64,000 nt of DNA from Mobula birostris (lineage: Eukaryota). The notes beneath the pieces were generated by a model. The model was not told where the DNA came from. It did not search any database and saw nothing but the letters and a program-made list of their open reading frames with translations. A program made the position numbers and the translations under genes. This document shows positions 1 to 64,000 of this stretch, one piece after another. The first letter of the stretch is position 1. The number at the start of each line of letters is the position of its first letter. The stretch spans positions 13,512,782-13,576,781 of the forward strand of contig NC_092377.1 in the NCBI RefSeq assembly GCF_030028105.1, given 5' to 3'.

Positions 1-249
1 ACAATGTGATAAGGAATTTTTTTGTCTTTCTTTTCTTTACCGAACAGCTTCGATCTTGGTAGTGGGTTTAGATTTTTTTTATAACAAAACTATTATAATG
101 CAATTTAATACATTTGTTTGATTATGAATATGGGCTACTGTGATTGCAATAGTATGATTTTAAATATAGTGCATCCTGTACTATTTTTTGATTCATAATA
201 TGTATCCTCATGAATTCTGTATTCTTCTATATGAAATTTAATAAAAATA

Positions 250-920
250 TTGCAAGAAAACTGGCAGGAGGGCTCCCTGGTATCTTTAACCTCTCGCTTA
301 CGCAGTCTGAGGTACCCACCTGTTTCAAGCAAGCTTCGATTATACTGGATCCTTAGAAAAACATGGCAACCTGCTTCAACGTCCATCCTCCAGCAGCACC
401 TGCATCCACGGTGATGAAGTGCCTTGTGGGGGTGGTGATGAAACTTTACAACTCCTGCTCGAGGATTGACTTGGATCCAGTCTTGTTTGCCGACCGTCAC
501 AGGCCAACAGCAGATAACACTTCATTGGCTCTTCACTCAGTCCTGGAATATCTGGACGATGAAGTTGCAATCGTGGATTTTCTTACTTGCAGACCCCAGT
601 CAGCTTGGATGTAGAACATCTCCACAGTCTCAATCAATATGGCTGTGTGCTCTACCGGCGTTGTACTTATCACTAGAAGGCCAAGTCCAACTCCAGTGAC
701 ATATGTAAGTTGACCAAATCAATGGTGGTAGAGGAGATACCATAGAGGATGGAAATTGAAAATCTAGCTGAATGTTACCACAACAACAATCCCTCATTCA
801 ATGTCAGTAAAACAAAAGAGCTGATTATTGACTACAAGAGGAGGAAATCAGAGGTCTATAAGCCAGTCCTTATCAGGTGATCAGAGGTGGAGAGGGTCAG
901 CAACTTTAAATTGCTTGACG
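250..920 (+). mobile_element. Decayed Rex1/Babar-type non-LTR RT fragment
   Basis: Frameshifted RT remnants (VPTCFKQ, 'ATCFN..P.A..STVMKC', 'LDPV.FA', 'KTKELIID'), similar to other copies in the window. Confidence 0.6.
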
Positions 921-1099
921 TTATCTTTAAATGGCAGGCTGAAGAAGCAATCTATGATGTTTTTAGGCCCGATGTCTGGGTAACCTGGTTTGAACCATTC
1001 AGAATTGAATAGAGCAAAAGAAGTCGCCAAAGGCACGAATTTGAAGGCGAAGGCCAGAGAACAATGCTGCTTACAGCCCTGTAAGTCAGTCAGGTGACC

Positions 1100-1790
1100 T
1101 CAAGCCAACGAAATTGAAACATCATAGATTGACCTGATAAGGAAAAGTATGAAAACGGATGATCTTAGTGGCTTAGTCGGTGATAATTCTCCGGAGACCA
1201 ACCCTCGCAGATGTGGAGGCCTCCAGGTCGGACATGTGGAGAATACAAGCAATGCATAGCCAGTATAGACACCTCTTCCTGGGTAGTACCTGTTCCATTT
1301 TTTGACTGTTTGTGGAGCGTCAGGGAAACTTGGTAGGTATGCATACAGGCATTTAGTTGAGTAAGTTGCTCTGTTGCTACATGAGACCAAAGGAAGAGCC
1401 GTAGGCCGGGTAGTTCCTCGTGATACGTAGCCAGTCCTTGTTTGATAGTTTGATTCATTCATTCGAGTTGTCCTGATGACTCTGGGTGATGTGAACAATG
1501 AAAAGACCATTCAATGTTCATCAGTCAATATAATTTCTGGCAAGCCCAGTGAACTGCGCTCCTTGGTCAGAGTCGATGTGACATGGCAATCCCCATCGAG
1601 GAATAGAGTTCTTGATCTGAGTTTTTGCTCTGTGTGTGGCAGTAGCTTTCCTTGCTGGAACATCTTCCATCCATCTTAAAAACTTGTCCACTATTACCGG
1701 CACGTCTAAATATACCTGAAAATCGCTGTGAAAATGGATCCGGTGGGGCAGCAGCACTTAGCTGTCATAGCTTTCCTGTTGTTCCAGGAT
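1100..1790 (-). mobile_element. Decayed LTR-retroelement/ERV-type integrase fragment
   Basis: ORF 1521-1757 VDKFLRWMEDVPARKATA..IPRWGLP.HIDSDQGAQFTG (DDE core), continuing to a frameshifted SSGQLERMNQTIKQGL motif. Confidence 0.65.
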
Positions 1791-2052
1791 TTTCTATCTG
1801 ACATTACCTTCCTTATGGCAGCAGTGAGAAGAGAGCCTATTACCTGCCACCTTGTACTTCTTCCTCCTCTCCTTCCACCTTCTTAGCATAACTTCTCCTT
1901 TTTCTTTCCAGTCCTGATGAAGGGTCTTGGCCTGAAACGTCAATTGCTTATTCTTTTCCATGGATGCTGCCTGGCCTGCTGTGTCACTCCAGCATTTTGC
2001 TTGTACTGCGTGGCTTTGGATTTCCTGCATCTGCAGCTTTTCCCATCTTTGT
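1790..2052 (+). mobile_element. Penelope-like terminal fragment with partly decayed hammerhead motif
   Basis: CAGTC-CTGATGA-AGGGTCTTGGCCT-GAAACGTC at 1909-1941, followed by the shared GATGCTGCCTGGCCTGCTG tail. Confidence 0.7.
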
Positions 2053-3340
2053 GATAGGCTGTAATCCCCTGGAGTTCAGATGGTGTCTCATGTTGGGCGA
2101 CGATCCCAGCGTAGGCTGTAATTCGCCAGAGTTTGGATGTCAGTCGATGGGAGGCTGTCCAACTTAGGCTGTAATTTCTCAGTGTTTGAATGAAGACACT
2201 ATATTGGGAAACAGTCCAATGTAGACAAATTTCTCTGGCAGAGCTTCAGAAGTAGGTGTTTCCCAAGCCAGAGCACTAGTGTCATCAGTGTCACTAGCAG
2301 GACTGCCCACAAAGTCATGGCTGTGCTTTTCCATTTTACTTTCATTTGCCTCTGAGCTCTGCACAATGCACTTCGATTGAATTACTGTGTTCTTTTGCTC
2401 ATTTGGTTAATGCAAAATTTGCTCTTTAGACTTTTCACTCTCTCTATTCTGCTGATTCAAAGGTTCACTTTAAAATCAGAGAATGTATACAGTATACAAC
2501 CTGAAACTCTTACTCTTCACCAAAGCACCCCTCCCCCTCCCTTTGAACAAGCAGCAACAAAAACATTGATTCACCACCCCCTTCCCACCTTGCGAGCATC
2601 AGAAGCTCCCCCACCAAGGAGACCCCCATCCAGCGGCCATTAAAACGGCAGTCCACAAACCTCACTCCTAACTCCTAGCTGTTGATGTAGAAGCCAGAAC
2701 TAGTTTTCTCTCTGAAAAACTGGAATGAGAACGTTTTGATTAGCCACTGAAAATTCCACTTTGTCTGTGTGATTCTTCAAAGTTCGAAATCTTCACACTC
2801 ATGCTCACCAGCTACGCCACTCTTTCCATCCTGATGTGCAGGGTACAGAGGGATACCCCTCTCTGCTCTCCTTCCCCACTTCCACATCCCAGATTCCCCT
2901 CTCCCTGCCCTCTTTCCATTCGCATTGCCTGGACACAGTCTGATTCTCCTATCACTGTACCAGCCCCTTTTCTCAGCTGGTTCCCCCTCACCTCCTCACA
3001 TTGACTACCGTTCCAACACAGGGTTCTCTACCCTGTAGGTCAAGTGTCCCTCTGTCTCCTCAGATGATGCTCACACCACCAACACCCCCCACTGGGGACC
3101 TGAGAGATGTGGATGCTGGAATCTGGAGCAAGACACACATTCTATAAGCCTTCTGCAACCTCCTTTGGCTCCGACAGTCCCAACTATCTCCATTTCCTCA
3201 TCTTCTACACCACTACCTGTCTCTATAACACCTTCTACAGATCCTACACACTTGACTCTGTGAGCCACGATAGCACCAACACACCTCCCGATCTCTGCAA
3301 CCACCTCCATCCCCCTCCACCCTTTTGACCACTATCTACC

Positions 3341-4270
3341 TTTGCTGATGATACGAAGATAGGTGGAGGGGCCGGTAATGCTGAGGAAACGGAGAGTCTG
3401 CGGGGAGACTTGGATAGATTGGAAGAATGGGCAAAGAAGTGGCAAATGAAGTACAATGTTGGAAAGTGTATGGTTATGCACTTGGGCAAAAGAAATAAAC
3501 AGGCAGACTATTATTTAAATGAGGAGAGAATTCAAAGTTCTGAGATGCAACGGGACTTGGGAGTCCTCGTACAGGATATCCTTAAGGTTAACCCCCAGGT
3601 TGAGTCGGTGGTGAAGAAGGCGAATGCAATGTTGGCATTCATTTCTAGAGGAATAGAGTATAGGAGCAGAGATGTGATGTTGAGGCTCTGTAAGGCACTG
3701 ATGAGACCTCACTTGGAGTACTGTGGGCAGTTTTGGTCTCCTTATTTAAGAAAGGATGTGCTGACATTGGAAAGGGTACAGAGAAGATTCACTAGAATGA
3801 TTCCGGGAATGAGAGAGTTAACATATGAGGAATATTTGTCCACTCTTGGACTGTATTCCTTGGAGTTTGGAAAAATGAGGGGAGACCTCATAGAAACATT
3901 TCGAATGTTGAAAGGCGTGGACAGAGTGGATGTGGCAAAGTTGTTTCCCATGATGCGGGAGTCTAGTACGAGAGGGCATGACTTAAGGATTGAAGGGCGC
4001 CCATTCAGAACAGCGATGCGGAGAAATTTTTTTTAGCCAGAGGGTGGTGAATCTATGGAATTTGTTGCCACGGGCGGCAGTGGAGGCCAAGTCATTGGGT
4101 GTATTTAAGGCAGAGATTGATAGGTATCCGAGTAGCCAGGGCATCAAAGGTTATGGTGAGAAGGCGGGGGAGTGGGACTAAATGGGAGAATGGATCAGCT
4201 CATGATAAAATGGCAGAGTGGTCTCGATGGGCCGAATGGCCGACTTCTGCTCCTTTGTCTTCTGGTCTTC
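3341..4270 (+). mobile_element. CR1-type LINE, 5'-truncated (RT C-terminus and 3' UTR)
   Basis: FADDTK, ORF 3410-4036 (WQMKYNVGKC, RPHLEYC.QFWSP), CR1 3' stem-loop tail. Confidence 0.9.
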
Positions 4271-4882
4271 ACTCTGTCTGCCTCCTACACTGCCCATTCA
4301 CTTAAACCTCTACAGCACCTGCACTCTTCCCCATTTGTGACACCCCATCCAGTCCAACACCCCTCACTATCTCTGTAATCCTCCCCCTCCAGCCCCTATT
4401 GACCTCCTACTTGCCTCTCTGTCCAACCACACCCTGCACCCCTCCCTATGTCTGTGAGCCTCTTTGACCCCTGCACCCCACTGTCTCTAAGCTCTGCCCC
4501 CATGACCACACCGTCTCTGTAAACCCCTCCAACCCCAGCCTCTCTGTCTCTACCAACTCCTCCCTACCCCGTCACCCTCAGACATAAGAGCAGAATTAGG
4601 CCAGTTAGCCCATCCCTGCCGTGTTTCATTATTGCCCTCTTCGGTCTTCTCCCCATAAACTTTCACACTTACTAATCAAGAACCAGTCAACCTTCACTTT
4701 AATTGTACTCGTCTGTGACAAAGAATTCCACAGATTCAGCACCCTCTGGCTAAAGAAATTCCTCCTCATTTCTGTTCTAAAGAAATGCCCTTCTATTCAG
4801 AGACTGTGCCCCCTGGTCTTCAACTCTCCTGTGATTGAAAACATCCTCTCCACACCCACTCTATGCAGGTCTTTCAATATTC

Positions 4883-5140
4883 AAACAACTTACACACAAA
4901 ATGCTGGAGGAACTCAGCAGGCCAGGCAGCATCTAGGAAAAAGAGTACCGTCAATGTTCAGGGCTGAAGCCTTTCAGCACGACTGGAGACAAAAGGCTGA
5001 GTAGATTTAAAAGGTGGGGGAGAGGGGAGCTAGAAACATGGGGTGATAGGTGAAACCTGAGGAGGGAGAGGATGAAGAGAAGAGCTGGGATGTAAATTGG
5101 TGAAGGAGACTGAAGGCCATAGAAGAAAGAAAAGGGGAGA
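4883..5140 (-). mobile_element. Penelope-like terminal fragment, degenerate hammerhead
   Basis: ACACACAAAATGCTGGAGGAACTCAGCAGGCCAGGCAGCATC plus purine-rich tract, as in other copies. Confidence 0.65.
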
Positions 5141-5149
5141 CATGCACCG

Positions 5150-6630
5150 CTGAATGAAGATCATAGTTGGGAGCTTAACATGCAAGGATACAAATTGTAT
5201 CAAAAGGACAGGTAGGTAGGCAGAGGGAGTGGGGTGGCTCTGCTGGTAAAAAAAAATAAAGCAAAATCCTTGGAAAGAGGTGACAGAAAACTGAAAGATA
5301 TAGAATCCTTGTGGGTAGATTTAAGAAATTTCAAGGGTAAAAAGACCCTGATGGATGTTATATACAGGCCTCTGAATGTGGGATATAAATTACAGTGGGA
5401 GATAGAACAGGCAAGTAAAAAGGGCATTATTAAAATACTAATTGGGGATTTCAGTATGCTGGTAGATTGGGAAAATCAGGTTGGTCCTAGATCCCAAGAG
5501 AGAGAATTTGTAGAATGCCAACAAGATGGCTTTTTAGAGCAGGTTCCAGTTGAGCCCACAAGGGAAAAGACAATTCTGGATTGAAGTTTGGTGTAATGAA
5601 CCAGATTTGCTTAGGGAGCCTAAGCTAAAGGAACCCTTGGGAGGCGGTGATCGTAATGTGATGGAATTCATTCTGCAGTCTGAGAAGGAGAAGGTGAATT
5701 CAGCTGTATGAGTACAGTGGAGTAAGGGGAATTACGGAGGCATGAGAGAGGAGTGCCAAGCTTGATTGGAAAATGACACTCGCAGATTTGATGGCAGAAC
5801 AATGGCCGCCACCTAGGGCATGCTCTCTTCTTGCTGCTGTCATCAGGAAGAAGGTAGAGAAGCCACAGGACTCACCACCAGATTCAGGAACAGTTATTAC
5901 CTGTCAATCATCAGGCTCTGGAACCAGTGGGGTTAACTTCACTCGCGCTAACAATGAACTCATCCCACAATGTATGGACTCACTTTCAATGACACTTCAT
6001 CTCATGTTCTTGATATTTATTATTTGTTTATTTATTTATTATAATTGTTTCTTTTTTCTTTCATATTTGCACAGTTTTTCCATCCTGGTGGGTGCAGTCT
6101 TTTACCCTATTATGTTTCTTGGATTTACTGTGTATGCCTGCAAGAAAATTAATCTCAGGGTTGTATATGGTGACATACATGGACATTGATAATAAATTTA
6201 CTTTGAACTGTCAACCTTGGAGTTTCTGGGCGAAATTCAGAAAGTGCAGCATAGTTAAATCCTGAAGATGAAGAAGTATTCCAAAGGGAAGATGAGGCAA
6301 CCATCACTGACAAGGGAAGTCAAAGACAGCATAAAAGCAAAAGAGAATATATAAAATATAGGAAAAATTAGTGGGAATTTTGAGGGCATGAAGCTTTTAA
6401 AAACCAACTGATAAAGCCATGGGGGAGAAAATATGAAATATAAAGGCAAACTAGTCAATAATATAAGATACCAAAAGATTTTTCAGATGTATAGAGTACA
6501 AGAGAGGCAAGAGTGGATATCAGACTGTTAGAAAATGATGCTGGAGAGGTAGTAACGGGGGACAAAGAAGTGGCAGATGAATTTACTAACTATTTTGCAT
6601 TAATCTTCACTGTGGAGGACACGAGCAGCT
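5150..6630 (+). mobile_element. Decayed CR1 ORF2 (APE endonuclease region) interrupted by a Rex1-type 3' fragment (~5810-6210)
   Basis: ORF 5234-5584 ESLWVDLRN..IYRP..IGDF; AT-rich Rex1-like 3' UTR in the middle. Confidence 0.75.
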
Positions 6631-6929
6631 TAGTTATACAATGGAGGATAGGAGAAAATGTTGAATGTATTACTGCACAATTAGACAATCATGCAGTCAC
6701 TTGATTGGGGAATGGGTTGTGTATTTTGATTATCAAATATATTGTCCCCCATGTTGCTTGATTTAACTTTGTGGGAGGTGATAACATTGAAATCCTGCCA
6801 CATATGTCGAGCATCCATCGTTGATTCCAGTTTGGTCCAGAATCTTCACTTTGTCTGTGAGATGGCATTCTGGTGATCATACCTGCACCTCTTCTAGCAT
6901 TTTTAGTCTCCAGATTTGATTGTCTGTTA

Positions 6930-7895
6930 GACAATTCTCCTTTGTCTATCCTACATGTTATTTCTTCAAAAAGTTCCAACATATTTGTTAGGCAAGATTT
7001 AACACTGAGGAAACCATGCTGACTATGGCTTATTTTATCATGTGCCTCCAAACACCCCAAAACAACATCCTTAACAATCGACTCCAACATCTTCCCACCC
7101 ACTGAGATCAGTCTAATTGGCCTATAATTTCTTTTCTTCTGCCTCTCTCCCTTCTTGAAGAGTGAAGTGACATTTGCAATTTTCCAGTCTTTCAGAACCA
7201 TTCCAGAATCTAGTAATCATTGAAAGATCATTACTAATGCCTCCATAATCTCTCCAGCCACTGCTTTCAGAACCCTGGGGTAACACCATCAGGTCCAGGT
7301 AACTTATCTACCTTCAGACCTTCCAGTTTCCAAAGAACCTTCTCCCTGGTAATGGTAACTTCACACGCTTCATGACCCCTGACACCTGGAGCTTCCACCA
7401 TACTGCTACTGCCTTCCACATTGAAGACCGAGGCAAAATACTTATTCAGTTCATCCATTATTTCCTTGTCCCTGTTATTATCATTTTCCAGCAGACTGAT
7501 ATCCATTCTTTCCTCTCTTTTACACTTTATGAATTAGAAGGAAATTTTGGTATCCTCTTTAATATGACTGGTTTGCTTACTATTCCATCTTTACTATCTT
7601 AATGACTTGTTTGTTGTCGTCTGTTGGTATTTGAAAGCTTCCCAATCCTCTAACTTCCCACTAATTTTTAGTCTATTTGGCTTTGAATTCTCTTCCTTTA
7701 GATTACTTCTTCCTCTTTGGGATGTATGTATTCTGTGCCTCCGAATTGCTTCCCGGAATTCCAGTCATTGCTGCTCTGCCATTATCCCCGCCAATGTTCT
7801 TTTCCAAGCAACAAGCCAATTCTTCTCACATACATCTATAAATCCCTTTACTCCACGGTAAGACTGATACATCTGACTTTAGCTTCTCCTTCTCT
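6930..7895 (-). mobile_element. Decayed CR1 ORF2 fragment
   Basis: DWKIANVTSLFKKG..NYRPI.L.SV.GKMLE..SQHGF; KVDK.PGPDG. Confidence 0.85.
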
Positions 7896-8024
7896 GGAAA
7901 AGAGTAAACAGTCGTGTGTCGGCCAGCTGAGTCACTGCAGCATTTGGTGTGCAGCACTGGGCAGAGGAAGCCGCTTCTGATTGGTGGACTAGTGAATTGG
8001 AGCGTTTTTGATTTGCTCCCTTCG

Positions 8025-8135
8025 ATATCCAATCAAAGGATAGATAAGCGAATCGTTTGCCCAATCAACCAATGGAAATGTTCTCTATTCACATCCCTCA
8101 TTAACATACGGATGTCGGCGTTGTCTATTTAATCC
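8025..8135 (+). promoter_or_regulatory. H2B proximal promoter (CCAAT boxes, degenerate octamer ATTAACAT, TATA-like TATTTAA)
   Basis: CCAAT near 8029, 8061 and 8069; ATTAACAT near 8100; TATTTAA near 8125; same order as upstream of the second H2B. Confidence 0.65.
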
Positions 8136-8185
8136 GCACTCCGAGCAGATTCTGTTCATTTCAGCGTTTAAAATCGGCTGAGGAA

Positions 8186-8560
8186 ATGCCCGAACAACAG
8201 AAATCCGCTCCCAAGAAGGGCGCCAAGAAAGCTTTGCCCAAACCAGCGGGCAAGTCTGGCAAGAAACGCAGGAGGGTGAGGAAGGAGAGTTACTCCATCT
8301 ATATCTACAAAGTGATGAAGCAGGTTCACCCCGACACCGGCATCTCCTCCAAGGCCATGAGCATCATGAACTCGTTCGTGAGCGATATTTTCGAGCGCAT
8401 CGCGGGCGAGGCTTCCCGGCTGGCCCATTATAACAAGCGATCGACCATCAGCTCCCGGGAGATCCAGACTGCCGTGCGCCTGCTGCTGCCTGGGGAGCTG
8501 GCCAAGCACGCCGTGTCGGAAGGGACAAAGGCGGTGACCAAGTACACCAGCTCCAAGTGA
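8186..8560 (+). CDS. H2B: Histone H2B, replication-dependent
   Basis: Intronless 124-aa ORF with [26 protein letters not shown]...AVTKYTSSK; stem-loop downstream. Confidence 0.99.
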
Positions 8561-8592
8561 AGAGTACCCAGAAAACACACCGGAAACCCAAC

Positions 8593-8632
8593 GGCTCTTT
8601 TAAGAGCCACTCACAGATTCACTGAAAGAGTT
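8593..8632 (+). terminator. Histone 3' stem-loop and HDE
   Basis: GGCTCTTTTAAGAGCC (8593-8608) followed by ACTCA and GAAAGAG. Confidence 0.95.
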
Positions 8633-9055
8633 AATACGTAATATTTAACATTAACCAGTGACCCAAAGCCATTGAATTGAAGTAAATATGGAAATTCCTT
8701 TCCTTTTTATATGAGCTAATTCAAGTTCTATCCATGTTCGGTATAATCCCGAGGTCTTTGTTTCTACTATACACACGGGAACATCACCTCCTCCTCTGCG
8801 TCTCTCTCCCGGTTATTAAAAATCGTATTTTTGAAGCGGATAATTGCTGTTTCTGATTTAATGGCGGTGGGGAATGTGGTTTATTAATTTCTGTCCCATT
8901 TTGGCAATTTAATTGAATCCCATTTCAGTGCCTGACGTGAACTTGTTCACGGTTATTTCACAGATATACAAGATATTCTACCGATGCTGGCAATGCAGAA
9001 CAGCACACAATGCGCTGGAGGCGGCTTCTATGGAACTGAATACTGTACTGTAATT

Positions 9056-9151
9056 CGTGTCGGAAGGGACAAAGGACGGAAACCAAGTACACCAGCTCCA
9101 AGTGGAGTGCTGATTAAACAAACCGGAAACCCAACGGCTCTTTTAAGAGCC
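9056..9151 (+). pseudogene. Orphan H2B 3' end with intact stem-loop
   Basis: Last ~50 nt of H2B with indels and TGA>TGG, then GGCTCTTTTAAGAGCC (9136-9151); 9056-9590 duplicates 8512-8985. Confidence 0.9.
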
Positions 9152-10169
9152 ACGCACAGATTCACTAAATCAGTTAATACGTAATATTTAACATTAACCA
9201 GTGACCCAAAGGCATTGAATTGAAGTAAATCTGGTAATTTCTTCTCCATGAGCTAATTCAAATTGCATCCATATTAGTCGGTAAACCAGCTCAGTATACT
9301 GTAATCTCGAGGTGTTTGTTACATTCTTACCGCACACGGAAGTATCACTTTCCTCCACGGTGTCACTGTCCAGGTTATTACAAATTGTATCTATGTGAAG
9401 ATTAGCCGTTTCTAGATAGAGACAGATAGATACATTATTGATCCCAAAGGAAATTATAGTATCACAGTAGCTTTCATTGCCGTGGGGAATGTAGTTTATT
9501 AATGACTGCCCTTTTTGGCAATTTACTGAATCCATTTTAATGCCAGACCTGAACTAATTCACGGTTCTTTCACAGACACACAAAATACTCTGCAGAAATC
9601 CAGAGCAACACATAATCCTGGAGGAATTCATCGGGTCTATGGAAATGAATATTTTCATTTTATCTGTGCAATCATTTGTTAAAACTACAGGCTAAACTAG
9701 TCTCAGTCTGAGAGAGCGATCTGATGAACAGCGAACAGAAGCGATTTGTTTTGTTCTGAGCGCTTATCACTTGAAAGAGTTCGGCGAATTAACTTCCTAG
9801 ACGCTGTTTCAATATTAACTACTCCTATATTAAATGTGTCGGACTTCAGTAATGGGGTGAATGAGGAGACCAAATGGACAAACAGATTTGAAATAATTCC
9901 TTTTAGATTATGTTTGAACATTTTTTGGCGGGTTTTTGAAATTTCAGTTTTTTTCGGAAATTAGCGGTTGGTTTCCGCTCTTCAGTTGTTGCTGTTTCTT
10001 GGTTGGTGAATAAGGCAGCTGCCTGATTGGATTATATCCAGTCAACATTGAGTTTAAGCGTTGAGCACCAATCATAAATGTCCGACTGCATTCCCCTCCC
10101 CCCCCCCCAAAGCTACAAATAGAGCGAGGACTGGAATATTTCGTCACTCTTGGTGACATCAGTTGTTAA

Positions 10170-10559
<390 letters not shown>

Positions 10560-10589
10560 AGCGACAGATTCTGAACCCGGTGACCCAAA

Positions 10590-10630
10590 GGCTCTTTTAA
10601 GAGCCACTCACAGTGTCTGTGAAAGGGCTG
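10590..10630 (+). terminator. Histone 3' stem-loop and HDE
   Basis: GGCTCTTTTAAGAGCC (10590-10605), GAAAGGGCTG downstream. Confidence 0.95.
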
Positions 10631-11108
10631 TTCTGCGGTTACCATGGGCAGAAAACCCCCAACCGCGTCTGTTGGGCTCGAACAGTGCGTTCGGGTTCAT
10701 AATCCGCCATTAGTTTCACATAGCCGCCTCTTCCAGAAGTATGCCAAGCGGTGGCTGTGGGGGAGGGGATTGGCATCCCGGTGCCTATACAGCGGTGTGT
10801 GTCAGCCCAACTTCAGCCAGTCTCCAGAGAGATGGATGGAGTCGATTGTGATCTCACTACAGCACCGCACCTCAGCTGACCAGACACTTGGCACACGATA
10901 TCTGCGCCGACCATTATGCCGATTTAGATTGTAACAAAGAAACTAGACAGACAGGCACAAGGTTTTCCACTATATATTTGAGAGAATCTAATTTCAGAAT
11001 CCAGAGTGAACAGCCGTCAGGGTATCGACAAATATATTAAGTATAATAAATTACAACTTTTATCTGTTTCCGCTCCGGCTCACTGCTTCATTTTCTGAGG
11101 CAGCGGGT

Positions 11109-11211
11109 GGCTCTTTAAAGAGCGTTTGTTTTGTGCTTAGGAGAAAAGGTTTGTGCGGAGGGCTGTTCTTCATTTGCCGAGATACAGGGCGCGGACTTGG
11201 CGTTTCAGACC
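11109..11211 (-). pseudogene. Histone H4 C-terminal remnant with stem-loop
   Basis: Minus strand GGTCTGAAACGCCAAGTCCGCGCCCTGTAT (LKRQVRALY versus H4 LKRQGRTLY), then CGCTCTTTAAAGAGCCACC. Confidence 0.75.
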
Positions 11212-11334
11212 TTACGCTTGACGTGATCGGCGGAAGTTACCGCTTTAGAGGGCGGGGAGGGGAGAAGCAGAGAACTGGAATTCTGAAATTCGGGTAAAAT
11301 ACGGGTCAGGCAGCTGCAATCCGCCGCAAAATTT

Positions 11335-11696
11335 CACTCCTAGATGAGCCTGATGCCTTTTCTGCTCACTTTGTCCAACAAAAGATGGAGACACCTTCAC
11401 GAACGCCGACTCCGATTTCGGTGTCTGAGGCCGACGTGAATGCTTCCTTCAGGAGGATGAACCCACCGAAAGCACCTGGCCCCGATGGGGTCCCTGGCTG
11501 TGTTCTGAAAACCTGTGCTAATCAACTGGCTGGGCTGTTCACTCTCGCTCGGCAATCTAAGGTACCCACCTGTTTCAAGCAGACTTTTCATTATACCGGT
11601 TCCTAAGAAAAACGTGGTGACCTGCCTCAGTGACTACTGTCTGCGCAGTTAAGCTGCAGATAGTGATTTCCTCACTTGCAGACCCCAGTCAGTTTG
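11335..11696 (+). mobile_element. Rex1/Babar-type RT fragment
   Basis: ORF 11385-11606 KAPGPDGVPG.VLKTCANQLA..VPTCFKQ. Confidence 0.75.
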
Positions 11697-13601
11697 TACA
11701 GTGCGGTGCAAAAGTTTGGGCATCCACGGTCAAAATTTCTGTTACTGTGAATAGCTAAGCGAGTAAAAGATGACCTGATTTCCAAAAGGCATGAAGTTAA
11801 AGATGACACATTTCTTTAATATTTTAAGCAAGAAAACTTTTTTATTTCCATCTTTTACAGTTTCAAAATAACAAAAAAGGAAAAGGGCCCAAAGTAAAAG
11901 TTTGGGCACCCTGCATGGTCAGTACTCAGTAACACCCCCTTTGGCAAGTATCACAGCTTGTAAACGCTTTTGTAGCCAGCTAAGAGTCTTTCAATTCTTG
12001 TTTGGGGGATTTTCGCCCATTCTTCCTTGCAAAAGGCTTCTAGTTCTGTGAGATTCTTGGGCTGTTTTGCATGCACTGCTCTTTTGAGGTCTATCCACAG
12101 ATCTTCGATGATGTTTAGGTCAGGGGATTGTGAGGCCCATGGCAAAACCTTTAGCTTGCGCCTCTTGAGGTAGTCCATTGTGGATTTTGAGGTGTGTTTA
12201 GGATCATTATCCTGTTGTAGAAGCCATCCTTTTTTCATCTTCAGCTTTTTTACAGATGGTGTGATATTTGCTTCCAGAATTTGCTGGTATTTAATTGAAT
12301 TCATTTTTCCCTCTACCAGTGAAATGTTCCCCGTGCCACCGGCTGCAACACAAGCCCAAAGCATGATCGATCCACCCCCGTGCTTAACAGTTGGAGAGGT
12401 GTTCTTTTCATGAAATTCTGCACCCTTTTTTCTCCAAACATACCTTTGCTCATTGCGGCCAAAAAGTTCTATTTTACCTTCATCAGTCCACAGGACTTGT
12501 TTCCAAAATGCATCAGCCTTGTTTAGATGTTCCTTTGCAAACTTCTGACGCTGAATTTTGTGGTGAGGATGCAGGAAAGGTTTTCTTCTGGTGACTCTTC
12601 CATGAAGGTCATATTTGTGCAGGTGTTACTGCACAGTAGAAGAGTGCACCACCACTCCAGAGTTGGTTAAATCTTCCTGAAGGTCTTTTGCAGTCAAACT
12701 GGGGTTTTGATTTGCCTTTCTAGCAAACCTACGAACTGTTCTCTCAGAAAGTTTTCTTGGTCTTCCAGACCTCAACTTGACCTCCATCATTCCTGTTAAC
12801 TGCCATTTCATAATTACATTATGAACTGAGGAAACGGCTACCTGAGAATACTTTGCTATCTTCTTATACCCTTCTCCTGCTTTGCGGGCATCATTTATTT
12901 TAATTTTCACATTGCTAGGCAGCTGCTTAGAGGAGCCCATGGCTGCTGGTTGTTGGGACAAGGCTTGAGGAGTCAGAGTATTTATAAAGCTTTGAAATTT
13001 GCATCACCTGGCCTTTCTTAACGATGACTGTGAACAAGTCATAGCCCTAACAAGCTAATTAAGGTCTGAGACCTTGGTAAAAGTTATCTGAGAACTCAAA
13101 TCTCTTGGGGTGCCCAAACTTTTGCATGGTGCTCCTTTCCTTTTTTTTCACTCTAAAATTGTACAAAACAAAAATAATACACTAATCTTGCTTAAAATGT
13201 TGAAAATGTAACATACCCCGTGGGTCTTATGAGCATGATGTAATGGTCTTGCAGAGGTCAAATGATGTTAATTTCACGCCAGTGTGAGGTCACGTGATGA
13301 CCTGTTCTCAACAAGTATATAAAAGGAAACCCTGGTGACGCAGTTTAGTTTTCAGTTTAGTTTTGTGTTAGTTCGTTATGCTACTCCGTTATGCTGTGTA
13401 TTTGTCATGATGCAGTTTCGTTTTAAAATGGAGTTTTCCTGTCTGTTTTAAGGTGCAAAGATTAGTGTTGGTAGTTTCGCTAATTGCTGCCAGGTTTATG
13501 TGTGTTGCATCTATAATTTTCCCTTTCCAGTAGTATTGGAGAGTGAAGACTTTATTAAAGGATGGGAACCTGAAGGATCGGAATAACGTTGGAGTCGTTC
13601 G

Positions 13602-15504
13602 TGAACGCAGCAGGCCAGGCAGCATCTCTAGGAAGCAGTATGGTTGAAGTTTCGGGCTGAGACCCTTTGTCAGGACTAACTGAAGGAAGAGTTACTAAGA
13701 GATTTGAAAGTGGGAGGGGGAGTGGGAGATCCAAAATGATAGGAGAAGTCAGGAGGGAGAGGGATGGAGCCGAGAGCTGGACAGGTGACTGGCAAAGGGG
13801 ATATGAGAGGATCATGGGACAGGAGACCCAAGGAGAAAGACAAGGGGGGGGAACCCAGAGGATGGGCAAGGGGTCCAGAGCAGGCAGAAGACCAGAGCGG
13901 GGTGTCCATGAAGAAGAGGAGGGTTGAAGACGGGAGAAGGGGTCATCGGTGGGGGTGGAAGAGTCCTTGCCGAAGAAGTAGGCTCGGAGACAGAGACGGT
14001 GGAAGAAGAGTTCTGCATCGTGGTGAACACGGAACTCGCTGAGGTGTGGGCGAAGGGGGACAAAGGTGAGGCCCTTACTGAGGACAGAGCGTTCTGCCTC
14101 CGACAGTTGAAGGTCGGAGGGGATGGTAAAGATCCGGCGCGAATGAGAGCTGGGATCAAAGGGGGGAGGGGGAGGCTGGGGGTGTCAGTGGAGAGGGGAT
14201 GGTTGGGCCGAGAAGAAGATGGAGCCTCTGAGTTCCCAGGAGCTGACAATGGGATCTGAGGGAGACGGGATTGCAGAGTATTGGTGGGGGAAGGGGAGAT
14301 GGGAGTCACAACAGCAGCATATAAAGACCCGGCCTGGAGTTCAAGGCTGGCGTCGCAGTTGGTGGTTGCGCAATCGCTGTGAAGGTGTCCATGGTCGTTG
14401 CTGAAGTCTGGGTTTTTAATATGCCCTGAGGTGTTGGAGCTGGCGAGATCAGTGGCAGGGGCCGCAGTCTGAAGTTCATGCCTGCTAGTTTCATGGCCAG
14501 CAGGCTCTGGAGATCGCAAGATCCTACAACTACGGACTCCAGGGCCTGCCGGCCATGAAACTAGCAGGCATGAACTTTAGACTGCAGCTCCTGCCATTGA
14601 TCTCACGGGCTCCAACACCTCAGGGCATATTCAAAACCCGGACTCCAGCAACGACCATGGACACCTTCACAGCGATTGCGCAACCACCAACTGCGACTCC
14701 AGCCTTGAACTCCAGGCCAGGTCTTTATGTGCTGCTATTGTGACTCCCGTCTCCCCTTCTCCCACCAATACTCTGCAATCCCGTCTCCCTCAGATCCCAT
14801 CGTCAGCTCCTGGGTACTCAGAGGCTCCATCTTCTTCTCGCCCCAACCATCCCCTCTCCACTGACACCCCCAGCCTCCCCCCTCCCCCCTCTGACCCCAG
14901 CTCTCATCAGTGCTGGGTCTTTACCATCCCCTCCGACCTTCAACTGTCGGAGGCAGAACGCTCTGTCCTCAGTAAGGGCCTCACCTTTGTCCCCCTTCGC
15001 CCACACCTCAGCGAGTTCCGTGTTCACCATGATGCGGAACTTTTCTTCCGCCGTCTCCGTCTCCGAGCCTACTTCTTCGGCAAGGACTCTTCCACCCCCA
15101 CCGATGACCCCTTCTCCCGTCTTCAACCCTCCTCTTCTTCATGGACACCCCGCTCTGGTCTTCTGCCTGCTCTGGACCCCTTGCCCATCCTCTGGGTTCC
15201 CCCCCCTTGTCTTTCTCCCTGGGTCTCCTGTCCCACGATCCTCTCATATCCCCTTTGCCAGTCACCTGTCCAGCTCTTGGCTCCATCCCTCCCCCTCCTG
15301 TCTTCTCCTATCATTTTGGATCTCCCCCTCCCCCTCCCACTTTCAAATCTCTTAGTAACTCTTCCTTCAGTTAGTCCTGACGAAGGGTCTCAGCCTGAAA
15401 CGTCGACTGTACCTCTTCCTAGAAATGCTGCCTGGCCTGCTGTGTTCACCAGCAACTTTGAAGTGTGTTGCTTGAATTTCTAGCATCTGCAGAATTCCTG
15501 TTGT
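13602..15504. mobile_element. Fold-back (inverted) internally deleted Penelope-like element
   Basis: Arms 13601-14512 and 14537-15449 are reverse complements with a 24-bp spacer; LSEAERSVLSKGLTFVP..FFRRLRLRAYF PLE N-terminal motif; TSD TTGGAGTC(G/A)TTCG. Confidence 0.88.
15373..15408 (+). ncRNA. Minimal type I hammerhead ribozyme motif
   Basis: AGTC-CTGACGA-AGGGTCTCAGCCT-GAA-ACGT-C-GACT. Confidence 0.75.
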
Positions 15505-16689
15505 TTGGAGTCATTCGGCGGTTTTATACAGGATCGACCTTATCGAGCATTCATTCAGAAGTGGTGACCTGTATCTGAGATAACTCCTGCAAGAGCAGGG
15601 AAGTTTGTGCAGTGTCCACTCACCAGAAAAAGGTCAGTTCCTTTACGCTGTTTTATTTCCTTCATCGTGAATCCTTTTGGAGAATCAGCAGTAACATCAC
15701 GTCTTCGAAGAAATCTGTTTCCAGAGAAATCTCTCCTTATTGACTGTGTAAATCACTTGGACTTTCAAATTTACCATTTTAAGACTGGGTTCGAATTTAC
15801 CACTTTAAGAACTGTTTTCGCATTTACCCTTTTAAGAACTGTTCCAGAGTTGCTGTATAGCAGTCAACTTACGGTTAAGTTAGTCGTTGAAAATTTTTCA
15901 CTATTAATGAGCAGAGTTTAGTAAATGTTTTTGTTTGTTTATAAAACCTGCCTCGTTTCATAATTCATTGTTGCCGATCACGTGACAAAAAGAATGTTTC
16001 ATCTTTAACTTTGTCTTTTGGAGATCAGTTCATCTTCTACTCACTTAACTATTCACAGTAACAGAAATTTTGTCAGAGCCCTGGAGTCTGTTGCAGAACA
16101 GAGGGTCCTCCAGATAGAATTCCAGAAAGTGCCAACATAGGCGAACAAGGTGGTGCTTGACTTCATTTGCCTTCTTTAGAGTCAGGCCAGTGAGTACAGG
16201 AGTCAGGATGTTATGTTTAAACTGTACAAGATGTCAGTGGAATTCTACTTGGGATATTGTATGCAGTTCTGGTCACCTAGCTACAGGAACAGGGTGATGT
16301 AGCTGGAGAGGGTGCAGGAAACATTCACAAAGATGTTTCTCTGAGACTGGAGGGCTTGAATTACAAGGACAGGTAGGGCAGGCTGGGTCTGTTTCTCTGG
16401 AGCACAAAGTGATGGGTTTATATATTAATTCATGGATAGATAAATATATATTACTCTGTAGCCTCACACTCTGCAATGTCCTCCAGTCCCTGTGACCCTC
16501 TGACATGTCTCTTCTCCGACATCCTTAGTCCCTTTTGAATCCTCACTTCCTGTTTTCGATTGGAGCACTGTGCTCTGTCGTTTTCCATATGTGTTGGTGA
16601 TTTGGATGAGAATATAAATGGCAAAAATAATAAATTTGCAGAAGTTCACCCTCCTGAAAGATGCACTACTAGTCATAGGCCTGCATTGT

Positions 16690-18440
16690 GAGAGGCAACC
16701 ATCTACAATCACTCACTGGCTTCTCCCGTGAAGCCAATGTCTAATCCAATTTTCTACCTTATCATGAATGCCAAACAACCTATCTCCCATGTGGGACCTT
16801 GTCAAAACCCTTGCTAAAATCCATGTAGACAACATCCACTGCCTTTCCTTCATCACCCTTCCTGATAACCTCCTCAAAATACTCTATAAGATTGGTTAGA
16901 CATGACCTACCAAAGTCATGTTGACTATCCTTAGTCAGTCCATCTATCCAAGTACTCATATATCCAGTTCCTTAAAATACTTTCCAATAACTTTCCCATT
17001 ATCCCTGACTGATGTCAGGCTCATCAGTATATAATTTCCTGGCTTATTTTTGTAGCATTTCTTAAACAATGGAATAACTTTAGCAATCCTCAATCCCGTG
17101 GCACCTCATTCATTACTAAGGACATTTTAAATATCTCTGTTACGGCCCTTGCAATTTCTGCACTAGCCTCCCAGAAGGTCCGAGGGAACACCTTGTCAGG
17201 CCCTGAGGAGTTATTCACTCTAATTTGCCCCAAGGCACTAAACACTTCCTCCTTTGTAATCTGTATATGATCCATGACCTCTCTGCTGTTTTACCTCACT
17301 TCAAAGACTCCATGCCCATCTTCCAAGTAAACACTGATGCAAAAAATCCATTTAAGATCTCCCCCATCTCTTTTGGTTCCATGCATAGATGACCACTCTG
17401 ACCTTCAAGAGGAACAACTTTGACCCTTGTACTCCTTTTGCTCTTAATGTATCTGTAGAATCCTTTGGGTTTTTCCTTCATCTTGTCTGCCGGAGCAAAG
17501 TCATGCCTCCTTTTAGTCCTCCTGATTTCCTTCTAAAGAGTTCTCTTGCATTTCTTATCCTCATCGAGTACCTCATTTGTGCCTGCCTGCCTATATCTGC
17601 TATGCACCTCCTTCTTCTTAGGACCCAGGATCCCAATATCTCTCGAAAACCACGGTTCCCTAAAGCTGCTAGCGTTATTCTGAAAGGAATAAACAAACTT
17701 GATACTCATAAATTTGACGTTTTAAGGCCTCTCACTCACCAAACACACTCTTGTCTGAAAACAACATGTCCCAGTCCACACTTGCCAGATCCTTTCTCAT
17801 ACCATCAAAATGAGCCTTTCTGCAATTTAGAATCTTAACCTGAGGACCAGACCTATCCCTTTCTATAATTACCTTGAAACTAATGACATTATGATCACTA
17901 GGTGCAAATTATTCCCTACACAGTATTCTGTCACCTGCTCTCTCTCATTCCCTAATAGGAAATCTAGTAGCACACTCCCTCTAGTTGTTATGTTGACATT
18001 GATTAAGGAAACTTTCCTGGATACAATTGAGAAGACCTAACCCATCCAGCCCTTTTACAGTGTGGGAGTCCTAGTCAATATGTAGAAAGTTAAAATCAGC
18101 TACTATCACAATTTCATGTATTTTGGGACAGTCTACAGCCTCTCTACAAATTTCCTTCTCTAAATCCTGCTAATTATTGGGTGGTCTATAATATAATCCC
18201 ATTTATGTGGTCGTCCCTCTCTTATTCCTCAGTTCCACCTGTAGTGCCTCACTCGATGAGCTCTCCTGTCTGTCCTGCCTGAGCACTGCCATGACATTTT
18301 CCCCAACTAATAATACCACCTTCCCCACTCTATCATGTCTAAAACGATGTAATCCTGGAACACTGAGCTGCCAATCCTGCCCCTTCTGAAACCAAGTCTC
18401 ACTAATGGCTACAATGTCATAATTCCACATGCTGGTCCAT
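16690..18440 (-). mobile_element. Decayed CR1 ORF2 (EN to RT)
   Basis: WNYDIVAISETW, KEKPKGFYRYIKSK, SSGPDKVFPR. Confidence 0.85.
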
Positions 18441-18799
18441 TAATGTGACAACTTGTTTCTCAGTGAAACCATTGGGATTAGCAAAATCTTGGCTGATAAG
18501 ATTTTTTGGAAACAAGCAAGACTAATTCAATGAAAACTGTATAATCCTAACATGAAGAAATGGTTAGTTTTTAAATTGTTGATGACTGGTATATGAGTAG
18601 AAAAGAAGTGTGATTTCTTGATTATGTAACTGTGAGCAGTGAGTAACATCACTGGATTTCAAAAGTTCAAAGTAAATTTTATGAATGAAGTACAGATATG
18701 TCACCATATTCAACCCTGAGATTAATTTTCCTGTGGGCATACTCAGCAAATCTATTGAATAATTACCATAACAAAGGGCCTGTTTCTGTTCTGTGTTGG

Positions 18800-19900
18800 A
18801 AAGTTATGTTACAGTTAAATAAGACATCGATGATACCATACTTGGAGTACTATGTACACTTTGTTCACCCTGCTTAGGAAAGATGTTATTAAACTAGAAA
18901 GAGTGCAGAAAAGATATACCAGGATATTGGCTGGACTTGGGGGAATGAGTCGGACAGAAATATTGTATAGACTAGGATTTTATTCCTGGAACAAGGGAGA
19001 TTGAGGAGTGATTTGATAGAGGTCTGTATTAAGAGCATGCAAAGCATAGACAGGGTGAAAGCACATTGTATTTTTCCCAGGGCTAAAAAAACCAGGACAC
19101 AGCTTTATGATGGGAGGCTAAAGATATAAAATGGGTATAAGGGGCAGCTTTTTCATGCACAGTTTGGTCTCTATTTCCTGAGGAGACTGAGGTCCTTTAA
19201 CATCTGCCGGACGATGCTGAGGATGTTCTATGAGTCTGTGGTGGCCAGTGCGATCATGTTTGCTGTTGTGTGCTGGGGCAGCGGGCTGAGGGTAGCAGAC
19301 ACCAACAGAATCAACAAACTCATTCGTAAGGCTAGTGATGTTGTGGGGATGGAACCGGACTCTCTCACGGTGGCGTCTGAGAAGAGGATGCTGTCCAAGT
19401 TGCATGCCATCTTGGACAATGTCTCCCATCCACTACATAATGTACTGGGTGGGCACAGGAGTACATTCAGCCAGAGACTCATTCCATCGAGATGCAACAC
19501 AGAGCGTCATAAGAAGTCATTCCTGCCTGTGGCCATCAAACTTTACAACTCCTCCCTTGGAGGGTCAGACACCCTGAGCCAATAGGCTGGTCCTGGACTT
19601 ATTTCCTGGCATAATTCACATATTACTATTTAACCATTTATGGTTTTATTACTATTTAATTATTTATGGTGCAACTGTAACAAAAACCAATTTCCCCCAG
19701 GATCAATAAAGTATGACTATGGTGCGTAAATGGATTCAGGTGCCTGAAACAATGATCACAATATTTAAAACCCATCTCGATAAGTTCATGGAGGGGAGAA
19801 GTTTAGATGGCTATGGGTGAAATGCAGACAGGTGGGACTAGCTTGCAGTGTATCTAGGGCCAAAGTGCCTGTTTCTGTGCTGAATGACTCTATGATTATG
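18800..19900 (+). mobile_element. Decayed CR1 3' part interrupted by a younger Rex1-type 3' fragment (19166-19720)
   Basis: ORF 19214-19585 near-identical to the element at 36953-39385; tail ATCAATAAAGTATGACTATG. Confidence 0.8.
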
Positions 19901-20984
19901 AGATTTCTGTCTTCAATTCAGAGAATTAATTTCCATCCAGCTTCCTGTATCAGAACTATTTTGAAACTTCCCTATTTACGCTCCTCAGCACTAAAGTCCT
20001 CCTCTACCTCCCTGCATTATATACTATCATTGTACTGACACAGAAAGCTCTCCTGGATGCACTTTAAAAATTCCACCTCTAATCTTTCCACATAAATCAG
20101 ATCCTATGAATGTGAATGTGATCCTATGAATCCCATTAATATGAATGCCAGGCAACTGCAACTCCATTCAGCAGATCTCTTCCTCAATCTCCCACCAACA
20201 GTTGGGTGGTCTGCAGTACAATGCCAGCAACATGAATGTGCTGTTGTTTCTAAAATCTGTCCATGTGGCCTCGTGTAAAGAACATTCTGAGACACCCACC
20301 CTCGTTCCTGCAGTGATGGTCTCCCCCATTAATCTTGCAATATCATCATTTCCTCTTTTCCATCCCTCCCTCTCTGTGGAATTCATTGCCATAGGCAGCT
20401 GTGGAGGCCAAGACTTTATGTATATTTAAGACAGAGGTTGATATATTCTTGATTGATCAGGACATGAATGGATACCGGGGGGGGGGGGGTGGTGTAGAGA
20501 AGGGAAGAGATTAGGGTTGTGAAGAAAAATAGATCAGCCATGATGAAATAGCACTGCACTTGATGGGCCAAATGGCAAAATTCTGCTCCTTTATCTTATG
20601 GTCTTATGGTCTAACATCGCATTTGTCTCCCTCACCTCCAACTCAACCTGTAAATTAACCTCTAGGGAATTGAGCACGAGGACTCCCAAATTCCTTTGCA
20701 TCTCAGTTTTTAAAATTTTTTTTCTCTCAATTTAGAAAATAGTCAACCCTTTCATTTATTCTATCAAAGTGCAGGACCATACACTTCCCGACACTGTATT
20801 TCATCTGCTGTTTCTTTGTCCATTGTCCTAATATTTCTAAATCCTTCTGTGGCTTCTCTAACCTAGTTTCCTCAAAACTATCTGCCCCTCCGCCTATCTT
20901 CGGATCGTCCACGAATTTCGCGCTGATATCCGATCGTAGGATTTATCGGAATAAATCTGATGAGTGATTCGTTTCTCGGTCAAC

Positions 20985-21048
20985 CAATGGAAATGCTCGA
21001 CCTCTCCATTCTTCATTAGCATACTGCTTTCAGCGCTGCCTATTTAAA
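20985..21048 (+). promoter_or_regulatory. H2B promoter: CCAAT, octamer variant ATTAGCAT, TATA
   Basis: CCAAT near 20985, ATTAGCAT 21015-21022, TATTTAAA 21041-21048. Confidence 0.75.
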
Positions 21049-21100
21049 CCGGGCTCCGAGTCATGTGTGTTCATTTTGCCGTTTGATTCCAAGTGAAGAA

Positions 21101-21475
21101 ATGCCCGAGCAGCAGAAATCCGCTCCCAAGAAGGGCGCCAAGAAAGCTTTGCCCAAACCAGCGGGCAAGTCTGGCAAGAAACGCAGGAGGGTGAGGAAGG
21201 AAAGTTACTCCATCTATATCTACAAAGTGATGAAGCAGGTTCACCCCGACACCGGCATCTCCTCCAAGGCCATGAGCATCATGAACTCGTTCGTGAGCGA
21301 TATTTTCGAGCGCATCGCGGGCGAGGCTTCCCGGCTGGCCCATTATAACAAGCGATCGACCATCAGCTCCCGGGAGATCCAGACTGCCGTGCGCCTGCTG
21401 CTGCCTGGGGAGCTGGCCAAGCACGCCGTGTCGGAAGGGACAAAGGCGGTGACCAAGTACACCAGCTCCAAATGA
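21101..21475 (+). CDS. H2B: Histone H2B (second copy)
   Basis: Same protein as 8186-8560; ATG at 21101. Confidence 0.99.
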
Positions 21476-21507
21476 AATGTGCCGACTAACCAAACCGGAA
21501 ACCCAAC

Positions 21508-21547
21508 GGCTCTTTTAAGAGCCACTCACAGATTCATTCAAAGAGTT
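21508..21547 (+). terminator. Histone 3' stem-loop and HDE
   Basis: GGCTCTTTTAAGAGCC (21508-21523), AAAGAG downstream. Confidence 0.95.
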
Positions 21548-22460
21548 ACTACTCCCGCCCACGCGGAAGCATAATTCCGTCCTTCGCCTCTCTGTTGGTT
21601 ATTAGAAACTGTATCTCCCACATATCCAACATTTACGAAAACATTACAAATAACCACTGACAAAACAGGAAACTCAGAGTCATTAAAAGTTAGAGATATT
21701 TTGCCATTGAATGAGGCAAGCATCGAAGTTCAATGAGCAAATTGAAATTCTATTCATGTTAACCGGCCGACTGTCCGGTATTATCCCGAGGTCTTTGTTG
21801 CATTCTTCCTATAGCGCGCACGCGGAACTATCATCCCCTCTATAGCCTTACTGTCGGTCATTACAAATTGTGTATTTGTGAAGCGGATATTTGCTGATTC
21901 TGATTTAATAGCTGTGGGGAATCTGATTGATTAATTTTTGTCCCATTTTGACAGCTTATGCGAATCCCATTTCAGTGCCAGACATGAACTGGTTCACGGG
22001 TCTTCTCACAGATACCTTTTGTCTGCGAAGTAATTTGTTAAAACTGCAGGTTAAACCAGTCGCAGTCTGAGAAGACCGGTGTTTTCATAACCTGATCAGC
22101 TTATAATGACCGGCCGCGAACAGAAGCGAAGTTTTCGCTCAGAGCGTTGATCACTTGAAAGAAATCTGCGAATTAATTTCCTAGATATTTTTTCCATATT
22201 ACTTACACGCGTATTAAATGTGTCGGACTTCATTAATGGGATGTATGCGGAGACCAACATCTGGAATATTTTGATTTTAGGTTAGGTTTGAACAAAGGAT
22301 TTTTTGGCGGGCTTTTTCAAATTTCTTTTATAGGAAATAAACGGTTAGTTTCCGCGCTTCTGCTATTGCTGTCTCTTGATTGGTGAATAAAGCTGCCCCC
22401 TGATTGGACTATATCATGGCACCACTGAGATTAAGTGTGGTTGCTCCAATAGAAAAATGA

Positions 22461-22928
<468 letters not shown>

Positions 22929-22958
22929 AGCGACAGATTCTGAACCCGGTGACCCAAA

Positions 22959-23000
22959 GGCTCTTTTAAGAGCCACTCACAGTGTCTGTGAAAGGGCTGT
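22959..23000 (+). terminator. Histone 3' stem-loop and HDE
   Basis: GGCTCTTTTAAGAGCC (22959-22974), GAAAGGGCTG. Confidence 0.95.
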
Positions 23001-24604
23001 CTACGGTTACCATGGGTGCGGGTGAAAGGGCTCAAATTTATATTTGATTGTTTACTGTGTGGTTAATTGAAATTTCCTCCTGTTGCGAAGCTCACAGGGT
23101 GAACAGTCGGGTTGCAGTCCGAAATGACGGAGGTGGGTCCCCCACTGATGTTGGAATTGAATGTTTTTTATAGGAGTCCAGCAGTGTGATCGATTACATG
23201 TAGCCGCCCGTTCCAGAGGAAGTATGGGGGGGGGGGGGTGTGAGGTGTTGGGCAAGAGAGGTCCGTGCCAAGGGAGGTGAGTGACCGCAGGGTGGTGATG
23301 AAGCATTCCCTGCTTGAGGAGAGGCTTGAACATCATGACAGGTGTCATTTCATTGGCTCTTCACTGAACCCTGGGACATCTTATGACTGCGAGGCTAAGT
23401 AGAGCGCCAATGCCATATTTAAGATTGCTGTCGTCGCCTGCAGGTTCAGGAACAGTTAGTACTCCTCAACCAGAGGGGATAACTGCACTTTTACGGAGTC
23501 TACAACTGATGTTCGCGATATTTATTGTTTTCTAATTTATTATTCTTACTTTTTTTTCTCTTTTTGTACTTATACAGTTTGTCTTTTGCAGATTGTTTTG
23601 TCTTTGTTGCTAGTTTTCACTAGTTCTGTTGTGTTTCTTTGTATTTACCGGCATTGCAGTGGAACAAAGTGATACAATAGAATCAGTGAAAAATTACACA
23701 TAAGCACAGAGAGATCATTCTGCAAAAGACAAACTGCAAATATGTATAAGGAAGTGTGTATGGTGACACATACAGTACCTATCGATAATGAATTTATTTT
23801 GAAATTTGAACTTAACGTTTCAGCCCACAGGTCCTTCATCAGATAACATTGCTACCTTTCAATACTTAGAGAACAAAATTCGAATTGAATCTAAGTATGA
23901 AGTGTCACCATAAACAACCCTACTAAACTGAACTATTATTTTTTTATCATTTTCAACTTCCCTGTCCTTTGAAACATGGATATTTGGAATTATCGCCCTT
24001 TTTTTTTTCCTGTCCTGGTGTTAAATTCTATTTCCCTCCCCCAGTGGTAAATTTGACATTGAAATGTGTCTGAGAAGTAAGTAATTGCCCGCTGTGTCTC
24101 CTTTGATCGAAAGCTCACTTTGCTCTGCCCCCCAGGCTGTGGACAGGAGATAATGTCACTTGACACCTCTTTGTGGAACTATTTGTGTGTTGGCATCCCT
24201 GATGTTGTTCCCGCGGCTATGGGCTGGTGCAGCCTCGGGTGGTGGCAATGTGATGTAATGAGCTTCTTCTGTGGTTTGCAGGTTGATGTGGAGAGATGGA
24301 GAAGACAGCGACTGGATCAGATGATCTAAACCGTGCTCTCTGCTATTGCCATGTTTCCCATTCTCATCCTTAAGCTCACACCCCTTCTTGTTCCTCACCC
24401 CCCCCACTCTTGCTGTAACCTCCTCCCATCCTGGCAAACTCTCGCTGCTCTGCTCTCCTCCAGCTGTGGCCTCTTATATATTGTCGCATTATTTTTTTTG
24501 GACTGGTGACCTGTTACCAGACGCGCTGCTGGGGAAGGGGTTGAGCATTTTGATTATCAAATATATTGATAAGTTGAATGAGAATATATGTAGGGTGATT
24601 ACTA

Positions 24605-25372
24605 AAGTCAAGTCAAGTTTATTGTCATTTCGACCATAAGCTGCTGGTACAGTACGCAGTAAAAACGAAACAACATTCCTCCAGGACCATGGTGCTACAT
24701 GAAACAACACAAAACTACACTAGACTGTGAGACAGCACAAGGCTACACTAGACTACGTGAAACAAACGTAAAAGCTGCACTAGACAACAGACCTGCACAG
24801 GAGTACATAAAGTGCACAAAACAGTGCAGGGCAGTACAATAATTAATAAGCAAGACAGTAGAGGACAAATTACAATATAATAAATGATGTAGCTGTCAGT
24901 CTAGACTCTGAGTATTGAGGAGTCTGATGGCTTGGGAGAAGAAACTGTCGCACAGTCTAGTCGTGAGAGCCCGAATGCTTCGGTACCTTTTGCCAGATGG
25001 CAGGAGGAAGAAGTGTTTGTATGAGGGGTGCGTGGGGTCCTTCACAATACTGTTAGCTTTGCGGGTGCAGCGTGTGGTGTAAATGTCTGTAATAACAGGA
25101 AGAGAGACCCCGATGACCTTCTCAGCTGACCTCACTATCTGCTGCAGGGTCTTGCAATCCGAGATGGTGCAATTTCCGAACCAGGCAGTGATGCAGCTGC
25201 TCAGGATGCTCTCAATACAACCTCTGTAGAATGCGGTGAGGATGGTGGTGGGAGATGGACTTTTCTCAGCCTTTGCAGAAAGTAGAGATGCTGCTGGGCT
25301 TTTTTGGCTATGGAGCTGGTGTTGAGGGACCAGGTGAGATTCTCTGCCAGGTGAACACCAAGAGATTTGGTG
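24605..25372 (-). mobile_element. Rex1-type LINE 3' fragment
   Basis: LGVHLAENLTWS..FYRGCIESILSSCITAWFGN..LLPSGKRYRSI; (TTGAC)n tail. Confidence 0.85.
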
Positions 25373-26264
25373 CTCTTTGTAAATTTGTAAATGACACCAA
25401 AATTGATGATATAGTGGACAGTGAAGAAGGTTGTCCAAGTTACAATAGAACATACATGAACTTTGAAAATAGGCAAGGAGGTGACAGATGAAATTTAATT
25501 TGGACAAATGCTGAATTTTGCATTTTAGTCAGTTAAAGCAAGGCAAAACATTACACAGTAAGTGGCAGGGCCCTGGAGATTGTTGCAGAACAGAGGGTCC
25601 TCCTGAGCGAATTCCAGAAAGTGGCAACTTAGTGAAGAAAGGGCTTGACTTCATTTGCCTTCACTAATCAGGCCAGTAATTACAGGAGTCAGGTGGTAAT
25701 GTTACAACTGTAAAAGATACTGGTGTGATTGCACTTGGGATATTGTGGACAGTTCTGATCACCTAGCTACAGGAACGGGGTGATGTAGCTGGAGAGGTTG
25801 CTGGAAACATTCACAAAGATGTTACTCTGGGACTGGAGGGCTTGAGTTACAAGGACAGGCTGGGTCTGTTTCTCTGGAGCACAAGAAGGGATGGGTTTAT
25901 ATATTAAATCATGGATGGATAGATAAATAAATAAATAAATATAGAGAAAATTTAAATTCCTCTGTAGCCTCACACTCTGTAACTTTCTCCAGTCCATGTG
26001 ACCTTCTGAAGTGTCTGCTCTCCAACATCCTTGGTCCCTTTTGAGTATTCACTTACGTTTTTAGATTGGAGAACTGTGCTCTGTCATTTCTCCCATGCAT
26101 TGGTGATTTTGATGAGGATGTAAATTGCAAAAATAATAAATTTGCAGACACCTAACTGGTGGTAGAGTGGACAGTTCTGAATGGTGGGATATAGATTATT
26201 TAGGAATGAGGCAAGGTGATGGCAGATGGAATTTAATTCATCAAATACAAATCAAATCAAAAGC

Positions 26265-29200
26265 ACAATGAGAGCTACAGGGAGGTAGTCACACCTAGGC
26301 TGTCAGAAGCAGGTCATTGGGTGACAGTCAGAGGGAGGAAAGCGAAGGTGAGCAGACAAGTAGTGCAGAGCACCCCTGCAGCCATTCCCCTGAATAATAA
26401 GTTTACCGTCCTGGATACTGTTGGTGGGGAAGACTGACCAGGTGTGAGCCACGGTGGCAGGGCCTCTGGCACTGAGTCTGACCTGGTGGTGCAGAAGGTT
26501 GGGACGGAGAAGAGGAGAGCTGTTGTCATTGGAGACTCTATAGTCAGGGGAGCAGACAGGAGATTTTGTGGATGTGAGAAGGACACCCGCATGGTTTGTT
26601 GCCTCCCGGGTGCCAGGGTCCGGGATGTCTCTGACCGGGTGCACGACATCCTGGTACAAGAGGGAAAGCAACCAGAGGTCGTGATACATGTTGGTACCAA
26701 TGACATAGGCAGGAAGAGGGATGAGGTCCTGAAGTCTGAGTTTCAGGAACTAGGCAGAAGGCTGAAGAACAGGACCTCAGTGGTGGCGTTCTCAGGATTG
26801 CTGCCAGTGCTACATGACAGTGATGGTAAGAATTGGAGGAGATGGCAGTTGAATGCGTGGCTGAGGAGTTGGTGCAGGGGGCAGGCTTTTAGATTTTTGG
26901 ATCCTTGGGGCCTCTTCTGGGGAAGGTGGGACCTGTACAGATTGGATGGGTTGCACCTGAACTCGAGGGGGAGCAGTATCCTTGCAGGTAGGTTTGCTAG
27001 CATGGTTCGGGAGGGCTTGAACTAATTTGCGAGGGGGATGGGACCCGGAGCGATAGAGCAGTGAAAGAAGTGCAGGGAGTAAAGCCAGATCTAACATACA
27101 GAGAGGCTTTGAGGAAAGAGAACCTGAATAAATGGTGTAAAGGTAGTAAGGTAGAAGGGCTGAAGTGTGTGTACATCAATGCAAGAAGCATCAGGAACAA
27201 AGGTGATGAACTGAGAGCTTGGATACATACATGGAATTACGATGTAGTGGCCATTACAGAGACTTGGCTGGCAACAGGGCAGGAATGGATTCTCAATATC
27301 CTGGATTTCAGTGCTTTAAAAGGGATGGGGGGGGGGGAAGGGGAGGAGGGGTGGCATTACTGGTCAGGGATACTATTACAGCTACAGAAAGGGTGGGTAA
27401 TGTAGCAGGATCCTCTTTTGAGTCAGTATGGGTGGAAGTCAGGAACAGGAAGGGAGCAGTTACTCTACTAGGGGTATTCTATAGGCCCCCTGGTAGCAGC
27501 AGAGATACAGAGGAGCAGATTGGGAGGCAGATTTTGGAAAGGTGCAAAAATAGTCATAGTCATAGTCATGCTTTATTGATCCCAGGGGAAATTGGTTAAA
27601 ATAACAGGGTTGTTATCATAGGTGACTTTAACTTCCCTAATATTGATTGGCACCTGATTAGTTCCAAGGGTTTAGATGGGGCAGAGTTTGTTAAGTGTGT
27701 CCAGGACGGATTCCTGTCACAGTATGTGGACAGACCGACTAGGGGGAATGCCACACTAGATCTAGTACTAGGTAATGAACCGGGTCAGGTCACAGATCTC
27801 TAAGTGGGTGAGCATCTGGGGGACAGTGACCACCGCTCCCTGGCCTTTAGCATTATCATGGAAAAGGATAGAATCAGAGAGGACAGGAAATTTTTTAATT
27901 GGGGAAGGGCAAATTATGAGGCTATAAGGCCAGAACTTGTGGGTGTGAATTGGGATGATGTTTTTGCAGGGAAACGTACTATGGACATGTGGTCGATGTT
28001 CAGGGATAAATTTGTCCTGGTGAGGAAGATAAAGAATGGTAGGGTGAAGGAACCATGGGTGACAAGTGAGGTGGAAAATCTAGTCAGGTGGAAGAAGGCA
28101 GCATACATGAGGTTTAGGAAGCAAGGATCAGATGGGTCTATTCAGGAATATAGGGAAGCAAGAAAGGAGCTTAAGGAAGGGCTGAGAGGATGAAGAAGGG
28201 GGCATGAGAATGCCTTGGCGAGTAGGGTAAAGGAAAACCCTAAGGCATTCTTCGATTATGTGAAGAACAAAAGGATGACAGGAGTGAAGGTAGGACTGAT
28301 TAGAGATAAAGGCGGGAAGATGTGCCTGGAGGCTGTGGAAGTGAGCGAGGTCCTCAATGAATACTTCTCTTCGGTATTCACCAATGAGAGGGAGCTTGAT
28401 GATGGTGAGGACAATATGAGTGAGGTTGATGTTATGGAGCATGTTGATATCAAGGGAGAGAAGGTGTTGGAGTTGTTAAAATACATTAGGACGGATAAGT
28501 CCCCGGGGCCTGATGGAATATTCCCCAGGCTGTTCCATAAGGCAAGGGAAGAGATTGCTGAGCCTCTGGCTAGGATCTTTATGTCCTCGTTGTCCATGGG
28601 AATGGTACTGGATGATTGGAGGGAGGTGAATGTTGTCCCCTTGTTCAAAAAAGGTAGTAGGGATAGTCCAGGTAATTATATACCAGTGAGCCTTGTGTCT
28701 GTGGTGGGAAAGCTGTTGGAAAAGATTCTTAGAGATAGGATCTATGGGCATTTAGAGTATCATGGTCTGATCAGGGACAGTCAGTATGGCTTTGTGAAGA
28801 GCAGATCGTGTCTAACAAGCCTGACAGAGTTCTTTGAGGAGGTGATCAGGCATATAGATGAGGGTAGTGCAGTGGATGTGATCTATATGGATTTTAGTGA
28901 GGCATTTGACAAGGTTCCACACGGTAGGCTTATTCAGAAAGTCAGAAGGCATGGGATCTGGGGAAGTTTGGCCAGGTGGATTCAGGATTGGCTTGCCTGC
29001 AGAAGGCAGAGGGTTGTGGTGGAGGTAATACATTCAGATTGGAGGATTGTGACTAGTGGTGTCCCACAAGGATCTGTTCTGGGACCTCTGCTTTTCATGA
29101 TTTTTATTAATGACCTGGATGTGGGGGTAGAGGGGTGGGTTGGAAAGTTTGCAGATGACACAAAGGTTGGTGGTGTTGTAGATAGTGTAGAGGATTGTCA

Positions 29201-30032
29201 AAGATTGCAGAAAGACATTGATATGATGCAGAAGTGGGCTGATGGAGTTCAGCCCGGAGAAGTGAGGTGGTACACTTTGGAAGGACAAATTCCAAGGCAG
29301 AGTACAAAGTAAATGGCAGGATACTTGGTAGTGTGGAGGAGCAGAGGGATCTGGGGGTACATGTCCACAGATCCCTGAAAGTTGCCTCACAGGTAGATAG
29401 GGTAGTTAAGAAAGCTTATGGGTTGTTAGCTTTCATAAGTCAAGGGACAGAGTTTAAGAATTGCAATGTAATGATGCAGCTCTATAAAACTGTGTTTCAA
29501 TCACAATTGTAGTACTGTGTCCAGTTCTGGTTGCCTCACTATAGGAAGGATATGGAAGCATTGGAAAGGGTACAGAGGAGATTTACCAGGATGCTGCCTG
29601 GTTTAGAAAGTATGCATTATGATCAGAGATTAAGGGAGCTAGGGCTTTACTCTTTGGAGAGAAGGAGGATGAGAGGAGACATGATAGAGGTGTACAAGAT
29701 AATAAGAGGAATAGATAGAGTGGATAGCCAGTGCCTCTTCCCCAGGGCACCACTGCTCAATACAAGAGGACATGGCTTTAAGGTAAGGGGTGGGAAGTTC
29801 AAGGGGGATACGGGAGGAAAGTTTTTTACTCAGAGAGTGGTTGGTGCGTGGAATGCACTGCCTGAGTCAATGGTGGAGGCAGATACACTAGTGAAGTTTA
29901 AGAGACTACTAGACAGGTATATGGAGGAATTTAAGGTGAGGGGTTATATGGGAGGCAGGGATTGAGGGTCAGCACAACATTGTGGGCCGAAGGGCCTGTA
30001 CTGTGCTGTACTATTCTATGTTCTATGTTCTA
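26265..30032 (+). mobile_element. Near full-length CR1-type LINE (ORF1 esterase plus disrupted EN-RT ORF2)
   Basis: ORF1 26444-27025; YINARSIRNK..AITETW; QYGF, GVPQGSVLGPLLF, KFADDTK; tail (TTCTATG)n. Confidence 0.95.
26444..27025 (+). CDS. CR1 ORF1 SGNH/GDSL esterase domain (5'-incomplete, TE-derived)
   Basis: VIGDS, PGA, HVGTND, DGLH blocks. Confidence 0.75.
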   Translation: MSHGGRASGTESDLVVQKVGTEKRRAVVIGDSIVRGADRRFCGCEKDTRMVCCLPGARVRDVSDRVHDILVQEGKQPEVVIHVGTNDIGRKRDEVLKSEFQELGRRLKNRTSVVAFSGLLPVLHDSDGKNWRRWQLNAWLRSWCRGQAFRFLDPWGLFWGRWDLYRLDGLHLNSRGSSILAGRFASMVREGLN

Positions 30033-30169
30033 TCATCCAAAGAACTGAAGTGAACAACAACATTCTCAACCATTCCGAGCGTAGAGGAGATATTGTTATT
30101 TGTCCATACTGACTGGGATTTGCGAGCGAGGAAATCAAGGATCAAATTGCACAAAAGATTCAGGACCAC

Positions 30170-31195
30170 CTGTAGTCAATAGTCAGCTCTTTGATTTTGG
30201 TGCATTGAGTGAGAAGTTGTTGTGGCACCATTCAGCCAGAATCTCAATCTCCCTCCTATATGCTGATTCATCACCACCTTTGATTTGGCCCTCAACAGTA
30301 GTATCATCACCAAATGTAAATCTGGCATTGGAGTGTATTTAACCTCAGTCAAAAATATAAAATGAGTAGAGCAGGGGGCTAAGCACACAGCCTTGTGGTG
30401 CACCTGTGATGATGAAGATTATGGAAGAGATGTTTTTGCCGATCTGTACTGACTAGGGTCTGCAAGTGTAGAAATCAAGGATCCAATCAGAGGTATTGAA
30501 ACCTAGGTCTTGGAGCTTATTGATTAGTTTTGAGGGGATGATACAGTTAAATGCTGAGCAGTGGTCAATGAAGAGTATCCCAATGTGTGCACCTTTGCTG
30601 TCTAGATGTTCCAAAGCTGAGTGAAGTGCTAATGAAATGGCATCTGCTTTTGACCTGTTGCTCCCGTAGGCAAACAGGAGCAGATCCAAGTCACTTCTCA
30701 GGGAGGAGTTGATACATTTCATCACCAATCTCTCAAAACCCTTCATCAGAGTGAATGTAAGTGCTATTGGATGATAGTCATGGAGGCAAGTTGCCACGTT
30801 CTTCTTGTCTGATTGAACCTTGGTAGGTACCGCAGACTACCAAAATGAAAGGTTAAAGTTGTCACTAAATGACAGCCAGTAAATGAGCACACGTGTTCAG
30901 TACTCTGCCAGATACTCTCTGTGAGTTCACCCTCCTGAAGGATGCACTGGGACTGAAATAGCAGGGTATTCGGTAGCGGTGGGAGTTTGTGAAGGTGCCT
31001 CCATGTTCTGATGGTCAAAGTGTCCTTAAAAGGCATTGAGCTCATCTGGCAGAGAAACCTTGTCACTCATGTCACTTGATTTCACTCTAGAGGAGATATA
31101 GACATTCAAGCCCTGACACAGCTGTTGAGCATCCTTCCATGATTCAGGTATGGTCCAGAATTGTCAATTCACATCTGAAATAATTTTACAAAGGT
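30170..31195 (-). mobile_element. Decayed Rex1-type RT fragment
   Basis: ATCLHDYHPIALT..MKGFERLVMK..LFID.SAFN. Confidence 0.8.
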
Positions 31196-31208
31196 CATAG
31201 ACCATAGG

Positions 31209-31954
31209 TGTAATGCCCTGGTTAAGATTCTACTGCTAATGCTGTGGGGCATTTCATTTAGTAGCTTTCTGTAAAGCAGTGTGTCCTGCTGGAAAAATGA
31301 CTTGGTTTCGGCTAAAGATAAGGGCTATGATGTTCCACTTAGGAATGTTGTGTCAGCCAGTTGGGCAAAGAGAGATTTGTGACAAACACTGGTGGGGTTC
31401 ATGATCTTTTGGCAAGAGATGTGGAGAAGAGAAGATTGGGAGAGACTGCCATGGGATTCAATTCGACAGGAAGATGCAATTGCAAGGAATGCTTTGCGAG
31501 ATGAAGGAGTCCAAGATGGGAAACTCTACCAGTGATTGGTAATAACAATTCAGCACCGTGAGTAATGGTTATATCCAGCTTTTGGAAGTTACAAGTTCCA
31601 ATGAAATGTGCACATTTAGATTGGATTAACTGTAATAAACCTATAACTTTTATTTTTTTTCTTTTCTTCCTCTTAATAACTGCTGAAGTAAGTAAATATA
31701 CTTTTATGGGGTTGTATGATCTGTTATTTCTTGCTGACTAATAACTGTGAATAAACAGTATTTACACAGTATTCACTCAAATCGAGGTTCCATTGATCAG
31801 AACAGCCCAACTTTTCTGTTTGGTTGAACCCCAAATCATACTGACCCTAGATGTATATTGTGTATGAAAGGTGGCCTTCTCATTGCTGAGTAATGAAGCT
31901 TTTAGCAGAGCTAGAATGAGCAAGTTTGTATACGAGCCCAATGAGGGGGTTACC
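31209..31954 (+). mobile_element. Probable solo LTR
   Basis: TGTAA...TTAC(C) ends, TAGG/TAAG flanks, interrupts a CR1 tail; internal AATAAA. Confidence 0.55.
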
Positions 31955-32186
31955 TAAGACAATAGAGACAGACTTAAGCTATTTGGCCCATCTAGTCTGC
32001 TCTGCCATTCCACCATGACTGATTTATTATCTGTCTCAACCCCATTCTCCCATAACCTTTGATACACTTACTATAGACACTATCAACCTTCACTTTAAAT
32101 GTACTCAATGACTTGGCCTGCACAACTGTCTATGGCAGTGAATTTCTCATATTCACCGCCAACTGGCTAAACAAATTCTTCCTCAC

Positions 32187-32296
32187 AACACACATCAAAG
32201 TTGCTGGTGAACGCAGCAGGCCAGGCAGCATCTCTAGGAAGAGGTACAGTCGACGTTTCAGGCTGAGACCCTTCGTCAGGACTGTTTGTGTTTTTA
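32187..32296 (-). mobile_element. 110-bp hammerhead-containing Penelope-derived insertion
   Basis: Perfect 14-bp TSD AAATTCTTCCTCAC (32173-32186, 32297-32310). Confidence 0.85.
32246..32285 (-). ncRNA. Minimal type I hammerhead ribozyme motif
   Basis: Minus strand ACAGTC-CTGACGA-AGGGTCTCAGCCT-GAA-ACGT-C-GACTGT. Confidence 0.75.
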
Positions 32297-34999
32297 AAAT
32301 TCTTCCTCACCTCTGTTCTAAAGAGACTTCTGTGTATTCTGAGTCTTGTGTTCTCTGGTGCTAGACACCACACTTTTGGAAACATCCTCTACAAATTAGC
32401 TCTATCCAAGGCTTTCAATATTCAGTAGGTTTCAATGAGATCCCCCTCAATCTTCTGAACTCCAATAAAAACAGGCCCAGATTCGGCGAATGCTCCACGT
32501 ACTTTAACCCTTTCATTCCTGGGATCATTCTCATGATAACTCTGGACCCTCCTCAATTCCTCTCCACCTAGGTTTTTTCTTGGATAAGGGGCCCAAAACT
32601 CTTCACAACACTCTAAGTGTAATTTGACCAATGCCTTATAAAGCCTCAGCAATACATCCTCGCTTTTGTATTCTAGTTCTCTTGAAATAAATGCTGATAT
32701 CAGAATCAAGTTTAATATCACAGGCATGTCATGAAATTCGTTGTTTTGCAGCTGCAGTACTTTACAATACATAATTTTAAAAAGCTATAAATAACAATAA
32801 GTATATATCAAGATGATACTGGCATACATCAGCAACTCTCTGCGGGCTGTAGAAAACTGTACCAGTTTTCCTCTTAAATATACTCCCTTTGAATTACTTT
32901 CGCTGCAATCAGCAGCAGGTAAATTTCCTCTTAGCGACAGACTATGAAATTACATCAGTGATCTTCAGTTCTCACAATCGATGGTTGAATGCGAGGCAGT
33001 TATGCATGGCACCTTTAAGGATCAATGCCATAGCCGAAAACACTGCAGGAGAGGAGGAATTCAAACCAGGCTGAAGCATACAGAGATGAGGTCTCCTCTA
33101 CCCAGCATCTTGTCGGTGAATGTGCAGCTGCTGGAAATTAAGATTTATGATCTCAGGGCAAGACTGATGAATCAAAAGCAGATGGGCAGATCTCAATTGT
33201 TTGTTGCAGCGAGACTTGGTTCTCAGAACCGATGGTCCCACTTTAAGGACTGGTTATCTTGTTATTTCATACTCATTATTTATTGCTATTTATTTATATT
33301 TGTATTCGCACAATTTGTTGTTGATTGGTTCTGTTGCTGTTCTATAAATTTGCTAAGCATGCCCACAAGAAAAAGAATATCAGGGTTATGTGTGGTGATG
33401 CATATGTATTCTGATAATAAGACATTTTGGAATTTTGTTTAAATAAAAAGAAAGTGAAATTATTTGTGTAGTGCAAAAAGTGAAGGGAATAATAGTGAGG
33501 CAGTGTTCATAGGTTCATTGTTCATTCACAAATCTGCTGGCAAAGGGGAAGAAGCTGTTTCTGAAACATTACCCCTTGTAGTCATGATCAGTGAAGCACA
33601 GGGAGAGTCTGTAATGCCAGTCAGTACCTTTATTGTCTCAATGGAAGAACATGTGAACTTACATAACTGAATTCATGTCTGCACACCAACTAAGTTTTCC
33701 TGACCATTCACAAACAGTCAAAGAATAGAAAAGATATTACCTGTTAAAAAGGAGTTTCTGCTGCTGGCCACATGTTCCTCATAGTCCCGTTTCCAATCTC
33801 CACATGTCCGTTGGGTTCTCCTCATCTGCGATCATTGTTCCCTTACTGTGTTACCTCTGCTATGGATTTGGAGCTCCTGACTCTTATTGTGTTCCTCATC
33901 AGTTGAACTGATGGATCTCCAGCCCATTGGCTCAAGGTCACCTGGCCTACCTGGGTCACCTTCTAAATGGCTCTAGTCCAGGGCTAAAATCAACGCTGTT
34001 CTATATTTTGCCCCTCTGCCCCCAGCCTTGTGTAGATGTTCCTTTCAAATTCGACTGGTCCAAGTTAGTCAAATTAGGGGACCCATACACTAAGTCTAAC
34101 ACTATAGATTGCTTCTTTTGTAGGTCTGGCACTTTACATAACAAATAGCTACTCATCTGAGAATGGTCTCTGGTTTAGCATGTCATGGCTTGAAGCTCCT
34201 TGTGTGCACATTCAATTGCTCTGATCAGATTATCCCAGAGGACAAATCAGAGTCCACAAAATGGGGGAAAACCATGCTGACTTTGACTTATTTTATCATG
34301 AGTCTCCAAGTACCCTGAAACCTCATCCTTAATAATAGACTCCAACGCTTTCCCAACCACTGAGGTTAGGTTAACTGGCTCCATAATTTCCTCTCTTTTG
34401 CCTTCCTCCCTTCTTAAAGAGTGAAGAGACGTTTGTAATTTTCCAGTTCTCCAGGACCATGCCACAATCAAGTGATTCTTGAAAGATCATCACCAATGCA
34501 TCTGTTATCTCTTCAGCAACCTCTCTCAGGACTCTGGGATGTAGTCCATCTGGTCCAGGTGACTTATCCACCTTAAGACCTTTCAGTCTCCCTCACATTC
34601 TCTCCTTTATAATAGCAATGGCACTCACTCCTGCTCCTTGACACTCACAGACCTCTGGCACACTGCTAGCGTCTTCCACAGTGAAGACAAATGCAAAGTA
34701 TCCATTAAGCTTATCTGCCATTTCTTTGTCCCCTATTACTACCTCAGCAGCATCATTTCCAGTGGTCCAATATCAACTCTCACCTTCTTTTTACTCTTTA
34801 TGTAACTGAAAAATCTTCTAGTATCCTGCTTTATATTATTGGCAAGTTTGACCTCATGTTTCATCTTTTCCCTTCTTATAGCTTTTCTAGTCACCTTTTG
34901 TTGAATTTTAAAAGCTTCCCAATCATGCACTCACTTTTGCTACCTTGTAGGCCCTTCCCTCGGATTTTATGTAGTCCCTGCATCAGCCAGTTGTCTACT

Positions 35000-35926
35000 T
35001 GTCACAATGGGGTGCGGGGAATGGACCCAAATGCAAGACACAGACACTGAAGTTCAAGGAACAGGACTTGACTAGAGTAGGGACGTGACAGGATACAGGC
35101 CAGGAGCAGGGGCAAGAACGCAGACTTGGGCTAGGGAAAGCGGGACCAGGACTAGAAACCATGGACTAGGAGACAAGGCTTCGACTCTGAGCCCGAGATT
35201 GGACAAGGACCCAGAACCTTGGGCTCAGCTACCCCAGAACCAGGCAAGGACATGACATGGCTTCAGTTCAGGACGTGGCTGGGGTCTAGAAGCCTGAGCT
35301 TGGAGACAGGCTGGGATCTTTGCTCTTGAGGCCTGTGTTCTTGGAGCTTGGCTTGGGATCTTCGAGGCCTGTGTTCTTGGAGCTTGGCTTGGGATCTTCG
35401 AGGCTTGTATTCTTGGAGCTTCTCCTGGGCAAGACGCAGAACTTCACCCCAGAGAGGCAAGGACAGGGAGGGACAGAACCAACCGCAGGGTAACAGCAAT
35501 TACAGCCTGGCTTACCCAACAGAGGCAAGGACAGGAAAGAAGCTTAATCCAGGGTGGCTCTGAGTCTCGGGGCAGCCAGCAACCCTGGCTGGCTACAGAA
35601 ATGGCCTAATCCATACCACGATGACTGCTCCAATGAGTAGCAACAAGGCTCCATGAAGCAGTGGTCCTCCAACCAGGCCTAGAGATCACAAATGGTTTCA
35701 CTAGTCTTCCATCAGCAGGTTGCTCCAAGGGGGGAGGGGGGGCTGATAAGACAAACCAGCAGCCCACACTCAACCCCGAGGCTACTTATATTCTGAGCCC
35801 CAAGATGGGAATCAGGTGCCTATGATTAATTCAATCAAACCAAGGGACAGCTGGAAGACCCAGAGTTCTGAGTCCACGGACCAGATTGTGAACCGGAATG
35901 TGGACTTTACGGACCGGACCATAACA
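35000..35926. mobile_element. Solo LTR with perfect 5-bp TSD CTACT
   Basis: TGTCAC...ATAACA flanked by CTACT at 34995-34999 and 35927-35931. Confidence 0.8.
35328..35421. repeat. 36-bp tandem repeat (~2.6 copies) inside the LTR
   Basis: GAGGCCTGTGTTCTTGGAGCTTGGCTTGGGATCTTC repeated. Confidence 0.85.
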
Positions 35927-36952
35927 CTACTCCTGTTGTTGAAGAACAACTTCTTCTCTGGACATATCCAATCTGTGCCTTGTGAACTATTCCCAGAAAC
36001 TTAGCCACCTCAGCTCTGCTGTCATCTTCACAAGTGTCCTCCTCCAATCCACCTGGGCGAGCTCCTATCTCATGCTTCTGTAATTCCCTGGATTCCATTG
36101 CGATACTGATATATGTGAGTTATATTTCTCCCTCTCAAATTGCAGCATGAATTCAATCATATTATTATCACTGCCTCTTAAGGGTTCCTTTACATTAAGC
36201 TCCCTAATAAGATCTGGGTTATTACACAATACCCAATCTAAGATAGCCTTTCCCTGAGTAGGCTCAAGCACAAGCTGCTCTTAAAAACCATCTCGTAGGC
36301 ATTCAACAAATTCCCTCTCTTGTGTCTCGACACCAACCTGATGTTCCCAATCCCCTTGCATATTGAATTCCCCCATTACAATTGTGCCATTACCCTTATA
36401 CTTGTCTTTTTCAGCTCCCTATGCAATCTCAGCCCTACATCTTGGTGACTATTTGGAGGCCTAGTATATGTGATTCCCATAATGTGTTTTTTTTTTTTTA
36501 CCTTCACAGTTTCTTAACTCCACTCACAAAGATTCAGCGTTCTCTGACCCTATGTCACCTCTTTCTGAACATGTATTACCATCTCTTACCAACACCACTA
36601 CCTCTGCCTTCCTGCCTGTCCTTTCGATACAAAGTATATCCTTTTATGTTAAGTTTACAACTATTGTCTTCTTTCAGCCACGACTCAGTGATGCCCACAA
36701 TGTCACACCGCCCAATCTATAATTGTGCCATAAGTTTCATAAGGGCAGTGTGGGTGAGATGGAATTCAGCTACGCGCATTTAAAGACAGCACCTTCAGTC
36801 CTGCATTCTTCACCCTTTTGAATTTTGCCTGTTTGGTACAATTTAACTCTTTGCTCTGTCAGCATTTGTACCCAGTCATTGGCTTGTCCTTCCTTACATT
36901 CACGTTACACCAACCATCTACTTGTAAACCTGCTGGCTCATCCTCAGCTCTA

Positions 36953-39385
36953 TCATAGTCATAGTCATACTTTATTGATCCCGGGGGAAAATAGTAAAAT
37001 AGTAATATGTAAATTATGCCAGTAAATTACGAAATAAGTCTGGGACCAGCCTATTGGCTCAGGGTGTCTGACCCTCCAAGGGAGGAGTTGTAAAGTTTGA
37101 TGGCCACAGGCAGGAATGACTTCCTATGACGCTCTGTGTTGCATCTCGGTGGAATGAGTCTCTAGCTGAATGTACTCCTGTGCCCAACCAGTACATTATG
37201 TAGTGGATGGGAGACATTGTCCAAGATGGCATGCAACTTGGACAGCAACCTCTTTTCAGACACCACTGTCAGAGAGTCCAGTTCCATCCCCAAAACATCA
37301 TTGGCCTTACGAATGAGTTTGTTGATTCTGTTGGTGTCTGCTACCCTCAGCCTGCTGCCCCAGCACACAACAGCAAACATGATAACACTGGCCACCACAG
37401 ACTCGTAGAACATCCTCAGCATCATCCGGCAGATGTTAAAGGACCTCAGTCTCCTCAGGAAATAGGGACGGCTCTGTCCCTTCTTGTAGACAGCCTCAGT
37501 GTTCTTTGACCAGTCCAGTTTATTGTCAATGCGTATCCCCAGGTATTTGTAATCCTCCACCATGTCCACACTGACCCCCTGGATGAAAACAGGGGTCACC
37601 AGTACCTTAGCTCTCCTCAGGTCTACCACCAGCTCCTTAGTCTTTTTCACATTAAGCTGCAGATAATTCTGCTCACACCATGTGACAAAGTTCCCTACCA
37701 TAGCCCTGTACGCAGCCTCACCTCCCTTGCTGATGCATCCAACTATGGCAGAGTCATCCGAAAACTTCTGAAGATGACAAGGCTCTGTGCGGTGTTGAAG
37801 TCTGAGGTGTAAATGATGAAGAGAAAGGGAGACCAGACAGTCCCCTGTGGAGCCCCAGTGCTGCTGATCACTCTGTCGGACACACAGTGTTGCAAGCACG
37901 CGTACTGTGGTCTGCCAGTCAGGTAATCAAGAATCTATGACACCAGGGAAGCATCCACCCGCATCGCTGTCAGCTTTTCCCCCAGCAGAGCAGGGCGGAT
38001 GGTGTTGAACGCACTGGAGAAGTCAAAAGACATGACCCTCACAGTGCTCGCTGGCTTGTCCAGGTGGGCATAGACATGGTTCAGCGGGTAGACGATGGCA
38101 TCCTCAACTCCTAGTCGGGGCTGGTAGGCGAATTGGAGGGGATCTAAGTGTGGCCTGACCATAGGCCGGAGCAGCTCCAGAACAAGTCTTTCCAGGGTCT
38201 TCATGATGTGGGAGGTCAATGCCACCGGTCAACAGTCATTGAGGCCCCTGGGGCGCGGCGTCTTCGGCACGGGGACGAGGCAGGACGTCTTCCACAGTAC
38301 AGGAACCCTCCGGAGCCTCAGGCTCAGGTTGAATACATGGCGAAGTACTCCACATAGCTGAGGGGCACAGGCTTTGAGCACCCTGGTACTGACACCATCC
38401 GGTCCTGCAGCCTTGCTTGGATTGAGACGTTTCAACTGTCTTCTCACGTGTTCAGCTGTGAAGCCCACCGTGGTGGTTTCGTGTGGGGAAGGGGAATAGT
38501 CATGACAGCAGGGTGGGGGACTGTGAGGAGGGATAGGAGGGGAGAGTGGAATATGTGTTGGTTGGGGGCGGACAGCAGATGGCTCATGTGGGGGATGGGC
38601 AGGGGCCACAATGTCAAATCTGTTAAAGAACAGGTTAAGTTCAGGAACCCAGTGATGGTCCTCATCCCCCTCCAGACCTCTCTCATGTTGTTCTGCTGGA
38701 GTTTCCACTCAAGCTGCCGCCTGTACCTGTCTTTAGCCTCTCTTATCCTGGCTTTCAGGTCCCTCTGTATTGCCTTCAGCTCCTCCCTATTTCCATCTCT
38801 AAACGCCCTCTTTTTAGTGTTCAGGATGTCCTTAGTCATCCATGGCTTGTTATTTGAATAACAAAGGACAGTTCTTGTCGGAACATTGCAGTCCACACAG
38901 AAGTTGATGTAATCAGTGATGCACCCTGTGAGCCCATCAATATCCTCTCCATGTGGCTCACAGAGTGCCTGCCAGTCTGTCACTCCAAAACAACCCTGGA
39001 GCGCCTCATAAGCCTCCTCTGACCATTTTCTCACTGTCCTCGAGGTTGCTGGTTTACTCTTCACCAGAGGCACGTAGCAGGGTTTTAGATGCACCAGGTT
39101 GTGATCTGACCTTCCCAGTGGGGGGAGGGGAGGGGAGCTGTATGCATCCTTAATGTTAGCGTACATCAAATCCAGAGTCCTCTCCCCTCTGGTTGTACAG
39201 CTCACATACTGCATGAAGTTGGGCAGTATTCTAGCCATGGTAACATGATTGAAGTCACCCGAGGTGGTAATGAGGGCACTCGGGTGTTGGGTTTGTAATC
39301 TGGCTATGATGGTGTAAATGATGTTACACACCGATGTCGGGTTGGCAGAGGGAGGGATGTACACAACAACCACAATTGCATGCAA
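36953..39385 (-). mobile_element. Rex1/Babar-type LINE, 5'-truncated, frameshifted EN-RT
   Basis: VYIPP..GDFN..SDH (38444-39394), KAAGPDG, QFAYQ..DFSSAFNTI, KFSDDSA; (TATGAC)n tail. Confidence 0.92.
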
Positions 39386-40597
39386 GATTCCCATCCCCCT
39401 GCCATATTAGTTTAAGCCACTCCCAACAGCTCTAGTAAACCTGCCCACAAGAATTTTTGTCCCCAATATTGGTCTGCAGTTCCTCTTGACTAACAGTACT
39501 GTATATAGGATCAGGTCAGGCAAGCAAGGACTTCCTTGCTTGGAGCACAGGAGACTGATGGGTGACATTATTGAGGTGTAGATAAGGTGTATGTGTAGTC
39601 TTTTTTTTCCCAGGGTAATGGATTGAGAAACTAGGGGACATAATTTTAAGGTGAGAGGGGAAAGATTTAAATAGGACCTCAAGAACAGCTTACTGACACA
39701 GACACATGGAACAAGCTGCCAGAGAAAATGGTTGAGGCAGACACAATAAAAGCATTTAAATGATTTTGGAAAAGTACATAGGAAAGATTTGGGATATGGG
39801 TCAAATTCAGGCAATGGGAAATGGGACTAGGTTAGATGGGAGTTTTGGCCTGCAAGGAGGAGATAGGCCAAAGGGCCTGTTTCTGTTCTATATTACTGAA
39901 CAACTCTGTCTCTTGTTACCAAGCCATGTTTTGGGTTCTGTGGCATTAACATTTTGGATCAGTCTTCTATGTGAATCTTACTGAATTCCATCTGAACCAC
40001 ATCACCCACACTGCCCTTATCAATCTATTTGGTAATCTCTTCAAATAATGATCTCAATTAAATTAGTCAGTTGGGTCTCTCTGTACTGACCATCACTGAT
40101 CCATCCCTCCCATTCCAAGTACAAATTATCTTTATAGCAATTTCCCCACTATAATTTGAAAATTGCTGACTTTTAATTCTGTCTTGTCCCTATTATGGTT
40201 CTGGAATGAAGATCCCACAAATGCTGTCCACCAGTCAGCTGACAGCTTACCTGTGACCAGTGAAGGTTTAAATCAAAGACTCTTCTCAGACCCGACCCAC
40301 CCACCGCCTCACGGAAAGAGCAGATCTGGTGTCACTGACCCGAAATGTTAACTCTTTATTTCCCAAATGTGCAATTAAATTTAAAACAAGCGGATGGACG
40401 AAGTAACTTTATGCCAATTACGCCACGGGACTGAAAACCGCTGAGAACACAAACCAGAGAAAATCTGCAGACGTTGGAAATACGAGCAACACCGACTGGG
40501 CGGCACCGGATCATGAAAAGTGCGGTTGCTACGTTACTGTCTGGAGATTAAATTCCAACCCTTGTGGCGAGCGCACTAACCCCATGAGAGAGCTACC

Positions 40598-40695
40598 TTA
40601 TTCACCAATGAACAGAGGGCAGCAAGAAAAGCGCGGAAAGAAACTGTCAGTTAGTTCCCCGGATGACGAAAATTTGAAAAGCCCGCCGAAAAAGT
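40598..40695 (-). promoter_or_regulatory. Orphan H2A-type promoter remnant
   Basis: TTATTCACCAAT..AAGCGCGGAAA..TTTGAAAAGCCCGCC matches the reverse complement of 22303-22390. Confidence 0.6.
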
Positions 40696-41044
40696 TGGCT
40701 ATTGTTCCGTAGTCAGCGAAAACATACGGTGACTCGTTAATTTGCTCAATATTTATTTTACAGTAACAGGCCAAGTTTTATTTAGATCACGTTTGAATGT
40801 TCCTGGTCATTAACGCTTCCAAAAGCCGATTCAGGCTGTATTCGCGGCTGATTTGTATAAATTTAATCAGCTGTAAATGCACTGTTCTCTCTGCGGTCTA
40901 AAGAGAAATAAGGAGAGAAAAAAAATAGTTAATACTGTATGTGAAAGGACGTAATACCTGCAGCTGCAAACTGTTGTGTCTCCGTGAACCTACCATGGAT
41001 TCGAATAGTTACTAAATGGAAGACTGCGTTTATTAAAGCATCAG

Positions 41045-41195
41045 ACACAAAATACTGAAGGAACTCAGTAAGCCAGGCCGCATCTAGAGAAAGGAGTGAA
41101 CAGTCGACATTTCAGGCCGAAACCTTCCATCAGAACTCTCCCATAGATGCTCCTGGCCTGCTGAGTTCCTCCAGCATTTTGTGTGTTGCTTGAAT
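41045..41195 (-). mobile_element. Short Penelope-like fragment with degenerate hammerhead; arms partly inverted
   Basis: GGAACTCAG..GGCCGCATCTA and TAGATGCT..CTGAGTTCC flank CAGTCGACATTTCAGGCCGA..CATCAG. Confidence 0.6.
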
Positions 41196-41408
41196 TTATG
41201 AAAATCCGATTTTCTTAACAGTAACAACCACAAATATCGGGAAACCTCACCCGCAGCAGCCAGCTGTAAGGCAAGGTGTGGGACAGAGATGCCCTGAGGG
41301 GTATATAATGGCCGATTCTCGGGGTCAACCGTTTGTAGTTTGTAAGCAATTCAGAGATCTCTCGGTAAACACAACCAACTGAGGGGAATGTGAGTAAATA
41401 GAATGAGA

Positions 41409-41448
41409 CAGCCCTTTATCTGCCTAGTTAGTGGCTCTTAAAAGAGCC
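41409..41448 (-). terminator. Histone 3' stem-loop and HDE of H3
   Basis: Minus strand GGCTCTTTTAAGAGCC (41448-41433), then AAAGGGCTG. Confidence 0.95.
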
Positions 41449-41478
41449 TTTTTGTTGTGCTTTGTGCCGAGGTCGGGT

Positions 41479-41895
<417 letters not shown>

Positions 41896-42539
41896 TCAGA
41901 AACCTGTTAGCAGTCCCAAATAGGAGCGTCGGAGCAGAACGCGGGACCGCCTTTTAAAAGGGTTGAGAAGGGCCGCCCGCATCCTCTGATTGGTGGGAAA
42001 GATGTCCATTATCGGATCCCAGTGCTGCGATTGGCTGTTTTTCTTCCATCCGTTTGAAAGCTGGGGGATGGTGGGGAATGTTACCTGTGACCAAATATGG
42101 AAACTGGAGCCTGAGAGTCAGAATTCAGCCAATCTCACTGCAGGGGGTTCAATTTCAAATCGCCCGCCAATTTCAAGAACAACCGGGTCTAGTTTCTAAC
42201 CCGAATTATTAAATTTCACGTCGATTTTACTTCCTTCAATTAGCTGAATCAGAATATGCGTCTAGCTTCACTGTGTGAGTGAATTCCGTCCTACCGGAAA
42301 ACGGAATCCGCCCGACAGGCGGAGAGAATTGAGATTTTAATCTTCTGCAGGTATTTAAAGTTTGAGAGGGAAAACAGAACCACGAAATGATCACATGAAT
42401 CCTCCCTGGACTGAAATACAAAATATATCTACAAAACATTAACTAAAATCAATAATTAAATTCTTTATCTCTTCCCGCTCCAAGTCACTGCGAAATGACA
42501 ACCGACTGCCGCGGTCTCCTTTTACACACAGCCAGAGAC

Positions 42540-43010
42540 CTCAGAATCAGATTTATTATCCCCGGCATGTGACGTGAAATTTGTTTAATTTAGCTGCAGT
42601 TCAATGCAATACATAATCTAGAACAAAATTTAAAAAATAATAAAGTAACTTATTCAGTATACTTTATACAATAAACTTATATTGAATAGATTAAAAATCC
42701 CGCAAAAAATAGAAATACTATATATTTAAAAAGTCCAAGGGTCCATTCAGCTGTTCCTGAATCGCTGACTGTGTCTTCAGGCTTCTGTACCTCCTACCTG
42801 ATGGTAACAGTGAGAAAAGGATATGCCCTGGGTGCCGGAGGTCCTTAATACTGTAATGGACGCTGCCTTTCTGAGACACCGCTCCCCAAAGATATCCTGG
42901 GTACTTTGTAGGCTCACACCCAAGATGGAGTTGCCTAAATTTACAGCTTTCAGCAGCTTCTTTCGGTCCTGTGTAGTAGCCCCTCCCACCCCCACCATAC
43001 TAGATAGTGA
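42540..43010 (-). mobile_element. Rex1-type LINE 3' fragment
   Basis: Same family as 52154-53396 (QDRKKL..RCLRKAASI); ATTCTG tail. Confidence 0.75.
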
Positions 43011-43332
43011 TGTCCCGACCCCACTCCTCTTGAGAATTTTAGTCACTATAACCTGTTTAATTGTGGAACGTTTTATGTTGGTTTTCTGGCTGTGAGGCGG
43101 GGATTCCCCTCTAGTGTTGCCGGCTCACAGACGATATCCTGGTATTTTATGAGAAAGAAACGATCTTTGAACGGAACCTGAGGCCGAACACGTTCCAAGT
43201 GAGCCTCGGCCCGGACACGCCATGCAGCTTTGATACTAGGGAAGCGATTGTTAATGTCAGGTGTGCTGGGGATCCATGATTTCGCATCGCCATCTGAACC
43301 CAGCTCCGGGACAGGAATCACCTGATTTCAGT

Positions 43333-43373
43333 CAGCTCTCTCCTGGGAGATGTGAGTGGCTCTTAGAAGAGCC
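43333..43373 (-). terminator. Histone 3' stem-loop and HDE of H1
   Basis: Minus strand GGCTCTTCTAAGAGCC (43373-43358), then GAGAGAGCTG. Confidence 0.93.
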
Positions 43374-43409
43374 GTTGGTTTTAGGTCATTAGAAGTTGCA
43401 TTTTCCTTT

Positions 43410-44042
43410 TTACTTTTTAGCTGCTTTTTGCTTGGTCTTCATAGATTTCGCCTTCGGCTTGGCATTTGAAGACTTTTTGGCCGCCTTCGCGGCAGTCATT
43501 TTCTTGGGGCTCTTGGGCTTCTGCGCAGCCTTCTTGGTCGCTGGTTTCTTCGCGGCCGCTTTTTTAGCCGCTGGTTTCTTAGCTACCGCTTTTTTAGGCG
43601 TTAGTTTCTTAACGCCTTGTTTTTTAGTGGGAGATTTCTTAGCCACTGTTTTCTTGGCCGCAGATTTCTTGGCCTGAATTTTGGCCGCTGGTTTCTTCGC
43701 TTTTTTGGCGGTGCTCTCTTTCTTAGCGGCCTTCAAGGAGCCGGAGACACCCGCGCCCTTAGTGTGAACCAGGGAGCCGCTTTCCAATTTCTTCTTTATG
43801 ACCATCTTGATCTGGCGATTGAACTTCTCCACGTTGACGCCGTTGGCGGCTAACTCCTTCTTTATCGCGATGACGGACACCCCTCGGCGATTGCGGCAAT
43901 CCGCCACAATTTTGTCGATTTGTTCGCCTAGCCTAGGGCCGGCTAGCTTGGTGCGGGCGGCCGCCTTCTTCTTCTTGAGAGCTTTGGTTGCGGCGGCGGG
44001 CGCGGCTGGAGGAGCTGATTCGGCGGCTGCAGTCTCGGTCAT
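43410..44042 (-). CDS. H1: Linker histone H1 (210 aa, divergent globular domain)
   Basis: MTETAAAESAPPAAP start, winged-helix GVS..AIKK.L..TKGAGVSGS.K, K/A/P-rich tail, stem-loop. Confidence 0.96.
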   Translation of the reverse strand: MTETAAAESAPPAAPAAATKALKKKKAAARTKLAGPRLGEQIDKIVADCRNRRGVSVIAIKKELAANGVNVEKFNRQIKMVIKKKLESGSLVHTKGAGVSGSLKAAKKESTAKKAKKPAAKIQAKKSAAKKTVAKKSPTKKQGVKKLTPKKAVAKKPAAKKAAAKKPATKKAAQKPKSPKKMTAAKAAKKSSNAKPKAKSMKTKQKAAKK

Positions 44043-44117
44043 GTCGACGACTCTGTACAAACTCCCTCTCGGTCTCAGAACTGGGTGAGAAATGAAGCGA
44101 GAAGCGACCGCGCAGAG

Positions 44118-44545
44118 CAATTTAAAGGCAGCGAGCGGACGGGGCGGAGACATTCTGATGTCAGCTCTTGGCTGCCCCATCTCTCTGTGTTTCTCTCTCC
44201 TCAAAAACTCTCCGATTTCAATTAAAATAGGTCACCCCTGAGACCCACACCGCTCTCTGTCTGTACCCGAGGTAAGATTACTTGCTGTAAAGGAAGTTTG
44301 GTCCGATTTAAAAGCAGCAGTTTCCATATAAACCAGTTTCACTGCTGCCCAGACTTCGTTTTCTACTGCGATCGTCGACATGTTCGCTGTTCCTCGACAG
44401 AAATATTGCAACCAACTAAAACTCTGCGGTTAATTCCTACTTCAGGATTGAGCTGGGAAGCGAGTGCATCCTGTGACGGGGAAATATTTCATTTTCCATA
44501 GGAGGGGCTGAAAAATCTAGCAACGTGATCGGACTCACAAACACA
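44118..44545 (-). promoter_or_regulatory. H1 promoter: TATA-like, GC box, H1 box (AAACACA), upstream TG box
   Basis: TTTAAA near 44121, GGGGCGG near 44141, H1 box 44186-44192, TGTGTTT (sense) 44539-44545. Confidence 0.75.
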
Positions 44546-44672
44546 GTGACTCCACTCTGAGCCGTCCGGTCCTTTAAACACTCTCTGACTCGATGTTCAC
44601 AACTGGCACATTCACAGCGCGAACTGTTGACCCGGTACGCAGCACCTAGCGCAAGCTTTTCTTTCTGCCGAC

Positions 44673-44838
44673 CTTTCTCTCTTACTAGCTCTTCTTTCAG
44701 TTAGTCCTGACGAAGGGTCTCGGCCCGAAACGTCGACTGTACCTCTTCCTAGAGATGCTGCCTGGCCTGCTGCGTTCCCCAGCAACTTTGATGTGTGTTG
44801 TTTTAAATTCCAGCATCTGCAGATTTCCTCGTGTTTGC
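44673..44838 (+). mobile_element. Penelope-like terminal fragment
   Basis: Near-identical to 15345-15504. Confidence 0.8.
44703..44738 (+). ncRNA. Minimal type I hammerhead ribozyme motif (consensus-intact)
   Basis: AGTC-CTGACGA-A-GGGT-CTCG-GCCC-GAA-ACGT-C-GACT. Confidence 0.8.
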
Positions 44839-45149
44839 GTTTCTGCAGATTATCGAGTGTTATTTGTAGATTCTCATCTCGATAACTGTAAAGGCCCCGA
44901 GACCAGCGCTTCTCACAGTCCTGATCCCTAGTTTAGGGTAGGTTTCATCTCCTCCTTACGTGGGCTATATTTTTAGTTTAACCAGGAGACCAAGATCGTT
45001 TGCAATCTCTGACTGTTTGATCAACTACACCCAGCCTCCCTACGTTTCTGTTCAGTTCCCCAGTTAATTTCACAAATCTGTTCGGGGCTGATGTGGGTGT
45101 CACAGACACATCGGATTTGAGACGCGCCATTCACAAAAGCGTAATTGAA

Positions 45150-47157
45150 GCATAAGTTATAAAAAGTTTGTATGTTCCTGTCAGGATTAAAGGCAAAGTG
45201 AATAAGAATAAGGAACCTTGATTCTCAAGGGATATTGGAACTCTGATAAGAAGAGAGAGGTGTATGACATGTATAGGAAACAGGGTACAAACAAGGTGTT
45301 TGAGGAGTATAAAAAGTGCAAAAAAAAAACTTATGAAAGAAATCAGGAGGGCTACAACAAGACATGAGGTTGCCTTGGCAGTCAAGATGAAGGATAATCC
45401 AAAGAGCTTCTACAGGTATATTAAGAGCAAAAGGATAGTAAGGGATAAAATTGGTCCTCTTGAAGATCAGAGTGGTCGGCTAAGTATGGAACCAAAAGAA
45501 ATGGGGGAGATCTTAAATGGTTTTTTTTTGCATCTGTGTTTACTAAGGAAACTAGCATGGTGTCAATGGAAATAAGGCAAACAAGTAGTGAGGTCATGGA
45601 ACCTATACAGATTGAGGAGGAGGAGGTGCTTGCTATCTTGAGGCAAATTAGAGTAGATAAATCCCCAGGACCTGACAGGGTATTCCCTCAGACCTTGAAG
45701 GAGACTAGTGTTGAAATTGCAAGGGCCCTGGCAGATATATTTAAAATGTTGGTATCTACGGGTGAGGTGCCGGAGGATTGGAGGATAGCTCATGTTGTTC
45801 CGTTATTTAAAAAAGGCTCTAAGTGTAATCTGGGAAATTATAGGCCGGTAAATTTGATGTTGGTAGTAGGTAAATTATTGGAAGGAGTACTAAGAGATAG
45901 GATCTACAAGTATTTGGAGAGACAGGGACTTATTAGGGAGAGTCAACATGGCTTTGTGCATGGTAGGTCACACTTAACCAATCTATTAGAGTTTTTTGAG
46001 GAGGTTGCCAGGAAAGTGGATGAAGGGAAGGCAGTGGATGTCGTCTACATGGACAACAAGCCGTTTGACAAGGTCCTGCATGGGAGGTTAATTAGGAAGA
46101 TTCATTTGCTAGGTATACATGGAGAGGTATTAAATTGGATTGGACATTCGCTCAGTGGAAGAAGCCAGAGAGTGGTAGTGGAGGATTGCTTCTCTGAGTG
46201 GAGGCCTGTGACTAGTGGTGTGCCACAGGGATCAGTGCTGGGTCCATTGTTATTTGTCATCTATATCAATGATCTGGATGATAATGTGGTAAATTGGATC
46301 AGCAAATTTGCTGATGATACAAAGATTGGAGGTGTAGTGGACAGTGAGGAAGGTTTTCAAAGCTTGCAGAGGGATTTGGACCAGCTGGAAAAATGGGCTG
46401 AAGAATGGCAGATGGAGTTTAATACAGACAAATGTGAGGTATTGCACTTTGGAAGGACAAACAAATGTAGAATATACAAGGTAAATGGTAGGGTACTGAG
46501 GAATGCAGTAGAACAAAGGGATCTGGAAATACAGATACAAAATTCTCTAAAAGTGGTTTTTGGAATGTTTTGGTGAGGTTGTACAAGGCATTGGTGAGGC
46601 CGAATTTGGAGTATTGTGTACAGTTTTGGTCACCAAATTACAGGAAGGATATTAATAAGGTTGAAAGAGTGCAGAGAAGGTTTACAAGGATGTTGCCGGG
46701 ACTTGAGAAACTCAGTTACAGAGAAAGATTGAATAGGTTAGGACTTTATTCCCTGGAGCGTAGAAGAATGAGGGGAGATTTGATAGAGGTATATAAAATT
46801 ATGATGGGTATAGATAGAGTGAATGCAAGCAGGCTTTTTCCACTGAGGCTGGGGGAGAAAGGTACCAGAGGACATGGGTTAAGGGTGAAGGGGAAAAAGT
46901 TTAAATGGAACATTGGAGGGGTGGGGGCTTCTTCACACAGAGAGTGGTGGGAGTGTGGAATGAGCTGATAGATGAAGTGGTAAACGTGGGCTCACTTTTA
47001 ACATTTAAGAAAAACTTGGACAGGTACATGGATGAGAGGTGTATGGAGTGATATAGTCCAGGTGCAGGTCAGTGGGACTAGGCAGAAAAATGTTTCCGCC
47101 CAGCCAAGAAGGGCCCAAAGGCCTGTTTCTGTGCTGTAATGTTTTATGGTTCTATGG
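45150..47157 (+). mobile_element. CR1 LINE, 5'-truncated RT region
   Basis: ORF 45536-46576 QHGF, GVPQGSVLGPLLF, KFADDTK; TTCTATG tail. Confidence 0.95.
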
Positions 47158-47474
47158 AACTATAGTCTGGAAGGTTGGTTCATATTAGGGAGTCCAGGGA
47201 GAGGTAGATACGTGGATACATAAACACCTGAAGTTAGGAGGCAGAGGGTGATGGTAGGAGATTACTTATTGGACTGGAGATCTATGTGTAGTGACATGTC
47301 ACGGGGATCGCTGCTGGGCCCATTGCTTTTAACTGCAACAGACCGTCCCAACTCCTCTATTAAATGTCCTGACTGATGCTAACACCTCATTCACCACCTG
47401 GTCTACTCTAATGCCCCTTTCAATGAAGAGTGCGCTTATGTTCCCCCTCTTCCATGACACTTCCTAGTTCCTTC

Positions 47475-48261
47475 TGTTATGAACCCGCAGGATTCTTTAA
47501 GAGTGCCTGAGTGAGACGGGACTATGACGTCAGCCACAGGCTGTCGCGGTCTGTGCAGGTTAAACACAGAGAGGGAGAGGGAGAGAGATCTTCAGTTGTA
47601 GTAGAGAGAGAGAGAGAGAGAGACTGGGGAAGCTGGTAGCTTCAGCTTGCTGCAGCTGAGGATTTGGAACTCTCCTATGCCCACAAGGGTGGGTTAAACA
47701 TCGGCACACACTGCACAACGATTATATGTGACTGTCACTTCGTATTATCCATAGGAGTGGATTCTGGGGATATCTTGTGGACCACTTGTGTAGCCCTTGC
47801 CTCGGTATGTTGTGTGGTAACCACTGGAAGATGATATTCCTGTGACAGGTCACTTTCGGTGATAATTCGTATGCGGATTTGGAACGACACGATGGACAAG
47901 ATCTACGGTAACTGTTATCTCGTTTTACCAGCGTGGAACCTGTGGAATACATCGTACTTACCTTCTTTCTCCATTACAACGTGGATTACAAATATCTCTC
48001 TCCCATCATTTATCTCGTGGATTACTGAACTTTCCTACTTTACCACCTCAAGACTCTAAGCCTTGTTTCCCCAAGCTCAATAGTCTGGGAGTTATATTTA
48101 CACACATATATATACATAATACTGTTAACTTTTGTTTATCTTGGTTCAGTTACTATATTATAAGTAGATACTAATAAAGATAGTGGTTTTAACATTAAAA
48201 CCTGACTCAGTGTGAAATCTCTTGCTGCTGGTTTGTTTCTAAAATGTCACAGTATGTAACA
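47475..48261 (+). mobile_element. Solo LTR
   Basis: TGTTA...TAACA, CTTC/CTTA flanks, AATAAA near 48173, (GA)n near 47603; related to 55950-56686. Confidence 0.75.
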
Positions 48262-48699
48262 CTTACCATTCATTATAAGTCCTACTTTGGTCTGACTTTC
48301 CAAACTGCATCACTTCACTGTTATCTGAATAGACATCCAGTTGTCCATCTTCAGCACACTTCACTAACTGAGCAAGGTCCCCCTATAATCATCTTCACTA
48401 TCAAGAATACCTCCTAAATCTGTGACATCCACAAACTTGTGGGTTTGCAGTCAAAGTTGAATTCTTGATTTCTCAAGTAATCTCATCATGGCCCTTGAAC
48501 ATTCCTCGATTACATAGAACGTAGTACAGTAGATCACAGGCCCCTTGGCTCACAATGTTGTGCTGCACTAATTAAACTAGTAATTAAATGTTGAACTAAG
48601 CTAATCCCTTCTCTTTACACTGTGCCTTTATCCCTCCAGACTCTGCACATCCATGTGCTGATCTAAGAGGTTACTAAATAGAGCTTTGACCAGCGGTCA

Positions 48700-50925
48700 A
48701 TCGGCATTTTAGACTAATTAACAAGACCAAATTAAAGGAAGCCAGAGGCAAGCACATCAGCCATCGTCTGAGTGGACGCATTCAGAGTGGTGATCTTACG
48801 GCTTTAGCTCTTCAAGACTTCAGTGAAGAGCGGCTTCACTCAGAGAAAGCAAAGGAAAGAAAAGCTCATGTTTTTTTTTCCTTCTCTTCTTTATATCTGT
48901 TCTGCTAGATAGAGATGACAGGCAGGATAGTGTAATGCTCCTCTTGCGAGATGTGGGAAGGTAGGGAGACTTTCAATATCCCCGACCACTACAACTGTGA
49001 GAAGTGCAGCCAGCTGCAGCTTCTAACAAACTGCGTTAAGGAGTTGGAGCTGGAACTGGATGAATTCTGGATCATTTGGGAGGCTGAAGGGGTGATAGAT
49101 AGGACATGTAGAGAGGTAGTTACACCCCAGACGCAGGGTATAGAAAGCTGGGTGACCATCAGGAAAGGAAAAGGGGTCAAAGAGCCAGTGCAGAGTATCC
49201 CTGTGGCCAACCCCCTCAACAACAGATATGTCACTTGGATACAGTCAAGGGGAACAGAGGAAAGTCACAGTGGCTGGGTCTCTGGCACTGAGTCTGCATC
49301 TTTGACTCAGAAGAAAAGGTGATTCATTAGTTAGCAGAAAGGACAGGAGGTTCTGTGGACAACAACGAGTTTCTGGGATGGTATGTTACCTCCCAGGTGC
49401 CAGGGTCTGGGATATTTTGGACTGAGTCCTCAGAATCCTTAAATGGGAGGGTGAACAGTCTGAAGTCGTGGTCCATGTAGGTACCAATGACATGGATAGG
49501 ACAAGTGACAGGGTTCTACATAGGGAGTTCAGGAAGTAGGTGCTAAGTTAAAGGGCAGAACCTCCAGGGTTGTGATCTCAGGATTTCTACCCACACCATG
49601 TGCTGATGAGGTTAGAACTAGGAAGATTATGCAGTTTAATATGTGGCTAAGGAGTCGGTGTAGGAGGGAGGGAATAAGATTTTTGGATCTTTGGGCTTTC
49701 TTCCAGGGAAGTTAAGATCTGTAGAAAAGAGATGGTTTGCACCTGAACAGCAGGGGGACTAATATCCTAGTGGAAACGGTTGTTAATGCTGCATGATGGA
49801 GTTTAAACTAGAGTGTAGAGGGATGGGAATCAGAGTCCCAGAGCTGTTGGTGGAGAGGTTGTGGAGGCAGATGTTGGTAAGGCCTCAGACAGTTGGTAAT
49901 CAAAAAGTTGCATCCAGTATATGGAATAAGGTAATGAACTTTTAGCACAGTTGCAGATTGGCAGGTATGATATTGTATAATTGCTGAAGGATTATAGCTG
50001 GGAACTTAATGTCCAAGGATACACATTTTATCAGAAGGATGGGCAGGAAGGCGGGGGGGAGGGGGTGGCATTACTCTGTTGGTAAAAAAAAGAAATCAAA
50101 TCATTGGAATGAGGTGACATAGAGTTGGAAGGTGTTGAATCTTTGTGGATCGAGCTAAGGAACTGCAAGGGTAAAAGGACCCTGATGGGAGTTGTATAAA
50201 GACCCCCAAACAATAGTAAGGATGTGGTGTACAAATTACAATGGGAGATAAAAAATGCATGCAAAAAGGGCAATGTTACTATAGTCATGTGGGACCAATA
50301 TGCAGGTAGATTTGGAAAATCAAGTTGGTGCTGCATTACAGGAAGGGGGATTTCTAGACAGCCAATGAGATGGTTTTTTTAGAGTAGCTCATGGTTAATC
50401 TCACTACAGTATCAACTAATTTGGATTGGGTGCCTTACGATGAACCAGAATTGATTAGTGGGCTTAAGGTAAAAGAATCCTTGTCAGAAAGTGGTCATAA
50501 CAGTGGAGTAAAGAGGCATGAGAGAGGAGCTGGCCAGAATTGATTGGAAAAGAACACTGGCAGGGATGATGGCAGAGCAGCAATGGCTGGAATTTCTGGA
50601 AAGAATTTAAATGGCTCAGGATATATACACCCCAAAGAGAAAATAGTATTCTAAAGGAAAGACACAACCCTAACAACAGAAGTCAAAGCCAACATAAAAG
50701 CCAAAGAAGGGACATATAATACAGCAAAGATTGTTGGGAAGTTAGAGGATTAGGAAAATTTTAAAAACTAACAGAAGCCAACTAAAATAGTTATTAAGGA
50801 GGTAAAGATGGAATATAAAAGTAAGCTAGCCAGTAATACTAAAGAGGATACCAAAGGTTTCTTCAGATACATTAAGTGTAAAAGAGAGGTGAGAGTGTAT
50901 AATGATGCTGGAGAGATAGTAATGA
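48700..50925 (+). mobile_element. Decayed CR1 5' portions (ORF1 Cys motifs, esterase, APE)
   Basis: CEKCSQLQLL..ELELELDE; remnants of HVGTND and DGLHLN; decayed EN. Confidence 0.75.
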
Positions 50926-52153
50926 TTGTAAAACCTTGTGTATATATAAATCGGTTTATTAAGCATTCTTGGTCATTTAAATAATCCATTATTGTTATAT
51001 GTATAAATATGTGAATTGCATATGTCACTATGTTATCACGTGAAACATGATCACCTCACTTAAAGTAAACACAAATTTCGATATGCATTTTGGACTCCCA
51101 TGTCTTTGTTTGACTTAGTTTAATGTTTTGAAGTTACAAAGTATAACAGGAACCAATATCCATGCAGGAAGGTTTGCTAGTGATGTATGTTTGGGAGGGT
51201 GGAAGTGGGGGCGGGGGAAGAAGAAAGATTGGAGGTTTATACTCCTGATCATCGTTCTTTCACTGTCACAGAGTTCCACAGCATGCTAACAGGCCCTTTT
51301 GCCCATCTCGCCCATACTGACCACCATGTACATCTGAGCTAGTCCCTTTTGCCTGCAGTTGGCCCTTTTCCCTTTAAACCAGGAGTTCCCAACCTGGGGT
51401 CCACGGGACCCTCATTAATGTTAGGGGTCCATGGCATAAAGAAGGTTGTAAACCCTTCTATCCATGGACCTGTCTTCTACCCATGAACCTGCCCCTTATG
51501 TTTTCTGTAACATTCTAATAGTTTTTTTTAAAAAAAATTCTTGTGGACATTCACAGTAAGTACAAAGAAACTATACATAAATCTTTGGGAAAAAAATTCC
51601 ACACAGAGGGACAAACAAACTAATGTGCAAATGCCAATAATTTGTGCAAATACAAAAATAAAATAAATAAATAGATAGATAGATACTGAGAACACGAGTT
51701 GCAGAGTCCTTGAAAGTGAGTCCACAGGCTGTGGAATCGGTTTAGTGTTCGGGTGAGTGAAGTTATACTTGCTGGTTCAGGGGCCTGATGCTTGAAGACT
51801 AATAGTGGTTCCCAAGTCCAACGGTGTAGGACTTAAGGTTCCTGTACCTCCTTCTGGATGGCAGGGGTGAGAAAAGAGCCTGGATAGTGTTTGTGATAAT
51901 GGATACTGCTTTCCTGTAAGAGTGTTCCTTCTGATGTGCAAGGAATCTATGTTCATGCAGGTATTTGTTTATTTCTGCTTTTATTTTTTGGCAGGCTTTT
52001 TAAATTGAAAGTCCCTTTGGAAAAATAGAAGATACAATCAGTGGCCACTTTATTAGGTACAACTGCCTGTTAGTGCAAACATCTAATCAGCCAAACATAG
52101 AGCAGTAACTCAATGCATAAAAGCATGCAGACATGGTCAAGAGGCTCAGTTGT

Positions 52154-53396
52154 GACCTATCGCCACAATAGGTCAATGGCAGATGCAATCTCAATGGCTC
52201 TCCATACGGCTTTAGACCATCTGGACAACACAAACTCCTACGTCAGGATGCTGTTCATTGACTATAGCTCAGCATTTAATACCATCATTCCCACAATCCT
52301 GAATGAGAAGTTGCAGAACCTGGGCCTCTGTACCTCCCTCTGCAATTGGATCCTCGACTTTCTAACCCGAAGACCACAATCTGTGCAGATTGGTGATAAT
52401 ATCTCCTCCTCGCTGACAATCAACACTGGCACACCTCAGGGGTGTGTGCTTAGCCCATTACTCTACTCTCTATATACACATGACTGTGTGGCTAGGCATA
52501 GTTCAAATACCATCTATAAATTTGCTGACAATACAACCCATTGTTGGTAGAATCTCAGGTGATGACGAGAGGGCATACAGGAGTGAGATATGCCAACTAG
52601 TGGAATGGTGCTGCAGCAACAACCTGGCACTCAACGCCAGTGAGACGAAAGAACTGATTGTGGACTTCAGGAAGTGTAAGACAAAGGAACACACACCAAT
52701 TCTCATAGAGGGATCAGAAGTGGAGAGAGTGAGCAGCTTCAAGTTCCTGGGTGTCAACATCTCTGAGAATCTAACCTGGTCCCAACATATCGATGTAGTC
52801 ATAAAGAAGGCAAGACAGTGGCTATACTTCATTAGGAGTTTGAAGAGATTTGGCATGTCAACAAACACACTGAAAAACTTCAGGGTACTGAAGTTGTACT
52901 GTGGAGAGCATTCTGTCAGGTATGGAGGGGCTACTGTACAGGACCAAAAAAAGCTGCAGAAGGTGGTAAATCTAGTTGGCTCCATCTTGGGTACTAGCCT
53001 ACAAAGTACCCAGGACATCTTTAGGAAGCGGTGTCTCAGAAAGGCAGCATCCATTATTAAGGACCTCCAGCACCCAGGGCATGTCCTTTTCTCACTGTTA
53101 CCATCAGGTAGGAGGTGCAGAAGCCTGAAGGCACACACTCAGCGATTCAGGAACAGATCCTTCCCCTCTGCCAAATGGACATTGAAATTTTGGACACTAC
53201 CTCACTTTTTTTTAAATATATATTATTTGTTTTTTGTACAACTTTGTTTTAATCTATTCAATATACATAATTGATTTACTTGTTTATTTACTATTATTTT
53301 TTTTCTCTGCTAGATTAAGTATTGCATTGAACTGCTGCTGCTAAGTTAACAAATTTCATGTCACACGCCGGTGATAACAAATCTGATTCCGATTCT
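52154..53396 (+). mobile_element. Rex1-type LINE fragment with TSD GTTGT
   Basis: [31 protein letters not shown]; TSD at 52149-52153 and 53397-53401. Confidence 0.9.
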
Positions 53397-53724
53397 GTTG
53401 TTCAGACCAAACGTCAGAATGGGGGAGAAATATGATCTAAATGACTTTGTCAATGGAATAACTGTTGCTGGCAGATGGGGTGGTTTGAGATCTCAGAAAC
53501 AGCTGATCTTCTGCAGTTTTCGCCCACAACAATCTCTAGAGTTTATAGAGAATGGTGCAAAAAAATCCAATATGCACAGTTCTGTGGGCAGAAAGAGAGG
53601 TCAGAGGAGAATGGTCAGACTGGTTCAAGCTGATAGGAAGGTGACAGTAACTCAGATAACCAGGCATTACATCAGTGGTGTGCAGAAGCACAGCTGTGAA
53701 TGCACATGTCAAACCATGAGTGCT

Positions 53725-53972
53725 GGGCTACAGTAGTGTAGTAGTTAACACGTTTTACAGTACAGGCAACTGGAGTTCAATTCCCATCACTGCCTGTAAG
53801 GGGTTTGTACACTCTCCCAGTGACCACTCCGGTTTCCTTCTACAGCCCTGGTTGGTAGGTTAATTGGTCATTGTAAATTGTTCTGTGAGTAGGCTAGGAT
53901 TAAATCAGGGATTGTTGGGTGGTGTGACTCGAAGAGCCGGAAAGACTAATTCTATGCTGTATCAATAAAAAA
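53725..53972 (+). mobile_element. tRNA-derived V-SINE (decayed)
   Basis: A/B-box-like head (GTGTAGTAGTT, GTTCAATTCC), V-domain-like GTTTGTAC..CTCCC..CTCCGGTTTCC, A-rich tail. Confidence 0.65.
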
Positions 53973-55578
53973 AGACAACAAACATACACTCAGTGGCCAC
54001 TTTATTAAGTACAGGATTTATCTAATAAAATGGCTTCTGAATGCAGGTCTAAAGTGAGAGTATTAGGTTCAATGGGATATGAGGGGTAATTTTCTCAGAC
54101 AAATAATAATTAGCATTGGAATGAGTGGCCAGAGTGGTGATGGAGGCAGAGTGGTGGTGATAAGATCTCCGTTCGGTAACACTCCCCAGGACATTGTCAT
54201 TCTCTGTCCCATGCTGTCCTGCTTTAACTTCCCAAAATAGAGTCACTGATTTATATAGCTTTGAAATAGGCCCAACTCATCCCTGTCAACGAGTTGCATG
54301 CCTGAACTAGACCCAGCTACCTGCATTAGGCCGAAATCTCTCTCAAGCCTTCTTGTCAAAATGTCTGTGAAATATTGTAAATATACCCATATCTACAGCA
54401 TTCTCTGGCAAGTTATTCCACATACATGAAATATTCAGACTGTTAATTTTGCCCCTCAGGTCATGTTAAATAATTATCCTCTCACAATAAATTTATGTCA
54501 CTTACCTATGGACCTCCCTACCCTGGGGGAAAAGGACTATGGCCATCCCTATCTCATGGCTTTATAAACCGTTCTAAGATCACCCCTCAGTCTCCTACAC
54601 CCCAGCGGAAACAATCTCAGCCTATCCAATCTCCCCTTATAGGTCAACCCCTCCAGAAGCACTCACAAGTATGTGAATCGTTCAGAGGGACAGGAGGGAT
54701 TTACACAGTGTGAGGCTACAGAGGGATTTAAAAAGTCCCTCGTGATTTAATATATGTCTTTAAATCTGCCCCTCATCTTCCTGTCCTCCAGAACAAACAG
54801 TCCCAGCCTATCCGGCCTCCCCTTGTAACCCAAGCTCTCCCTCTTAGTCACATCTTTGAGAATGTTTCCTGCACCCTCTTCAGCTACATCACATAGTTCC
54901 TGTAGCTGGGTGACCAGAACTGCCCACGATAACCCTGCACACAATGCACATGGGAAACGACAGAGCACAGTGCTCCAATCTGAAACAGGAAGTGAGGATT
55001 CAAAACGAGCCAAGGGTGTAGGAGAGCAGACATTTCAGAGGGTCACAGGGACTGGAGGAGGTTACAGATTGAGAGGCTACAGAGGAATTTATATTTATCT
55101 ATGATTATTTATTTATTATCCATGATTTAACATACCTCTTTAAACCCTGTGCTCCAGAGAAACAGACCTAACCTGTCCTTGTAACTCAAGCCCTCCAGTC
55201 CCAGAGGACCATCTTTGTGAATGTTTCCAGCAACCTCTCCAGCCACATCACCCCATTCCAGAACTGTCCACAATACCCCAAGTGCAATCTCGCCAATGTC
55301 TTGTACAGCTGTAACATTCCACCCCGACTCCTGCATTTACTGGCCTGACTAATGAAGGCAAATGAAGTCAAGCACTTTCTTCACTACCTTGTCCACCAAT
55401 GTTGACATTTTCTGGAGTTCTACCCAGAGGACCTTCTACTCTGCAATAATCTCCAGGGCCCTGCCACTTACTGTGTAATGTTTCACCCTGGTTTAACTGA
55501 CTAAAATGCAATATTTGGCATTTGTCTGAATTAAATTACAACTGTCATTTCCTTGCTCACTTTTGCAGTGGATGTATG

Positions 55579-55827
55579 AAAGGCATCCGTTAGTCTTGCG
55601 AGACCATGGATCTGCGCCTGGAAAGTCTTCACTCTCCAGAGCACAAGCCTGGTCAAGGTTGTATGGAAGACCAGCAGTTGCCCATGCTGCAAGTCTCCAC
55701 TCTCCACGACACCAATGTTGTCCAAGGGAATGGCATTAGGACCCATACAGCTTGGCACCAGTGTTGTCGCAGAGCAATGTGTGATTAAGTGCCTTGCTCA
55801 AGGACACAACATGTTGCCTCGGCTAGG
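55579..55827 (-). mobile_element. Truncated SINE with RTE-like tail and 14-bp TSD
   Basis: TSD GCA(G/A)TGGATGTATG; GTGTCCTTGAGCAAGGCACTTAA body; CCATGGTCTCGCAAGAC..GGATGCC 3' end. Confidence 0.6.
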
Positions 55828-55949
55828 GCAATGGATGTATGTTCTATTGTAACTAGACAACCTTCTTCACTGTCCACTATACCATCAATTTTGGTTTCAT
55901 CTGCAAATTTAGTAACCGCCTTACATATATTCTCATCCAACATATTAAT

Positions 55950-56686
55950 TGTTACGTACCAGCAGCAATAGATCACAAATGAGTCAGGTTTTAATGTCAA
56001 AACCACTATCTTTATTAGTATTTACTCAAAATATAAAAGATTAAATGAAATAAACAAAAGTTAACAGTGTTATGCTTGTATATGTGTGTGTATATATGTA
56101 GCTCCCCAAACTATCAAGTTAGGAACGATTTTTAAAGTCTTAAGATTCAGACAGTGAAGTAGAAATGTTCAGTAATCCATGGAATAGACAATGGGAGAGA
56201 GATTTGTAACCCAGAATATAATGTAGAGGGAAGGTGATTATGTCGAATTCCACAAGTTCCACACTGGTATAACAAAATAGCAGACGTTGAGTCGTTCCGA
56301 AATCCACCTGGAGATATCACCAAATGACAGTCACAGGAAGATCGTCTTCAATTGGTTACCACTTAACACCCTGATTCCAGGTAAGGGCCAACAAGAGTGA
56401 TACCACAGGATACTCCAACAAATCCACACATATGGATGGATTATACGAAGTGACCATCACACATCCGTTGTGCACTGCGTGCCGATGATCACCCCAATCT
56501 TTTGGGCATAGGAGAGTTCCAGACCATAGCAGTGACAAGCTGAAGTTCCAACAGCTTTTCCAGTCTCTCTCTCTGTAGGTTTAAGTCAGCAGCCGGCTGC
56601 CGCAGCTTGTGACTAACGTCATAGTACGCCTCACTAAGGCGCTCTTAAAGTAACGCTCACAGCACGAGCCTGCGTCTCTCGTAACA
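55950..56686 (-). mobile_element. Solo LTR, same family as 47475-48261
   Basis: TGTTACG...CGTAACA ends, TTAAT/TCAAT flanks; absent from the paralogous site near 24565. Confidence 0.8.
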
Positions 56687-57324
56687 TCAATATATTTGAC
56701 AAACAAAATACACAACACCTTCCCCAGCAGCACGTCTGGTCACAGGCCATCAGTCTAAGAAAGTAATGTGAGTATTCAAAAGAGGCCACAGAGGGAAAAG
56801 GGCAGAACTGTGAGAGTTTACCAGGGCGAGAGGAGGTTACATAAAGAATGAGTGGTTGAGAAACAAGTGGGGAATGTGAGGCTAAGGCTGGGAATGATCC
56901 TGAGGCAGGGAGCTGGTGCAGTAGGTACTGTTCCCCAGGTGGGAAGCAAGAAGAGAAGAAGCTAATACCCACAGTGGAGTTGTAGTCAGGCCCACTCATT
57001 CTCTCACACATCCACATGGCATTGGCACAGAGCAAAGCACAGCTCGTCTGATCCAGTTGCTCTCTTCTCCATCTGTCCACACCTACCTGCAAACCATGAA
57101 CGAAGCCCATTACATCACCTCGCTGCTGCCCAGGGCCACACCAGCTCGTTGCCATGGGAACAGCAGCAGTGATGACAACACACAACTGGCTCCACAAAGT
57201 GGCGGTGCGTCGCAACACGTTTTGTCCGCAGCCTGGGAGGCAGGGCAGCGTGAGATTTCAATTAGAAGGGCAGCAGTAGGCAGTCACTGTGCACAAGACC
57301 TTCATGTGGACATTTCAATGTCAA

Positions 57325-57806
57325 CACAAAATAATCTGCAGATGCTGGGGTCAAAGCAACACTCACAACACGCTGGAGGAACTCAGCAGGTCGGGCAGCG
57401 TCCGTGGAAAAGATCGGTCAACGTTTCGGGCCAGAACACTTCATCAGGACTGTAGGGGGAAGGGGCAGAGGCCCTATAAGGAAGGTGGGGGGAGGGTGGG
57501 AAGGAGAAGGCTGGTAGGTTCCAGGTGAAAAACCAGTAAGGGGAAAGATAAAGGGGTGAGGGAAGGGAGGCAGAGAGGTGATAGGCAGGAAAGGTGAAGA
57601 AAGAATAGGGGAAAACACATTGGGTAGTAGAAGGAGGCAGAACCAAGAGGGAGGTGGTAGGCAGCTGGGGGAGGGGGCAGAGTGACATACAGATAGGGGA
57701 AGGGAGGGGCAGGGAACTACCGGAAGTTGGAGAATTCTATGTTCATACCAAGGGGCTGAAGACTACCTAGACGGTATATGAGGTGTTGTTCCTCCAACCT
57801 GAGTTT
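57325..57806 (-). mobile_element. Penelope-like 3' fragment (GIY-YIG C-terminus plus hammerhead motif), TSD AATGTCAA
   Basis: KLRLEEQHLIYRLGSLQPLGMNIEFSNFR*; CAGTC-CTGATGA..GCCC-GAAACGTT-GAC at 57415-57452. Confidence 0.8.
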
Positions 57807-58089
57807 AATGTCAAGTTTGCCACTGGGGAATGGAAATGGAATTTGGCACCAGGAAGGAAAAGGGCGATAATTCCAATCATCCATGCTTTAAAAGACAGAA
57901 AAGTAAAATAGATATAAAGAAAATTAAGCTTAATTTATATATTATGTTTTATTTTGTATTTGCACAGATGTCTTCCTTTGCACTATGGTTGCTGGTCAGT
58001 CCGTGTTTGTTTATAGTTTTTCATTTATTCAATTGTTTATTCATTAATGTTTATTCTAATATTTATCCTAATTCCTTGCCAAAGTAGAT

Positions 58090-59020
58090 TTGCATCATCA
58101 TGTACTTACCCTGAGACTCACTTTCTTGTGGGCATTCACAGCAATTACAAAGAAACACAACAGAATCAATGAAAACCCACACAACTAATAGACAAAAAGC
58201 AACCAACATGCAAAAACAAAAAAAGAAAAATTATTAATAAATATTGAGAACATGAGCTGTGGAGTCCTTAAAAGTGTAGTTTTCCCCTTGGTTCAAGAGC
58301 CTGATGGTTGTGGGGTAATAACAGTTCCAGAACCAGGTGGTGTGAGTCCTGAGGCTCCTGTACTTTCTTCCTGATTACAGCAGCAAGAAGGGAGCATGGC
58401 CTGGGTGTTGGGAGTCTTTGATGATGGATGCTGCTTTCCTGTGACAGGATTCCTTGTAAGTGTGCTCAGTGGTGGGGAGATATTTACCTGTGATGGACTG
58501 AGCCAGATCCAGTAAATTTTGTCGCCTTTTGCATTCAAGGGCATCAGCGTTTCCAAACTATGCTGATATAATAATGGTGAGGAATTTATAGCTGCTGATC
58601 CTCTCCACCTCTGATTACTTGATGAAGATTGGCTCGTTGACCTCCAGTTTCTTCCTCCTGAAGTCAATAATCATCTCTTTGGTTTTGCTGACACTGAGTG
58701 AGAGGTTGTTGTCGTGGCACTTTTCAGCCAGATTTTCAGTCTCTGTCCTACATGCGAATTTGTCACCACCTTTGATTGGGTCAACGACAGTGGCCTTAAA
58801 TGTGGCATTGGAGATGTACTTAGCCTTGCAGTCACAAGTATAAAGTGAGTAGAGCCAGATGGTTTCCGTGGGTTCACACTCCTGAAGGATGCACTTACGT
58901 CAGCCTCAAAGACTGAAATCACAGAGTCATCGAGGGCTGTGGGAGCCTGTGAAGGGGTCTCTATGCTTTGAGCTCATCTAGGAGTGAAACCTTGTTGTCA
59001 CTTATGTCGCTTGGTTGCTG
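58090..59020 (-). mobile_element. Decayed Rex1-type LINE fragment
   Basis: EADVSASFRSVNPRK; 3' UTR shared with 5810-6210. Confidence 0.65.
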
Positions 59021-59124
59021 CTTAACATGAATTTCAGAATTCCAATCTTCGTATCAATTTTCATCAAATTGAGCAGAAATCTAAAGATGTTATGCATAAG
59101 TTAGCCATGGCATTAGTTGGTATT

Positions 59125-59405
59125 ATTTATTTATTTATTGAGATACAGTGCAAGATTGGCCCTTTTCAAGCCACAGTGTCCAGAAAACCCCGCAATTTAA
59201 TCTAGCTAATCAAAGGACAATTTACAATAACCAACCAACTTAGCAGTAGGTCTTTGGACCCTGGGAGGAAATCGGAGCACCCAGAGGAAACCAACACGGT
59301 CACAGAGAGAACATATAATCTCCTAACAGGCAGCAGTGGGAATTAAACACAGTTTGCTGGTACTGTAAAGCATTGTAAGAGTCACTATTCTACTGAACCA
59401 CCGCA
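59125..59405 (-). mobile_element. V-SINE (decayed)
   Basis: Minus strand GGTTTCCTCTGGGTGCTCCGATTTCCTCCCA V-domain; (AAAT)n tail. Confidence 0.7.
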
Positions 59406-59594
59406 AGGTCACCCAGTATTGGGTGACCTTCAATATGGGACCCATGTCTCTGTAGGTTTATCTGGAGGGCTGAGTCTCTGTTCTGTCGTGGCTAAACCAC
59501 TGGAAATTGGCAGTTGTGGAGCTGGAAGATGTAAGGCTGCGCTCTGCACTGTCCCACACTCTGATTCCTCTCCCTGCCACTCTGTCTCTAAATG

Positions 59595-59705
59595 GTCACC
59601 AACGCAGAGCACTTCAAGCGAAAGACAGTTACTACTATGGATGTTATGTACGCTCACAAAGCACAGGCTCTTCTAAGGGCCACCCGCCACCTCACAAAAG
59701 AGACC
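59595..59705 (+). pseudogene. Histone H4 internal remnant with stem-loop and HDE
   Basis: VTNAEHFKRKTVTTMDVMYAL versus H4 [37 protein letters not shown] 59666-59681, ACCC, AAAAGAG. Confidence 0.85.
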
Positions 59706-62100
59706 AGAAGGTAGAGAAGCAGAATTGGTCCATTTGGCCCATTGAGTCTGCTCCGCCATTTCATCATGGCTGATCTGTTTTTCGTCTCAGCCCCAGTCTC
59801 CTGCCTTCTCTCTGTATCTCTTCTTGTCCTAACTAATCAAGCGAGGCCTTACCAGTGCTTTATAAAGCCTCAACATTACATCTCTGCCTTTATATTCTAG
59901 TCTTCTTGAATGAACGACCACAGCACCAACTCAACATGCAAATTAACCTTTAGGGAACCCTGCACAAGGGCTCCCGAGTTCCTTTGCGCCTCAGATTTTT
60001 GATTTTCTCTCCATTTAGAAAATAGTCTATCCTTTTATTTCTTCTACTAAAGAGCATAACCATGCACTTGTTGACACTGTATTCCATCTGCCACTTCTTT
60101 GCCCATTCTCCTAATCTGTCTACATCCTTCTGTAGTTGCTCCACATCCTCAAAACTACCTGCCTCTCCACCTGTCTTTGTGTTGCCTGCAAACTTTGCAA
60201 CAGTGCCTTCAATTCCATCACTACGTCACTATTATAATATAACAAGAATCAGTCCCAACACAGCCTCCTGTGGGACTTCACTAGTTACCAACAGCCAACC
60301 AGACAAAGCTCCCTTTATTCCCTCTCTTTGTCTCCTACCAATCAGCAATGCTCTTTCCATGTTAGTATAATTCTTGTAATACCATGGGCTCTTAACTTAT
60401 TAAGCAGCCTTATATGTGGCACCTTGTCAAAGGTCTTCTGAAAATCCAAGTATACAACAACTGATTCTCTTTTGTCTATCCTGCTTGTAATTTCTTCAAA
60501 GAATTCCAACAGATTTGTCAAGCAAGATTTTCCCATAAGGAAACCATGCTGACTATGGCCTATTTCATCATGTGTCTCCAAGTACTCCGAAACCACATCC
60601 TTAAAAATCGACTCCAACATCTTCCCAACCACTGTTAGTCTAACTGCCCTATTGTTCTTCTTTTGCCTCTTCCTTCTTGAAATTTTCCAGAACCATACCA
60701 GAATCTAGTGATTCTTGAAAGATCATTACTAATGCCTCCACAATCTCTTCAGAACCTCTTTCAGAACCTTGAGGTGTTCACCATCTGGTCCAGGTGACTT
60801 ATCTACCTTAAGACCTTACAATTTCCCAAGAACCTTCTCCCTAGTAATGTCAACTTTCACACTTCTGATCCCTGACACTCTCAAACTTCCACCACACTAT
60901 GTCTTCCACAATGAAGACTGATGCAAAATACTTATTCAGTTCGTCCACCATTTCCTTGTCCCCGATTATTCCCTCAGCATAATTTTCCAATGGTCCAATA
61001 TTCACTTTTGCCTTTCTTTTACATTTCATGTATCTGAAAATTTGTGTTGGTATCCTCCTTAATATTATTGGCTAGCTTCCTTTCATATTCCATCTTTTCC
61101 TTCCTAATTACTTTCTATTTACCTTCAGTTGTTTTTTTTTAAAAGGTTCCCAATCCTTAAACTTCATGTTAATTTTTGCTCTATTATGTGCCCTCTCTTT
61201 GGCTTTTATGTTGGCGTTGAATTCTCTTGTTAGCCATGATTGTGTCATCTTGCCTTTAGAATACTTCTTCCTCTTTGGGATGTATATATCTTGTGCCTTC
61301 CAAATTGCTTCCAGAAACTCCAGCCATAGCTCTCTGCCATCATCCCTATCAGTGTTATTTTCCAAACAACTCTGGCCAACTCTTCTCTCATGCCTCTATA
61401 ATACTGATGGACCTGACTTCAGCTTCTACTCAAATTTCAGGGTGAGTTTGCCCATACTGTGATCACTTGCCACTAGGGTTTCTTTTTACCTTAAACTCTA
61501 ATCAATTATGGTTCATTGCACAACACCCAATCCAGAATAGCTGATCCCTTAGTGAGATCAACTACGAGCTGCTGTAAAAAGCCATTGTGCAGGCATTCTA
61601 GAAATTCCCCCTCTTGGAATCCAGCACCAACCTGATTTTGCCAATCTATCTGCATATTGAAATTCCTCATTACAAAATTGCCCTTTTGGCATGCATTTTC
61701 TATCTCCCATTGTAATTTGTAGACTGTACATAACTCCCATCATGATTTTTTTTTACACTTGCAATTCCTTAACTTTACCCACAGCGATTCAATACACAAA
61801 ATGTATCCTTGGATGGTAAGCTCCCAACTACAGTCTTCTTTCAGCCACTGTTCAGTGATGCCCACATCATACATGCCAATCTGCAACTGTGCTACAAGTT
61901 CATATACCTTAATCGTTATACGGTGCACATTCAAATATAACACTGTCAGTCCTGTATTCGCCCTTAGTTACCTTTATCATCCTGTTGACTGCAAATTTTC
62001 CATATCATCAGCCTCTCCTTGCTAGGAGTCTCACTGTACATCACTTTTGTTTGTAACCCAGCTACCTCATTCTCAGCACTCTAGTTTCATCCCCCTGCAG
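59705..62100 (-). mobile_element. Decayed CR1 LINE
   Basis: YLNVHRI..GITEQW, SQHGF..YLDFQKTFDKVPH, WAKKWQMEYSV. Confidence 0.88.
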
Positions 62101-62507
62101 TTTATCGGGGAGACAGGAGGTCTCACGGGCTTCCCACATCCCACACACAAGTACAAAACATCACAGGAGTCCCGATGAAGGTGTCTCGGTTGGAAACGCC
62201 GACTGTTTACTCTGTTCAATAAATGTTGCCTGGCCTGCTAAATTCTTCTAGCATTTTGTGAGGTACACAGTGCGATCAATGTAAGATTAAAATTGACCTC
62301 CAACCATTAGTCCTGAGACTGGCCAAAGTCCAGCGGCCAGTGACTCATACTGGTATCTCGGCAGCCCCCACCCTACGTCGTACTTCGTCTGGAATGGGCT
62401 GTTTGAAATCAATGCTGGATATTAAGCTTTATGCACTACAAAAGACACGGTTGGGGTCGGTCATACAACGCCGACAGTTGGTGAGGGACCCAACTGTGGG
62501 CTTCATT

Positions 62508-63135
62508 AAAACAACATACATCAAAGTTGCTGGTGAACGCAGCAGGCCAGGCAGCATCTCTAGGAAGATTACAGTCGACGTTTCGGGCCGAGACCCTTCG
62601 TCAGGACTAACTGAAGGAAGAGCTAGTAAGAGATTTGAAAGTGGGAGGGGGAGGGGAAGATCCAAAATGATAGGAGAAGACAGGAGGGGGAGGGATGGAG
62701 CCAAGAGCTGGACAGGCGATTGGCAAAAGGGATATGACAGGATCATGGGACAGGAGACCCAGGGAGAAGGAAAAGGGGGAGGGAGGGGAAAAACCCCAGA
62801 GGATGGGCAAGAGGTATAGTGAGAGGGACAGAGGGAGGAAAAGGAGAGTGAGAGAAAGAATGTGTGTATAAAAATAAATAACGGATACCCCATCCGTTAA
62901 AGGGGGAGGTGGGGCATTAGCTGAAGTTAGAGAAGTCAATGTTCATGCCATCAAGTTGGAGGCTACCCAGACGGAATATAAGGTGTTGTTCCTCCAACCC
63001 GAGTGTGGCTTCATCTTTACAGTAGAGGAGGCCGTGGATAGACATATCAAAATGGGAATGGGATGTGGAATTAAAATGTGTGGCCAGTAGGAGATCCTGC
63101 TTTCTCTGGCGGACAGAGCGGAGGAGTTCATTAAC
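62508..63135 (-). mobile_element. Penelope-like 3' fragment (GIY-YIG C-terminus plus terminal repeat)
   Basis: ATHFNSTSHSH..LEEQHLIFRLGSLQLDGMNIDFSNF*; 3' region nearly identical to the palindrome arms. Confidence 0.88.
62573..62608 (-). ncRNA. Minimal type I hammerhead ribozyme motif (consensus-intact)
   Basis: Minus strand AGTC-CTGACGA-A-GGGT-CTCG-GCCC-GAA-ACGT-C-GACT. Confidence 0.8.
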
Positions 63136-63139
63136 CCAC

Positions 63140-64000
63140 CGGCAATAATCCAATCAGGGAGCTGTCTTGTTCACCAATCAAGAGACAGCAACTGCAGAAG
63201 CGCGGAAACTAGCCGTTTAGTCTCCTAAATAAACCGCAATAAATAATCCGCAATTTGAAACAGCCCGCCAAAAATCCTTTGTTCAAACCTAAACTAAAAT
63301 CAAATTATTCCAGATCTGTTTGTCCATTTGGTCTCGGCACTCACCTCATTACTGAAGCCCGACACATTTAATATAGGAATGGTTAATATTGAAACAGAGC
63401 CTGAGAGATTAATTCCCCGGATTCTTTTCAAAGTGATAAAGGCTCGAGGGAGGGGGAGGAGGGCAACTCGCTTCTGTTCGGGCCGGTAATTTTGTGAACC
63501 GGATCAGGTTATGAACGGATTGCTCATCCCAGAATGCGACTCGAGTTTAACAAATTATTTTACAGATGAAATGAAATTATTCATTGCCACAGATGCTGCC
63601 TGACCTGCTGGATTCCTCCAGCATTTTGTGTGATTTCCAGCATCGGCAGGATCTCTTGTGCACCTGTGAAATAATCGTGAACCAGTTCAGGTCTGCTTTG
63701 AAATGGCATTCAGAATGCCAAAAAAAAAGGACAGAAGCTATTAAATCACATTCCCATAGCGATTAAAATCAGAAAAAGCAAATACCCTCTTCACAGAGAT
63801 GCCATTTGTAATTACCGAGACCGTGACGCGAAGGAGGGGCTGATGTTTCCGTGTGTGTACGGGAGGAAGAATGTAACCATGACCTCGGAATAATGCCGAG
63901 CACTGGGACCGATTAACAAGGATAGAATTCGAATAAGCTCATGAAGATTTTGAGATTTACTTCAATTCAATTGCTAAATATTAATGTAACTCTTTTAATT
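63140..64000 (-). promoter_or_regulatory. Inverted third copy of the H2B-H2A spacer, including the H2A promoter
   Basis: Reverse-complement similarity to 9170-10040 and 21740-22420 (double CCAAT, AAGCGCGGAAAC, CCCGCCAAAAA). Confidence 0.85.

What the first reader, a model, noticed from the sequence alone, without database searches (positions are those of the whole stretch)
13589..15517. 1.9-kb fold-back Penelope palindrome inserted in a single event
Seen: ~912-bp arms (13601-14512 and 14537-15449) are separated by only 24 bp. One 13-bp TSD (TTGGAGTCGTTCG / TTGGAGTCATTCG) brackets the whole structure. Both arms share the same internal deletion, with the ORF N-terminus ...SGLLPALD fused straight to the 3' terminal region, and the right arm extends ~55 bp further. 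Inference: a non-autonomous template was copied and then re-copied by hairpin self-priming or template switching, giving a fossil of the PLE replication intermediate. If transcribed, for example from the host LTR TATA near 13316, it would form a ~900-bp dsRNA hairpin.
Basis: partly seen in the sequence, partly recalled or inferred. Interest (0 to 1): 0.8.

Follow-up and report, generated by a model that had tools for sequence, protein, structure and literature searches.

The report
Ordinary head-to-head Penelope transposon insertion
This is a dead jumping-gene copy, probably from a ray, that landed as two mirror-image halves; that layout is the textbook footprint of Penelope-type retrotransposons, and two smaller examples lie in the same stretch of DNA.

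Summary
The structure is real: arms of 911 and 912 bp (13602-14512, 14537-15448), a 24-bp spacer, a 59-nt extension on the right arm only, and one 13-bp target duplication around the whole. Both arms lack about 2 kb holding RT and endonuclease. It is a Penelope-like element (PLE); the closest named proteins are from stingrays. It lies in a solo LTR inside a Tc1 terminal repeat. An inverted 5'-truncated copy, a one-sided tail and one TSD form the published typical PLE layout, self-priming was proposed for it in 2013, and 3 of 11 related loci in this window are head-to-head. One event is well supported. Hairpin self-priming is possible but not favoured: the join has only 1-2 nt of homology. Priming from both target ends on one transcript fits at least as well. 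New caveat: a 160-bp identical run spans the deletion junction (permutation P 0.004), so later arm-to-arm conversion is likely and the shared deletion does not prove a pre-deleted template. A transcript would form a ~900-bp duplex, but no expression data were available. Low interest.

The parts
13589..13601 (+). Left copy of the 13-bp target-site duplication
   Evidence: 12 of 13 identical to 15505-15517; chance control 6 of 200,000
13602..14512 (-). Left (inverted) arm, 911 nt: 5'-truncated, internally deleted PLE without the tail; private 1-nt frameshift near 14173
13642..13677 (-). Hammerhead ribozyme motif of the left arm, with core and cleavage-site positions mutated
   Evidence: not matched by the motif scan that finds the right-arm copy; sequence shown
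14513..14536 (+). 24-nt spacer: the right arm's own ORF continuing 5'-ward, joined to the left arm through 1-2 shared bases at 14511-14512
   Evidence: in-frame DRKILQLRT matches KDCKIFHLQT of P0002; the preceding Lys codon gives the 1-2 nt estimate (inference)
14537..15448 (+). Right (direct) arm, 912 nt: ORF N-terminal-domain fragment joined to 3' UTR/pLTR; private stop at 14578-14580
15176..15182 (+). Deletion junction (mirror 13868-13874); about 640 codons plus about 100 nt of UTR missing, including DKG motif, RT and GIY-YIG
   Evidence: size estimated from distant full-length relatives P0004 and P0005
14918..15218 (.). Tract of unusually high arm-to-arm identity (mirror 13832-14132), spanning the deletion junction; candidate gene-conversion tract
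   Evidence: 5 of 301 differences inside, 44 of 610 outside; identical runs of 160 and 112 bp
15373..15408 (+). Minimal type I hammerhead ribozyme motif, core intact, with an extra base after A9 and a palindromic helix III
   Evidence: motif scan; features as in PMC4209133 passages; no Rfam hammerhead match
15449..15507 (+). One-sided 59-nt PLE tail; last 3 nt shared with the right TSD copy
   Evidence: same sequence ends the copy at 44678-44837
15505..15517 (+). Right copy of the target-site duplication
13207..15987 (+). Host: probable solo LTR (TG...CA ends, flanked by A-runs, about 865 bp without the PLE); orientation inferred from TATA 13316 and AGTAAA 15920
   Evidence: empty site shown by the uninterrupted opposite Tc1 repeat; LTR family not identified
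11700..16072 (-). Outer host: Tc1/mariner element; transposase remnants at 11951-13003; the LTR interrupts its right terminal inverted repeat
   Evidence: Pfam DDE_3, HTH_Tnp_Tc3_2 and HTH_SB; repeats 164 of 209 columns identical

Best explanation
One target-primed integration by a PLE protein supplied in trans. The endonuclease made a 13-nt staggered cut (inferred from the TSD). The bottom-strand end paired with 3 nt at the end of the RNA tail and primed the right arm. The top-strand end primed on the same deleted transcript (or a sister transcript) 59 nt further upstream and gave the left arm. Both cDNAs ran to about the same point, probably the end of a broken or truncated RNA, and were joined head to head through 1-2 shared bases, leaving 24 nt unpaired. 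Gap filling fixed the TSD. The arms then decayed neutrally (about 2.8% each), with at least one later arm-to-arm conversion in the middle. Shown: geometry, TSD, element origin of the spacer, deletion, decay pattern. Inferred: the priming order, the use of one RNA, and conversion. No function is needed or shown.
For: One TSD and none per arm. An anole PLE protein cuts and extends both strands, is predicted to be a dimer, and starts RT at two sites whose spacing is the tail (PMC11167929). The copy at 32173-32310 has a short inverted tail piece that does not overlap its direct arm, inside one 14-bp TSD; fold-back cannot make this (chance 71 of 20,000 against the last 30 nt, 637 of 20,000 against all 165 nt). 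The left target overhang can pair 7 Watson-Crick plus 4 G-U of 13 with the RNA exactly where the left arm stops; 2 of 983 positions reach 11, and 37 of 983 reach 7 Watson-Crick. CpG decay is split 10 left and 9 right; 39 transitions to 10 transversions. Arms share 16 states against the 62-kb copy over about 279 columns.
Against: Two RT runs that stop 24 nt apart need a common stop, which is assumed. Overlapping copies from one RNA need strand displacement, not shown for PLEs in what I read. The overhang-pairing measure was chosen after seeing the site and also fits capture of a fold-back strand. PMC3846280 favours self-priming for such structures. The final sequence cannot by itself separate inter-strand from intra-strand annealing. 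In the 3' region the left arm has 11 private changes and the right arm 4 (P 0.12).
Confidence: 0.5

Rival explanations
1. Fold-back: one cDNA stalled at 14511-14513, snapped back leaving a 24-nt loop, copied itself for 911 nt and was captured by the left target end.
For: Explains without extra assumptions the close inner ends, the element-derived spacer, the shared deletion and one TSD. Self-priming was proposed for head-to-head PLE structures in PMC3846280. The 41.0-41.2 kb locus has the same overlapping geometry.
Against: Only 1-2 nt of homology at the join. The predicted best hairpin at the cDNA end has a 4-nt loop. It does not explain the non-overlapping 32-kb example. The tail is explained biochemically by two start sites.
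Confidence: 0.25
2. The insertion had longer arms (up to about 2.9 kb each). The 2-kb deletion arose later in one arm and was copied to the other by arm-to-arm conversion or loop repair. Compatible with either priming model.
For: The identical run containing the junction is 160 bp (P 0.0039, 50,000 CpG-stratified permutations). Divergence is 5 of 301 around it and 44 of 610 elsewhere. The junction has several bases of likely homology between ORF and UTR sides (ORF bases inferred from protein).
Against: A conversion tract could cover the junction by chance (160 to 301 of 912 columns). Lower local mutation rate in a pyrimidine-rich stretch is not excluded. Internally deleted PLE derivatives with inverted pLTRs and a TSD are described. 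Symmetric loss is less expected than loss of the centre (own knowledge).
Confidence: 0.25
3. A pre-existing palindromic source copy was transcribed and retrotransposed whole, so the inversion predates this insertion.
For: PLEs can mobilise sequence between pLTRs in trans. It would give one TSD and a shared deletion.
Against: RT would have to copy through a ~900-bp RNA duplex. No second copy of the 5' part or spacer in the window; the rest of the genome was not available.
Confidence: 0.08
4. Two independent insertions at the same spot.
For: Family 3' ends are common here (11 loci in 64 kb), and one PLE protein can cut its own pLTR.
Against: One TSD and none per arm. Same deletion, same inner end within 24 nt, and 16 shared states against a third copy.
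Confidence: 0.02
5. Assembly or library fold-back artefact.
For: Palindromes with tiny spacers are a known artefact class (own knowledge).
Against: Differences are 49 substitutions to 1 indel, transition- and CpG-biased and split over both arms. Flanks are unique, bear a TSD and continue one LTR.
Confidence: 0.01

Closest known systems
Typical EN+ PLE insertion with inverted 5'-truncated copy and tail (PMC8557442 Fig. 2 legend and text; PMC3846280, Adineta Pen2a/Pen2; passages read)
   Same: Head-to-head inverted copy at the 5' end, one TSD around the unit (9-10 bp there), tail on one end only, a derivative with an internal microhomology-mediated deletion
   Different: Here the inverted arm copies almost the whole insert (911 of 995 nt), not just a ~200-bp pLTR; there is no upstream direct pLTR; the tail is 59 nt against 30-40; no palindrome at the join itself
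Poseidon from Anolis carolinensis, PAc (PMC11167929; main text read)
   Same: Hammerhead near the 3' end; variable 3' ends and a tail; in vitro cutting and extension of both strands fits this geometry
   Different: A different clade is likely (distant relatives here carry the CX2-5CxxC linker). PAc prefers AT-rich targets, this target is not AT-rich. PAc was reported to start without homology, whereas junctions here share 1-4 nt with the target. Inverted products were not shown in vitro
Drosophila virilis Penelope copies with long inverted repeats giving siRNA (PMC3681739; passages)
   Same: Rearranged inverted copies that can give dsRNA; siRNAs mapped to the inverted regions there
   Different: No expression or small-RNA data here; this copy is old and 5.4% diverged
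LINE-1 5' inversion by twin priming (PMC10760644; passage)
   Same: Both target ends prime; cDNAs joined by microhomology; one TSD
   Different: L1 inversions join non-overlapping parts (own knowledge), like the 32-kb locus; here the arms overlap almost fully and the enzyme is a GIY-YIG PLE
Predicted proteins P0001 (Hemitrygon akajei), P0002 (Hypanus sabinus), P0003 (Chiloscyllium punctatum)
   Same: 78% and 76% identity over 99% of the 198-aa fragment; 66% over 49% for P0003
   Different: They continue past LPALD into the RT region; none shows this deletion junction

Membership tests
EN+ Penelope-like element | ORF homologous to PLE polyproteins with RT and C-terminal GIY-YIG | tested here: met
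   5 hits among 1938 candidates; 3 of 5 carry RVT_1 and 2 of 5 a sub-cutoff GIY-YIG match. The fragment itself has no Pfam match
EN+ Penelope-like element | RT, DKG motif and endonuclease present in this copy (autonomy) | tested here: not met
   Deleted in both arms; the C-terminal end survives in the 62.9-63.1 kb copy, 23 of 62 identical to P0004
EN+ Penelope-like element | Minimal hammerhead motif in the pLTR region | tested here: met
   Right arm 15373-15408, one of 4 motif hits in the window, all in this family; left-arm copy decayed; no Rfam hammerhead model matched; cleavage not tested
EN+ Penelope-like element | Short TSD, 5' truncation, inverted 5' copy, one-sided tail | tested here: met
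   TSDs of 8-14 bp at all 5 family loci examined for one
EN+ Penelope-like element | Direct pLTR / partial tandem upstream of the ORF | tested here: not met
   The insert starts inside the ORF; this feature is optional in truncated copies
Neptune/Nematis clade | CX2-5CxxC linker between RT and EN (PMC8557442) | tested here: inconclusive
   Deleted here; present in 2 of 2 full-length distant relatives, P0004 and P0005, at 41-55% identity
Neptune/Nematis clade | RT phylogeny with reference elements | not testable with these tools
   RT absent from the locus and no reference PLE set held
Non-autonomous PLE subfamily | Several independent copies with the same deletion junction | tested here: inconclusive
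   None elsewhere in 64 kb; none among 400 protein candidates, 2 hits, both covering only the pre-junction part; genome not available
Solo LTR (host) | TG...CA ends, 4-6 bp TSD, no internal domain, empty site | tested here: met
   TSD length is blurred by an A-run; LTR family not identified
Endogenous siRNA / ADAR substrate locus | Transcription through both arms, small RNAs or editing | not testable with these tools
   Only folding potential computed

The most novel reading that the evidence does not exclude
PLE head-to-head insertions are made by both cut target ends priming on one RNA at the two tail start sites, with overlapping copies made by strand displacement. The resulting short-spacer palindromes then persist in cartilaginous-fish genomes and are edited by arm-to-arm conversion that can even copy a 2-kb deletion. 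Ray genomes would hold a large natural record for testing how PLE inverted structures arise.
Probability: 0.2. Interest if true: 0.5.

Novelty: new member of a known kind. Interest (0 to 1): 0.2.

Why it matters
As a single locus it matters little: the layout is described and the copy is dead. Its use is as a clean specimen. How PLE tandem and inverted structures form is still called unresolved in PMC8557442, and base-exact joins like this one, collected genome-wide, could separate two-ended priming from self-priming. The uneven arm identity also warns that shared lesions in palindrome arms need not date from insertion.

Tried and rejected
Rfam scan of 13000-16200: 3 matches, all microRNA precursor models far below gathering score, two caused by the hairpin centre; rejected. 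Pfam on the arm fragments and the 62.9-kb piece: 0 families for 3 of 3. Protein search across the deletion junction: no protein with the same fusion, weak evidence. A 7-nt match between the TSD and the inner arm end (14530-14542): rejected as chance, because 3 of 983 positions do as well. A cluster of 8 differences in 33 columns at the left arm's hammerhead: not significant (P 0.088). Excess change on the left arm's 3' part, 11 against 4: not significant (P 0.12). The open frame running across the deletion into the UTR: also open in the undeleted copy at 62429-62896, so no sign of a selected fusion protein. bioRxiv 10.1101/2024.08.27.596794 and 10.64898/2026.07.22.740005: passages gave nothing on fold-back joins. 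Seven paper searches listed no paper on ray or shark PLE palindromes or on conversion between PLE arms; the library is incomplete and I judged most hits from listings only. No eukaryotic genome could be searched, so other copies and orthologous loci stayed unchecked. Structure prediction was not run; it would not bear on the question.
Full report
Observation. A self-comparison of the window finds the inverted repeat. Aligned, the left arm 13602-14512 and right arm 14537-15448 give 912 columns with 49 substitutions and 1 indel: 5.4% different, Kimura 5.6%. The spacer is 24 nt. A 13-nt direct repeat, 12 of 13 identical, abuts both outer ends; 6 of 200,000 random position pairs did as well. Neither arm has its own duplication. 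The right arm runs 59 nt further.

Not an artefact. The differences are 39 transitions and 10 transversions; 25 fall in 84 CpG columns and 24 in 828 others; CpG loss is split 10 left and 9 right. Each arm has a private lesion: a stop at 14578 on the right, a frameshift near 14173 on the left. This is neutral decay of two old copies. Long reads were not available.

What the element is. The right-arm frame matches 5 proteins among 1938 candidates: two stingray predictions at 78% and 76% over 99% of the query, a bamboo-shark protein with RT, and two unnamed full-length proteins with RT and weak GIY-YIG matches. The host is therefore probably a ray (inference). Homologues read LPALD-LFI and go on to the DKG motif and RT; both arms switch at 15176-15182 into sequence that is 3' UTR in the copy at 62.5-63.1 kb, which still has the endonuclease C-terminus and stop. 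About 640 codons and 100 nt of UTR are missing. The spacer is not filler: it encodes DRKILQLR in frame with the right arm, matching P0002. The left arm is thus an inverted copy of an inner part of a 995-nt right-hand piece, joined through 1-2 shared bases. A minimal hammerhead motif is intact on the right (15373-15408) and decayed on the left (features from PMC4209133 passages). A Neptune/Nematis-type linker is present in the two distant full-length relatives, so that clade is likely but not shown.

Surroundings. The insert lies in a probable solo LTR (13207-15987) that interrupts the right terminal repeat of a Tc1 element; the left repeat shows the empty site. The window is repeat-dense and holds histone genes, recognised from the translations by my own knowledge. 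No host gene spanning the locus was seen.

It is not unusual. PMC8557442 states that an inverted 5'-truncated copy next to the 5' end, and a 30-40 bp tail on one end, are often found in PLE insertions. PMC3846280 calls an inverted pLTR with tail and one TSD the typical structure, describes an internally deleted derivative of that form, and proposes self-priming. PMC3681739 reports siRNAs matching the inverted regions of such copies in flies. In this window, 11 loci match PLE 3'-end queries over 40 nt or more (three shorter hits left out). Three are head-to-head: this one, 41029-41203 (arms about 60 nt, overlapping, 8-of-9 TSD) and 32173-32310 (98-nt direct arm plus about 14 nt of inverted tail, 14-of-14 TSD). 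I searched for TSDs at 5 of the 11 and found 8-14 bp duplications at all 5; the other six were not examined for short inverted pieces.

Mechanism. One event is well supported. Two routes give the same final sequence. In fold-back, one cDNA snaps back and copies itself. In two-ended priming, both cut target ends prime cDNA on the transcript and the two cDNAs anneal at their tips. For two-ended priming: the anole PLE protein cuts and extends both strands and has two RT start sites that define the tail (PMC11167929, main text; its supplementary figures were not seen and bear on tail mapping); the 32-kb locus has non-overlapping arms; the left overhang can pair 11 of 13 bases (7 Watson-Crick, 4 G-U) with the RNA exactly where the left arm ends, reached by 2 of 983 positions, though 37 of 983 have 7 Watson-Crick pairs and the measure was chosen after the fact; and the best predicted cDNA-end hairpin has a 4-nt loop, not 24. 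For fold-back: it explains the nearly coincident inner ends with no further assumption and has published support. I put two-ended priming at 0.5 and fold-back at 0.25.

Arm identity is uneven: 5 of 301 differences in 14918-15218 against 44 of 610 elsewhere (tract limits chosen from the data). The longest identical runs are 160 and 112 bp (P 0.0086 for the longest, 0.0014 for the two together, 20,000 CpG-stratified permutations). The 160-bp run contains the deletion junction (P 0.0039). Arm-to-arm conversion is the simplest reading; PMC1803023 (abstract only) infers an active mechanism keeping long inverted repeats matched in nematodes. The deletion may therefore have been copied between arms after insertion (about 0.25), so a non-autonomous template is likely but not proven. 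Local mutation-rate variation is not excluded.

dsRNA. A plus-strand transcript would pair 862 Watson-Crick and 23 G-U of 912 columns, with an unbroken helix of up to 160 bp (227 bp on the minus strand). A TATA-like motif lies at 13316, an ATTAAA at 13554 before the insert and an AGTAAA at 15920 after it. Whether any transcript crosses both arms is unknown.

Verdict. A real, unusually complete example of a known PLE insertion layout, in a probable ray genome. New member of a known kind; interest 0.2. [quoted passage not shown]

Noticed in passing
window 32173-32310: Small PLE insertion inside a perfect 14-bp TSD: a 98-bp direct piece with an intact hammerhead motif plus about 14 nt matching the inverted tail end, not overlapping; a twin-priming-like footprint.
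   Followed up: yes
window 41029-41203: Miniature head-to-head PLE insertion of a more diverged subfamily: arms about 60 nt, element-derived spacer about 40 nt, 8-of-9 TSD.
   Followed up: partly
window 62502-63134: 5'-truncated direct copy of the same family (minus strand) with endonuclease C-terminus, full 3' UTR, hammerhead motif and 8-bp TSD; served as the undeleted control.
   Followed up: yes
window 44662-44849: Short direct copy with full tail, hammerhead motif and a 9-of-10 TSD.
   Followed up: partly
window 11700-16072: Tc1/mariner element with ~200-bp terminal repeats and a transposase split into two frames; three-level nesting Tc1, solo LTR, PLE.
   Followed up: partly
window 8105-10607, 21020-22928, 41479-41895, 43410-44231: Dispersed histone genes (H2B and H2A pairs twice, H3, H1), recognised from translations; the two H2A-H2B units are 84-90% alike in DNA.
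   Followed up: no
window 13636-13668: Seven or eight changes clustered on the left arm's hammerhead, absent from three other copies; not significant in permutation (P 0.088).
   Followed up: yes
window 15764-15837: Three 21-nt direct repeats spaced 26-27 nt apart inside the solo LTR.
   Followed up: no
window 23575-23736: A weak self-inverted match (69% over 168 columns), unrelated to the PLE.
   Followed up: no
window 14581-15483: The right-arm frame stays open across the deletion through the UTR and hammerhead into the tail; the same UTR frame is open in the undeleted copy, so probably compositional.
   Followed up: partly
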